A stretch of DNA of 49,274 nucleotides from Nitrososphaerales archaeon. Lineage in GTDB: Archaea > Thermoproteota > Nitrososphaeria > Nitrososphaerales > Gagatemarchaeaceae. Location: the NCBI GenBank assembly GCA_035626075.1, contig DASPOK010000054.1, positions 1 through 49,274 of the forward strand, in the 5' to 3' direction. A program made the translations under genes and the position numbers. Of this stretch, positions 1-49,274 are shown piece after piece (the first letter of the stretch is position 1; every line of letters starts with the position of its first letter). Below the pieces are notes generated by a model. The model did not search any database. It worked only from the letters and a program-made list of their open reading frames with translations, and was not told the origin of the DNA.

Positions 1-945
1 AGGGGGAGGGCCAGGGTGATGTCAGCGTACAACGTCGCCTTCCTCGCTTGGGATGATATCTTGCCCCAGCTGATGGCCTCTTCGAGGGTGCACCCGGAGA
101 GGCCCCCCCACTGGGGGCTGTCGGCCGTTATCTGGATGGCGTACTCGTGGGGGGTCTCGTCCTTTCCCCCCTTCGATAGGGACTTGATTATCGTCGACAG
201 CTGTATCGTGTCTTTGGGAACACCGCCCCCCAGGTACACCACGCCGGTCCTCTTCGTCCTCTCGGCTATCTGGGCCAGCTCTTCCATGTCCTTCGTCTGG
301 TCCAACCTGATCATTTTCCCCTTCTCCCGCCTCAAGAGGCTCAACGCGACCCCGTATCCGCTGTCAATTAGCCCAGGTGAGTAGATTGGCACCTTCGCTT
401 TCCAGGCGGCTGCAACTATGCTCTGAATCCCTTTCCTTGAAAGAAACTCCCCGAACTGATGCAGGAACTCTCTCGTGGAGTAAATCTTCCTGTCATCAAG
501 GGTGCTGGCGAACCTGTAAATCGTCCGTTCAAGCCTTCTGTACTGCATCTCGTCGGCCAGGACGTCATAGAATCTGTCCACCTTTAGTCTGAGAAGCTCC
601 TCGTCATCAGCCAGCCAGGTCCCCTGGTAGTAGTGGTACCCTAGTGCCTCGAGTATATCCTCGGATATGTTGGCCCCGGTGCTTACCAATACATCGACAT
701 ACCTGTTCTCCACGAGCCATCTGATGATTTTCCATTGACCGGTAGTGCTGAGCGAGCCCGTAAGGCCGAGGAAGATTGTCAGATCCTTCTGCTTGGCCAT
801 CTCGGCCCAGATCTTGACGATCTCGCCTAGCTTTTTCCCCTGAAATCCCGTCTGGGCCATTTCGTCCAACAAGGCGGACACGCTTTTCTTGCCGACTTCT
901 ATAGTCGCGACTGGTCTTGACAGTACCTCCTTCTTTGATACCACG
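1..945 (-). CDS. dys: deoxyhypusine synthase (3' end/C-terminus runs off window start)
   Basis: Absent from the ORF track because no stop lies in the window. My own minus-strand translation from GTG 945 (alternative ATG 861) reads ...EVGKKSVSALLDEMAQTGFQGKKLGEIVKIW...TIFLGLTGSLSTTG...VPIYSPGLIDSGYG...VYLGGGVPKD...IQITADSPQWGGLSGCTLEEAISWGKI..., which are the characteristic DHS blocks. An AT-rich box lies about 25 nt upstream of GTG 945. Confidence 0.85.
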
Positions 946-965
946 TCGGGGCTTCTGCGAGAATT

Positions 966-980
966 ACTTAATTATCTTAT
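966..980 (-). promoter_or_regulatory. TATA-like box upstream of dys
   Basis: tacttaattatctta is an AT-rich island in GC-rich DNA, centred about 25-30 nt upstream of the GTG at 945. Confidence 0.4.
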
Positions 981-1029
981 GAAAGGATTTGCTTGCGAAG
1001 CCCAGGGAGGATGGCTCTGCCGGAGCCTC

Positions 1030-2796
1030 CTACTTGACCGTCACCGACTTCGCGAGGTTCCTAGGGTAGTCTGGGTCGTTGCGCCTCGCTACAGCCATGT
1101 GGTAGGCGAGGAGCTGGAGTGGTACCGCTTCGACAACGGGTGTAAACTTCGGCTGCACCCTGGGAACCTGGATGTAGTGCCTGTAGACTTCGTCCTTGAC
1201 ATCTGAGATTCCGATGACGTCGGCCCCCCTTGCCCTGAGCTCTTCAGCGCTCGACAGAGAGTCGGCGTGGGATTCTCCACTCGGGCTCAAGACAACCACA
1301 GGTGTCCCCTTCTCGATCAGGGCTATGGTCCCGTGCTTGAGCTCGCTTGCGGCCATTCCTTCGGCATGAATGTAAGAGAGCTCCTTGAGCTTCAGTGCCC
1401 CTTCAAGCGCGACAGGGCTTTCGTACCCTCTAGCCACGAAGTAGAAATCCGACCTGTCCTTGTACTCCCACACTAGGTTGCGTATCTGCTGGTCGCACTT
1501 CAGGGCTTCCGCCACCGCATCGGCGAGCTCCTTGACCCCGTTGGACCTCCTCTTCCCCAGGACTGCGTCAACCACCATGTTTGTCACCACCACCTGGGCC
1601 GTGAAGCTCTTCGTCGCAGCGACCCCCACTTCGGGGCCGCAGTTGAGCAGCAGGACTCCGTCGCTCTCGCGGGCAAGCGAGGAGCCAACTGCATTGACTA
1701 TCGAGTAGACCTTGGCGCCCCGTTTCTTCGCCTCCTTTACCGCCTCCATCAGGTCGGCCGTCTCTCCGCTCTGAGACAGAGTCACGAGCACCGAGCCCTT
1801 TCCCAGGAAGCCCGAGTGCTCCTTCAACTCTCCCGCCACCACCGCGTCGGCCCTGATTCTCGCTTCCTTGTTCAGCCTGAACTTCATGAGCAGGCCCGCA
1901 TGGTAGGAGGTCCCAGAGGCCGTGATGTACAGTGACTTTGCCTTCCTTATCGCCCTGGCGAATTCCTCCACCTTCTCGACGTCCTGGGTAGCTGCCGAAA
2001 CCACTGTCCGCGGCTGCTCGTTGATTTCCTTGAGAGTGTAGTGGGTGAAGTCACTCTTCGAGAGGTCGCCCAGCTCCCATGCGACCTGGGTCGGCTTGCG
2101 CTTCACTTCCTTGCCGTTCCGAGAAAGTATCCTCACCTTGTCCTTCTTCAGCTCGACCGTCTCGTAGTTGTCGAGAAAGATCGTCCTGTCTGTGTGGCCG
2201 AGGAACGCCAGCACGTCGCTGGCGAGGAACATCTTGCGGTCGCCTACGCCGACTATCAGCGGCGCGTCCTTCCTGGCCCCAACCATCAGGTCCGGTCTGT
2301 CCTGAAACATCACGGCGATGGCATATTGCCCCTTCAGCTTCTTCGTCGCAGCCATCGTTGCCCTCAACGGGTCGCGCAGCCGCTTGTACTCGTCTTCGAC
2401 GAGGTGAGCTATCACTTCGGTGTCGGTCTCGCTCCTAAATCTGTGCCCCCTCGCAAGAAGGTCCTTCTTCAACGGAAGGTAGTTCTCAATTATCCCGTTG
2501 TGGATCACGGCGACGAGCTCCCTGCAGGACGCGTGAGGATGCGCGTTCTTGTCGGTGACCCCTCCGTGAGTGGCCCACCTGGTGTGCGCCATGCCGATGC
2601 TACCCTTTAGGCTGGAGAGCGACTGTCTCTGTTCAATCTCGCTCACCCTGCCTGCCCCCTTTCTAATGCTCAGTGCGCAGTTGTTGTTGGTCGCCATCCC
2701 AGCAGAGTCGTACCCCCGGTATTCGACCCGCTTCAGACCCTCAAGGAGGAGACCGGCAACCGGTTCTTCCGCCACGCATCCCACAATGCCGCACAT
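1030..2796 (-). CDS. glmS: glutamine--fructose-6-phosphate aminotransferase (isomerizing)
   Basis: The 594-aa ORF contains MCGIVGC (N-terminal nucleophile Cys), a class-II amidotransferase domain and two SIS domains, and ends ...PRNLAKSVTVK. Start set at ATG 2796 so that Cys follows the initiator Met; tttaaa at 2823-2828 fits a leaderless promoter. Confidence 0.95.
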   Translation of the reverse strand: MCGIVGCVAEEPVAGLLLEGLKRVEYRGYDSAGMATNNNCALSIRKGAGRVSEIEQRQSLSSLKGSIGMAHTRWATHGGVTDKNAHPHASCRELVAVIHNGIIENYLPLKKDLLARGHRFRSETDTEVIAHLVEDEYKRLRDPLRATMAATKKLKGQYAIAVMFQDRPDLMVGARKDAPLIVGVGDRKMFLASDVLAFLGHTDRTIFLDNYETVELKKDKVRILSRNGKEVKRKPTQVAWELGDLSKSDFTHYTLKEINEQPRTVVSAATQDVEKVEEFARAIRKAKSLYITASGTSYHAGLLMKFRLNKEARIRADAVVAGELKEHSGFLGKGSVLVTLSQSGETADLMEAVKEAKKRGAKVYSIVNAVGSSLARESDGVLLLNCGPEVGVAATKSFTAQVVVTNMVVDAVLGKRRSNGVKELADAVAEALKCDQQIRNLVWEYKDRSDFYFVARGYESPVALEGALKLKELSYIHAEGMAASELKHGTIALIEKGTPVVVLSPSGESHADSLSSAEELRARGADVIGISDVKDEVYRHYIQVPRVQPKFTPVVEAVPLQLLAYHMAVARRNDPDYPRNLAKSVTVK

Positions 2797-2822
2797 TCGG
2801 TTCGCGTTTTGCATACTGGGTC

Positions 2823-2828
2823 TTTAAA
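2823..2828 (-). promoter_or_regulatory. TATA-like box for glmS
   Basis: tttaaa lies 27-32 nt upstream of ATG 2796 on the minus strand. Confidence 0.4.
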
Positions 2829-2917
2829 CCCCGTAAAACAATTCGCTGTACCATGCCAATCTCGTCGTGCATCGTTCGGGCACGAATAGCAAGTGTCAGG
2901 GACTACCATGCAAAACT

Positions 2918-2926
2918 GTTTATGTA
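2918..2926 (+). promoter_or_regulatory. TATA-like box (gtttatgta) for the HTH-fusion gene
   Basis: A member of the recurring GTTTAT motif, about 27 nt upstream of GTG 2949. Confidence 0.45.
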
Positions 2927-2948
2927 GGGTGTCTTTGCCTAGGTCCTC

Positions 2949-3899
2949 GTGCCGAGAGAAAAGATACTTTTCGATCCGAAGTCCGAAGCGGGGCTCGTCA
3001 AGCGCGTCCTTGTGTCGGACAAGCCCGACGGCTTCAGGCCCGCGTCAGGGAAGGTTGGCCAGAGGATACTAGCGCTGCTTTCCGCCGGACCGAAGTACCC
3101 AGCAGAAATGGCCCGGGCGCTGAACACCCATCACCAGACAGTCTACTACCACATCGGCAGGTTGGAGAGAGCGGGCCTCATTTCGCGGGTGAGGAGCGAG
3201 CAGATTCGGGGAGGCGAGGCGAACCTCTTTGCCCTGGCCTCGGACGGGTACGCTGTCGAGTTCCCGGTCAAGGGGGAGCCCATGCCCACGCTGAAGTCGT
3301 CGAGCAGGTCAAAGGCCCTGGGACGCTTCTTCAAGGAGTTCTTCAACGAGGGTGTCTTCGACGGATGGGTAGTGGTTGGGTCTCCCCTGCAGCACGGGGA
3401 GGCGGGCACCCAGGCGAGAGATGGCCATTACGCGGTCCAGCTGGGCTTTGCCCTGGGGCAGTTCGTTACCCTCCCTTCCACATTCCCGGTGAAGCTGGAC
3501 GTCGACCTGCGGGCTGAGAAGTTGCTCGCTTCCAACCTGGTTGTCGTGGGCGGGCCCAGGACCAACGTGGTGGCAGAGGAGCTGAACCCTCATCTGAAGG
3601 TCCGGTTCAGCCAGGGGGGCTTCTGGAGTTCGATGGTGGATGCCGAAGGCAACTCCTACGGCTCAGAACTCGACTGCATCGTTGAAAAGGTCCGCAATCC
3701 CTGGGACCCGGCCAAGACATGCATCATTGTGGCTGGATTGACAGGCGCGGGGACGAAGGCAGCCATAATCGGGGTTTGCAACTATGCCGACGTCCTTTTC
3801 CAAGGATACCGTTCCGGGGACTACGCGGTACTGCTCCGGGGAGTGGACAAGGACGGAGACGGCAAGGTGGACTCGGTGGACGTTCTGAAGCAGTTATGA
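2949..3899 (+). CDS. winged-helix (ArsR-like) DNA-binding domain fused to an uncharacterised ~200-aa alpha/beta-like C-terminal domain
   Basis: The N-terminal stretch GQRILALLSAGPKYPAEMARALNTHHQTVYYHIGRLERAGLISR looks like an ArsR-type wHTH. I cannot assign the C-terminal part (WVVVGSPL..., LVVVGGPRTN..., CIIVAGLTGAGTKAA...) to a family. Confidence 0.6.
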   Translation: MPREKILFDPKSEAGLVKRVLVSDKPDGFRPASGKVGQRILALLSAGPKYPAEMARALNTHHQTVYYHIGRLERAGLISRVRSEQIRGGEANLFALASDGYAVEFPVKGEPMPTLKSSSRSKALGRFFKEFFNEGVFDGWVVVGSPLQHGEAGTQARDGHYAVQLGFALGQFVTLPSTFPVKLDVDLRAEKLLASNLVVVGGPRTNVVAEELNPHLKVRFSQGGFWSSMVDAEGNSYGSELDCIVEKVRNPWDPAKTCIIVAGLTGAGTKAAIIGVCNYADVLFQGYRSGDYAVLLRGVDKDGDGKVDSVDVLKQL

Positions 3900-3903
3900 G
3901 ACT

Positions 3904-4308
3904 CTAGGCCCTTCTTCCCCGACGTCCGCCTTTCTTCCTAGTAGTGTCATGGGGAATGGGTGTAGCGTCTTCGATGCGCCCTATCCTGAAGCCAGCCCTA
4001 GCTATGGCTCGAATGGCCGCCTGGGCGCCTGGCCCCGGGGTTCTCGGCCCTGTCCCACCTACCGCTCTCACTTTGATGTGGACCGCCGTAATCCCCTTTG
4101 CTTTTGCCACGTCTGATGCGGCTGAGGCGCTTCTCATGGCTGCATAGGGCGACGACTCGAACCTGTCCGCCTTGACGTGCCTCCCGCCCGAAGAGAAGGC
4201 TATCGTCTCTGCGCCGGTGAGGTCCGTGATGTGCACAATGGTGTTGTTGTAGGACGAATAGATGTGGCAGACGCCCCACCTGTCGGCAAGCGCTTCTTCT
4301 TCGGACAT
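3904..4308 (-). CDS. rps11: 30S ribosomal protein S11 (uS11)
   Basis: [32 protein letters not shown]... plus a basic C-terminus; sits in an S13-S4-S11 string. Confidence 0.95.
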
Positions 4309-4313
4309 CTAAC

Positions 4314-4886
4314 TCACTTGGCCTCGGCCGGCTGCTCAGCCGGGACTTGCTGGGCTTCCTTCGCCGCATCGGCCTTGACTCCTTCCCCAGCCTGAGGTGC
4401 TTCCTTCGGCGGGGCACCTCCTATCAGCCTGACGCTCCCTTCCTCCTGATTTCCTACGTCGTACCCCGGCACCGTGATGACCCGCTCCCCAACCATTATG
4501 TGTCCGTGGACAATCAGCTGCCTTGCGTGCAACTGCGAGAGGGCCATCCCCTTCTTGAAGACCATGGACTGCAACCTCCTAGCCAGCACGTCTTCCACGG
4601 TAAGGCTGAGGATGTCGTCGAGCGTGGCGTCTTCGCGAATCAGCCCTTTTCTCTTCAAGCTGTCTAGGAGCTTCTTCTCCTCTCTGAGTCTCACAGCCTG
4701 CGTTGCCGCGAGCAATGTTCTTGCCTGCTTCCTCACTGAGCTCAACTGAGTCTCCGCCTTCCAGAGCTCTCTTTTGTTCCTCAGTCCGAAAGTGCCCAGA
4801 AGGTAGAGTTCTTGCGCAAGCTGATCAGCCCTCCAGGGACTTCGCGGCCTGCTGTACTGTTTCCTGGCTTTCTTCGGGTCTCCCAT
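4314..4886 (-). CDS. rps4: 30S ribosomal protein S4 (uS4)
   Basis: MGDPKKARKQYSRPRSPW... N-terminus and an S4 RNA-binding domain. Confidence 0.95.
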   Translation of the reverse strand: MGDPKKARKQYSRPRSPWRADQLAQELYLLGTFGLRNKRELWKAETQLSSVRKQARTLLAATQAVRLREEKKLLDSLKRKGLIREDATLDDILSLTVEDVLARRLQSMVFKKGMALSQLHARQLIVHGHIMVGERVITVPGYDVGNQEEGSVRLIGGAPPKEAPQAGEGVKADAAKEAQQVPAEQPAEAK

Positions 4887-4889
4887 TCC

Positions 4890-5384
4890 CTACTTCTCTT
4901 CCTTCTTCGCCGCTTCCTTCGCCGCAGCTACGAGCGCTGCCTTCCTTACGCCAACGGTCCTCCCCTTCCTCCCCGTAGTCCTGGTCCTCTGCCCCCTGAC
5001 CTTCAACCCCAGGCTGTGCCTTACACCCTTCCAGCTCTGGATGTTCTTCTCGTCCTCAATATCGCTCTTCTGGACAAATTCCAAGTCAGACCCTAGAAGC
5101 TGCTTGGCCTCCCCCGTTTCCGGGTCGTTCCTCCTGTTATAGTACCACTTCGGAAGTGCAGACTTGGTCGTGCTGAGGATCGCATCTTCTAATTCCTTCA
5201 CTTGCTCTTCTGTCAGGGTTCCCAATCTGACCCGAGGGTCCAGGCTTAGTCTCGTAGTGATCACATTCGCGAAGTTGTAGCCAACCCCCTTCAAGTCGGA
5301 GAGGGCCACGATGAGCTTCTTTCCACCATCGAGGTCCTTGCCCGAGATTCGAACGAGATGCCTGAACTCCGTTACCTCCGACAT
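4890..5384 (-). CDS. rps13: 30S ribosomal protein S13 (uS13)
   Basis: FRHLVRISGKDLDGGKKLIVALSDLKGVG... and a basic tail. Confidence 0.95.
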   Translation of the reverse strand: MSEVTEFRHLVRISGKDLDGGKKLIVALSDLKGVGYNFANVITTRLSLDPRVRLGTLTEEQVKELEDAILSTTKSALPKWYYNRRNDPETGEAKQLLGSDLEFVQKSDIEDEKNIQSWKGVRHSLGLKVRGQRTRTTGRKGRTVGVRKAALVAAAKEAAKKEEK

Positions 5385-5411
5385 GTTCCGGACCTGCCCT
5401 TCTCCCTTCGG

Positions 5412-5417
5412 TTATAA
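5412..5417 (-). promoter_or_regulatory. TATA box (ttataa) for the rps13-rps4-rps11 operon
   Basis: 28-33 nt upstream of ATG 5384 on the minus strand. Confidence 0.45.
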
Positions 5418-5459
5418 GGTTTGAAGGCGATGAAGCATTTCCGGGCCCGATCCCTATAG

Positions 5460-5924
5460 TCAGGGGGTCACAGCTGGTCTCTTGACTCTGGCCAGAAACC
5501 TTCGGTCCCTGCCCTCAAAGGAGATATCGCCCCTCCTGGGACTGATTGCGGTCGGGGTGGGCTTGAAATTCTCCCACACCGCAAGCACCCCCGGAGGGAG
5601 CTTGGCAATACCTGATGGGGTCATTCTACCTTCGGCGAGCAGCTTCCACGCTCGTGCGATGTTTGTGTCTGACCAGTTCGACCCCCTACGTCTAGGACTG
5701 AAACGGAGGACCCACCTCTCGTCGTCAACAGGCTTGAACCAGCCGTCTATCCAGCCAAAGCACAGCGCTTCCTGAATCGCCGTTTCGTTTGAGAAATCGG
5801 CGTTCTTCGGGGCTCTCTTGTAGACCAGCAGGAACGCCTCGTTCTTTGAGGCATGATTCTGCTCGAGCCACCTCCGCCAGGCCTCTCGCGAGCCGAAGGT
5901 AAGTTCCCCAGACACGACAGGCAA
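5460..5924 (-). CDS. YdeI/OmpD-associated (bacteriocin-protection-like) family protein
   Basis: REAWRRWLEQNH...AFLLVYKR...EALCFGWIDGW...RFSPRRRGSNWSDTNIARAWKLLAEGRMTPSG matches my recollection of the YdeI family pattern. A catatat box at 5947-5953 lies about 25 nt upstream. Confidence 0.7.
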   Translation of the reverse strand: MPVVSGELTFGSREAWRRWLEQNHASKNEAFLLVYKRAPKNADFSNETAIQEALCFGWIDGWFKPVDDERWVLRFSPRRRGSNWSDTNIARAWKLLAEGRMTPSGIAKLPPGVLAVWENFKPTPTAISPRRGDISFEGRDRRFLARVKRPAVTP

Positions 5925-6097
5925 CGGCCACAGGGCGCCAGGGTAGCATATATCGGCTCTGCTCCCGCCCTAGCCGTCCCTTTCTCCTGTTGCCGGCCAG
6001 CGGGGCCCGATGCTTCCAAAACTTTTTAACCACAACTCAGACCCGACCGCAGAACCGGGTCGTCTCATGGTTTATCGCGAAGTAGCGGGTGTAGTCA

Positions 6098-6733
6098 TTG
6101 GTTGAGGTCAAAGTCCTGGAGGAGACCGGGGCCTCAGTAACGCTCCAGCTCGAGGGGATAGACCGGTCCTACGCCAATGCAGTCCGCAGGTTCTGCATAG
6201 CCGAAGTGCCTTGCATGGCCATAGACGACGTTGTGATACTCGAAAACTCCTCAGTTCTGTACGACGAAATCCTGGCCCACAGGTTGGGAATGATTCCCAT
6301 CAGGACTGACCTGCAGAGATACAACCTCCCCGAGGAGTGCGACTGTGGCAACCCGCTCGGTTGTCACAAGTGCAGGGTCCTTTTCGTGCTCGACGCCAAG
6401 GGGAAGGATAAGGTCTCCACGGTGATGTCGGGGGACCTTGTATCTGAAGACAGGGACGTGAGGCCGGTCAGCGAGAGCATACCACTCCTGAAGCTCGCCC
6501 TTGGCCAGTCTGTGAAGCTCGAGGCATATGCGCGCCTCGGTCGAGGTAAGGAGCATGCGAAGTGGCAGCCATGCACCGTGGCCGCCCTGACTGACGGGAA
6601 GCGGGAAGGGGTCTTCAACCTCACGGTGGAGTCAACGGGAGGCCTTCCTGCAGGCCAGATAGTCCTAAAGGCCATCGAACTGCTCGAGAGGAAGCTCAAG
6701 GAGATCCAGGTCGCCGTGGGTGGTGCCCAATGA
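6098..6733 (+). CDS. rpoD: DNA-directed RNA polymerase subunit D (Rpo3)
   Basis: IDRSYANAVRRFCIAEVPCMAIDDVVILENSSVLYDEILAHRLGMIPI, plus a CDCGNPLGCHKC cysteine cluster. TTG start, with tttatc at 6071-6076 upstream. Confidence 0.9.
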   Translation: MVEVKVLEETGASVTLQLEGIDRSYANAVRRFCIAEVPCMAIDDVVILENSSVLYDEILAHRLGMIPIRTDLQRYNLPEECDCGNPLGCHKCRVLFVLDAKGKDKVSTVMSGDLVSEDRDVRPVSESIPLLKLALGQSVKLEAYARLGRGKEHAKWQPCTVAALTDGKREGVFNLTVESTGGLPAGQIVLKAIELLERKLKEIQVAVGGAQ

Positions 6734-7083
6734 CGGCGTCCAATCCTGTGCTGAGGCACACTTCCGTAATGCTCGAGAGGGCAGGGAAGAAGCAGAAGGC
6801 TCCCATCTGGCGAGAAGCATCCGACATCCTCTCCAGCCCGTCAAAGTCCAGGGTCGAGGTGAACCTCGGGAGGATATCCAGAATCGCTGAAGAGGGTCAA
6901 CCAGTGTTCGTCCCCGGAAAAGTGCTCGGGACTGGCGTGATTGAGAAGAAGCTCGTTGTCGGTGCTTTCTCGTTTTCGGAGGGAGCGAGGTCGAAGATCA
7001 AAGCGTCGGGAGGGTCGGCTCTCACAGTCGAAGAGTTTCTGAAGAGGTTTCCGAAGGGGAGCGGGGTTAGGCTTGTCAGGTGA
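6730..7083 (+). CDS. rpl18e: 50S ribosomal protein L18e
   Basis: ...VFVPGKVLGTGVIEKKLVVGAFSFSEGARSKIKASGGSALTVEEF...; canonical position after rpoD. Confidence 0.9.
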   Translation: MTASNPVLRHTSVMLERAGKKQKAPIWREASDILSSPSKSRVEVNLGRISRIAEEGQPVFVPGKVLGTGVIEKKLVVGAFSFSEGARSKIKASGGSALTVEEFLKRFPKGSGVRLVR

Positions 7084-7513
7084 AGACACCGTCTACGTCG
7101 ATGCCTCTGACCAGATCGCGGGGAGGCTATCGTCGAAGGTCGCAAAACTGATCCTCTCGGGCAAGAGGGTTGTCGTCGTTAACGCTGAGAAGGCACTGAT
7201 TTCAGGTTCAAGGACCTCGGTCGTGAACCAATGGAAGGAGAGGCTCGAGCTTTCAAGCAAGGTGAATCCCATCTACGGCCCCCTCCATCCCAGAAGGCCC
7301 GACAACATACTCCGTAGAATGGTCAGAGGGATGGTGCCCAGGAAGAAGCCGAAGGGGGCGCTCGCCATGAGGAGGCTCAGGATTTACGTCGGCGTGCCTT
7401 CGGGAGTCGACGCCGCCAACCTGAAGAAGTTCGAAGAGACGACAGCGACGCGACCGATTCCAATCTACGTCACCATGGGGGACCTCTCCAGAAGCCTAGG
7501 ATGGAAAGAGTGA
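7073..7513 (+). CDS. rpl13: 50S ribosomal protein L13 (uL13)
   Basis: VYVDASDQIAGRLSSKVAKLILSGKRVVVVNAEKALISG...; TTG start. Confidence 0.92.
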   Translation: MSGEDTVYVDASDQIAGRLSSKVAKLILSGKRVVVVNAEKALISGSRTSVVNQWKERLELSSKVNPIYGPLHPRRPDNILRRMVRGMVPRKKPKGALAMRRLRIYVGVPSGVDAANLKKFEETTATRPIPIYVTMGDLSRSLGWKE

Positions 7514-7514
7514 A

Positions 7515-7946
7515 TTGCCAGGCCCAACCCAGAAAGCGCAGGTGAAGAAGCCCCCGAAGCTCTACTCGGGGGCGAGAAAGACGGCCAGGGCCACGGCAGC
7601 CATATTCCCAGGCGCTGGTCGAATCAGAATAAACGGGACTCCTGTCGAGCTCTGGGAACCCGAGCCGGCCCGCCTCCACCTCCTCGCGCCGGTGGATGTC
7701 GTGGGTGAGCTGCGAGAGAAGTACGATCTGGACGTGCGCGTTGCAGGAGGGGGATTCATGGGCCAGGCCGACGCGGCGGCCATGGCGATTGCGAGAGCCT
7801 ATGTCGACCAGGTCCGGGGGTCTGAACTGAGAGACAGGCTGAATGCATACAATAAATACCTGCTTTCGGGCGACCCGAGGCAAGCTGAGCCCAAGAAATT
7901 CGGTGGACCAGGTGCGCGCAGAAAGCGCCAGAAGAGCTATCGATAA
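7515..7946 (+). CDS. rps9: 30S ribosomal protein S9 (uS9)
   Basis: ...GGGFMGQADAAAMAIARA... and a C-terminal ...RRKRQKSYR. Confidence 0.92.
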   Translation: MPGPTQKAQVKKPPKLYSGARKTARATAAIFPGAGRIRINGTPVELWEPEPARLHLLAPVDVVGELREKYDLDVRVAGGGFMGQADAAAMAIARAYVDQVRGSELRDRLNAYNKYLLSGDPRQAEPKKFGGPGARRKRQKSYR

Positions 7947-7949
7947 CCT

Positions 7950-8159
7950 ATGATGATTCCTATCCGCTGCTTTACCTGTGGGGGACTGATAGGGGACAAG
8001 TTCACCTCATTCCAGGCCAGAGTCAAAGGAGGCGAGGACCCTGGGAAGGTCCTTGACGACCTGGGGCTGAAGAGGTACTGCTGCCGCCGTATGCTGATCT
8101 CCTCCGTGGACGTGATTGACCAGGTCCTTCCCTTCTACAGCAGGAAGGCAGAGCCGTAG
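7950..8159 (+). CDS. rpoN: DNA-directed RNA polymerase subunit N (Rpo10)
   Basis: [15 protein letters not shown]...[11 protein letters not shown]. Confidence 0.92.
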
Positions 8160-8298
8160 CGACAGGGGCTGAGGACCGACGTCAGAGTTTGATGACGATG
8201 AAGCCGGGTCAGCAGACAAGATAGTAGTCCACGGGCTGTCCGAGAAGGCGCTTCTCGCGACCGGCATCCGCATCGGCACGCCAGTCCGGACCAAGACC

Positions 8299-8871
8299 AT
8301 GGAGCAGTTCACAGCCCGGCCTCGCCCTGACGGGCTTCACATGATCGACTATGGCAAGACCCTACAGCGGATCGACGTCGCGGGGAAGTTCATAGCGACC
8401 ACGGGCGCAAAGAACACGGTGGTCTACACCAGCCGGGAGCACGGGGCCATGGCCGTCGAGAAGTTCTGCGAGCTCACAGGGGCCCTGCCCAGAATCGGCA
8501 GGTTCATGCCCGGGACCTTCACTAACCCGCTCTACCCGGGTCACCTCGATGCAGAGCTGGTGGTGGTTGCCGACCCCATGTCTGACATGCAGGCGATTGT
8601 AGAGGCAGGCAAGCTTGGCGTCCCCGTGATAGCCGTATGCGACACCGACAACGTCACCGACGACATAGACCTGGTCATCCCCGGTAACAACAGGGGACGC
8701 AAGGCGATAGCCGCAATCTTCTGGCTGCTCGCCCGTTCGACACTTTCACATGCCGGCCTGCTGGCCGACGACCAGCCCATGAAGTACAGCATCGAGGACT
8801 TCGAGACGAAGATAGACGAGGAACAGAAGCCCGAGGTTTCCGACGAACGTATATCTGACAGGCGCGAATAG
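8299..8871 (+). CDS. rps2: 30S ribosomal protein S2 (uS2); the true N-terminus almost certainly lies upstream (in-frame open from 8173)
   Basis: DGLHMIDYGKT...VVVADPMSDMQAIVEAGKLGVPVIAVCDTDN. The conserved S2 N-terminal block LLATGIRIGTP is encoded in frame at 8254-8286, upstream of the first canonical start codon (ATG 8299). Confidence 0.9.
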   Translation: MEQFTARPRPDGLHMIDYGKTLQRIDVAGKFIATTGAKNTVVYTSREHGAMAVEKFCELTGALPRIGRFMPGTFTNPLYPGHLDAELVVVADPMSDMQAIVEAGKLGVPVIAVCDTDNVTDDIDLVIPGNNRGRKAIAAIFWLLARSTLSHAGLLADDQPMKYSIEDFETKIDEEQKPEVSDERISDRRE

Positions 8872-8880
8872 CGACCCGGG

Positions 8881-9723
8881 TTGCAGGTCAGAAAACCGGC
8901 GGTCGCAGGGCAGTTCTACCCCGCGGACCCAGACGAGCTGTCATCGATTATTGACGAGTGCTACCTGCACCGCCTCGGGCCAGGCAGGAAGCCGCCGGCA
9001 CCGAAGGGGAAGGCTGACATCGTGGCCGTCGTCTGCCCCCATGCAGGCTACGTCTACTCCGGGCCCGTTGCAGCCCATTCCTATCTCCATGTTTCTTCCC
9101 TTCCTGACCCTGAACTGATAGTTGTGGTCGCGCCCAACCATTACGGCATCGGCAGCGGGGTATCCACCTTCAAGGCAGGTGAGTGGGAGACTCCTATTGG
9201 CCACATGAAGGTCGATTCGGAGGCAGCGGCGAAACTCGTCGAATTGGCAGGGATCGTGGCCTTCGACCCTGATGCCCATAGGCTGGAGCACTCCCTCGAG
9301 GTGCAGCTGCCGTTCCTCCAGAAGATATACGGCGACGACGTCCCTCTTCTCCCCGTATCGCTTGTCTTCCAAGACATCGACACTTCGAGGACAATCGCCT
9401 CTGCCCTCGCCAGGGTCGTACGGGGAAAGAAGGCAGTCCTTGTCGCTTCCTCCGACCTCACCCACTACGAGCCCGCGGAAGTCGCGAAGCAGAAGGACAC
9501 CGCCCTGATTCAGCAGGTCCTCAAGATGGACGTGGAAGGGTTCTACTCGACCTTGGAGAGTCTCAATGTCACGGCCTGCGGGTTCGGGGCCATAGCGACC
9601 GTAATGGAGACTGCCGAGTCCCTGGGGCTCAAGAGGGCCGAGCTGCTGAAGTACGCGTCAAGCGGGGACACGTCAGGAGACAACGTTCAAGTCGTGGGCT
9701 ACGGTGCCCTCAGATTCGTATAG
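8881..9723 (+). CDS. MEMO1-family protein (AmmeMemoRadiSam system protein B-like)
   Basis: RKPAVAGQFYPADPDEL...CPHAGYVYSGPVAAHSY...; TTG start. Confidence 0.85.
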   Translation: MQVRKPAVAGQFYPADPDELSSIIDECYLHRLGPGRKPPAPKGKADIVAVVCPHAGYVYSGPVAAHSYLHVSSLPDPELIVVVAPNHYGIGSGVSTFKAGEWETPIGHMKVDSEAAAKLVELAGIVAFDPDAHRLEHSLEVQLPFLQKIYGDDVPLLPVSLVFQDIDTSRTIASALARVVRGKKAVLVASSDLTHYEPAEVAKQKDTALIQQVLKMDVEGFYSTLESLNVTACGFGAIATVMETAESLGLKRAELLKYASSGDTSGDNVQVVGYGALRFV

Positions 9724-9726
9724 GCG

Positions 9727-10656
9727 ATGAAGGCGATTGCCGAGGCACCCTCGAAGGCAATAATCACAGGAGAGCACTTCGTAGTCCACGGCGCCTGGGC
9801 CCTGGCAGCAGCGCTCCCTCTAAGGGTCAGGGTCGAGGTGAGCCAGGCTCCTTCCCTAGCGATAAGGTCGGACAGGTTCGAGGGCCGCGACTCCCCGGAG
9901 CTTCGCCCAGTTTCACGAGTCGTGGAAGGGATGGCGAGGCAGTTCTCGGTCACGCCTTCTGTCAGGGTGTCGATAAGCTCGGAGATACCCGAGGGAGCGG
10001 GTCTCGGCTCCTCGGCGGCCACCATGGTGGCGGTGGCCTCGGCGTTCTCGAGGCTGCACTCCCTCGGACTCAAGGTCGACGAGCTCGTCAGGTGTTCGAT
10101 GGTAGGAGAGCGATTCATCCATGGGAGGCCGTCAGGGATTGACCCGACAGTCTGTGCCTACGGAGGAGTGGTTCTCTTCAAGCGGGGTTCCAAACCCCGG
10201 AGGCTGTCCATGGACGGCACGAGGTCGCTGATAATCACCTACTCTGGAGAGAAGAGGAGCACCAAGGGACAAATTGGTAGGGTCTCCGTCATGAGAGAAA
10301 GATTCCCCGGCCTCTTCGCGATGCTCGCGGGCGCTGTCAGCGAGCTCGGCTTCACAGCTGCTGAAAAGCTCAGGCAGGGAGATATGGAGGGTCTCGGGAG
10401 AGTCCTCGCCATCAATCAGGCCGCCCTGGAGACCATAGGCGTCTCGAACGAGGCAATCAACGGCATCGTCGACCTTCTCGGTTCCCTCGGGTGCTACGGC
10501 GCGAAGCTTACAGGTGCCGGCGGGGGCGGGAGCGTGGTCGCAGTGGCGCCCAAGGCAAAGGAAAAAAGCATTGTATCGGGGTTGTCGGCGCGAGGGTTTG
10601 AGACGTTCAAGGTAAAGGTCCCGACCGAGGGAGTGAGAAGCTGGTTAGAACGGTAG
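9727..10656 (+). CDS. mvk: mevalonate kinase
   Basis: GHMP kinase motifs: KAIITGEHFVVHG, PEGAGLGSSAA, KLTGAGGGGS. Confidence 0.92.
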   Translation: MKAIAEAPSKAIITGEHFVVHGAWALAAALPLRVRVEVSQAPSLAIRSDRFEGRDSPELRPVSRVVEGMARQFSVTPSVRVSISSEIPEGAGLGSSAATMVAVASAFSRLHSLGLKVDELVRCSMVGERFIHGRPSGIDPTVCAYGGVVLFKRGSKPRRLSMDGTRSLIITYSGEKRSTKGQIGRVSVMRERFPGLFAMLAGAVSELGFTAAEKLRQGDMEGLGRVLAINQAALETIGVSNEAINGIVDLLGSLGCYGAKLTGAGGGGSVVAVAPKAKEKSIVSGLSARGFETFKVKVPTEGVRSWLER

Positions 10657-10676
10657 TTGCCAAGCTCGGCGGGTCG

Positions 10677-11387
10677 GTGATAACCGACAAGTCGAAACCC
10701 TTCTCGTATCGTCCCGACGTCGTCTCCGCCCTCTCTGAAGAGATCGCTTCTTCAGACCAGAAGGTCGTCGTGGTCCACGGAGGAGGGTCCTACGGTCATG
10801 TGGTGGCAAAGCAGCACGGCATCACCACGGAAGCTGCAGAGGCCCCCGCCGTCGGGGTTGCCCAGACCCGGGGAGCGATGTACGAGCTAGACAGATTGGT
10901 CTGCAGGACGATGGCCGAATTCAAGCTGAATCCGTATCCATTTTCCCCTTTCGACGCGGTGAGCCGGGCAGGGAAGGCACCTGTGGCTGCGTGGCTCAGA
11001 GCCCTTCTGAAGGAGGGGCTCACCCCGGTGACATTCGGGGACGTTGGGCTGACCGGTGCGGGCTTCAGAGTGGTTTCTGGCGACCTAATCATGCAGGAGC
11101 TTGCCAAGATCCTTGCGCCTGAGAGGTGTGTCTTCGCCCTGGACGTCGACGGCGTCTATGAGCATAACACCAGGGTGATAATCCCCGAGCTCACACCGTC
11201 GAAAATAAGGAGGATGAACATCTCGGAGGGGCAGGATGTCACCGGAGGGATGAAGTCGAAGCTCGACGCGGCCGCCAAGATTGCGGCAGGGGGGACAAGA
11301 GTTTGCTTCGTCTCTGGCTACAGGAGAAACGAGTTCTCGAAAGCGCTAAGGGGCCTCGACTTCTACGGGACGGTGGTAAGGTCCTAA
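10677..11387 (+). CDS. isopentenyl phosphate kinase (amino-acid-kinase fold); the true start is upstream of the listed GTG
   Basis: ...SVITDKSKPF...VVVVHGGGSYGHVVA... The family's KLGGS N-terminal loop is encoded in frame at 10662-10676, before the first canonical start codon. Confidence 0.85.
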   Translation: MITDKSKPFSYRPDVVSALSEEIASSDQKVVVVHGGGSYGHVVAKQHGITTEAAEAPAVGVAQTRGAMYELDRLVCRTMAEFKLNPYPFSPFDAVSRAGKAPVAAWLRALLKEGLTPVTFGDVGLTGAGFRVVSGDLIMQELAKILAPERCVFALDVDGVYEHNTRVIIPELTPSKIRRMNISEGQDVTGGMKSKLDAAAKIAAGGTRVCFVSGYRRNEFSKALRGLDFYGTVVRS

Positions 11388-11413
11388 ACACGGGAGGAGC
11401 GGCTGGCCAAGGC

Positions 11414-12445
11414 ATGCACGACCTCCAGGAGGAGATGAAAAGGGTCAAGTCAAGAGTCGACGACGTCATACTCTCCCAGTTGCTGCCTGAGTCCAGCGAG
11501 GTGAGGGAGGTGGAGGTGCTTTACGCCATGATGCGCGACTATCCGTCAAGGCCAGCCAAGGGGATGAGGCCCTTCCTCTGCGTGACCGCCTGCCGGGCGG
11601 CGGGCGGGGTGGAAGATGACGCCATTCTCACGGCAGCCTGCATCGAGCTATTTCAGAACTGGATACTCATCCACGACGACATCGAAGACGGCTCTGAGTT
11701 GAGGCGGGGCGCGCCCGTCCTCCACAAGAAGTACTCAGAGGCGTTGGCTCTGAACGCGGGGGACGCCCTCCACGCCAGAACCTGGGAGGCGCTGCTCCGG
11801 AATAGGCAAAGGCTCGGCTTGGAAAGGACGTTCGCCGTGATGCAGGAGTTCTCGAAGATGGTCAACGAAACTACCGAGGGACAGCACATGGAACTGGGAT
11901 GGGTCGCAGCCAAGCGGTGGGATTTGGGGGTCAAGGACTACTATGAAATGTGCACCAAGAAGACCTCATGGTACACCGTGACAAGTCCCTGCCGCCTGGG
12001 CGCCATAGTCGCAGGGGCGGGTGCAGGCACGCTCGAAGAGCTAAGAGAATTCGGGACGCGGCTGGGGATCGCCTTCCAAATTCAGGACGACACCCTGAAC
12101 TTGGTGGGGGATCAGACGAAATACGGCAAGGCCAAGTCCGACGACATCCTCGAAGGCAAGAGGACCCTGATTCTCTTGCATCTTCTGGAGAGCGCGGCTC
12201 AGAGCGAGCGAGACAGGGTCACCGCCATAATGAACAAGAGTCGGGAGACGAAGTCCAGGGCCGACGTCGATTATGTACTGTCGATGATTGACAAATATGA
12301 CGCCGTCGGGTTCGCCAGAAAGAGGGCGACCGAGCTCATGAAGGAGGCGCTCGGTACGCTGAAAGGGATACGGTGGAACGGGGACAGAGAAGCGGCGGAC
12401 CTGCTGGCTTCGTTCGCGAGATTTGCAGTAGAGAGAGAATGGTAG
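11414..12445 (+). CDS. idsA: polyprenyl (geranylgeranyl) diphosphate synthase
   Basis: Asp-rich motifs LIHDDIEDGSELRRG and FQIQDDTLN. Start moved to ATG 11414 (MHDLQEEM...), just after the IPK stop. Confidence 0.85.
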   Translation: MHDLQEEMKRVKSRVDDVILSQLLPESSEVREVEVLYAMMRDYPSRPAKGMRPFLCVTACRAAGGVEDDAILTAACIELFQNWILIHDDIEDGSELRRGAPVLHKKYSEALALNAGDALHARTWEALLRNRQRLGLERTFAVMQEFSKMVNETTEGQHMELGWVAAKRWDLGVKDYYEMCTKKTSWYTVTSPCRLGAIVAGAGAGTLEELREFGTRLGIAFQIQDDTLNLVGDQTKYGKAKSDDILEGKRTLILLHLLESAAQSERDRVTAIMNKSRETKSRADVDYVLSMIDKYDAVGFARKRATELMKEALGTLKGIRWNGDREAADLLASFARFAVEREW

Positions 12446-14154
12446 ACGATTCGCTAGGGGAAGATGTCCTGGCGGTTATTGAAAGGGCCGCCCTCGTTAA
12501 CGCCATCAAGCACGGCGGGAAAGCGGATGTCGGCGCCGTGATGGGACGAGTCCTAGCTGAACTCCCGGACCTCAGGACCAGCCCAGGGAGCGCCTCCAAG
12601 GAAGCCGGGACCGTCGTGAAGCGAGTGAACTCCCTCTCTCTCCAGGAGCAGCAGCGACTTCTAGAGGAGAAATATCCGGGGACTGAACCGCCCGCCGAGA
12701 AGGAAGGAAGGGTCGGCCTTCCGCCCCTTCCGAACGCCGTGAAGGGGAGAACGGCCTTTCGGCTCCCACCTGAACCTTCGGGCTACATGACAGTGGGACA
12801 TGCCATGGCGTTCACAATCAACTTCCTGTATAAGGAGCAGTACGACGGCTCGCTTTGGCTTCGGTTCGAGGACACCAACCCGAGGAAGGTACTCCCCCGT
12901 TATTACGAGAGCTTCAGGCGCGGGATCGAGTGGCTCTCGATAGTGTGCGACCACGAGAAGAACGTCTCCGATGACATGGACCTGATTTACGAGAGCGGGA
13001 GGAAGCTCCTGGAACAGGGGGATGCCTATGCCTGTTCGTGCGACGAGGCGAAAGTGAAGCGCCTGAGGTTCGAAGGGACTCCCTGCGAGCACAGAGCGAA
13101 CCCCGTCGAAGTCAACCTCCGGGTCTGGGAACAGCTGCTCGCCAAGAAGCACGGGGAAGGGGCGTATGTCGTTCGGTTCAAGGGGGACATGAAGAGCCCC
13201 AACTACTCGCTTCGGGACACCAACCTCTTCAGGACAATCAACTACCCTCACCCGCTGACGGGGACGAAATACTCACTCTGGCCGACTTACGACCTGGCTA
13301 ATGCGGTCGAAGACGAAGAGTGCGGGATAACCCACGTACTCAGGAGCTCCGAATTCAGGAACGAGCTGCAGCAGCTCATCAGGGAGGCTCTGAAGTTCAG
13401 GCCCCTCGAGGTCATCCAGTTCTCCAGGTTTAACTTCAAGGGCACACCTGTAGCCAAGAGGCTTCTCAGGCCTCTCGTCGAGAAGAACCTTGTCGCCGGC
13501 TGGGACGACCCGCGGATGCCCACTGTTGAGGGGCTCAGACGGAGGGGTATCCTCCCGGAGGCGATCCGAGACTTCACCGTTCAAGTGGGCTACACCAAGA
13601 CTGAGCACGAATACGACTGGAGTATACTGCTCTCGATCAACAGGAAGCTCCTCGACCCAAACTCGAGGCGCATTTTCTTCGTTCCTGACCCCGTGTCGCT
13701 GAAGGTCGAAGGAGCGCCCAGGAGGAAGGTGAAGATACCTTTCCACCCCCAAAGAGACCTCGGGGGTCGCACAATAGATACTTCAGGGCAGTTCTATGTT
13801 TCCCGCGTAGACATCAAGGGCATGAAGAGAGGGACCTCTTTCCGCCTCATGGACCTTTACAACGTCGAACTCTCCTCCGCGGGGGAAAGCCCTTCCGCCA
13901 AGTACACGGGCGACGAGCTCATCCCCGCCTCCAGGAAGGTCCAGTGGGTGACGCCGTCCCACCAAGCCGTGACGGTGGTCGTGCCGGGGGAGCTCTTCCT
14001 TGAGGAAGGGGTCTTCAACAGAAAGAGCTTGACGGAAGTGAAAGGGTTCGCGGAGGACTCGGTGTCATCTCTGAAGGTAGGTGACATCATCCAGTTCCCT
14101 CGGTTTGGCTTCTGCCGGCTCGACGCCCCGGACAGGTTCATTCTAAGCGGCTAG
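12439..14154 (+). CDS. gltX: glutamyl-tRNA synthetase (archaeal type)
   Basis: N-terminal ALVNAIKHGGKADVGAVMGRVLAE... followed by a class I catalytic core (PEPSGYMTVGHAMA...). ATG 12439 overlaps the idsA stop (ATGGTAG). Confidence 0.88.
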   Translation: MVDDSLGEDVLAVIERAALVNAIKHGGKADVGAVMGRVLAELPDLRTSPGSASKEAGTVVKRVNSLSLQEQQRLLEEKYPGTEPPAEKEGRVGLPPLPNAVKGRTAFRLPPEPSGYMTVGHAMAFTINFLYKEQYDGSLWLRFEDTNPRKVLPRYYESFRRGIEWLSIVCDHEKNVSDDMDLIYESGRKLLEQGDAYACSCDEAKVKRLRFEGTPCEHRANPVEVNLRVWEQLLAKKHGEGAYVVRFKGDMKSPNYSLRDTNLFRTINYPHPLTGTKYSLWPTYDLANAVEDEECGITHVLRSSEFRNELQQLIREALKFRPLEVIQFSRFNFKGTPVAKRLLRPLVEKNLVAGWDDPRMPTVEGLRRRGILPEAIRDFTVQVGYTKTEHEYDWSILLSINRKLLDPNSRRIFFVPDPVSLKVEGAPRRKVKIPFHPQRDLGGRTIDTSGQFYVSRVDIKGMKRGTSFRLMDLYNVELSSAGESPSAKYTGDELIPASRKVQWVTPSHQAVTVVVPGELFLEEGVFNRKSLTEVKGFAEDSVSSLKVGDIIQFPRFGFCRLDAPDRFILSG

Positions 14155-14183
14155 CCACGATTTTCCCACTCGATTCCCTAACC

Positions 14184-14192
14184 GTTTATATG
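14184..14192 (+). promoter_or_regulatory. TATA-like box (gtttatatg) upstream of rpl7ae
   Basis: 36-44 nt upstream of ATG 14228, implying a short 5' UTR. Confidence 0.45.
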
Positions 14193-14227
14193 CCTGCCCA
14201 AACGGGCTGGCTTGGGAGATTTACAGG

Positions 14228-14614
14228 ATGACCCCAGGCCAGAAACCGTACTACATCAAATTCGAAACGCCGAAGGAAGTTTCTGAGGCAGCCTATGAAG
14301 TGTTGAGGCAGGCGTCCCGCACCGGAAAAGTGCGTAAGGGGACGAACGAATCGACGAAGGCCATCGAGCGCGGCATGGCCAAGCTCGTAGTCATCGCTGA
14401 AGACGTGACACCGCCCGAGGTTGTCGCCCATCTGCCAATCCTCTGCGAGGAAAGGAAAATTCCTTACGTCTTCGTTCCTTCGAAAGACCAGATCGGTCCT
14501 GCCATAGGCATCGACGTCTCCACCGCCTCTGCCGCAGTGCTTGACGCGGGCGAAGGCTCCCAGATTCTGGAGCAGGTCACCCAAGAGCTGGCGAGGCTGA
14601 AGAAGACCGCATGA
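14228..14614 (+). CDS. rpl7ae: 50S ribosomal protein L7Ae (K-turn binding)
   Basis: [57 protein letters not shown]. Confidence 0.95.
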
Positions 14615-14895
14615 GCAGCAAGAGAGAAGCGGAGACCCTAACGCCGGCAGAAGTAGTTCAGATTGTGGGAAGGACGGGGGTCGCCGGTGAGATAACTCAG
14701 GTTCGCGTGAAGATACTCGAAGGAAAGGAGAAGGGGAGGATTCTGACGAGAAACGTCAAGGGCCCAATCAGACTTGCGGACGTGCTGGTCCTTCGGGAGA
14801 CAGAGCGCGAGGCTCGGAAGTTAAAGGCAATTTGGTTGATTGCGCTTAGCCTCGGACTTGCGCTGGCAGTCCAGTCGGCATTCGGTCTTTTGTAG
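14611..14895 (+). CDS. rps28e: 30S ribosomal protein S28e with an atypical 22-aa hydrophobic C-terminal extension
   Basis: [61 protein letters not shown] is a full S28e. The ORF then continues as [22 protein letters not shown] to TAG 14893-14895. Confidence 0.85.
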
Positions 14896-15265
14896 GCTGA
14901 AAAGCCTCAATCCGGGCTTTTTCGAGCCCACCGGTGAACTGCTTCGTAGACTAGGATCAGGCCGAACCTTCCGAGGACTAGCTCAGACAGCTCTAGAGCC
15001 GAGGCCCCTAAGGAATCCTGCAAGACTGGATTTCTGATGTCACTTTTGCTGATGTGTTAGGCACTGCCAAGCTTGTCGAAGGGCGAGTGGCTGGTCAGCG
15101 CTGCCAGCTGTATTATCACGACAGCATTCGCAACGAAGAGCAGGCGTTCCACAGCTTCACTCGTGAATTGGGGGCGAACTGACTTGACGGGGAAGGCCCT
15201 CGTAAGAGGCCCCCCTGGCCTAGTTTACATCGGTTTGAAAAATCCAGAAAGTCAAATCCGGCGCC
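14896..15265. ncRNA. candidate structured non-coding RNA of unknown class (strand unresolved)
   Basis: ORF-poor spacer between rps28e and rpl24e. It carries GNRA-capped hairpins (14894-14907 GAAA; 15188-15217 GUAA), further helices at 15088-15110 and 15117-15165, and an 8-bp long-range pairing between 15026-15033 and 15240-15247. Confidence 0.4.
14914..14929 (+). terminator. hairpin with a T5 run, candidate terminator of the rpl7ae-rps28e transcript
   Basis: GGGCU-UUUUCG-AGCCC; the oligo-T tract lies at 14918-14922, 20 nt after the rps28e stop. Confidence 0.35.
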
Positions 15266-15267
15266 GT

Positions 15268-15277
15268 GTTTATATTC
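15268..15277. promoter_or_regulatory. strong TATA-like box (gtttatattc)
   Basis: Lies 44-53 nt upstream of the rpl24e ATG, with aaggggtg at 15301-15308 as a possible SD. Read on the other strand it would point into the 14896-15265 spacer. Confidence 0.45.
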
Positions 15278-15320
15278 CGAGTTCCAATGGCCAAGAAAGA
15301 AAGGGGTGCGGTAGTCTGAG

Positions 15321-15503
15321 ATGTACGTTCCAAAGAAATGCGCTTTCTGTGGCAGAGAAGTCAGACTCGGGTCAGGCATCCTGTTCGTAAGAAACGATGG
15401 CTCGACCCGCTCCTATTGCTCTTCAAAATGCAAGACCAACGAGCTGAAGCTCGGCCGCGACCCGCGCAAGTTGAAATGGGCACGGAGGGCCAAGCGGCAA
15501 TGA
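15321..15503 (+). CDS. rpl24e: 50S ribosomal protein L24e
   Basis: KKCAFCGREVRLGSGILFVRNDGSTRSYCSSKCKTN. Confidence 0.93.
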   Translation: MYVPKKCAFCGREVRLGSGILFVRNDGSTRSYCSSKCKTNELKLGRDPRKLKWARRAKRQ

Positions 15504-15922
15504 GCCTCCCCTCAGAGGAGACGCTGATCGTCGTGAAGCCTGACGCTGTCCGCAGGGGGCTAGTGGGGGAGATTCTCGGGAGGTTCGAAAGGAAAGGTCT
15601 CGTGGTCAAGAGACTCCAGATGCTTACCATGTCGAGACCTCAAGCCGAGGAGTTCTACAGCGTGCACAAGGACAAACCATTCTTCGGGGAGCTAGTCAAT
15701 TTCATAACGTCGGGACCCGTGGTCGGGGTGGTCCTTTCTGGGAGGGACGCCGTGGCTACCGTCAGGCGGATGGTCGGATCGACCAAGAGCTGGGAGGCGG
15801 CCTCGGGGACCATCAGGGGAGACTTCGGCCTTGGGCTGACCGACAATACCATACATGCATCAGACTCGCTCGAGAGCTTTGCAAAGGAGCAGGCCGCGTT
15901 CTTCGGAAAGCCGAGAGGGTGA
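15500..15922 (+). CDS. ndk: nucleoside diphosphate kinase
   Basis: ETLIVVKPDAVRRGLVGEILGRFERKGL...TIRGDFG...NTIHASDS. ATG 15500 overlaps the rpl24e stop (ATGA). Confidence 0.93.
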   Translation: MSLPSEETLIVVKPDAVRRGLVGEILGRFERKGLVVKRLQMLTMSRPQAEEFYSVHKDKPFFGELVNFITSGPVVGVVLSGRDAVATVRRMVGSTKSWEAASGTIRGDFGLGLTDNTIHASDSLESFAKEQAAFFGKPRG

Positions 15923-15948
15923 AGGCACCATAAGGGGCTGCATGGAGA

Positions 15949-17745
15949 ATGTCAGAACAGAAACGTCGGCTGAGGCAACCTGTCGTAGTTATCCTCGGCC
16001 ATGTTGACAGCGGGAAAACAAGTCTAGCGGACGCTCTGAGGGGGACCGGAGTCCAGGCCCGCGAAGTCGGAGGAATCACCCAGGAGATAGGCGCCAGCTT
16101 CTTCCCCATGGAGACCTTGAAGCAGATATGCGGGCCGTTGCTGGACAAGGCAGGGGGGGAACTTCAGGTCCCCGGCCTGCTGATGATAGACACACCGGGC
16201 CACGCCATCTTCTCCAATCTCCGCCTCAGAGGAGGGTCAGCCGCCGACATCGCCATACTCGTGGTCGACGTGCTGAAGGGTCTGGAGAACCAGACCCTCG
16301 AGAGCATCGACATCCTCAAGCAGAGGCACGTTCCCTTCCTCATAGCCCTGAACAAGATAGACATGATCGTAGGCTGGAAGAAGGGGAGCCAGGGGCAGCT
16401 GCAGCAAATCATGAAAGAACAGCCGCCGGCCTGGAACGACGAGCTGGAAGAACGCCTCTACAACGTGGTCGGGGGGCTGTCGCGACTCGGCTTCCAGTCG
16501 GACGCCTACTATAGAGTCAAAGACTTCAGGCAGCAGGTCTCGATTGTGCCCGTATCGGCCAGGGCCCGGGCTGGCATCCCGGAGATGCTGGCCATGTTGA
16601 TCGGTCTCGCCCAGCAGTTCCTCAAGGGAAGACTCGAGGGCCACGACATGGCAGAGAAACCCGCCCGAGGCATCATCCTGGAGATGCAGGAGGAGGTGGG
16701 CATAGGGGAGACGGCCAACATGATTCTTACTGAGGGGACACTCAGGGTCGGAGACGCCATAGGACTCGTGAGGCGAGACGGTGCCTTCAAGTCGAAGGTG
16801 AAGGCACTATTCATGCCGAAGCCACTCGACGAGATGCGTGATCCACGGGACAGGTTTACCGCGGTCGACCAGGTCTATGCCGCCGCGGGTGTGAAGCTCG
16901 TATCACCCGACTTGGCAGGGGTCGTTCCAGGCACGTCCGTCGCCTCGTTCAAGACGGAGAGGCAGTTCGAGGAGCTGAAGACGGAGATGGAGAAGGAGCT
17001 TTCCAAAGTCGTCGTGAAGACAGACAATATGGGCGTCATAGTCAAGGCAGGGAGCATTGGCGGGTTAGAGGCCCTTCTCCGGATGCTGGAGGAGAGGGGG
17101 GTCCCCGTCAGGCAGGCAGACATAGGCGACATCTCGAAGAACGACATAGTTGACGCCCACGTCGTCGGAGAGCACGACCCCTATCTCGGGGCCATTCTGG
17201 GCTTCGACGCCAAGGTACTCCCCGAAGCCAAGGACTACGTGGGGACCAGCCCCATATTCGTGTCCGCTATAATCTACGAGGTGATTGACAACTACGTCAA
17301 CTGGGCGGCAGCCAAGAGGGAGGCCGACGAAAAGGCTGCACTCTCCAGCCTGACGAGGCCGTGCAAGCTGAAGGTGGTCCCCGGCACCTTCTTCAGGCAC
17401 AATGACCCAGCGGTCTTCGGCGTCGAGATACTCGCGGGGAGGCTGAAGCCGAAGGTCAAGTTGATGTCCCCGCAAGGGGTCGAGCTCGGCACCGTTGAAC
17501 AGCTGCAGGACCAGGGGAAGGCCCTGACCGAGGCCACGGAAGGGGACAAAATAGCAATCTCTGTTGACGGCCCCACCCTCGGACGTCAAATCAAGGAGAA
17601 CGACACAATCTACACGATGCCGAGGAGCCACGAGGCAAAGGCGCTGCGCACGAAGCTGGCCTCCTCACTAACCGAGCAGGAGCGCGCGGTCCTTGACGAG
17701 ATTATCAAGATAAAGTCGGTCTCCGACCCGCTCTTTGGCTTCTAG
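15949..17745 (+). CDS. infB: translation initiation factor aIF5B (IF-2)
   Basis: G domain motifs VVVILGHVDSGKTSL, DTPGH and NKID; the 598-aa length is typical. Confidence 0.93.
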   Translation: MSEQKRRLRQPVVVILGHVDSGKTSLADALRGTGVQAREVGGITQEIGASFFPMETLKQICGPLLDKAGGELQVPGLLMIDTPGHAIFSNLRLRGGSAADIAILVVDVLKGLENQTLESIDILKQRHVPFLIALNKIDMIVGWKKGSQGQLQQIMKEQPPAWNDELEERLYNVVGGLSRLGFQSDAYYRVKDFRQQVSIVPVSARARAGIPEMLAMLIGLAQQFLKGRLEGHDMAEKPARGIILEMQEEVGIGETANMILTEGTLRVGDAIGLVRRDGAFKSKVKALFMPKPLDEMRDPRDRFTAVDQVYAAAGVKLVSPDLAGVVPGTSVASFKTERQFEELKTEMEKELSKVVVKTDNMGVIVKAGSIGGLEALLRMLEERGVPVRQADIGDISKNDIVDAHVVGEHDPYLGAILGFDAKVLPEAKDYVGTSPIFVSAIIYEVIDNYVNWAAAKREADEKAALSSLTRPCKLKVVPGTFFRHNDPAVFGVEILAGRLKPKVKLMSPQGVELGTVEQLQDQGKALTEATEGDKIAISVDGPTLGRQIKENDTIYTMPRSHEAKALRTKLASSLTEQERAVLDEIIKIKSVSDPLFGF

Positions 17746-17754
17746 GTTTATTTA
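17746..17754 (+). promoter_or_regulatory. TATA-like box (gtttattta) for rps6e
   Basis: 24-32 nt upstream of ATG 17778, consistent with a leaderless mRNA. Confidence 0.45.
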
Positions 17755-17777
17755 CCCGCCGGATTCGGAGCGCCTGA

Positions 17778-18137
17778 ATGGTCAGCTTCAAGCTCGTGCT
17801 CTCGGACCCGGCGACGGGGAGGTCAGAGGCACAGGAAGTGAAAGACGCCAACGCCCAGCAGCTCATCGGGAGGAAGATAGGCGACGTCCTCGAAGGGACC
17901 TCGATTGGGCTGACAGGCAAGATAATGATTACCGGGGGGAGCGACAGGGCGGGATTCCCCATGCGCAGCGATACCCTGGGCGGAGGGAAGAACTACATCC
18001 TTCTGACGAAGGGGGTTGGTTACAAGACCAGGGAGGAAGGGGCAAAGAAACGCAAGCTGGTAAGAGGAAACACCATCACCGAAGAGACCTACCAGGTCAA
18101 CGCCAAGCGCGTGAAAGAGCCTGCGACGGGTAGCTAG
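17778..18137 (+). CDS. rps6e: 30S ribosomal protein S6e
   Basis: FKLVLSDPATGRS...ITGGSDRAGFPMRSDTLGGGKNYILL. Confidence 0.92.
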   Translation: MVSFKLVLSDPATGRSEAQEVKDANAQQLIGRKIGDVLEGTSIGLTGKIMITGGSDRAGFPMRSDTLGGGKNYILLTKGVGYKTREEGAKKRKLVRGNTITEETYQVNAKRVKEPATGS

Positions 18138-18231
18138 AATCTCCAATTCCCTCTGGCTTTCCGGCAATCATGCGGACAATCCGCCTGAAAAGTAGAAATA
18201 TCTAACGCCTGGGAGAAGGCAGACAAGCGCG

Positions 18232-18690
18232 TTGGCCAGACTAGACGACCTTGACATGAAGATACTCTCGTCCCTCTACTCGGACGCCTCGGTGTCAGTT
18301 CCAAAACTGAGCAAGCAGCTCGGCGTGAACCTGTCCGTGATGTACAGTAGAATCAAGCGGCTCCAGAAGCGGGGTGTCATCGAAAGGTTCACCGTGCAGG
18401 TAAACGAGGACCGCCTCGGAATGCGGGCCGGAGCACTCGCTGGACTCAACATAGACCCTAAGCAGAGGGAGACGGTACTGAAGGAGATCGAGAAGATCGA
18501 AGGAGTGCGCCTGATCCGCGAAGTGACCGGGAGGTTCGACATAATTGCCAACCTGAAGGGCCAGTCTCTTGACGAACTGCACAGGGCTGTTTACGACGTG
18601 ATAGGCAGGATTCCCGGGGTAATGCACACCGAGATATTCATGGAAGTGTCCCGGCGCAACCCCCCGGTGAACTTCAGGTTAGTAGAGTAA
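18232..18690 (+). CDS. Lrp/AsnC family transcriptional regulator
   Basis: LDDLDMKILSSLYSDASVSVPKLSKQLGVNLSVMYSRIKRLQKRGVIERF plus a C-terminal RAM-like domain. Confidence 0.85.
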   Translation: MARLDDLDMKILSSLYSDASVSVPKLSKQLGVNLSVMYSRIKRLQKRGVIERFTVQVNEDRLGMRAGALAGLNIDPKQRETVLKEIEKIEGVRLIREVTGRFDIIANLKGQSLDELHRAVYDVIGRIPGVMHTEIFMEVSRRNPPVNFRLVE

Positions 18691-18730
18691 CCGTCGAATT
18701 GATAAGCACGGCGCGTCGGTCGCGGAATCA

Positions 18731-19414
18731 TTGGATCCGCTGATCCTCCTCGACCAAGCTGTCGCCCAGGAGAAGATGCCCCAAGCCATGGCGAGGAAAG
18801 TGAGGACGAGGATGAAGTATCTGCAGGGCGCAGTTCTGAGGGTAGAGAGGGCCAGCGGAATCCGTTATCCCCCCTACTATGTTGAGCCAGTCCTCCCCGT
18901 GTCCAAGGCAGGGGGTGAGTACGGCCAGATGGGGGTGCTCTTCGCCAGGGTTATCCCGGTCACAACGACAGGGAGTGTTGTAATCCTGGTGCAGTTCACG
19001 GCTGCGTTGGTGGCATTTGGGACGAAGGGGACACTGGAGGCTGTCGCCGCCCACGAGTTCACCCACTACGTGGACCTCGTGAGGAAGCTCAGCACCACCG
19101 ACGTTACGAGCGACGAGCTGTCGACCACGCTCTTCGAAGCATCCTTTGCAGACGCCGAGCGGACCATGCCGCCAAAGCTCTTGTTCTCGGAGAAGGCATT
19201 GATATCGCTCGTCAGCCGGAAATTCAAGAACGTCCTCTCCGACCCCGCACTCAACAAGAAGGTGGGGGACGAATGGATTGCGAAGAACCTTCCAATTCAC
19301 TGGGTTGGCCCTGAGGAGAACACCGTGAAGCTCCCCATGGGCCTTGTGGCAACGACACGATTCGACCCCGCCGTGATTTCGAAAGTCGCGGAGCTAAAGA
19401 AGGCGCGCTCTTGA
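18731..19414 (+). CDS. uncharacterised protein with an HExxH motif (putative zinc metallopeptidase)
   Basis: Contains LEAVAAHEFTHYVDLV; I recognise no family. The stop overlaps the start of the next gene (TTGA at 19411-19414). The antisense ORF 18728..19300 has non-protein-like composition. Confidence 0.5.
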   Translation: MDPLILLDQAVAQEKMPQAMARKVRTRMKYLQGAVLRVERASGIRYPPYYVEPVLPVSKAGGEYGQMGVLFARVIPVTTTGSVVILVQFTAALVAFGTKGTLEAVAAHEFTHYVDLVRKLSTTDVTSDELSTTLFEASFADAERTMPPKLLFSEKALISLVSRKFKNVLSDPALNKKVGDEWIAKNLPIHWVGPEENTVKLPMGLVATTRFDPAVISKVAELKKARS

Positions 19415-21036
19415 GACTCTCGGACGACGAGCGAACTACCCTCACTTCTGTCGCCTCCTCCTTGGTGGAGCCTTCCAAGATTACTGCCGTCTGCGCCTAC
19501 GGTTCCAAGGTGGCGGGGTACGCACGCAAGGATTCAGACTACGACCTCATCATCGTGCTGAAGCGGTTCCGCGAGGGAGTGAGGTACAAGTACGTCGATG
19601 CTCCTGTCGCCGCATCGGCCCTTATTGTCGATGAGGAAATGCTCCGACAAGACGCCCTGTCCTCTCACCTGGGGGAGTTTGTCGTTGGACGACTGCTGAA
19701 CGTGTACGAGCCCGTACAAAACGCCGACCTCTTCCGACGCGTCGAATTTGAATACAAGAAGAGGGTCTTAGTTGAGGCACTCCTGGAGCTCTCTTCGGAC
19801 TACGGGGATTTCGGGAGGCACCTCGTCGTCCCATACGAGTATTTTCTTTTTGACAAGCTCCACACTCGAGCGGCCATCTACCCTCCCGCGCTTTACAGCT
19901 ACGTGCACACATACACGTGCCCCCTGGGCGAAGAGAACAAGGCGATCTCCATCGGCGGGTTTGTGTCCGCGGCGGATTCCCTCCAGTCACGAGGGCTCCT
20001 CCTGGCGGTGCAAGGCGGCGTAAAGATGGCCCCAGAGAAGCTGAAGGCCGATGCCTTCACCCGCGTGCAGTCCATGTTCTCGGTGACCGCAAGAGGGGTG
20101 ACACAGTACGCGATTCACGGATATGCAGGCAGAGTGGGTCCGTCGGTCTTCAGCAGGGAGGCGCTCTCGAAGCTCAGAAGGATGAGGGAAAACCCGCCCC
20201 CCTTCGCTCCTCTGGAGAGGCCGCGGTCGCTGCTGCGACTTGAGGAGGGGGCAGTCATCCCTGACGCTTCGCTGCTCGTCGAGGAGTTGGCGCGCCTCCT
20301 GGGGTTCGAGAGATACTCGACAAAGGAGAAGGACATAGGCGAGCCGTACTCCACCACCAGGGTACTTACTTTCTGGGACTCCGCAAGGGAGAGGTCTGTG
20401 GTGGTCAAGAACTACACTGACGTGAGGTCGCTGAAGTGGGCCCTGCTCGGGGTGTGGGCGTCCGCAGCCAACAAGTTCAGTACCGCCCCGGTGTCCCGGA
20501 TGGACCGCGAGTACGGCATGTCCCTTAAGCTTCGAGCCGTGGGAGTGATGGTCCCGTCAGTAGTTGCGGTCGCTCCGGCGGAGAGAATCCTTGTGAAAGA
20601 CTTCGTCAGAGGACCGACCCTCTCAAGCGTGATCAACGCGCTCCTCAAGGGAGCTGGCGATGGGATAGGTCCGGTGTCGGCCTATGGTGAGGTGATGTCG
20701 AAGGTCCACTCCTGCGGGATAGCGCTTGGGGACGCCAAGCCGAGCAACGTGGTCGTCTCCGACAAGGGGCTCTATCTCACGGACCTGGAACAGTCCTTTC
20801 CTGGGGGGGACCAGGCCTGGGACGTGGCCGAGTTTCTCTACTACACGGCCAAGCTTTCCGTTAAGGAGGAGGCCATGAAGAAGGTGGCAAGCGCCTTCCT
20901 TGAATCCTATGCGAAATCAGGAAGCCGAGCAAGCATTTCGAGGGCGAGAGGACAGAAGTATTTCGGCCCCTTCAGGCCTTTCCTGACCCCCGGAATGGCC
21001 AAAATGCTGAAAGAGCTGATGTCAGCCTACGCCTGA
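19411..21036 (+). CDS. fusion protein: N-terminal Pol-beta-type nucleotidyltransferase domain and C-terminal Bud32/ePK-like kinase domain
   Basis: NTase motif: AVCAYGSKVAGYARKDSDYDLIIV (GS...DxD). Kinase-like features: VVVKNY (beta3 Lys), REYG (alphaC Glu), LGDAKPSNVVV (DxKPxN catalytic loop), LYLTDLEQS (DFG equivalent) and DQAWDVAEFLYY (Bud32-like). Confidence 0.6.
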   Translation: MRLSDDERTTLTSVASSLVEPSKITAVCAYGSKVAGYARKDSDYDLIIVLKRFREGVRYKYVDAPVAASALIVDEEMLRQDALSSHLGEFVVGRLLNVYEPVQNADLFRRVEFEYKKRVLVEALLELSSDYGDFGRHLVVPYEYFLFDKLHTRAAIYPPALYSYVHTYTCPLGEENKAISIGGFVSAADSLQSRGLLLAVQGGVKMAPEKLKADAFTRVQSMFSVTARGVTQYAIHGYAGRVGPSVFSREALSKLRRMRENPPPFAPLERPRSLLRLEEGAVIPDASLLVEELARLLGFERYSTKEKDIGEPYSTTRVLTFWDSARERSVVVKNYTDVRSLKWALLGVWASAANKFSTAPVSRMDREYGMSLKLRAVGVMVPSVVAVAPAERILVKDFVRGPTLSSVINALLKGAGDGIGPVSAYGEVMSKVHSCGIALGDAKPSNVVVSDKGLYLTDLEQSFPGGDQAWDVAEFLYYTAKLSVKEEAMKKVASAFLESYAKSGSRASISRARGQKYFGPFRPFLTPGMAKMLKELMSAYA

Positions 21037-21101
21037 TTATTCTGCATGTGCGTTGCGTACCGGCAGTCACACGGTGGCATGCGAGCGCGTATCCGAGTGA
21101 A

Positions 21102-21183
21102 TGGGGTCGGCCGGATTTGAACCAGCGGTTTTGCTGGGTCTGGGCAAGTAAAGTTCTGCTCATGAGAACGGCCTGGCGACCTT
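21102..21183 (-). other. tRNA-like element: intact T-arm and 3' acceptor strand without a matching 5' acceptor strand (tRNA relic, 3' half or att scar)
   Basis: Minus strand: GCUGG-UUCAAAU-CCGGC (21126-21110), then CGACCCC-A (21109-21102), and a perfect 5-bp/7-nt-loop hairpin GUUCU-CAUGAGC-AGAAC (21169-21153). The only 5' partner is AAGGUCG (21183-21177), which gives 5 of 7 pairs. Confidence 0.4.
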
Positions 21184-21195
21184 GACAGGGTTGAA

Positions 21196-21462
21196 CTAGG
21201 CCTTGGAGTAGACTGTGTATCCACAGTGCCCGCAGGTCAGTCTGTTTCCGTGCTGGGCCATGAAGTACCCTCTTCCACATCTAGGGCACTCCTTCCTGAG
21301 CCTGGAAAGAGCGTCACCCTCCACCTTGTACAGCTTGTGCGACTGTATCCTCCTCTTGGGGGCCTTTGGCTTCTCCTTCTTCTCGGGCTTCTTCTCCTCG
21401 ACGGGTGCCGTCTCTGCCGGAGCCGGCGCGGGTGCGACCGGGGCAGGCTGTTGTTTTGACAA
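21196..21462 (-). CDS. rps27ae: 30S ribosomal protein S27ae with a low-complexity N-terminal extension (start uncertain)
   Basis: Core is [42 protein letters not shown] (C4 zinc ribbon). It is preceded in frame by about 35 aa rich in A/P/E/K, starting from TTG 21462. Confidence 0.85.
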
Positions 21463-21464
21463 GG

Positions 21465-21812
21465 CTACTTCTTCGCCTCAGGCGCAGCCGCGGCCGGGAT
21501 GGCTGCTTTCTTCCTCTCCTGTTTCAGCTTCTCCCTCTCCTCCCTCGTAAGGGCCCTCTCTTCGAGGTACTTCGGATGGACCCTCTTCTTCGACTCTGCT
21601 GAGCCATAGACATAGAATTTTCCAACGACCGTCGTGGTCCCCGACTGGCCTTCCAGTCTGACCAGCCCGATGTTCTCAGGGGGGACTCCCATTTCCTGAG
21701 CGACGGCCGCGACTGCCTCCCTCCGCGAGATTTTCCCGGCCTTCCCGTCGAGAGTCATCTCGACATAGGACCTATCGAGGAGTTTCGACTCCGTCTTCCT
21801 TTCTAACCGCAA
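21465..21812 (-). CDS. rps24e: 30S ribosomal protein S24e
   Basis: [35 protein letters not shown]...[21 protein letters not shown]. Confidence 0.9.
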
Positions 21813-21853
21813 ACTGGGGGCAACCCGACTTTGGCTGGGATATTAAGTTGAGT

Positions 21854-22375
21854 CTAATGTATTCCCCTTATGCCCAGCTTCTCCAAGATCGACCGGTTTC
21901 TGGACTTGGCCACGGCGTTGGCCTTCACCACCACCACCCCGACCCCTGGCTGTCCGTAGAAGACTACGGCGGATACCGGAGCCATTGCTATGGCGAGGAT
22001 TGTCATGAGGTCTTCCTCCCCCCGTACCAGCACCCGGACAGGCTTCATCCCGAGGAAAGCGGCACGCATGGCGCCGATGGCCCCCAGAGTCAGAGTGCCC
22101 GCGGGGTTCTTCACCTTCAACAGCCTGGCGTACCCGACTTTCGGAGGTGCTCTCTGCATCCGTCTCTCCATGCCGTCCACGACCTGCACCTCAGGGGTGC
22201 GCCCGAGGCTTGCCATGGTCTCGGTGACCCTGTCCCCGACCGTCACAACCATCGGAGCCTCCTCGACTAGCCGTGCGAACTCGGGACCCGCCACCTCTTC
22301 CCCTGTAAAGACGCGGCCCATAGGTTCGGCCAGCTTGGGCCTGAGTGCCTCGGGGAGCCGATAGACCCTGCGCAA
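21854..22375 (-). CDS. DUF359 family protein (archaeal GTP-dependent dephospho-CoA kinase family)
   Basis: VVTVGDRVTE...VQVVDGMERR...VRGEEDLMTILAIAMAPVSAVVFYGQPGVGVVVV, in the conserved position between spt4 and rps24e. Confidence 0.65.
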   Translation of the reverse strand: MRRVYRLPEALRPKLAEPMGRVFTGEEVAGPEFARLVEEAPMVVTVGDRVTETMASLGRTPEVQVVDGMERRMQRAPPKVGYARLLKVKNPAGTLTLGAIGAMRAAFLGMKPVRVLVRGEEDLMTILAIAMAPVSAVVFYGQPGVGVVVVKANAVAKSRNRSILEKLGIRGIH

Positions 22376-22379
22376 GGGG

Positions 22380-22565
22380 TCAGCTGACCTTCAGGGCGTA
22401 CCTTCCGGGCTTCGCTATTCCCAGGGTCTTGGCGACCTGGGACCTTTCAGGATTGATGATAATGACTAGCCCTGACCATTCGTTGCTCAGCTCCGTGGAG
22501 CCGTCGTTGGGGCACGCCTTCTCAGTGGTGAGCATCCTGCACTTCCTGCAAGCGAGCTCCTTCAA
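22380..22565 (-). CDS. spt4: transcription elongation factor Spt4 (RpoE'')
   Basis: LACRKCRMLTTEKACPNDGSTELSNEWSGLVIIINPERSQVAK. Confidence 0.9.
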   Translation of the reverse strand: MKELACRKCRMLTTEKACPNDGSTELSNEWSGLVIIINPERSQVAKTLGIAKPGRYALKVS

Positions 22566-22573
22566 AGCGGCTT

Positions 22574-23158
22574 CTACTTCTCCGGTCTCTCTTCTGCCTT
22601 GCGCGTCTTGGCGGCCTTGATGACTTCGTCATCGATCCACTCGAGCGCCCCAAGGAAAGGCTGTCGGCAGGTAACACCTATCTTGCCCATCGAGATCCCG
22701 TGGCCAAGGCTCACGGCCGTAATCCTCACTCTAACCTTGCTCCCCACTCTCAGGGTCCTCTTGCTTTGAGAGGCGGTGATGATGCCAGACTTCACGTCGC
22801 TGGTCAAGTAGTCATCCATGATCTGGCTGAGATGGAGGAGCGCATCCGCCGGGCCGATTCTCACGAACGCCCCGAAATCTGTAACCTCGACTATCTCGCC
22901 CTCGACGATCTCCTGCTTCAGAGGATAGAAAGACAGGACCTCGAATCTCACCCTGTGGTAGGTGGCGCCGTCCCCTGCGATTATCTTGCCGACCTTGTCC
23001 ACGTCCACCTTGGTCACGAGGATCAGGTAGCCGTGGTCAGGGTTGATGGTGCTTTCATACTTCAGCTTCAGCAGATCCATGGCGACTTTCTCAAGGGGCG
23101 AGCCGAACCTGTCTGGTGGAACGCGGACCACATCTTCGAGGTTCACTAACTCAAACAT
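22574..23158 (-). CDS. rpoE: DNA-directed RNA polymerase subunit E' (Rpo7)
   Basis: MFELVNLEDVVRVPPDRFG... plus an S1 domain (GEIVEVTDFGAFVRIGP). Confidence 0.9.
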   Translation of the reverse strand: MFELVNLEDVVRVPPDRFGSPLEKVAMDLLKLKYESTINPDHGYLILVTKVDVDKVGKIIAGDGATYHRVRFEVLSFYPLKQEIVEGEIVEVTDFGAFVRIGPADALLHLSQIMDDYLTSDVKSGIITASQSKRTLRVGSKVRVRITAVSLGHGISMGKIGVTCRQPFLGALEWIDDEVIKAAKTRKAEERPEK

Positions 23159-23237
23159 GAATTAATCAGGAACGAAGGCACCCCTTTGTGTCAGCGATTT
23201 TAATCTTTGGTGTGAATGAGACGAGATGCGTCTCTGG

Positions 23238-24017
23238 TCAGGTCAGCGAAGGCGGCATGGTCCTCTTGTGCTGCGTCTTCCTGTGCATCTCCAGCACTCT
23301 GTTGACGACACCCACGGACACTCTCGCTTCTCTGGCCGCCTTGGCGGGGTTCGCCTTTAGGTCGAAAAGGCAGCGCAGTACGATGTCGAGTTTGTCGTAG
23401 TCCGCTGGAATTTCGTCAGACGCCTTGTGGCCCGGCCAAAGCTGCGGGGACGCCGGCTTTCGTGCGACGCCCGGGGGGAGACCAAGGTATTCCGCTAGCA
23501 CGCGCACCTGGGATTTGTAGAGGTGGGCGATAGGCAGGAAGTCAACTCCTCCGTCCCCCCACTTCGTGAAATAGCCCAACAACGATTCACTTCTGTCCCC
23601 CGTCCCCGCAACCAGATAGCCGAGAGAGTTCGCGTGGTAGTAGAGGATCGACATTCTCACCCTCGCTTCGACGTTGGCGCGGGCGAGCTTGGTCCCCGCC
23701 ACTCTGGCAGGGCCGGAGATGGCCTCTGCTATGCTAGAGATGGGGATATTCTCGGCCCTGATTCCCCAGCCCTCCGCGAGGAATCTTGCATCCTCCATGT
23801 CCTGCTTCGGGGTGTGATAGGAAGGCATGAACAGACCAAGGACTTTGTCCTTCCCGAGCGCCCTGACACACAGTGACCCAACCACAGCGCTATCCACCCC
23901 TCCGCTCAGACCGACCACGGCACCCTTCGCTGAGGCTTCGGTCACTACCTCCCTGACGAACGATATTATCCGGTCCGTCTCCTTCGCGACGTCAAACCCA
24001 AGAACGCTGGCGGCCAA
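23238..24017 (-). CDS. nadE: NH3-dependent NAD+ synthetase
   Basis: PP-loop GLSGGVDSAVV...; the 259-aa length is typical. Confidence 0.9.
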   Translation of the reverse strand: MAASVLGFDVAKETDRIISFVREVVTEASAKGAVVGLSGGVDSAVVGSLCVRALGKDKVLGLFMPSYHTPKQDMEDARFLAEGWGIRAENIPISSIAEAISGPARVAGTKLARANVEARVRMSILYYHANSLGYLVAGTGDRSESLLGYFTKWGDGGVDFLPIAHLYKSQVRVLAEYLGLPPGVARKPASPQLWPGHKASDEIPADYDKLDIVLRCLFDLKANPAKAAREARVSVGVVNRVLEMHRKTQHKRTMPPSLT

Positions 24018-24081
24018 TCGAGAGGAAGCCCAGCCTCGGGGGTTTTAACGGCTTTTCCGGACGGTTGCATTTGGTTGAGAG

Positions 24082-24450
24082 CTAGTCGAGGGCGAGCCTT
24101 CCTTTTCTGAGGGAGGCCACCCTCAGGTGCGCCCCCCTCGCCGCCTGTGCCAATCTCGCGTCAGCTGTTGCAACTATCGAGCCGCTGGATAGAGCCGCTG
24201 AGACAATTTCGTCATCGACCTGGGCACCTCCGCAGGGGAGGGCGGCGAAGTTCGAAGCCATTTCCAGGCAGACCCTGGCCGTCCGAGCCTTCCTTCCCTG
24301 GCCAGAAGCCAGTCGTTCAAGCTCTTTTCGAACGCATTCGGGGAGAACCGGCTGGAACTTCCCCACTCCATGGACCATGTCCTCAAACCAGGTCGTGGGT
24401 GTTTCGGCTACTGCCATCAGGAAACTGCTGTCGAAGATAACCTGTTTCAA
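24082..24450 (-). CDS. PIN-domain protein
   Basis: VIFDSSFLMAV...DDEIVSAALSSGSIVATADARL, placing acidic residues in a PIN-like pattern; lies next to aIF2gamma. Confidence 0.65.
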   Translation of the reverse strand: MKQVIFDSSFLMAVAETPTTWFEDMVHGVGKFQPVLPECVRKELERLASGQGRKARTARVCLEMASNFAALPCGGAQVDDEIVSAALSSGSIVATADARLAQAARGAHLRVASLRKGRLALD

Positions 24451-24453
24451 GAA

Positions 24454-25719
24454 CTACTTCAGCACGCCGGATCCGATGAGACGCCAGCGGTCCGCGATTC
24501 GCCTGCTTATTGCCGCCCTCATTCCGCTTTCTATCGCGACGGGCTTCTTCAAGTCCATCTCGACAATGTCACCTCTGACCGAAGTCGCTACTGCCAGAGT
24601 GGAAGCTGTTCCAAGGTTGAGTCTCACATTCTCTCCGAGCTTGACCTTCTCGACCTTGACAAGCTCCGCAGAGCCGACGGCTGTCTCCAACAGCGCCACG
24701 TCCAGCGTCACGTGTTCTAGCGCATCGGGCAAGGTCCCGGGCCTTCCGATCACGCTCCCCACCATCTGGTCCCCCTTGGTGTAGGTTGGATCCAGATGTG
24801 TCCCGACCGCCACAAGCCCTCCAGGGCCGACCTTTTCGGTGACGCCTGCTCCTGTCTGAAGACTGGAAACCTTGGTGATGACGGGAGCGAACTTGCCGCT
24901 TCTCTCGTCAATCATCCCGGGCCTCAGTTCCACTTCCTCACCAACCTTCAGTTCCCCACGAGTGAGGCTCCCTCCAAGCACCCCCCCGGCCAGCCCCTTG
25001 ATCTCCGCCCCCGGTCTGTTGACATCGAAACTCCTCACCACATACATCAGCGGGTTCGCATTCACGTTCCGCTTCGGCGTTGGGATCACCTCTTCCAGTG
25101 ACTCTATCAGGGCGTCAATGTTGAGTCTCTGCTGAGCGGATATGGGAATGATGGGGGCGTGCTGGGCGACGGTCGCTTCGACGAACTTTTCGATTTGTGC
25201 GTGATTCTTCTTGGCCTCCAGGTCGGTCACCAGGTCCACCTTGTTCTGGGCGATGACTATCTTCGTCATCCCAAGCATCTGGAGGGCTTGTAGGTGCTCT
25301 CTCGTCTGGGGTTTTGGCACAGGCTCGTTGGCTGCTATGACCAGCAGGGCTCCGTCCATCAAGAAAGCTCCGGCGAGCATGTTTGTCATGAGGCTCTCGT
25401 GCCCTGGGCAGTCCACGAAGCTTACGGCCCGCAGGAACGTCGTCTTGCGGCCGCATATTGGGCACTTTGAACTGGTTGAGTAAGCACCTACACCATGATC
25501 TTGAAGGCATCTGTAGAAGGCTGCGTCAGCGTATCCCACCTTGATAGTAATCCCGCGTCGGAGTTCCTCGCTGTGTGCGCTGGCCCATATGCCAGTTATT
25601 GCCTGGGTCAGGGTGGTCTTGCCGTGGTCGACATGTCCTGAAGTACCTATGTTCACCTCGGGCTGCTTTGGAAGGAGGGACTGCGGCTGCCCTTGGTCGA
25701 CAAGTTCCTGCTCGGACAA
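24454..25719 (-). CDS. eif2g: translation initiation factor aIF2 gamma subunit
   Basis: NIGTSGHVDHGKTTL, a zinc knuckle CPICG, DCPGH and NKVD. Confidence 0.93.
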   Translation of the reverse strand: MSEQELVDQGQPQSLLPKQPEVNIGTSGHVDHGKTTLTQAITGIWASAHSEELRRGITIKVGYADAAFYRCLQDHGVGAYSTSSKCPICGRKTTFLRAVSFVDCPGHESLMTNMLAGAFLMDGALLVIAANEPVPKPQTREHLQALQMLGMTKIVIAQNKVDLVTDLEAKKNHAQIEKFVEATVAQHAPIIPISAQQRLNIDALIESLEEVIPTPKRNVNANPLMYVVRSFDVNRPGAEIKGLAGGVLGGSLTRGELKVGEEVELRPGMIDERSGKFAPVITKVSSLQTGAGVTEKVGPGGLVAVGTHLDPTYTKGDQMVGSVIGRPGTLPDALEHVTLDVALLETAVGSAELVKVEKVKLGENVRLNLGTASTLAVATSVRGDIVEMDLKKPVAIESGMRAAISRRIADRWRLIGSGVLK

Positions 25720-25742
25720 GACGGGCCGCCGTCTCTCTGGGC

Positions 25743-25751
25743 CTTTTTAAG
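25743..25751 (-). promoter_or_regulatory. TATA-like box for the aIF2gamma operon
   Basis: ctttttaag (minus-strand cttaaaaag) lies 24-32 nt upstream of ATG 25719. Confidence 0.4.
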
Positions 25752-25957
25752 TTCGGTTCAGGACGGGGCTCTGTCCAAGGGTAAATACCTCCGACACACC
25801 CCTTGGCTAGCGCCCCTGCGCCCATCGGGCTTGATTTCTCGGATTCCCCGACTGGCCCATGTCCGGCTCCCTGGCCTAGGTCGTTGCATCTTGCGACGAG
25901 ACTTGGGAAAGTATTTATCACGTGCCGGGAGCTGGTGCCCGGTTTCCGGGGAAGAGC

Positions 25958-26653
25958 ATGAGAGCAGTAGTTCTCGCTGGGGGCATGGGGATGAGGCTCC
26001 GACCTCTGACGGATGATAGGCCGAAGGCGCTCATCCCGGTGAAGGGCCGTCCTATCGCGGAATACCAAATCGAGTGGCTCGTCAAAGAAGGCGGCATCGA
26101 TGCTGTAACGTTCGCCTGCGGTTACAAGTGGGAGAGGCTCAAAGAGCACTTCGGTTCAAGCTTCAAAGGCATACCCATCGATTACTCTGTGGAGGAGGAG
26201 CCACTGGGGACAGGAGGTGGCGTGAAGAGAGCGCTTTCGAAGAACAAATCGGACGACATCCTTGTGGTCACGAACGGGGACATCATCACCGACCTTCCTC
26301 TTGGGCGGATGGTGGAAGCTCACAGGCAGGCTGGGGAGATTTCAGCCTCGATGCTGGTGGTGCCTTATCGGTCGCGGTTCGGAGTCGTGAAGATCGACAA
26401 GCTGAAGGTGGTGAGGGGCTTTGAAGAGAAGCCTGCATTTCCCGACGTCTGGATCAACGGCGGGGTGTATGTGCTCGACGCAAAAAGGGCGCAGAAGTAC
26501 CTCCCGGACAAGGGGGACATCGAGCGAGAGACGTTCCCGACCCTGGTGACGCGGGGTGAGTTGCTATCCTACCCGTACTATGGGGAGTGGGTGTTCGTTG
26601 ACTCGATCAAGGATCTGATGGAGCTCGAGGAGACGGCGAAGGCGTCTAGCTGA
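25958..26653 (+). CDS. sugar-phosphate nucleotidyltransferase (NDP-sugar pyrophosphorylase family)
   Basis: MRAVVLAGGMGMRLRPLTDDRPKALIPV...EEEPLGTGGG. Start moved to ATG 25958. Confidence 0.8.
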   Translation: MRAVVLAGGMGMRLRPLTDDRPKALIPVKGRPIAEYQIEWLVKEGGIDAVTFACGYKWERLKEHFGSSFKGIPIDYSVEEEPLGTGGGVKRALSKNKSDDILVVTNGDIITDLPLGRMVEAHRQAGEISASMLVVPYRSRFGVVKIDKLKVVRGFEEKPAFPDVWINGGVYVLDAKRAQKYLPDKGDIERETFPTLVTRGELLSYPYYGEWVFVDSIKDLMELEETAKASS

Positions 26654-26690
26654 GAAAAGACTTTAGTTCGGCACCCTCACGAAGGCAGGT

Positions 26691-27002
26691 GTGACCGAAT
26701 TCAAGAGGGCGGTCGAAGCCTCCAAGGTGCCTCCTGAAAGTATGCTGACTGTCGATGTCGCAGGAGAATCAGTCCTCATTGCCAACGTCGACGGCCGGTA
26801 CTACGGGATGGGGGCCATATGCACCCACGAGGAGTGGGACCTGTCCGAGGGAGCTCTCAGCGACACGGCCGTTACATGTGCCGGCCATGGATCAGTCTGG
26901 GACCTCAAGACAGGCACAGCCACCTTCGACGAGCCTCTCGAAAAGGAGCCGCTCTACGACGTAAAGGAGGAGGGCGGGTTCCTGTACGTAAGGAAGCGGT
27001 GA
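26691..27002 (+). CDS. Rieske [2Fe-2S] domain protein (ferredoxin-type)
   Basis: CTHEEW...17 aa...CAGHGSVWDLKTG (CxH / CxxH). Confidence 0.8.
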   Translation: MTEFKRAVEASKVPPESMLTVDVAGESVLIANVDGRYYGMGAICTHEEWDLSEGALSDTAVTCAGHGSVWDLKTGTATFDEPLEKEPLYDVKEEGGFLYVRKR

Positions 27003-27022
27003 CCCGTACCGCGGTCGTCTAA

Positions 27023-27032
27023 GTTATAATTA
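27023..27032 (+). promoter_or_regulatory. TATA-like box (gttataatta) for the MMPL gene
   Basis: 25-34 nt upstream of TTG 27057. Confidence 0.4.
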
Positions 27033-27056
27033 CTGCAAATTTGGTGGGCCCCTTGT

Positions 27057-30014
27057 TTGGCTTCAGCGCTTGCCGGTAAGCGGGGCTCGTCCCCGTTCAG
27101 GCGGCTCGGACGTCTTGTCTACAGTTGGAAGAGGTATGTGGTTGTCGCCTGGGTAATCGCCCTCGTCCTGGTCATCCCAATCATCTTCCAGGAGGGGAAG
27201 GTCACCTCTCTGCAGCTGGGGTCTGCCTCCGGGAGTCAGCTGGAATCTGTGAAGGCTTCGGACCTGATTTCGGAACAATTCTCGAGCAAGGTCCCAAACA
27301 GCACCTTGATAGTGGTCGTCTCCGGCCCGAACGTTACTTCGGCCGCCACTCAGAGCTTCGTCAGGCACCTTGTCAATTCCATCAAGAACGATTCTGAAAT
27401 CAAGGGGCTCAATCAGACCGTCGACGTATACTCCCCAATATACTCTGCAGTTAGCGGGGTCAATCGCGCTGTCTACTCTGCGGTAGACGGGGCCAACGGC
27501 ACAAGTCGCCTGCTCCTCGGCGTCCCGACGCTCTACCTGGGCGCATGGGAGAAGGCCTACGCAGCCTCCCGCGACGTGACCACAGCGGACGGCCTGGCCT
27601 TCAACTCCACTGCAGCTGCCCTCTATTCAGCTAACGCTACGACCTACGACCTCTACTCGTCGCACGTCCTCCAGCTCTTTGGCGGCGCCTGGGCCGCCGG
27701 TTGGACCAATCAAAGCCTCGCCAACCTCAGCATAGTTGCACGCGGGTCTGTTGCTGCGCGCGAGGCAGGTCTCCATTATCTCGATACCTACGCGCCGAAT
27801 TCCAAATCCTTTGGCACTTCTCTCCTGGGGACCATAAGCCTGGGAGACTACCTCACAGACACCAAGGCTCAGGCGGCGTCGCGACTCGACTCATTCGCGA
27901 TGAATTACGTGTCAAACTCAACGGGCTTCTCTCTGATGTTTGTCAACTCGACGTATTCGCTTGGTCGCAGCTATGCCGACTCTTCGCTATACTCTCTCGC
28001 CGGACGAATAGTTGCGAAGCCCAGCCCATACGGCATAGGGAGAGGGCTAAACACGCTGATTTCTTCGCTCGTGTCGCCGGCAGGGGACACTACTCTAGTG
28101 TCTGTTGACCTGAATACATCCTCCAATGCAAACGTCGTCGCCCTCAGGTCAGCCGTGTCCTCCACGCTGAGTACCTATGGCGCGGGCTCCGGAGTTCAGT
28201 CCGCTCTCGTCACCGGGAAAGATGCCATTTCGTACGACTTCGGCAATTCGGCACAGGCTGACCTGACAATAATCCTCCCAGTCACGATCATCCTTCTAAT
28301 CGTAGCTACAGGTCTCTTCTTCCGTTCGGTTCTCACGCCGTTCATCACTCTCGGAACGATAGGAGTGGCCTTGGGGATATCTCAGGTATTCATAGTCCTG
28401 GTAGGCACCTACGTCGCGAAGATCGACTTCACCGTCCCGACAATTCTGCTCACCATCCTGATTGGCGTCGGGACGGACTACAGCGTCTTTGTGGTCGCCC
28501 GATACAGGGAGGAGAGGGTCAAGGGAGCTTCAGTCCAACAGGCAGTCGAGACCTCAGTTACATGGGCAGGAGAGAGCATCGCGACCAGCGGTGCAACGGT
28601 AATCATCTCGTTCCTCGCCCTCGCCTTCACATCGGTCGTCTTTCTGCAGACGATTGGCTACGTCGTTGGTCTCGGCGTTCTTGTCGCCCTTCTCATCGCC
28701 CTGACGCTGGTCCCAGCGATCATGGGCTTGCTCGGAGGACGCACATTCTGGCCCAATTCCGGCGAACGATTCACCCGTTACTCGGTCTCAGTCCTCGCAA
28801 GGCTGGCGGGAAAGAGGGGATACTTCTCCAGGAGCGGTACTTTCGCGGTCAAGCGGGCAAAAGTCTTGATTGTGCTTGCAATAGTGGCCACTATCCCAGC
28901 TGTCTACGTGTACTCCACCGCGAGCCCCACCTTCGACTTCCTTTCGGCCGCACCGAGCAACTTGGATTCCGTTATCGCTTCCAACCACCTCACAGACACT
29001 TTCGGCGGAGGGAAGATCTTTCCTTCATACGTAGTCGTGACCTTTGAGCAGCCAGTGGTTTCCGGGCATTCTTTCAACTCAGGGGAAATGGCGACCGTCC
29101 AAGCTGTAATGGAAAGCGTCTCCGCCTCCCCAGACATTAGAAACGTCACAGGCCCGTTGATGCCCTACGGACAGCTGATCAGTTACAATTCCATCAACTA
29201 TTCCTCAGCGGCGGGGAGGCAGACCTTCAGCTCCGTGTTGCAGAGCATCGGCAAGGACAACAAAACCATCTTGGTAACTATGAACTTCGGCATCGATCCG
29301 TATTCGACCAAGGCCATATCCGACGCCCAGTCACTTCGCCAGTATCTGCACGCGAAGTTCGACTCGGCTCCTGGCGTCACCGGAATCTACCTCGGGGGAG
29401 CGTCTGGTTCAATCCTCGATACAAAGAGCGTCTTCGACGCCGAGTTCAACTCCGTTGTCCCCATCGTCGCCATCGGGGTGGCCATCGTTTTGCTGGTGGT
29501 CCTTGGTTCCCTCTTCCTTCCACTCTTCGCTGTTTTCTCGATCTTGATGAGCATAGTTTGGACACTTGCTGCCACCGGGCTCGTCTTTCGTCAGTTCTAC
29601 AACTACCAGATGCTCTTCCTCATACCGTTCTTCCTTTTCGTCGCCCTGCTGGGGCTTGGAATGGATTACAACATCTTCATCCTTACTCGCATCAGGGAAG
29701 AGGCTACCAAAGGGAAGCGTCTAGATGACGCCATTGTGGCGGCCATTGAGCAGACGGGAGGAATCATCACCGCGGCAGCTGTCATACTAGCGGGCTCTCT
29801 AGGCGCCCTCATGCTGTCGAGCGACCTCCTGCTGAAGGAGATCGGGTTCGCTTTCGCGTATTCAATCTTGATAGATGCCCTGATTGTCCGGACTTACCTT
29901 GTCCCCGCCGTGATGTCGACCGTCGGGAAGTGGAACTGGTATAACCCCATCCCACATCTGAGCCGGTCCAGGTCGCTCTTCGAACGGGAAGGAACACCTT
30001 CCGACACGGCTTAA
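27057..30014 (+). CDS. MMPL/RND-superfamily membrane transporter
   Basis: 985 aa with two repeats, each a large soluble loop followed by a TM bundle; GTDYSVFVVARYREE and GMDYNIFILTRIREE are MMPL hallmarks. Confidence 0.85.
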   Translation: MASALAGKRGSSPFRRLGRLVYSWKRYVVVAWVIALVLVIPIIFQEGKVTSLQLGSASGSQLESVKASDLISEQFSSKVPNSTLIVVVSGPNVTSAATQSFVRHLVNSIKNDSEIKGLNQTVDVYSPIYSAVSGVNRAVYSAVDGANGTSRLLLGVPTLYLGAWEKAYAASRDVTTADGLAFNSTAAALYSANATTYDLYSSHVLQLFGGAWAAGWTNQSLANLSIVARGSVAAREAGLHYLDTYAPNSKSFGTSLLGTISLGDYLTDTKAQAASRLDSFAMNYVSNSTGFSLMFVNSTYSLGRSYADSSLYSLAGRIVAKPSPYGIGRGLNTLISSLVSPAGDTTLVSVDLNTSSNANVVALRSAVSSTLSTYGAGSGVQSALVTGKDAISYDFGNSAQADLTIILPVTIILLIVATGLFFRSVLTPFITLGTIGVALGISQVFIVLVGTYVAKIDFTVPTILLTILIGVGTDYSVFVVARYREERVKGASVQQAVETSVTWAGESIATSGATVIISFLALAFTSVVFLQTIGYVVGLGVLVALLIALTLVPAIMGLLGGRTFWPNSGERFTRYSVSVLARLAGKRGYFSRSGTFAVKRAKVLIVLAIVATIPAVYVYSTASPTFDFLSAAPSNLDSVIASNHLTDTFGGGKIFPSYVVVTFEQPVVSGHSFNSGEMATVQAVMESVSASPDIRNVTGPLMPYGQLISYNSINYSSAAGRQTFSSVLQSIGKDNKTILVTMNFGIDPYSTKAISDAQSLRQYLHAKFDSAPGVTGIYLGGASGSILDTKSVFDAEFNSVVPIVAIGVAIVLLVVLGSLFLPLFAVFSILMSIVWTLAATGLVFRQFYNYQMLFLIPFFLFVALLGLGMDYNIFILTRIREEATKGKRLDDAIVAAIEQTGGIITAAAVILAGSLGALMLSSDLLLKEIGFAFAYSILIDALIVRTYLVPAVMSTVGKWNWYNPIPHLSRSRSLFEREGTPSDTA

Positions 30015-30039
30015 AGCGCGGGCTAGGCTGCTGCCCTCG

Positions 30040-30546
30040 TTGCAGCCCGACGAGATGAGTGATGAGGTCCTCGAGGAAGGTTGCTACTACCTTTCCCGGC
30101 TGGGCTTGACCTTTGACGAGATCGCAGTCCACTTCGCGACCTCCCCCGAAAGTGTGAAGAGCTTCGTGGAGGCTTACGAGGCTAAACTGAAGTCAGGCAG
30201 AGTTGTGGCGTCGGAGATCGACAGGGTCTTTTGGGAGGACGTGAAGAAGGAAGCCCAAGGGGATGTCAAACTCACGTTCCTTTCTGCGAAGGGCTTCCAC
30301 CACGCCTGGAAGTCCGAGCTCAAGAAGCTCGACGGCCCCGCCCTGATGTCAATTTATGAGTCAAGCAGGGACTTCCTCAGCGCAGACCCCAATCAGAAGT
30401 TTCTCGACTTTCCTCCACCTAGGGGCTACGACCCCCTCGCCATGGATCGGGAAGTGAGGAAGGCCGTCGATGTGTTAGTTGAGCTCCTCGCTGAGAAGTG
30501 GAATGACGAAAAGGGCTCGCCCCGGAGAGACTCCGCCAAACCTTAA
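30040..30546 (+). CDS. hypothetical protein, possible N-terminal HTH
   Basis: LGLTFDEIAVHFATSPESVKSFV looks HTH-like; the rest is acidic and helical. No family recognised. Alternative ATG at 30055. Confidence 0.4.
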   Translation: MQPDEMSDEVLEEGCYYLSRLGLTFDEIAVHFATSPESVKSFVEAYEAKLKSGRVVASEIDRVFWEDVKKEAQGDVKLTFLSAKGFHHAWKSELKKLDGPALMSIYESSRDFLSADPNQKFLDFPPPRGYDPLAMDREVRKAVDVLVELLAEKWNDEKGSPRRDSAKP

Positions 30547-30578
30547 AGAGGGCAGCGGTCCAGCGATTTCGAAAAAGG

Positions 30579-31619
30579 ATGCCACTGGACACGGTGGACA
30601 AGGACAAGCTGACCGCGGTCCTCCGCCAGTTCCAGGGGCGCCAAATCCTAGTTATAGGGGACGTAATAGTCAGCCGCTTCGTCGAGGTCGCGGCCCGTAA
30701 GCTCGCAAGAGAGGCCCCCGTCCCGGCAGGAGACTTCATCGGTCAAACACTTCTTCCTGGCGGGGCGGCCAACCTCGCTAGAGAGCTAGCGTCTCTAGGA
30801 GCTTCGGTCAGGCTCGTAGGCCTGCTCGGGTCCGACGAATACGGCAGCTGGCTGAAGTCAGAGTTCTCGAAGTACGGGCTCTCGTTCGGAGGAATGGTCA
30901 CGGACCCCGTCCGGCCCACTTCGTTGAGGACATGGTACATGGTGAATGGCTTCCACATGCTCAGAATAGACAAAGAGGATAGACGAGACGTACCCTCCGC
31001 CACTGCGAAGAAGCTCCTCGCAGAGGCTGAGCCTCAGATCAAGGACGTGGACTGCGTCATCCTCTCCGACTACGACAGGGGCGCCATAACGAGCTATCTC
31101 ATCGGCGGGGTCGTCTCCGCAGCCCATGCTTCAGACAAGATAGTCGTCGGCCAGCCCAAGATGCATCACTACCTCGACTTCTCGGGGGTCACCTACGTGA
31201 AGTCCAACCTGGAAGAGGCAGAGCATGCGACGGGCATGGCCATGGTCAACGAGACTAGCCTCAGGAACATGGGGGTGAACCTTCTCAGCAGACTCGAGTC
31301 GAAGGCGATTCTCATAACACGTGGGGAGCAGGGAGTGACGCTGTTCGACAAGGACAACGTGACTTTGTTCCCGCCCATCACGGGCAGGAAGAACCTGTTC
31401 AGCAAGGTAGGTGTCAGGGATGCCATGACCGGCGTCTTCAGCCTAGCCGTCGCGTCAGGGGGCAACCCTTACCAAGCGGCCGTATTGAGCAACATCGCCG
31501 GGGAAGCGAGGAGCGAACTCCCGAGAATTGCCTCCCTGTCTCTGCACGACCTCGAAGCCAAGGCTCAGAGTGCCCAGGACTTTGTCCAGCGGATAATACA
31601 AGCGCCGGTGAGGCGTTGA
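30579..31619 (+). CDS. PfkB-family sugar kinase, collinear with the HldE/RfaE heptose-7-phosphate kinase domain
   Basis: ILVIGDVIVSRF...REAPVPAG...PGGAANLARELASLGASVRLVGLLGSD...VILSDYDRGAI...ILITRGEQGVTLF. The usual GAGD anion-hole motif reads GVRD here. Confidence 0.65.
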   Translation: MPLDTVDKDKLTAVLRQFQGRQILVIGDVIVSRFVEVAARKLAREAPVPAGDFIGQTLLPGGAANLARELASLGASVRLVGLLGSDEYGSWLKSEFSKYGLSFGGMVTDPVRPTSLRTWYMVNGFHMLRIDKEDRRDVPSATAKKLLAEAEPQIKDVDCVILSDYDRGAITSYLIGGVVSAAHASDKIVVGQPKMHHYLDFSGVTYVKSNLEEAEHATGMAMVNETSLRNMGVNLLSRLESKAILITRGEQGVTLFDKDNVTLFPPITGRKNLFSKVGVRDAMTGVFSLAVASGGNPYQAAVLSNIAGEARSELPRIASLSLHDLEAKAQSAQDFVQRIIQAPVRR

Positions 31620-32437
31620 TGGAAACGGCCCAGGAAGTAGTCCGGCTGAAGGAGATTGCCAGAAACACAAGGAAGCTCATACTCGAAAGCCTCGCCGAAG
31701 CCGGCTCTGGCCACCCCGGGGGCTCCTTGTCGGCCGTCGAGCTACTTGTTACGCTCTACTTTCACGTCATGCGCCACGATCCCAAGAATCCCAATTGGGC
31801 CGACCGTGACAGGTTCTTCCTAAGCAAGGGACACGCAGCTCCCCTTCTGTATTCTATCTTGGCCCAGTCAGGTTACTTCCCTGTCGAAGAGCTGATGACC
31901 CTCAGGAAATTGGGCTCGCGCCTCCAGGGGCACCCTTCCATGGGGACACCCGGTGTCGAGGCACCCGCAGGCTCGGAGGGGATTGGCCTGTCCCTCGGAG
32001 TAGGGGTGTCCCTGGCCGCCAAGCTGGATAGGAGGCCTTACAGGACCTACGTGCTCATGGGAGACGGAGAACAGCAGGAGGGTCAAGTGTGGGAGGCGGC
32101 CATGGCTGCGTCCAAATTCAGACTTGATAACCTGACCGCCATCATCGACAGAAACGGCATCCAGCAGGACGGGCTCACTGAACAGATAATGCCACTCGAG
32201 CCTCTAGCAGCCAAATGGAGGGCCTTCAACTGGAATGTCATCGAGGTCGACGGGTACGACTTTCCACAGCTCATGGACGGATTCGACCTCGCCGCCGGCA
32301 CGCGGAACAGACCGACCATTATGGTGGCACACACGGTGAAGGGGAAGGGCATCTCGTTCATGGAATGGTCTCCACACTATCACGGCACCGCACCGGCCAA
32401 GGACAAACTCTCGGACGTCCTGAGCGAATTACGGTGA
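31616..32437 (+). CDS. transketolase, N-terminal subunit
   Basis: GSGHPGGSLS...LSKGHAAP...GSEGIGLS...MGDGEQQEG. The start (TTG 31616 or ATG 31619) overlaps the kinase stop. Confidence 0.9.
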   Translation: MMETAQEVVRLKEIARNTRKLILESLAEAGSGHPGGSLSAVELLVTLYFHVMRHDPKNPNWADRDRFFLSKGHAAPLLYSILAQSGYFPVEELMTLRKLGSRLQGHPSMGTPGVEAPAGSEGIGLSLGVGVSLAAKLDRRPYRTYVLMGDGEQQEGQVWEAAMAASKFRLDNLTAIIDRNGIQQDGLTEQIMPLEPLAAKWRAFNWNVIEVDGYDFPQLMDGFDLAAGTRNRPTIMVAHTVKGKGISFMEWSPHYHGTAPAKDKLSDVLSELR

Positions 32438-32441
32438 TTCC

Positions 32442-33128
32442 TTGAACGAAATTAGGATAGCCCCATCAATCTTGGCGTGGGACCTGGGAGATTTGCAGGA
32501 GGCTGTGGACATCTCCGTAAAAGGAGGGGCAGACCAGGTACACTTGGACGTCATCGACGGCCACTTTGCCCCGAACATCACGTTCGGGCCGGGTACGGTC
32601 AAGGCACTAAGAAGGCACTGCGACCTCAAATTCGACACCCACCTAATGATAGATAGGCCCCTCCAGTATGCGGAGAGGTTCCTCGATGCGGGTTCTGACC
32701 TGTTGTCCTTCCACGCCGAAGTGTTGAATGGGCCGACCTTCGACGAGCTCTCCAGGGTCGTGAAGGCGAAGGGAAAGGAGATAGGACTCGCGATAAAGCC
32801 CGAGACCGAACTCCCCGTCTGGGCGTCCGAGCGCCTCGACGAGATTTCGACCCTCGTGGTGATGACCGTTAACCCTGGATTCAGCGGGCAAAAGATGGAC
32901 ATGTCGGTCATGCCCAAGCTCCAAGAGCTAAGCCGACTGGTGGAGGAGAGGGGCTTGCGCACAGACATCGAGGTTGATGGAGGGGTCGAGCCCGAAAACG
33001 TGGGCGAGGTTGTCAAGAGAGGTGGAAACGTCCTGGTCGCAGGTGCGGGCGTGTACGCGAAAAAGGACCCCGTCGCCGCCATATCGGTTCTCAGGGAACA
33101 GGCAGAGGGAGCTAGGAGGTCACTCTGA
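32442..33128 (+). CDS. rpe: ribulose-phosphate 3-epimerase
   Basis: IAPSILAWDLGDL...VHLDVIDGHFAPNITFG...HLM...MTVNPGFSGQ...VDGG. Confidence 0.9.
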   Translation: MNEIRIAPSILAWDLGDLQEAVDISVKGGADQVHLDVIDGHFAPNITFGPGTVKALRRHCDLKFDTHLMIDRPLQYAERFLDAGSDLLSFHAEVLNGPTFDELSRVVKAKGKEIGLAIKPETELPVWASERLDEISTLVVMTVNPGFSGQKMDMSVMPKLQELSRLVEERGLRTDIEVDGGVEPENVGEVVKRGGNVLVAGAGVYAKKDPVAAISVLREQAEGARRSL

Positions 33129-34069
33129 TGCAGCCCAAGCAGGCTACCATGAGGGACGCCTACGGAGAAGCTCTCCTCGAGCTTGGCGCATCGAACCCTG
33201 AAGTGGTTGTCGTGGGGGCCGATACTACAGGCTCTCTGAAATCCGGGGTCTTCGCATCCAAATTCCCCGAGCGCTTCTTCAACGTCGGCATTGCAGAGCA
33301 GAACCTCGTCTCGATCGCCGCCGGCCTGGCTTTGGCAGGCAAGGTGGCCTACGCAGGTACCTACGCCATATTCGTCCCTGGGAAGTCGGTGGACCAGATT
33401 CGAAACAACATCGCCTACCCAAACTTGAACGTGAAGCTTGTTTGTTCCCACGGAGGGATATCGGTAGGACCCGACGGGGCCTCTCACCAGCAGGTCGAGG
33501 ACATAGCCATAATGAGATCCATCCCGAAGATGAGGGTGATTGTCCCTGCCGACGCAGCCTCAACCAAGGCGGCCATCAGGTCGATAGCCACCATTCCAGG
33601 GCCGTTCTATGTCCGCCTCACCCGACCGTCGACCCCTGTCGTCTACGATTCGAGCTTCGAATACAGGCTAGGCCGCGCGGAGGTGCTGCGGGAAGGCCCC
33701 GACGTCGCGATTTTCGCATGCGGGATCATGGTCGCCGAAGCGCTCAAGGCCGCAGACTCCCTGAAGGCGAGAGGCCTCTCGGCGTCCGTGGTTGACCTCC
33801 ATACAATCAAGCCTATCGACTCTGGGACGATTGCCAGATTCGCGCAGAAGTGCGGGAGGCTTGTCACCGCCGAGGAGCACAACATCATGGGGGGAATGGG
33901 TTCGGCCGTAGCCGAGGTGCTGGGCGAAGAGTGCCCGACGCCAATGAGGCGGGTCGGGGTCATGGACACCTTCGGCGAGAGTGGTGAATCGGGGGAACTG
34001 TTGAAGAAGTACGGCCTAACCTCGTCGAACATCGAGCAGGCCGCGCTGAGCCTGGCAAAAACCCATTAG
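33128..34069 (+). CDS. transketolase, C-terminal subunit
   Basis: MRDAYGEALLELG...FNVGIAEQNLV...GPDGASHQ.... ATG 33128 overlaps the rpe stop (TGATG). Confidence 0.9.
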   Translation: MQPKQATMRDAYGEALLELGASNPEVVVVGADTTGSLKSGVFASKFPERFFNVGIAEQNLVSIAAGLALAGKVAYAGTYAIFVPGKSVDQIRNNIAYPNLNVKLVCSHGGISVGPDGASHQQVEDIAIMRSIPKMRVIVPADAASTKAAIRSIATIPGPFYVRLTRPSTPVVYDSSFEYRLGRAEVLREGPDVAIFACGIMVAEALKAADSLKARGLSASVVDLHTIKPIDSGTIARFAQKCGRLVTAEEHNIMGGMGSAVAEVLGEECPTPMRRVGVMDTFGESGESGELLKKYGLTSSNIEQAALSLAKTH

Positions 34070-34103
34070 CCTTTAATATCAAACTTGGAAATCGGCCCCG
34101 GAT

Positions 34104-34769
34104 TTGAAGCTCTTCCTCGACACGGCCAATCTCGCTCAGATCAAGAAACTCAACCGGATGGGAATCGTGGACGGCGTTACAACGAACCCCACTCTGGTTG
34201 CCAAGGAACAGGGTGAATTCGAAGACATAATCAAAGCGATCTGCAAGGAGGTGAAGGGGGATGTCAGCGCAGAGGTCGTTGCCACTGACTTCGACGGCAT
34301 GGTGGCTGAGGCAAGGCACCTGTCGAGACTGGCAGCCAACGTCGTAGTCAAGATTCCAATCATCCCCGAAGGGCTGAGAGCCACAAGAGAGGTGAGCGCC
34401 CTGGGGATTCGTGTCAACATGACCCTGGTCTTTTCAGCAAACCAGGGGCTCCTGGCCGCGAAGGCTGGAGCCTCTTTCATCAGCCCGTTCATTGGGAGGC
34501 TGGACGATGTAGGCCAAAGAGGCATGGAGGTGGTTGAGGACCTGGTAAGGATACGGGACAATTACAAGCTGAAGGCCGAGGTGCTTGTCGGGAGCATCAG
34601 GCACCCTCAGCATGTGCTTGAGGCCGCGAAGGTGGGAGCTGACATTGCAACAATGCCCCCGGAGGTGATGGAGAAGATGATTCAGCACCCTCTCACCGAT
34701 GCGGGGCTCAAGAGGTTCTTAGAAGACTGGGAGAAGGCCAAGAAGGCCAAGCCGTCCATAACCGTCTAG
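34104..34769 (+). CDS. tal: transaldolase (short, fructose-6-phosphate-aldolase-like type)
   Basis: MKLFLDTANLAQIKKLNRMGIVDGVTTNPTLV...VKIP...ISPFIGRLDD. Confidence 0.9.
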   Translation: MKLFLDTANLAQIKKLNRMGIVDGVTTNPTLVAKEQGEFEDIIKAICKEVKGDVSAEVVATDFDGMVAEARHLSRLAANVVVKIPIIPEGLRATREVSALGIRVNMTLVFSANQGLLAAKAGASFISPFIGRLDDVGQRGMEVVEDLVRIRDNYKLKAEVLVGSIRHPQHVLEAAKVGADIATMPPEVMEKMIQHPLTDAGLKRFLEDWEKAKKAKPSITV

Positions 34770-34807
34770 CAGACAACTTTTTACGAGTGGGCTATCCGCA
34801 GGCTCCA

Positions 34808-35410
34808 ATGGCTAAAACATACTCACTTCCACCTCTACCATATTCCTACGAAGCACTGGAGCCCCACATCTCAAGGCAGATAATGACTCTCCACCACGAC
34901 AAGCACCACCAGGCCTACGTCACAGGCGCCAATGCAGCCCTAGAGAAACTGGAAAAGGCAAGAAAGGGCGAGGCGCAGATTGACGTTCGAGCAGTCCTCC
35001 GCGACTATAGCTTCAACGTCGATGGTCACATCCTTCACTCCATCTTCTGGCCCAACATGGCGCCGCCCGGAAAGGGTGGCGGGACCCCCGGCGGGAAGCT
35101 AGCTGACAAAATCAACGCAGATTTTGGAGGCTTTGACAAGTTCAAGGCTCAATTCAGTGATGCAGCGAAGACTGTCGAAGGTAGCGGCTGGGCCCTGCTC
35201 CTTCATGACCCCGAGACCAACTCGTTGGTTCTTACCCAGGTCGAGAAGCAAAACTTCATGCACCTGGCCCAGATGAAAATCCTCCTCGGTCTCGATGTCT
35301 GGGAGCACGCATACTACCTTCAGTACCTTAACGATAGGGCGAAGTATGTGGAATCTTGGTGGAATGTGGTCAACTGGTCAGACGTGGACACGAGGCTGTC
35401 GAAGGTCTAA
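34808..35410 (+). CDS. sod: Fe/Mn superoxide dismutase
   Basis: YSLPPLPYSYEALEPHIS...LHHDKHHQAYV...DVWEHAYYLQY. Start at ATG 34808. Confidence 0.92.
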   Translation: MAKTYSLPPLPYSYEALEPHISRQIMTLHHDKHHQAYVTGANAALEKLEKARKGEAQIDVRAVLRDYSFNVDGHILHSIFWPNMAPPGKGGGTPGGKLADKINADFGGFDKFKAQFSDAAKTVEGSGWALLLHDPETNSLVLTQVEKQNFMHLAQMKILLGLDVWEHAYYLQYLNDRAKYVESWWNVVNWSDVDTRLSKV

Positions 35411-35433
35411 CAAAGACCTTCGCATCCCTATTT

Positions 35434-36735
35434 TCAGTCATTTCCCACCGTAGCAGCGAACCTGCCGCTCCGCTCGATTAGATAGGCCAGATCTTTCTCT
35501 GTGTGCGCGGTCGACAGGCCGCAAGGGTGGCCGGGAAGCATGAAGATGCCTTCGGACATGAGGCGAAGTCCGTACATCTTGGCCTTCTGCTTGTCCTGCT
35601 TGGCAGCGTCCTCGGCGTTTCTCGGCTCTCCTCCGAAGTGAGTCAGGAAGAGGGACCCCAGCCCCGTGGTATGCACCGTGACGCCTTCTTCGGACATGGC
35701 CTCGTCGACCCCCTTCCTGAGGGACTCCCCCATCTTGCTGAGCCTCGGGTATATCGTCCCTGCATGTCTCCTGAGGTACCTCAGGGTAGCTAGGCCGGCG
35801 GTCATTGTGAGAGGGTTATCGGAGAAGGTCCCTCCTCCTATCGAGACAAATCCCTCCCTCCTCGAAGGGTCTGCTCTGGCGAGTATCTCTTTCCTTCCAC
35901 AGACCAGCCCTAGGGGGAGGCCGCCTCCCGCTATCTTGCCGAACGTCGCCAGGTCCGGCCTGACTCTGTAAGTCTCTTGGGCGCCTCCCAATGCGAGCCT
36001 GAACCCTGTGATTATCTCGTCGAACGCGAGGAGGACGCTGTTCCTGTCGGCAATCTCCCTGAGGCCCTTTAGATAATCGCCATCGGCAGGTATGCACCCA
36101 CCTGCGCCAAGGACAGGTTCCAGGAGTATCACAGCCACATCCCCCTTTGCTCTCCTGACCTCCGCCTCTGCCGCCCCCAGGTCGTTGAAGCGCACCGTCC
36201 TCACGTGTGCCTGCTCCTCCTCGAGTATCCCTGCACTCTCGTTCCTGTCGAAAGGCTGGTGAACCCCCCTGTTCAGTTCCGTGTTGTAGCCGTGCCATCC
36301 CCCGGCCATCTTAATCACGGCCTTCTTCCCCGTGAACCCCCTGGCCAGCCTAACGAGGTACATCGTCGCTTCAGCCCCCGTGTTGCAGAATCGCATGGCT
36401 TCGGCGCAGGGCACAGACCTTTGGATCTCTTCCCCGAGCTCGACGGAGACCTTGCTCCCCATGCCGTACTGTGTGCCGTTTTCAATCTGAGGGAGGAGCG
36501 CGTCTGCGACCACCTTCGGCGAGTGCCCTAGGATGAGGGCAGTGTGTCCCATCCAATAATCCGTGTATTTGTTCCCGTCCTCGTCCCAGATGTGCTGCCC
36601 CTTGGCCCTGCTTACGAATATGGGATAGGGCTCATAAAACCTGGCGTTGTGGTTGACTCCGCCTGCGAATACCTTCTTTGCGCGCCTGTAGAGGCTCCTC
36701 GAGCCCCCAGTCGTCGATTCGTAGGTGCCATGCAT
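35434..36735 (-). CDS. class-III aminotransferase, glutamate-1-semialdehyde 2,1-aminomutase-like
   Basis: AGGVNHNAR...GQHIWDEDGNKYTDY...DEIITGFR...TFGKIAGGGLPLG (PLP Lys). ATG 36735 is preferred over TTG 36792 because gaatatatc at 36757-36765 lies 22-30 nt upstream of it. Confidence 0.8.
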   Translation of the reverse strand: MHGTYESTTGGSRSLYRRAKKVFAGGVNHNARFYEPYPIFVSRAKGQHIWDEDGNKYTDYWMGHTALILGHSPKVVADALLPQIENGTQYGMGSKVSVELGEEIQRSVPCAEAMRFCNTGAEATMYLVRLARGFTGKKAVIKMAGGWHGYNTELNRGVHQPFDRNESAGILEEEQAHVRTVRFNDLGAAEAEVRRAKGDVAVILLEPVLGAGGCIPADGDYLKGLREIADRNSVLLAFDEIITGFRLALGGAQETYRVRPDLATFGKIAGGGLPLGLVCGRKEILARADPSRREGFVSIGGGTFSDNPLTMTAGLATLRYLRRHAGTIYPRLSKMGESLRKGVDEAMSEEGVTVHTTGLGSLFLTHFGGEPRNAEDAAKQDKQKAKMYGLRLMSEGIFMLPGHPCGLSTAHTEKDLAYLIERSGRFAATVGND

Positions 36736-36756
36736 CACTAGGCGGGCGCACACAGC

Positions 36757-36765
36757 GAATATATC
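36757..36765 (-). promoter_or_regulatory. TATA-like box for the aminotransferase gene
   Basis: AT-rich box 22-30 nt upstream of ATG 36735 on the minus strand. Confidence 0.4.
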
Positions 36766-36790
36766 AACCCAGTTTTTCTCGGGAAGAGTC

Positions 36791-36799
36791 AATTATAGG
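36791..36799 (+). promoter_or_regulatory. TATA-like box (aattatagg) for ogg
   Basis: 26-34 nt upstream of ATG 36825. Confidence 0.4.
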
Positions 36800-36824
36800 T
36801 CATTCCCGAAGAGCGAATTCGAGG

Positions 36825-37739
36825 ATGGAATTCACCGTAGCGTTGGGCACCCCCTTCAGCCTCGATTACACGTTGGAGAGCGGCCAGCTCTTTCGCTGGG
36901 AAAGGAGGGGAGAGTGGTGGTACGGCGTCGTGGCGGGGGCGGTGTTGAAGGTGAAGCAAGAAGGGGACGCTCTTCGGTGCGCTTCGAGCTCCGACTCTTT
37001 CGACAGCGTCTTCCTGACCAGCTATTTCAGACTGGACGAGGACCTGGGCCACGTACTGGCAACCATTGCAAAGGACGACGTCATCAACCGGGCGATACAG
37101 AAGTTCTACGGCCTTCGTCTAGTGAGACAGGATAGCTGGGAGTGTCTCGCTTCTTTCGTCCTTGCGACGAATTCAAACATTCCCCGAATCAAGAGGATGG
37201 TTTCTGCGGTGTGTACGAAATACGGTGCGTCCATCGAGTTTGAGGGAGAAGTCTACCACTCTTTTCCCACCCCAGAGGCTCTGTCGGGTGCGGCAACCTC
37301 AGACCTCGTCTCGTGTGGTCTGGGCTACAGGGCGCCCTTCTTGAAGAAGGTTGCGAAGACCGTGGTTGAAGGGAGGGTTGATTTCAGCGCACTTTCATCT
37401 CTAGGATACGAAGAGTCTCACAGGCTATTGCTGGCAGAACTCTTCGGGGAGAAGCTGCTCCTGGGGGTCGGCCCAAAGGTTGCCGATTGCGTCCTTCTCT
37501 ACTCGTTCGGGAAGGATGAATCGTTCCCAATCGACGTCTGGATAGCCAGGGTCTTGTCGAAGTGGTACCCTAGGCTCCTCGGTCCCACTCTAAGCAGGAG
37601 GTTCAAGGCAGACAAAAAGGCGAAGCTGTCGGAGAGGGACTACGAGAAAGTATCCAGGAGAGTCAGGTCGCACTTTGGAAGGTACGCGGGCTACGCACAG
37701 CAGTATCTCTTCGCGGCCGCCCGGGAAGAGATCGTCTAG
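36825..37739 (+). CDS. ogg: 8-oxoguanine DNA glycosylase/AP lyase (HhH-GPD, Ogg family)
   Basis: N-terminal LDYTLESGQLFRW and an HhH-GPD motif LLGVGPKVADCVLLYSFGKDESFPIDVW. Start at ATG 36825. Confidence 0.8.
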   Translation: MEFTVALGTPFSLDYTLESGQLFRWERRGEWWYGVVAGAVLKVKQEGDALRCASSSDSFDSVFLTSYFRLDEDLGHVLATIAKDDVINRAIQKFYGLRLVRQDSWECLASFVLATNSNIPRIKRMVSAVCTKYGASIEFEGEVYHSFPTPEALSGAATSDLVSCGLGYRAPFLKKVAKTVVEGRVDFSALSSLGYEESHRLLLAELFGEKLLLGVGPKVADCVLLYSFGKDESFPIDVWIARVLSKWYPRLLGPTLSRRFKADKKAKLSERDYEKVSRRVRSHFGRYAGYAQQYLFAAAREEIV

Positions 37740-37740
37740 G

Positions 37741-38319
37741 CTAGTCCTCGGGTTTCTTCTTCGTCCTGGGCTTCGCCCTGGCCTTAACCGCCTTCTCGGC
37801 CCTCGTTGTTTCTTTCTTCACTTTCTTCTTTACCTTCGCGGCTTCCTTCTCCACCTCGGCGGCTTCCTTCTTCACCTCCTTCTCTACTTTCACAAGTTCC
37901 TCCTCCACCTTCCTGACCCTGCCCTCGAGCTTCTTCTCAGGTGCCTGATGCGACCCCCACCGTTTCAGAGAATTCACGTTCGCTTCGAGTGTACTTCTCC
38001 TTCTCGGGTCAACTCTGAGTCCCCACCTCGATGCGAATCCTAGGGTGAGCCCTGCACCAGAAACCTCCTCCACAGAGAAACCCCTACCCTGCCTTGTCAC
38101 GACTTCCGTCCTGCGCCTTGCCATGACCACGGCCTCGGGGGGCCTGCCAGGAGGAAGCATCGGAGATTTCTTAGGCGACTTTGCCGGCTTCGAGGTCGTT
38201 TCAGGCTTCTTCTTTCTCTGTCTGGAGCTCAACGCTTTCCGAACCCGTCCAAGTGGGGGATAAAACGGTTCCCTGATTTGCTGGCGTCTGGTTACGCCCT
38301 GGGCTTCCTCAGCCCCCAT
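37741..38319 (-). CDS. rpl13e: 50S ribosomal protein L13e, long form with basic N-terminal and K/E-rich C-terminal extensions (start uncertain; alternative ATG 38160)
   Basis: Core is RQGRGFSVEEVSGAGLTLGFASRWGLRVDPRRRSTLEANVNSLKRW. The tail is ...VEKEVKKEAAEVEKEAAKVKKKVKKE.... ATG 38319 overlaps the upstream gene by 28 nt. Confidence 0.75.
   Translation of the reverse strand: MGAEEAQGVTRRQQIREPFYPPLGRVRKALSSRQRKKKPETTSKPAKSPKKSPMLPPGRPPEAVVMARRRTEVVTRQGRGFSVEEVSGAGLTLGFASRWGLRVDPRRRSTLEANVNSLKRWGSHQAPEKKLEGRVRKVEEELVKVEKEVKKEAAEVEKEAAKVKKKVKKETTRAEKAVKARAKPRTKKKPED
37838..37879 (-). repeat. two tandem 21-nt units (19/21 identical) inside the L13e tail
   Basis: gcggcttccttctccacctcg / gcggcttccttcttcacctcc. 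On the coding strand these give a heptad duplication EVKKEAA/EVEKEAA. Confidence 0.7.
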
Positions 38320-38783
38320 GCCATCGAGATCAACCCTGCTGCAGTCAGGAGGGCACCGGCCAGCTCGAAGTACACGTTCTTGTATACCACGTAACCAGGA
38401 ACCAGGACCGCATCGATTCCTATCAGCAACACTACCAGCCCGAAGGTGAAGTACTTCCCGCTGCCGATTTGGACAGGGCTGACCACCTTACCTCCGGGAA
38501 GTTGGACTTGCGAAGGCCCTGAAGGCATCCTTCGGAAGGAGGGCAGCCCTCCCTTCATCAGCCCCATCGGAAAGAAAATCACGCCAAGTGCCAAGATTAT
38601 GCTTGACGTCCCTTGGGCAGCGCCAGGCTCAGGACTCGAGATGAGACAGTAGCAGGAGTCTCCGGACGGAGTCATCACGGGGAAGAAAGAATGGTATTGG
38701 CTGAAGAGGCTGCCGAACAGGGTTATGCCAGTAACGCCAAGAAGGATGAAGACAACCGAGAGGGCGAGGAACTCCTTGTCCAA
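38292..38783 (-). CDS. hypothetical membrane protein (about 4 TM segments)
   Basis: Hydrophobic segments LALSVVFILLGVTGITLFGSLF, SSIILALGVIFFPMGL, FTFGLVVLLIGIDAVLVPGYVV and LAGALLTAAGLISMAW; no family recognised. Confidence 0.5.
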   Translation of the reverse strand: MDKEFLALSVVFILLGVTGITLFGSLFSQYHSFFPVMTPSGDSCYCLISSPEPGAAQGTSSIILALGVIFFPMGLMKGGLPSFRRMPSGPSQVQLPGGKVVSPVQIGSGKYFTFGLVVLLIGIDAVLVPGYVVYKNVYFELAGALLTAAGLISMAWGLRKPRA

Positions 38784-38838
38784 AACTCAGTCGTCGAAGC
38801 CCTTTCACCTCTCTTAAGCGTTTCTGGGGAGCGACCTT

Positions 38839-39030
38839 TCACTTGGGCGGGGAAGCCCTCCTTAGGATGATTCCGGCAGCAATCAGCCCGATAAACACGA
38901 CAACGAGGCCGACCAAGTTCGCAACGCCGAAGGAGGTCGACCCCTGGGCTTCTGTTTCGCTCAGCAGGTAAAAGAAAGCGTAGGCCAGTATCGCCAGGCT
39001 CCCTAGGGCGATGGGGATCCAGAGATTCAT
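38839..39030 (-). CDS. small hypothetical membrane protein (2 TM)
   Basis: 63 aa: MNLWIPIALGSLAILAYAFFYLL...VGLVVVFIGLIAAGIIL. Confidence 0.4.
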   Translation of the reverse strand: MNLWIPIALGSLAILAYAFFYLLSETEAQGSTSFGVANLVGLVVVFIGLIAAGIILRRASPPK

Positions 39031-39131
39031 CTGTCCGCGCCCGCCCTTGACCCCATCAATATGCCTTCGCTCATCTCGTGTGTGGCGGCATGAAGGGGGT
39101 CAGGTTCTGAACGAGAGGCTATTTCAAACCG

Positions 39132-39267
39132 TCCCGCAGGTCGGATTTGAGCCGACGACACTCCGGTAACTGTGGCCTGTGTAGGCTGAACGGGTCAGCC
39201 AATGGCCGACCTCTACAGCCGGAAGCTAATGGCCCCACTCGGGTCTACCAGGCTGAGCTACTGCGGG
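39132..39267 (-). tRNA. tRNA-Tyr (anticodon GUA) with two introns: a 17-nt intron in the D-arm and a 45-nt canonical 37/38 intron
   Basis: Hand-folded from the minus strand.
- Acceptor stem: CCCGCAG / CUGCGGG, giving C1-G72, with A73.
- D-arm: D-stem GCUC and D-loop AGCCUGGUA. The 3' strand of the D-stem, GA|GC, is interrupted by CCCGAGUGGGGCCAUUA (39243-39227).
- Anticodon arm: stem UCCGG/CCGGA, loop CUGUAG|A interrupted by 39212-39168. The intron segment CUACA pairs with the anticodon-loop segment UGUAG.
- T-arm: GUCGG-CUCAAAU-CCGAC.
- The mature length is 74 nt. Confidence 0.85.
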
Positions 39268-39290
39268 ACGAACGCCCGACCTCTCCTGAT

Positions 39291-39300
39291 TTCTTAAGCG
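39291..39300 (-). promoter_or_regulatory. TATA-like box for tRNA-Tyr
   Basis: Minus-strand cgcttaagaa lies 24-33 nt upstream of the tRNA 5' end at 39267. Confidence 0.4.
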
Positions 39301-39367
39301 TTTCAGCCTCGAGCAAGACCAAAATACACGCAGCCGAGGCAGGCGGCTGTACCAGCGGTCTTTCGGC

Positions 39368-40237
39368 TTGAGCTTCAGAGACTATTTCGCGCTGACCAAA
39401 CCCAAGATTGTTCCCCTTCTCCTAATGGCGGCGCTGGGTTCGTCTGTTGTCGCCTCAAGGACCGTTCCTCCTTTCTCGGTGCTCGTCGGAGTCCTAGTCG
39501 GAGGGGCGCTGGCCTCCGCCGGGGCCCTCGCACTGAACAGCTACCTTGAGATGGGTCTCGACGCCAAGATGAAGCGGACTATGGCCAGACCGTTACCGTC
39601 TGGGAAGATCGTCCCTCCTCACCAGGCTCTCGCGTTGGGCCTCGGGCTTGTCGCCCTTGGGTTGATTGTGGCTTTCTTGACCGTCAACATCGTGGCCACT
39701 TCCTTCATTGCTCTCGGGGCCTTCGTCTACGTGCCGGTCTATACGGTCTTCCTCAAGCCTCGAACAAGCTGGAACATCGTGCTGGGGGGCTTTGCAGGCA
39801 GCTGCGCCGCGCTGGCAGGCTGGTATGCGGTCTCGCCTTCCAATGCCATCGTGGGGTGGATTCTTGGTGCCCTCGTCTTTGTCTGGACGCCAACGCACTT
39901 CTGGAGCCTCGCGGTGATAACCGAGCAGGACTATTCGACGGTGGGCATCCCGATGCTCCCCTCGGAAATCGGGCCCAAGGCTGCTTCGAGGTACATCGTG
40001 GCCAACACCCTTCTCCTCATCCCCGTAAGTCTCCTCTTTTCTTTTTACATCGCAGGCCTAGGCCTGATCGTTTACCTCGCGGTTGCGGTCATTTTCGACG
40101 CCTTCCTCTTGGGAACGAATCTGAAGTTGCTGAAGACCCCCAACAAGGCGAATGCGTTGCTGGCGTTCAAGTTCTCCAGCCCGTACCTTGCTATAATTTT
40201 CCTGGCAGCAATGGTGGCCGCCCTGCTCCCGGCCTGA
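39368..40237 (+). CDS. ctaB: protoheme IX farnesyltransferase (heme O synthase)
   Basis: UbiA-family polytopic protein: FRDYFALTKPKI...NSYLEMGLDAKMKRTMARPLPSG...; TTG start. Confidence 0.88.
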   Translation: MSFRDYFALTKPKIVPLLLMAALGSSVVASRTVPPFSVLVGVLVGGALASAGALALNSYLEMGLDAKMKRTMARPLPSGKIVPPHQALALGLGLVALGLIVAFLTVNIVATSFIALGAFVYVPVYTVFLKPRTSWNIVLGGFAGSCAALAGWYAVSPSNAIVGWILGALVFVWTPTHFWSLAVITEQDYSTVGIPMLPSEIGPKAASRYIVANTLLLIPVSLLFSFYIAGLGLIVYLAVAVIFDAFLLGTNLKLLKTPNKANALLAFKFSSPYLAIIFLAAMVAALLPA

Positions 40238-40285
40238 GTTGGCCTGGGCAATCCTTTTCTTCAATGGTGGCAGGTGTGACATTGA

Positions 40286-41491
40286 ATGACGATGTTGTTT
40301 GTGGTCCATTACTCGGAGGTAACCCTGAAAGGCAACAACAGACCCGAGTTCATTAGGGCGCTCAGGAAGAACATCAATAGGGCCCTTTCAGGGATTGACC
40401 ACCAGACCGCGTTCTCTGAAGGGAGGTTCATCGTAAACACCACCGGCGGGGAGGAGGAGGTCAGAAGGCGGCTCTCGACGGTGTTCGGCGTTTCCTGGTT
40501 TGCGCCCGTTTCTGTGGTCAGTCAGGACTACGAAGAGATCCTTGAGGAGGTCCTGCGTCTCGCTAGGTCAGCCAAGGCACGAACCTTCAAGATCTCTCCG
40601 AGGCGGGCAGACAAAGGCTTCCCAACCACCTCACAGGAGCTCGCAGCGAGGCTAGGCGCCGAGGTTGTGCGTTCCACGGCGATGCCGGTCGACCTTTCTG
40701 CACCCGACCTGACGATACACGTTGACGTAGTGCGAGGAAAGGCGCTCATCTACACTGCCAAGTATCATGGCCCTGGCGGCCTCCCGCTTGGGACCGCAGG
40801 CCGGGCCATTCACCTCTTCTCGGGCGGGATTGACTCCCCCGTGGCAGCCTGGCTGATGATGAAGCGGGGGACCAGGCCGGTCTACCTTCACTTCTATCTG
40901 GCGCCAACCCCCCAGGCCGCAGTTGAAAGCAAGATCACAGGGCTTGTCAGGGTCCTCTCCGCCTACGCAGGAAAGAGCACTCTCGTGCTGGTGCCGTTCG
41001 CGGACTACCAGCTTGCCACTACAGCGGTCCCCGGCGAGCTCGAACCGTCGCTCTTCCGCCGGTTCATGCGAATGACCGCCGAGGCACTCGCCTCCAGGTT
41101 CGGCGCTTCTGCAATTTCAACGGGAGACTCGCTGTCGCAGGCAGCCTCCCAGACCCTCTGGAACATTGCGTCCTTCGACCAAGGCTCCTCTCTGCCAATA
41201 CTCAGGCCTCTGCTTACCTTCGACAAGGACGAGATCGTCAGCCTGGGAAGGCGCATCGGAACCTACGACCTCTCCCTAGAAGAGTACAAGGACTGCTGCG
41301 CGATCATCACCAGACATCCGAGGACAAGGGTGAAAGGGGCGCTGGTCACCGAATACGTCGGCAAGCTCGGCCTACAGGAGCTCGTCTGGACGTCCGTGGA
41401 GAAGGCCACTCTGGTTACATACAATCCGGTCGGCAATGTTCTGAAGGCATCACCCCTCGCCGAGTCTGCACTGGGAGCGAGAGCGGCCTGA
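40286..41491 (+). CDS. thiI: tRNA 4-thiouridine synthase ThiI (THUMP + PP-loop)
   Basis: VHYSEVTLKGNNRPEF..., a THUMP region, and PP-loop HLFSGGIDSPVAAWL. Confidence 0.88.
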   Translation: MTMLFVVHYSEVTLKGNNRPEFIRALRKNINRALSGIDHQTAFSEGRFIVNTTGGEEEVRRRLSTVFGVSWFAPVSVVSQDYEEILEEVLRLARSAKARTFKISPRRADKGFPTTSQELAARLGAEVVRSTAMPVDLSAPDLTIHVDVVRGKALIYTAKYHGPGGLPLGTAGRAIHLFSGGIDSPVAAWLMMKRGTRPVYLHFYLAPTPQAAVESKITGLVRVLSAYAGKSTLVLVPFADYQLATTAVPGELEPSLFRRFMRMTAEALASRFGASAISTGDSLSQAASQTLWNIASFDQGSSLPILRPLLTFDKDEIVSLGRRIGTYDLSLEEYKDCCAIITRHPRTRVKGALVTEYVGKLGLQELVWTSVEKATLVTYNPVGNVLKASPLAESALGARAA

Positions 41492-41542
41492 GACCGCCGG
41501 GACCCGCTCACGCCTTGGTCTTGCCCTCTCCCGGCAGGGCAG

Positions 41543-41551
41543 AATTATAAG
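41543..41551 (+). promoter_or_regulatory. TATA-like box (aattataag) for trx
   Basis: 22-30 nt upstream of ATG 41573. Confidence 0.4.
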
Positions 41552-41572
41552 CAGGGAGGATTCGGCGCCCCA

Positions 41573-41920
41573 ATGACGATAGAAGTGACGGACACAGTCG
41601 TTGCGATTCAGGGAAACAAGTTCCAGGACGAAGTAGTGAAGTCGACCCAACCGGTCGTGGTGGACTTCTACGCTGACTGGTGCGGCCCGTGCAAGATGAT
41701 CGAACCAGTGATTCACCAGCTTGCGACGGAGTATCAGGGACGGGTGAAGTTCGTGAAGGTAGACACAGACGCCAACCAAGAGATAGCCACGCAGTTTGGC
41801 ATCATGAGCATCCCAACTGTGATGTTCTTCTCGAAGGGGAACGTCGAGGACATCGTTATAGGTGCAGTTCCCTCTGCGGTACTGAAGTCAAAGGTTGACG
41901 CGCTGGCCAAGAGCGGCTAG
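41573..41920 (+). CDS. trxA: thioredoxin
   Basis: VVVDFYADWCGPCKMIEP...SIPTVMFF. Confidence 0.92.
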   Translation: MTIEVTDTVVAIQGNKFQDEVVKSTQPVVVDFYADWCGPCKMIEPVIHQLATEYQGRVKFVKVDTDANQEIATQFGIMSIPTVMFFSKGNVEDIVIGAVPSAVLKSKVDALAKSG

Positions 41921-41956
41921 AACTCCTTAAAGGGCGTCTCCCGGCCGGCGGGCACG

Positions 41957-42400
41957 ATGAAAACCAGGAATGCCCTTCTCGGTGTCACCGTCGTCATCCT
42001 ATTCTCCCTCCTGGTTGTTGGTGCCTATGTCACGGCGGCCGAATACGGCGGGATGTGCGGTGTGAATACCCCCGAAGACTGGCCCCTATGCAACGGCCAG
42101 CTTTTGCCTCCCCCTGACTTCGGTTCCATCGTCGAGTACACCCACAGGATTCTCGCCTCCCTCTCTGGGCTCTTCCTCATACTCACGACTGTGGTGTTCT
42201 GGAGGGCCAAGGACTCCCCTGCCGCCACAAGGAGGCTGCTATACCTCGCCCTTGCCTCGATAGTAGCCGAAATTGTGGTCGGCGGGATCGTGGTGAACAC
42301 GGGCCTCTCGGCGCCCATAGTTACACTACATCAGGCAATAGCCCTGCTCGTGTTCGGCTTCGCCGTTGGGGCGGCGGCGGTTTCATTCCGAAGTACCTGA
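41957..42400 (+). CDS. ctaA: compact (4-TM) heme A synthase CtaA/COX15-like protein
   Basis: 147 aa with four hydrophobic helices, a loop Cys pair CGVNTPEDWPLCNG, and His residues in EYTHRILA and TLHQAIA. This is the pattern of half-size archaeal CtaA. Confidence 0.6.
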   Translation: MKTRNALLGVTVVILFSLLVVGAYVTAAEYGGMCGVNTPEDWPLCNGQLLPPPDFGSIVEYTHRILASLSGLFLILTTVVFWRAKDSPAATRRLLYLALASIVAEIVVGGIVVNTGLSAPIVTLHQAIALLVFGFAVGAAAVSFRST

Positions 42401-42436
42401 TGACTTTTTTAGGCCCCAGGCTCACGGCCAAAGAGC

Positions 42437-43525
42437 TTGGACGTAGAGACCCGGCTCCAGTTGCTGAAAAACGTGGGAGAGGAAATCATCACAGAGAGGG
42501 AGTTGCGCACTCTTCTAGAGACCAACGACCACCCGTCAGCCTACGACGGGTTCGAGCCCAGCGGCCTAGCACACCTCCCCTTCGGCGTCCTCCGTCCGAT
42601 ACTTGTGGAAGACATGATGAAGGCGGGCGTGAGGATGAAGCTCTGGATTGCAGACTGGTTCGCCTGGGTTAACAACAAGTTGGGGGGCGACCTGGAGAAG
42701 ATTCAGGAAGTCGGGAGATACTTCGTCGAGGTCTGGAAGGCGGCAGGGGTCGACATGAGCAAGGTCGACGTGCTCTGGACCAGCGACGCCGCCAAGAATG
42801 AGGATTACTGGAAGAAGGTGGTAACCGTCGCCCAGAACTCGACCCTAGCCAGGGCGCAGCGCGCTCTGACCGTCGCGGGCCGCACGACCAAGGAGTCCAT
42901 ACAGACCGCGCAGCTCTTCTATCCCATGATGCAGGTGGCAGACATATTCTGGCTCGACGTGGACATCTGCCAGCTGGGTATGGACCAGCGACGTGCCAAC
43001 ATCCTCGCCCGCGAGATTGCGGAAAAGATGAAGTGGAAGAAACCCGTTGCCCTCCACCACCATATGCTCATCGGTCTTCAGGGAAGGAAGGAACCTGAAG
43101 GGTTCGACGAGAACGGCGCCGTTGATGCCGAGATAGCGAGCAAAATGAGCAAGAGCAAGCCAGAGACTTCCATCTTCGTCCATGACAGCACTGAGGTGTT
43201 AATGAAAAAGATCAACTCTGCTTATTGTCCTCCTAGGGTGATCGAAGGGAACGCCCTGATCGAATACTCAAGGTACATCGTCTTTCGGAAGAGGAGGACC
43301 CTCATGGTGGAAAGGCCCGAGAAGTACGGGGGCAACGTGGAGTTTTCCTCGGCCTCTGAGCTAGAGAGCGCCTATGTCGAAGGAAGGCTTCACCCAGCGG
43401 ACCTGAAGAAGGCGGTCGGGACGGCACTTGACGAGATAGTCTCCCCTATCAGGGAACACTTCGTCAGGGACCCGTCCGCAAGGAGGCTGTTCGACTCCGT
43501 CAGGGCTGCTGAAACGACAAGATAG
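42437..43525 (+). CDS. tyrS: tyrosyl-tRNA synthetase (archaeal type)
   Basis: Collinear with archaeal TyrRS as I recall it: AYDGFEPSG, YPMMQVADI, KMSKSKP, YCPPRVIEGNALIEY, ERPEKYGG, LHPADLKKAV. Confidence 0.88.
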   Translation: MDVETRLQLLKNVGEEIITERELRTLLETNDHPSAYDGFEPSGLAHLPFGVLRPILVEDMMKAGVRMKLWIADWFAWVNNKLGGDLEKIQEVGRYFVEVWKAAGVDMSKVDVLWTSDAAKNEDYWKKVVTVAQNSTLARAQRALTVAGRTTKESIQTAQLFYPMMQVADIFWLDVDICQLGMDQRRANILAREIAEKMKWKKPVALHHHMLIGLQGRKEPEGFDENGAVDAEIASKMSKSKPETSIFVHDSTEVLMKKINSAYCPPRVIEGNALIEYSRYIVFRKRRTLMVERPEKYGGNVEFSSASELESAYVEGRLHPADLKKAVGTALDEIVSPIREHFVRDPSARRLFDSVRAAETTR

Positions 43526-43543
43526 GGTATCACCGGTGTCAAG

Positions 43544-44035
43544 TTGCCCTCTTCCAGCGGAGCAAAGACGCGTTTCATCGCCGATGCCATGCTCGGTTCC
43601 CTGGCGCGCAAGCTCAGGGCTCTAGGCTTCGACACTTCCTATTACAAGTCAGGGGACGACTCGGGGATCATCGGTCTTGCGGCGGACGAGGGTAGGGTCA
43701 TACTGACCTCCGACCGTTCCCTCGTCTCTCGAGCTTCAACCAGAAATGTGAAGGCAATCCTCCTGGCGGGGAAAAGCGACGGGGAGAGGGTTAGCATCAT
43801 GGCGCGGGCCACCTCGTCCATGGGGATCCCCCTCGTCGGTGGGGCACCGCTCTGTTCATTGTGCGGGGGAGCACTAGAGCCGCTGAAGAAAGCCGACGTC
43901 TCCGGTCATGTTCCCGCCTCCGTTGAGGCACGCCATAGGCTGTTCTTCAGGTGCAGGTCATGCGGTCAGTACTACTGGAGGGGGAGCCACTGGAAAAAGT
44001 TAAGGTCGCTTGCCAGACGGCTGCAGGCGAAGTAG
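43544..44035 (+). CDS. Mut7-C (DUF82) PIN-like RNase domain protein with C-terminal zinc ribbon
   Basis: RFIADAMLGSLARKLRALGFDT...ILTSDRSL...CSLCGG...CRSCGQYYWRGSHW. Confidence 0.75.
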   Translation: MPSSSGAKTRFIADAMLGSLARKLRALGFDTSYYKSGDDSGIIGLAADEGRVILTSDRSLVSRASTRNVKAILLAGKSDGERVSIMARATSSMGIPLVGGAPLCSLCGGALEPLKKADVSGHVPASVEARHRLFFRCRSCGQYYWRGSHWKKLRSLARRLQAK

Positions 44036-44036
44036 A

Positions 44037-44654
44037 ATGTCCCTTTCCAACGAAGAGGGGACGACCGCGGTAGCCATAGCCAGAGAGACTCTGGACATCT
44101 ACGTGACAGGGAAGCGCCTGGAACGGAAATCATGGGTCCGCGGCACCTTCTCGGAGTTGAGGGGGGTGTTCGTCACAATCAACCTTGCATCCCCCTCCGA
44201 AGAGAGGCTAAGGGGTTGCATCGGCTTTCCATACCCGGTCAAGCCGCTCGGAGAAGCAATAAGAGAGGCGACCATTGCCGCAGCAACCGAAGACCCCCGA
44301 TTCCCCCCCGTGACCGAGTCAGAACTTGGCGAGGTGGTGGTGGAGGTCAGCATCCTCACCGAACCTGCTCCCATCAAGGCCCCCAGGCCCCAGGACCTCC
44401 CTTCCCGGATCAGAATTGGAACGGACGGCCTGATCGTGTCTCGCTTCGGCCAGAGCGGGTTGCTGCTTCCCCAAGTGGCGACCGAGTTTGGGATGGACCA
44501 AACAGACTTCCTATCGCAGGCATGCATGAAGGCAGGCCTCCCTCCCGACTCGTGGCTCGATGAAGGGACCGAGGTAAAGGCATTTCAGGCGGAGATCTTT
44601 GCGGAGGCTTCCCCCAGGGGCAAGGCGTTGCGCGTAAGCCCGCACGGGTCCTGA
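44037..44654 (+). CDS. AMMECR1 domain protein (AmmeMemoRadiSam system protein A-like)
   Basis: GVFVTI......LRGCIGFPYPVKPL...AAATEDPRFPPV...EVSILT. ATG 44037 lies 1 nt after the Mut7-C stop. Confidence 0.85.
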   Translation: MSLSNEEGTTAVAIARETLDIYVTGKRLERKSWVRGTFSELRGVFVTINLASPSEERLRGCIGFPYPVKPLGEAIREATIAAATEDPRFPPVTESELGEVVVEVSILTEPAPIKAPRPQDLPSRIRIGTDGLIVSRFGQSGLLLPQVATEFGMDQTDFLSQACMKAGLPPDSWLDEGTEVKAFQAEIFAEASPRGKALRVSPHGS

Positions 44655-44655
44655 A

Positions 44656-45822
44656 ATGAAAATCTACATCGGATGTTTCGGTTCAGGACTCGGCCACGCC
44701 ACCCGAATGCTCGAAGTCGCGGGGGAACTCGCGAAGAGAGCGGCCTGCGTCGAGTTCTCCTCCTCCGGGGAGGTTGCGTCCTTGATCGAGGGGAGGGGTT
44801 ATCGCTGCAACCGTCTCCCGCTGGCCGACGTACGTTACTCCGAATCGGGCTCCTTCCAGGTCAAGGATACCCTCCTCGCCTCACCTTCCATTCTGGCTCG
44901 CGCCTACGAGCAGCTCGGCTCCGAGTTAGCAAACATTCGACGATTCGGCCCCGACGCGGTTCTAAGTGACTCGGCGCTCCCCACCGTCCTTGCAGGGCGG
45001 ATGCTGCGGCTCCCCACCTACACTGTCCTTAACCAGCTGAACCTCACGAGTTCCCACGGCGCCCAGAGGGCACGATCAAGGCTGCTGTCTGTCGGAATCT
45101 CCGCGAGCATGGGAAAGCTGTGGGAGTTCAGCGACGAAGTGCTGCTCCCAGACCTCCCGCCTCCCTACACCATCAGCGAGAAGAACCTCTGGGGGAGCAA
45201 CGTCGGGAAGACCCGCTACGTCGGCTTCCTGACTCCCTCGGACAGGGGAGCCCCGGACCAGGCGGCTCAAGAGTTCATGGGTGACGGTCGGGCCAAGGTC
45301 TTCTGGCAGGTCTCGGGGCCTCCTCGGACCCGGTCGGCCCTTCTCCGGATGGCCCTAGAATACACCGAGGCCCTCGCAGACAAGTACGCCTTCGTCGTCA
45401 CCGGAGGAGACCCTGAAGGGAGCGCCACTCCTAGGCGGTTCAAAGGGGGCTGGTACTACGGATGGTGCGGGATCGCGGACGTGTACTTCGAGTCCTGCGA
45501 CATCGTCATCTCACGGGCAGGGCACGGGACCATAGGCCAAGCGATAACCGCGTCGAAGCCATCCCTCCTGGTCCCCATCCCGAGGCAGCCGGAGCAGGAG
45601 GGCAATGCCGACAAGGCGGAGCGGCTCGGTGTCTCATTGGTTGTGCCACAAGACGAACTCGATGCCGAGAAGCTCAGAAAGTCGCTCGACTCCCTGAGAG
45701 GCGACGACTACGTGACGAGATCGAAGCGTCTAGGGGAGATTGCCCGAGGCTTCGATGCCAGGGCCGCAATCGTGGAGACTGTGACTGCCGCTACCATCAG
45801 AGGCCGTCAAGTACGCCGCTGA
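44656..45822 (+). CDS. glycosyltransferase, MurG/GT28-like fold
   Basis: N-terminal MKIYIGCFGSGLGHATRMLEVA and C-terminal ISRAGHGTIGQAITASKPSLLVPIP...EQEGNA. Confidence 0.6.
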   Translation: MKIYIGCFGSGLGHATRMLEVAGELAKRAACVEFSSSGEVASLIEGRGYRCNRLPLADVRYSESGSFQVKDTLLASPSILARAYEQLGSELANIRRFGPDAVLSDSALPTVLAGRMLRLPTYTVLNQLNLTSSHGAQRARSRLLSVGISASMGKLWEFSDEVLLPDLPPPYTISEKNLWGSNVGKTRYVGFLTPSDRGAPDQAAQEFMGDGRAKVFWQVSGPPRTRSALLRMALEYTEALADKYAFVVTGGDPEGSATPRRFKGGWYYGWCGIADVYFESCDIVISRAGHGTIGQAITASKPSLLVPIPRQPEQEGNADKAERLGVSLVVPQDELDAEKLRKSLDSLRGDDYVTRSKRLGEIARGFDARAAIVETVTAATIRGRQVRR

Positions 45823-46768
45823 CATCTGACATCACCCCGCCGAATCTCCTCGCCGTGTAGGTCCCGTTCCCCTTCGCCTTCCAGTCCGTCCTGAAGCGGT
45901 ACTCCTTGATGGCCAGCGACCGGAACTCTGCCTCGAACATCTCCTCTGGCATCAGATACAGAGGGGCTTGCACGATCCCGAAAAGTCTCTCGGGCAGCTC
46001 GCCCCCCTCTCCGCTGAACCCTCCGAACACAGGATCGTCAGCCCCGGAGGCGAACTTCGCCAGGGACTCCACTGCGCAGTCTCCTTCCAACACCTCCAGG
46101 CCCAGACTTCGTGGGTCTGCGCGGTGAGAAAGTTCGGAGTACAGCCTCGCCACGGCCATCAAGCTCTCCTCATCCAACTTCGCGTGAACCAAGTGCACCC
46201 TGTAGCCCATGAGCGCCGCCATCCAAGCCAGGACAGAGCTGTGCATTCCCCCCGATACAAGGCAGACGGCGGCGTTACGTCCGGTCGGGACTCCGCCAGA
46301 GCCCTCCCTCACCTCAACTCCCACCACGCCTTTCGACCCGTCGAATGCGGCCCTGAAAGTGACCCTGGCGCCGTCTTCAGACACCCTCGCCCCCTTCACG
46401 CCGTCGAGTATCCTAGACGTCACCATGCCGGAGAGATCGGCACCAGCAACTCTTCCAGTCCCCTCCGCCTTGACCCTGAACTTGCCCCCCTTGCGGAGGA
46501 ATTTTCTTGCAATTTCACCTGATGCCACTGCGAGCTCTCTGTCTGACCCGACCGTCTCCCCCGCAGCTATCCACGCTATGCCGGGCATGTGATCCACCAG
46601 AGCTGCAGCACCCATGGGCTCAGCCCCTTCCACAACCAAGCTCTTCCCTAGGCTCCAGACATGTGCATGGACGCCGTTCTCCTTCAATACGAACCCCAAT
46701 GACGACCTAAGGTCCGCCAATTTGCCCCTCCCCGTCCATCTTACAACGGCGGTTCTCTCCCGAGCCAT
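45797..46768 (-). CDS. divergent ThiI-like protein (THUMP-like N-terminal region plus a degenerate PP-loop)
   Basis: KFRVKAEGTG... resembles a THUMP region. The PP-loop-like segment is AVCLVSGGMHSSVLAWM (SGGxHS instead of SGGxDS). The 3' end overlaps the convergent glycosyltransferase gene by 26 nt. Confidence 0.5.
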   Translation of the reverse strand: MARERTAVVRWTGRGKLADLRSSLGFVLKENGVHAHVWSLGKSLVVEGAEPMGAAALVDHMPGIAWIAAGETVGSDRELAVASGEIARKFLRKGGKFRVKAEGTGRVAGADLSGMVTSRILDGVKGARVSEDGARVTFRAAFDGSKGVVGVEVREGSGGVPTGRNAAVCLVSGGMHSSVLAWMAALMGYRVHLVHAKLDEESLMAVARLYSELSHRADPRSLGLEVLEGDCAVESLAKFASGADDPVFGGFSGEGGELPERLFGIVQAPLYLMPEEMFEAEFRSLAIKEYRFRTDWKAKGNGTYTARRFGGVMSDVSGVLDGL

Positions 46769-46826
46769 TCAGACTTCTGGGACTGGCGCCGAATGCTTCC
46801 TATAACCATTGGGAGCGGCGCATCAC

Positions 46827-46835
46827 GCTTTTAGG
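46827..46835 (+). promoter_or_regulatory. TATA-like box (gcttttagg) for asnS
   Basis: 24-32 nt upstream of GTG 46859. Confidence 0.35.
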
Positions 46836-46858
46836 ACGACCGGGTCGAGCCCTCCGCC

Positions 46859-48160
46859 GTGAAGGAAGGGGAGTCAAGGCCATCGACCGCGGCTGACGTG
46901 CTTGCCGGAAGGTCCGGGCCCGAAGTTGAGATCAGGGGTTGGGTAGCAAGGAAGCATACGGTCGGGGGGCTCGTCTTTGCAATCATACGGGACGGCTCTG
47001 GCTACGTCCAAGTCTCGGCCCGCAAGGGCGCTGCAGACACTGCATTCGAGGCCGCGAAGGGGGTCACCAGGGAGTCTGCGGTAATCGTGAAGGGGGAGGT
47101 CAGGGACGACAGGCGCGCCCCAGGGGGCAAAGAGGTCGCAGCCAGGGAGTTCGTCGTCGTCGCCAGGGCAGAGAACTGGCCCATAACGAGGACCGCAGCC
47201 AAGTCGGCCTCCTTCCTCTTCGACAAGAGGCATCTCAGTATCCGAGGGCCCAAAGCCATAGCGTCAATGAGAATACGGACGGAGGTTATCGGCGCGGCCT
47301 TCGACTATTTCAGGGGCAAGGGGTTCACGCTAATTAGCGGACCCACATTCGTCGGGGCCGCAGTCGAGGGAGGGTCGACGCTCTTCCCTGTCGACTACTT
47401 TGGGAAACAGGCCTATTTGAGTCAGAGCGCACAGTTCTACGAGGAGGCGGCCCTCCCCGCCTTGGAGAAGGTCTGGATATTCCAGCCGGCCTTCCGGGCG
47501 GAGAAGTCGAAGACAAGCAAGCACCTGACTGAGTTCTGGATGATAGAGGCAGAGCAAGCCTTTGCCGACCAGTCCGCGAATCTCTCCCTCCTAGAGGGGC
47601 TGCTCGCTGCGATGGTCAGACGCGTCCTTGATAACCGGCAGAGTGACCTGAAGACGTTGGGGCGGACTCTGAAAGAAATCTCTCTCCCTCTCCCGAGGAT
47701 CACCTACGACGAGGCGAGGGAGGTCGCGGAGAAGAGCGGATGCGGCTTCCAGTGGGGGGACGACATTGGAGCAGAGGCCGAGAGAGCGGTCAGCAAGAGT
47801 CAGGATTCCCCTTTCTTCGTGACGGACTACCCCCTATCCGCACGAGCCTTCTATCACATGACCTACCCGGACAGGCCCAAGGTCACGATATCAGCCGACC
47901 TCATGGCACCCGAGGGCCTGGGAGAGCTAGCTACCAGCGGCCAGCGAATTCACGACCAGTCTCAGCTCATGGAAAGGATAGCGCGGCAGGAGCTGCCGGC
48001 GGAGGCCTTCGCCTGGTACCTTGAGCTGAGGAAGTTCGGGATGCCTCCGCACTCAGGGTTCGGTATCGGGGTGGAGAGGACGACAAGGTGGATTGCGGGA
48101 CTGAGGCACATCAGGTCGGCCAGCCTCTTCCCCAGGACAGTTTCACGGATCTCCCCCTGA
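46859..48160 (+). CDS. asnS: asparaginyl-tRNA synthetase (class IIb; AspRS not fully excluded)
   Basis: FRAEKSKTSKHLTEFWMIEAE, DLMAPEGLGELATSGQR, WYLELRKFGMPPHSGFGIGVER and an ...FPR... ending; these match the AsnRS rather than the AspRS pattern as I recall them. Confidence 0.8.
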   Translation: MKEGESRPSTAADVLAGRSGPEVEIRGWVARKHTVGGLVFAIIRDGSGYVQVSARKGAADTAFEAAKGVTRESAVIVKGEVRDDRRAPGGKEVAAREFVVVARAENWPITRTAAKSASFLFDKRHLSIRGPKAIASMRIRTEVIGAAFDYFRGKGFTLISGPTFVGAAVEGGSTLFPVDYFGKQAYLSQSAQFYEEAALPALEKVWIFQPAFRAEKSKTSKHLTEFWMIEAEQAFADQSANLSLLEGLLAAMVRRVLDNRQSDLKTLGRTLKEISLPLPRITYDEAREVAEKSGCGFQWGDDIGAEAERAVSKSQDSPFFVTDYPLSARAFYHMTYPDRPKVTISADLMAPEGLGELATSGQRIHDQSQLMERIARQELPAEAFAWYLELRKFGMPPHSGFGIGVERTTRWIAGLRHIRSASLFPRTVSRISP

Positions 48161-48165
48161 GGCAT

Positions 48166-48174
48166 GCTTATCTA
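48166..48174 (+). promoter_or_regulatory. TATA-like box (gcttatcta) for radA
   Basis: 24-32 nt upstream of TTG 48198. Confidence 0.35.
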
Positions 48175-48197
48175 GTGGAAGGCGTCCGCGCGAAACA

Positions 48198-49190
48198 TTG
48201 ACTGAAACGGACGAGGAGCTGGAGCTAGACACGCTTCCCGGCGTCGGACCGGCGACGAAGCAGAAGCTGAAGGACGCAGGGATCGAAACGATACTCGACC
48301 TCGCAACCTCCGGCCCCATGGACATCGCCGAGGCAGTGGACATCGACGTGTCCAAGGCAGTGGAGCTCAACAACAAGGCCCGCAAGAAGCTGGTGGAGAT
48401 GAACCGCCTCGAGCCTGACTTCATCAACGCGGCGGACCTGCTGGCGAAAAGGAAGGCCATCGACAGGATTTCGACAGGGTCGAAGAACCTAGACGACCTG
48501 CTCGGGGGAGGCATAGAGACATGGGCCATGACGGAGTTCTACGGGGAGTTCGGGTCGGGCAAGTCTCAGATTTGCCACACACTCTGCGTGATGGTCCAGC
48601 AGCCCAAGGGCGAAGGAGGGCTCGAAGCAGGCGCGGTGTACATCGACACCGAAGGCACTTTCAGGCCCGAAAGGATAGCCGAGATAGCAGAAGCCAGGGG
48701 TCTCGATTCCGAGAAAATACTCTCGAGGATAACGGTCGCCCGGGCCTACAACAGTGCCCACCAGGAACTCATAGTCAGGGACCTGGGCAGGGTAATCGAG
48801 CCCAACAAGGTGAAGCTCGTGATTCTGGACAGCGCGGTGGCCCACTACAGGGCAGAGTTCCTCGGAAGGGGGACCCTGGCCGAACGCCAGCAGAGGCTCA
48901 ACAGGTTCATGCATCAACTTCTGAGGACAGCCGAAATTTACAACATTGCCGTCGTCGTGACGAACCAAGTGCAGGCGGCCCCCGACTCCTTCTTCGGCGA
49001 CCCCACCAGGCCGACGGGAGGGCACGTCGTCGCCCACACAAGCACCTACAGGATCTACCTGAGGAAGGCCGCCAAGAACCGCATTGCGAGGATGGTCGAC
49101 AGCCCCTATCACCCGGAGAGAGACACGGTCTTCATCCTCAACGAAAGGGGAATCGACGACCCGTCGGAAGAAACCACCAGAAAGAAGTAG
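48198..49190 (+). CDS. radA: DNA repair and recombination protein RadA
   Basis: HhH N-terminus LDTLPGVGPATKQKLKDAGIETILDL, Walker A GEFGSGKSQ and Walker B KLVILDS. Confidence 0.93.
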   Translation: MTETDEELELDTLPGVGPATKQKLKDAGIETILDLATSGPMDIAEAVDIDVSKAVELNNKARKKLVEMNRLEPDFINAADLLAKRKAIDRISTGSKNLDDLLGGGIETWAMTEFYGEFGSGKSQICHTLCVMVQQPKGEGGLEAGAVYIDTEGTFRPERIAEIAEARGLDSEKILSRITVARAYNSAHQELIVRDLGRVIEPNKVKLVILDSAVAHYRAEFLGRGTLAERQQRLNRFMHQLLRTAEIYNIAVVVTNQVQAAPDSFFGDPTRPTGGHVVAHTSTYRIYLRKAAKNRIARMVDSPYHPERDTVFILNERGIDDPSEETTRKK

Positions 49191-49274
49191 AGGCGCGCTT
49201 AACGGTTTTATATGGTGAACCGGGCGCCCTCCGGCGTCTCGCTTGAAGCGTTCTCAATTGCTAGCGGTCTCCAT

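Follow-up and report, generated by a model that had tools for sequence, protein, structure and literature searches.

A conserved gene pair of non-ammonia-oxidising Thaumarchaeota encodes a nucleotidyltransferase fused to a Bud32-like kinase, a possible candidate for the missing CDP-archaeol enzyme

We found that two overlapping genes in the window (the whole stretch of 49,274 nucleotides that was analyzed) are conserved as a pair in soil and peat Thaumarchaeota that do not oxidise ammonia. The product of the second gene, gene 2, is a cytosolic enzyme of two modules that belongs to an uncharacterised family of about 550 amino acids (aa), widespread in Thermoproteota, and joins a nucleotidyltransferase (NTase) half to a Bud32-like kinase half. 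The first, gene 1, is predicted to encode a soluble zincin-like protein, weakly similar to SprT and the minigluzincins, from a family confined to Nitrososphaeria. We put forward, as a real possibility that falls somewhat short of an even bet, that the NTase half of gene 2 makes CDP-archaeol in lineages where the CDP-archaeol synthase CarS is missing. Two independent lines of support lead us to this: a fold like that of the sole known soluble CDP-diacylglycerol synthase, and a near-perfect reciprocity with CarS that spans 69 genomes from about 20 family-level lineages. The enzyme making CDP-archaeol has been reported as not identifiable in Thaumarchaeota since the discovery of CarS (PMC4244643), though the CDP-alcohol transferases of these organisms need its product, and gene 2, which can be cloned, is a concrete candidate that would fill much of this gap.

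The gene pair and its genomic setting

The features of the locus are listed here by position, strand and identity:

18232-18690, plus strand: Lrp/AsnC-family regulator directly 5′ of gene 1 (Pfam HTH_24 and AsnC_trans_reg)
18731-19414, plus strand: gene 1, 227 aa, TTG start (ORF call)
19052-19066, plus strand: HEFTH metal-binding/catalytic motif, gene 1 aa 108-112, invariant in 22 homologues
19411-19414, plus strand: TTGA overlap of 4 nt, the TTG start of gene 2 with the TGA stop of gene 1 (read from the sequence)
19411-21036, plus strand: gene 2, 541 aa, TTG start (ORF call)
19411-19719, plus strand: Pol-beta-type NTase core, gene 2 aa 1-103, with G31-S32, D43xD45 and D74
19720-20148, plus strand: helical and winged-helix module, gene 2 aa 104-246, which together with the NTase core resembles Tam41
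20257-21036, plus strand: Bud32-like small kinase domain, gene 2 aa 283-541, with complete catalytic residues and a C-terminal helical extension
21102-21183, minus strand: T-arm-like string between gene 2 and rps27ae, outside the unit and not conserved

Both open reading frames and their overlap were present as an earlier note on this DNA had described them, and the setting that it had proposed, with an upstream Lrp regulator between two ribosomal strings, was borne out by Pfam searches of the flanks. To the left of the pair lie aIF5B/infB, rps6e and the Lrp/AsnC regulator; rps27ae, rps24e, DUF359, Spt4 and RpoE′ lie to its right and are encoded on the minus strand. An s6e-lrp-g1-g2-s27ae-s24e-DUF359 block was common to the loci of Nitrososphaerales other than the ammonia oxidisers (AOA). 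The order lrp-g1-g2 was seen in 64 of 80 named loci, with the regulator keeping its place in most relatives. At the junction, gene 1 and gene 2 were at −4 or nearly abutting in all 29 loci of non-AOA Nitrososphaerales, and in a second set from the same group they adjoined each other in 72 of 80 loci. Contigs from peat RNA libraries extend over lrp and both genes of the pair, running across the gene 1/gene 2 junction, with a depth that can neither rank the genes nor prove a single transcript. We conclude that the two genes are probably co-transcribed and translationally coupled in non-AOA Nitrososphaerales. Their co-conservation, which the earlier note had proposed as a check, held within this group and failed outside it, where each gene occurs without the other.

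The same note had raised the idea that the block is an old insertion bounded on its right by a tRNA-like fragment. We rejected this reading on the grounds of host-like GC content (that of the pair is close to that of neighbouring genes), kept synteny (the s6e-to-DUF359 block is retained across the order, and gene 1 adjoins rps24e even in AOA without gene 2) and the absence of any genuine tRNA. A T-arm-like string does exist on the minus strand at 21102-21183, but ARAGORN called 0 tRNA genes there, with or without introns and with thresholds lowered, and Rfam gave no match at E ≤ 1. The fold z-score of the string was −2.0, on the minus strand only, and a blastn search against the loci of 29 relatives returned no match to it.

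The N-terminal half of gene 2 resembles Tam41

In the AF2 model of gene 2 (pLDDT 92.8, pTM 0.90), what had been taken for a linker of about 250 aa between the two domains was instead a confidently folded helical/winged-helix module that is continuous with the NTase. The assignment of the N-terminus itself to the Pol-beta-type NTases stood: gene 2 carries YGS...SDYD and the hG[GS]...[DE]x[DE]...[DE] motif that defines the superfamily, and it passed the PF01909 cut-off of 21 bits marginally, scoring 22.4, and matched PF18765 at 23.7 bits. In the intact-motif subfamily to which gene 2 belongs, G31, S32, D43 and D45 did not vary and D74 hardly did. D81, G88, K116, R118, E122 and P158, which lie in or beside the helical/winged-helix module, were nearly invariant.

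Structural comparison of residues 1-246 with VIA-align gave Z 14.8 for Tam41 chain 7ecd_A (rmsd 3.5, 211 aligned) and Z 12.0 for Tam41 chain 6ig2_A, and Tam41 structures were the sole NTases among the best 50 matches (Z ≥ 11.8) of the gene 2 model to 48,161 chains. Tam41/Mmp37 is a soluble CDP-diacylglycerol synthase of mitochondria and bacteria with an NTase and helical/winged-helix fold like that of gene 2 residues 1-246. Both proteins are soluble, whereas CdsA and CarS are membrane enzymes, and by analogy the same chemistry, transfer of NMP from CTP to a lipid phosphate, may be proposed for gene 2. The two differ in that identity over the structural alignment is 10%, with no match of gene 2 to the Tam41 family PF09139, and in that gene 2 has a canonical GS/DxD/D triad, whereas Tam41 reportedly retains one of the three NTase acidic residues (PMC11646218). 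Gene 2 also has a kinase at its C-terminus where Tam41 has a membrane-binding region, and, gene 2 being archaeal, its lipid would be archaetidic acid, unlike that of Tam41.

PF09139 had no match in gene 2 in the Pfam search at E ≤ 1, nor any in the genome when all six frames were searched at E ≤ 10; the N-terminal profile retrieved from the PDB generic minimal NTases alone, over the first 60 residues; the ESM Atlas gave only generic NTase clusters; and the Pfam matches to RlaP and MTPAP-like families were weak. The gene 2 family is basic (median pI 9.1), and no membrane anchor was predicted in gene 2, whose best amphipathic helix (residues 213-232) is moderate (muH 0.48); hydrophobic moment and pI do not discriminate membrane binding from RNA binding.

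The C-terminal half of gene 2 is a Bud32-like kinase distinct from KEOPS Bud32

VVVK333, E367, GD441AKPSN446 and D458LEQ were conserved at 94–100% in 72 family representatives of gene 2, with K333 and E367 invariant and D441, N446 and D458 at 94–97%, and the catalytic residues of the kinase were intact in all 69 homologues outside the order. Together with these conserved VVVK, DAKPSN and DLE elements, Z scores of 17–18 by VIA to Bud32 structures (3en9, 18.2; 4ww5, 18.1; 8unk, 17.3) and a profile match to Bud32 in the PDB at E 5e-16 uphold the earlier call of a Bud32-like atypical kinase. That call had come with the remark that no Gly-rich loop was obvious, which holds only in that the loop is weak: it is present, and G310 is invariant in the closer subfamily of gene 2.

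Gene 2 shares with Bud32/PRPK of KEOPS a minimal kinase fold with VxK, an alphaC Glu and DxKPxN, as well as DLE replacing DFG and a D..WD..E..YY segment. We nevertheless rejected its identification as the KEOPS Bud32, since it scores less than half of the equivalog cut-offs of the family (TIGR03724, 52.6 bits vs 125; NF011463, 55.3 vs 188) and the canonical Bud32 of this genome is encoded on a separate contig, C80, where it scores 192 bits, above the cut-off, with gene 2 second at 54.9. The gene 2 kinase is fused to an NTase module, whereas Bud32 is paired with Kae1, and it has an extra C-terminal helical extension, which aligns with small-molecule kinases (kinase plus helices against MTR kinase, Z 15.2; APH, 14–15; WaaP, 14.7; choline kinase, 13.5). 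Against Ark1 (8yv5), the archaeal tRNA U47 2′-OH kinase, a small Bud32/RIO-like enzyme that phosphorylates a non-protein hydroxyl, the model gave Z 12.3, with an alignment over 151 of 173 residues. Ark1 stands alone, at about 170 aa, and gene 2 is less like it than like Bud32. The earlier suspicion that this combination of domains is undescribed was confirmed, in that Pfam and NCBIfam gave sub-threshold or generic matches only and a literature search found no such system.

The NTase motif of gene 2 is retained where CarS is missing

About 20 other families of Thermoproteota carry gene 2 without gene 1. Of the 69 homologues from beyond the order, 21 were from genomes without CarS (PF01864) and had an intact NTase motif, 46 were from CarS-bearing genomes and had a motif that was degenerate or unrecognisable, and two departed from the pattern, counts that come from related genomes rather than independent samples and are not species-tree-aware. 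The CarS-less families outside the order were f10, f16, f17 (genus g30), f25, f29 and f33. One of the two exceptions, genome G024, has both CarS and an intact motif; its gene was probably acquired by transfer, because the gene tree places it inside Nitrososphaerales with 99/95 support. In the other, G007, the genome is 76% complete and gene 2 lies on a contig of only 4.6 kb. A single GTDB family, f17, contains both states (g30 vs g55), and they are interleaved within a 100/100-supported clade of the gene 2 tree, which implies several independent transitions.

Within Nitrososphaerales, CarS scored above its cut-off in none of 41 genomes and CdsA was absent from all five examined, while a CDP-alcohol phosphatidyltransferase was present in 5/5 genomes of the order and in 4/5 other CarS-less lineages; none was found in the CarS-less genus g30 (genome G018). 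When the CarS proteins of the nearest CarS-bearing relatives were used as queries, nothing was retrieved from CarS-less genomes, and in 2014 CarS was already described as not identifiable in Thaumarchaeota (PMC4244643). CarS is an integral membrane protein of about 170 aa, unrelated to gene 2, that forms the product proposed here and is complementary in distribution to intact-motif gene 2, which would thus be its analogue and not its homologue.

The AOA families of the order (26 + 1 genomes) have neither CarS, CdsA nor gene 2 and keep the CDP-alcohol transferase, so the order must possess another route to CDP-archaeol, and gene 2 can account for the missing CarS only in part. This alternative route could serve the non-AOA members as well. 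A search of five AOA genomes for a stand-alone homologue of the gene 2 N-terminus returned only unrelated minimal NTases, in one genome.

A possible role of gene 2 in lipid activation

On the reading that we favour, both active sites of gene 2 would work in this organism. Its NTase half would perform Tam41-type chemistry (lipid-phosphate + CTP → CDP-lipid + PPi), and the resulting CDP-archaeol would feed the CDP-alcohol phosphatidyltransferases of a lineage without CarS and CdsA. The kinase half, which is kept in every lineage, may share the substrate of the NTase or act on a linked one; it might, for instance, phosphorylate a free lipid alcohol and so supply the NTase or CarS. The N-terminal module may offer a platform for substrate binding, including in lineages in which its catalytic aspartates have degenerated. 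In its full form, which we regard as doubtful, this proposal amounts to a previously unrecognised soluble route: a Tam41-type cytidylyltransferase would replace CarS in at least seven CarS-less Thermoproteota lineages, including all non-ammonia-oxidising Nitrososphaerales, and the fused Bud32-derived kinase would phosphorylate the lipid alcohol, taking archaeol-type alcohols to CDP-archaeol on one polypeptide, with CarS-bearing lineages retaining the kinase (salvage) function alone. Against a lipid role stand the missing similarity to Tam41 in sequence and a canonical triad unlike that of Tam41 (PMC11646218), as well as the lack of a predicted membrane anchor and the CarS-less genus g30 (G018) with no CDP-alcohol transferase.

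The nearest characterised relatives of the kinase also speak against lipids, since all of them act on RNA or RNPs, namely on tRNA or ribosomes (Bud32 in KEOPS, RIO on pre-40S, Ark1 on tRNA U47), and they would fit an RNA-directed enzyme, which we consider unlikely. Its kinase would phosphorylate a tRNA or rRNA hydroxyl or be an RNA-dependent ATPase, RNA would be the acceptor of a nucleotide added or transferred by its NTase (in tailing, repair or a capping-like formation of NppN), and the unit would take part in translation or RNA maturation as its neighbours do. The location of gene 2 in a translation/transcription block, the weak RlaP and MTPAP-like matches and the basic character of the family are in keeping with this, although a basic pI would suit a peripheral membrane protein too. 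A further hint at RNA metabolism comes from other loci, where a metallo-beta-lactamase/RMMBL (RNase J-like) gene lies 3′ of gene 2 in 3 of 20 distant loci and an Lhr helicase gene lies 5′ in one family; neighbourhoods outside the order vary, however, and most neighbours (TBP, signal peptidase, PmbA/TldD, aminotransferase) are unrelated to RNA. A CCA-adding enzyme was rejected as the identity of gene 2, PF09249 being present separately in 5/5 genomes tested. An RNA substrate leaves unexplained why the NTase motif is retained only where CarS is missing, and the best fold match of the N-terminus is a lipid enzyme and not an RNA nucleotidyltransferase.

Fusions of a kinase to a nucleotidyltransferase are a known design for two-step activation, and gene 2 might follow the logic of HldE, FKP or LicA/LicC, with the kinase phosphorylating the hydroxyl of a soluble metabolite (a sugar, polyol or cofactor precursor) and the NTase making the NDP-derivative, no lipid being involved. 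The near-equal alignment of the kinase and its C-terminal helices to small-molecule kinases and to Bud32 agrees with such a role. We judge it improbable, as the neighbourhood offers no genes for a candidate metabolite or pathway, complementarity with CarS is not what it predicts, and the sugar-1-phosphate NTases known so far have a fold other than Pol-beta.

Least probable is the protein-directed signalling or toxin-antitoxin-like module towards which the earlier note leaned, in which the kinase would act on proteins, the NTase would AMPylate or UMPylate them or make a nucleotide signal, and the HExxH protease would gate or process an effector: the NTase core is weakly like MntA-type and other minimal NTases, kinase stretches match PADLOC PD-T4-6 models generically and gene 2 is tightly coupled to a putative metalloprotease in one order, but MntA of the MNT/HEPN type VII toxin-antitoxin systems was rejected for this 541-aa protein (NF047752, 19.9 bits vs a cut-off of 60) with no HEPN or toxin partner nearby (the neighbours being the HExxH protein and rps27ae), the PADLOC-DB defence-system matches were noise (none for gene 1; partial, generic kinase/NTase stretches for gene 2, E ≥ 1.5e-4), the gene is mostly single-copy, vertically conserved and syntenic in a housekeeping block across the order with host-like GC, the protease-like gene and the fusion gene are independent in most lineages, and Bud32-type kinases lack both an activation segment and a substrate-binding lobe, features that protein kinases typically have (PMC5007285).

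If the proposed lipid route is real, gene 2 would be the first member of the Bud32/RIO kinase branch to act on lipids and also the first analogue of Tam41 from an archaeon. It would mean that a core lipid enzyme had been replaced by a non-orthologous one and that Bud32-type kinases accept a wider range of substrates, and it would be relevant to the rebuilding of the lipid pathway on the way to the ammonia oxidisers, whose tetraether lipids are environmental proxies. If it is not, gene 2 is still a widespread, highly conserved and uncharacterised two-activity enzyme that automatic annotation wrongly calls "Bud32."

Gene 1 encodes a predicted zincin-like protein

The HExxH motif of gene 1 (AAHEFTHY) is conserved: H108, E109 and H112, along with D141 and W182, were invariant in 22 homologues with identities down to 18%, in support of the earlier call. 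The AF2 model (pLDDT 84.4) places HExxH in a helix (residues 99-122) and the invariant D141 in a low-confidence loop. Nearly all of the best 50 structural matches were zincins, at Z ≤ 6.8, headed by SPRTN (6.8), selecase (6.7) and proabylysin (6.5); a Foldseek search with the model gave nothing at E ≤ 0.001. That the protein belongs to no recognised family also held, Pfam and NCBIfam giving no membership. SprT-like (PF10263) had no match in gene 1 itself and weak matches in 9 of the 22 homologues (best E 0.023), and the ESM Atlas gave weak M78 and SprT leads. The minigluzincins (proabylysin, projannalysin, selecase) and SprT, Wss1 and SPRTN have, like gene 1, an HExxH helix set against a small mixed sheet, and at Z 6.0–6.8 over about 100 residues this common arrangement is all that is claimable. 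Gene 1 is about twice their size, with N- and C-terminal additions, and may be a minimal zincin-type metallohydrolase.

The predicted complex of gene 1 with gene 2 scored 0.02 and 0.00 with two alignments against a mark of 0.32, a result that is uninformative either way. Gene 1 was present without gene 2 in 26/26 AOA-like genomes and in 16/17 genomes of another Nitrososphaeria family, and because it occurs independently elsewhere, we regard it as a long-standing operon neighbour of gene 2 and not as an obligate subunit.

Gene 2 belongs to a widespread, strongly conserved family

The pair has the anatomy given in the earlier note, with both open reading frames (ORFs) exactly in place:

18232–18690, 5′ of gene 1: Lrp/AsnC regulator (lrp; Pfam)
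18731–19414, plus strand: gene 1 (HExxH protein), ORF of 227 aa, TTG start
19411–21036, plus strand: gene 2 (nucleotidyltransferase [NTase]–kinase fusion), ORF of 541 aa, TTG start

In the sequence, the ORFs overlap by 4 nt within ...TCTTGAGAC..., which holds the TGA stop of gene 1 and the TTG start of gene 2. Large protein collections contain hundreds of gene 2 relatives from Thaumarchaeota/Nitrososphaerales MAGs, 74–100% identical and all exactly 541 aa long. Homologues with E < 1e-30 form 132 clusters at the 50% identity level, almost all 520–600 aa long and aligning end to end. Across 72 representatives, K333, E367, H433, D471 and Y500 are invariant and D441, K443, N446, D458, E460 and Q461 are 94–97% conserved, and the kinase center must therefore be under strong selection. 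NCBIfam Bud32 models match residues 362–506 at 52.6–55.3 bits, far under their cut-offs of 125–188, and the true Bud32 of the same genome is encoded on contig C80 (192 bits), so we rejected gene 2 as the genome's Bud32. On sequence grounds, gene 2 thus defines a distinct, widespread family; it is real and strongly conserved, is labeled "Bud32/predicted nucleotidyltransferase" or hypothetical by automatic annotation, and is undescribed as a family in the searchable literature.

A second, divergent gene 2 (40–45% identity to the window protein), with no gene 1 5′ of it, is present in some Nitrososphaeria MAGs, as in genome G209 (contigs C17 and C12) and in the locus pairs L146/L113 and L150/L147. 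In a same-genus genome (G215:C1:1203610-1205230, locus L076), gene 2 is spread over two overlapping frames (aa 1–127 and 126–540), and its counterpart in a genome of another family (G225:C55:3178-4794) is interrupted by two TAA codons in frame; frameshifts, pseudogenes or assembly errors may explain such cases. Proteins matching only the NTase half (e.g., P0286, P0314, P0333) or only the kinase half (e.g., P0255, P0293, P0296) may be split genes or contig-end fragments, and an ESM Atlas cluster of 277-aa proteins is another single-half match.

The N-terminal half of gene 2 is predicted to resemble Tam41

The AlphaFold2 model of gene 2, built from the family alignment, is confident throughout (pLDDT 92.8, pTM 0.90), and the supposed linker of about 250 aa dissolved into it, no disordered stretch of that length being present. 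We compared the model with 48,161 chains, the lowest score listed being Z 11.8. Residues 283–541 matched Bud32 best (3en9, Z 18.2; 4ww5, 18.1; 8unk, 17.3), with weaker matches to small-molecule kinases (MTR kinase, 15.2; APH; WaaP) and to the tRNA 2′-OH kinase Ark1 (12.3). Residues 1–246 matched Tam41 (7ecd, Z 14.8, rmsd 3.5 Å over 211 residues; 6ig2, Z 12.0), and no other nucleotidyltransferase appeared above Z 11.8. Foldseek added only a weak ANT(4′) match. At the sequence level we found no link between gene 2 and Tam41: PF09139 had no match in the window's genome, and the N-terminal profile recovered no more than generic minimal NTases, matched within the first 60 residues. Among the control genomes, Methanocaldococcus jannaschii gave a sub-threshold match to the Tam41 Pfam model, and on this basis further archaeal Tam41-like proteins may exist.

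The NTase motif is intact mainly where CarS is missing

Because of the Tam41 fold match, we examined the presence of CarS (PF01864), the membrane CDP-archaeol synthase. It turned up neither in the window's genome nor in any of the 41 genomes sampled from the order, several of which are closed. CdsA (PF01148) was not found in five genomes of the order, all five of which encode a CDP-alcohol phosphatidyltransferase, an enzyme that needs CDP-archaeol. The same CarS gap is on record for Thaumarchaeota (PMC4244643). CarS was present in 149/200 other Thermoproteota genomes and missing from a few families, and we aligned the NTase motif in 69 gene 2 homologues outside the order, which come from related genomes and are not independent samples.

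CarS and the gene 2 NTase motif outside the order (related genomes, not independent samples)
CarS absent, motif intact (G-S, D-x-D, D): 21 genomes (families f10, f16, f17/genus g30, f25, f29, f33)
CarS present, motif substituted (GP, DxN, ...) or unrecognizable: 46 genomes (14 family-level lineages)
CarS present, motif intact: 1 genome (G024, f9)
CarS absent, motif not alignable: 1 genome (G007, f8)

Kinase residues were intact in all 69. In the gene tree, the gene 2 of G024 falls within Nitrososphaerales (99/95) and was thus probably acquired horizontally, and G007 is a 76%-complete genome with gene 2 on a short (4.6-kb) contig. Both states occur within family f17, where genus g30 lacks CarS and has an intact motif while g55 has CarS and a degenerate one, and intact and degenerate states are interleaved in a clade with 100/100 support, implying several independent transitions. 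CarS proteins of the nearest CarS-bearing relatives, used as queries, found no match in the CarS-less genomes, and the CDP-alcohol transferase is kept in 4/5 CarS-less lineages outside the order. The fold match and this complementarity are new here, and they make the long-standing CDP-archaeol gap directly testable.

Possible functions of gene 2

Tam41 is, to our knowledge, the only known soluble CDP-diacylglycerol synthase. Two independent observations, the Tam41-like fold and an NTase site under selection only in the absence of CarS, jointly suggest a CDP-lipid role, and we tentatively propose that the NTase half would supply, in lineages lacking CarS, CDP-archaeol or a CDP-lipid close to it. 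Because it is universally conserved, the kinase half must have a role independent of NTase catalysis; phosphorylating a lipid alcohol would be one coherent guess. The strongest argument against the CDP-lipid role comes from ammonia oxidizers, in which we found neither CarS, CdsA, gene 2 nor a stand-alone homologue; at least one more route must therefore exist in the order. Caution is also warranted by the lack of sequence homology to Tam41, whose active site reportedly differs in composition from that of gene 2 (PMC11646218), and by the absence of a predicted membrane anchor.

A further caution, that known relatives of the kinase act on RNA, would suit an RNA-directed enzyme, which we nevertheless consider unlikely. 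Activity in a soluble metabolite pathway, to which the small-molecule kinase matches could be referred, seems more doubtful still. A protein-signaling or toxin–antitoxin-like module, toward which the earlier note leaned, is very improbable, as nothing supports a toxin–antitoxin, defense or mobile-element reading.

The gene pair is an old operon of Nitrososphaerales

By Pfam, the pair is preceded by aIF5B/infB, rps6e and lrp and followed, on the opposite strand, by rps27ae, rps24e, DUF359, Spt4, RpoE′ and NAD synthase. The DUF359 protein (PF04019, E 4e-30; window 21854–22375, minus strand), within the rps24e–spt4 string, belongs to a family that has been assigned as the archaeal GTP-dependent dephospho-CoA kinase. 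The block had been thought a possible old insertion bounded by a tRNA-like fragment, a suggestion that we do not uphold. Its GC content (0.58–0.62) is like that of the flanks, no mobile element is indicated, and positions 21102–21183 hold only a T-arm-like string (minus strand) in which neither ARAGORN (including introns and relaxed thresholds) nor Rfam (E ≤ 1) found a tRNA and which has no counterpart in the loci of 29 relatives.

As a system, the pair holds within the order and not beyond it. At 29/29 loci, drawn from the genus and eight further families among which gene 2 identity falls to 38–46%, gene 1 lay directly 5′ of gene 2 in the same orientation, either overlapping it or abutting it. 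The same arrangement was seen at 72 of the 80 named Nitrososphaeria loci, mostly from peat, soil and groundwater MAGs and including Candidatus Gagatemarchaeum, most commonly as rps6e–lrp–gene 1–gene 2–(rps27ae–rps24e–DUF359). Contigs from three peat RNA libraries span lrp and both genes of the pair, crossing position 19411; this is compatible with their expression and does not prove a single transcript. Outside the order, about 20 further Thermoproteota families have gene 2, with gene 1 nearby at 0/20 loci examined and with varied neighbors (RNase J-like metallo-beta-lactamase at 3 loci, Lhr helicase, PmbA/TldD, TBP, aminotransferase); the RNase J-like coupling holds in a minority of lineages. 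Gene 1 occurs in 17/17 genomes of family f9, in an M42 peptidase–gene 1–SAH hydrolase–DUF169 string, and only one of these has gene 2, on another contig. Since adjacency is confined to one order, we regard the pair as an old operon of that order rather than an obligate two-component system.

In the ammonia oxidizer-like family f2, 26/26 genomes lack gene 2 and carry gene 1 with Pus10 on one side and rps24e on the other; the position of gene 1 beside rps24e therefore predates gene 2 loss in that lineage. At such loci (L018 of genome G175, L017, L019–L025), the homologue has 235 aa, Pus10 is a tRNA pseudouridine synthase and rps24e is convergent. One or two tandem genes of ~330–370 aa with a weak PF01909 NTase match adjoin gene 2 homologues at L041, L054, L050 and L051 (families f17, f30, f11). 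A PmbA/TldD metallopeptidase gene adjoins the homologue in f17 (L041, L054) and lies near the NTase-like pair at L051 in f11. In lineages that lack gene 1, the family thus has another metallopeptidase as a neighbor.

Gene 1 is a putative zincin

Gene 1 matched no family in Pfam or NCBIfam, and H108, E109, H112, D141 and W182 persist in homologues with as little as 18% identity. Its model (pLDDT 84.4) gave weak fold matches almost exclusively to zincins (SPRTN, Z 6.8; selecase, 6.7; proabylysin, 6.5; projannalysin, 6.0; Wss1, 4.9), and 9/22 homologues had sub-threshold SprT-like Pfam matches. From the model, we read gene 1 as a putative minimal soluble zincin-type metallohydrolase, in which D141, placed in a low-confidence loop, may be the third metal ligand. 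At the f9 loci (L026–L035; e.g., L032, 397–5602), a PYC_OADA carboxylase subunit, an M42 aminopeptidase, gene 1, S-adenosylhomocysteine hydrolase and DUF169 are tightly packed on the same strand, and this second peptidase beside gene 1 may hint at a proteolytic role.
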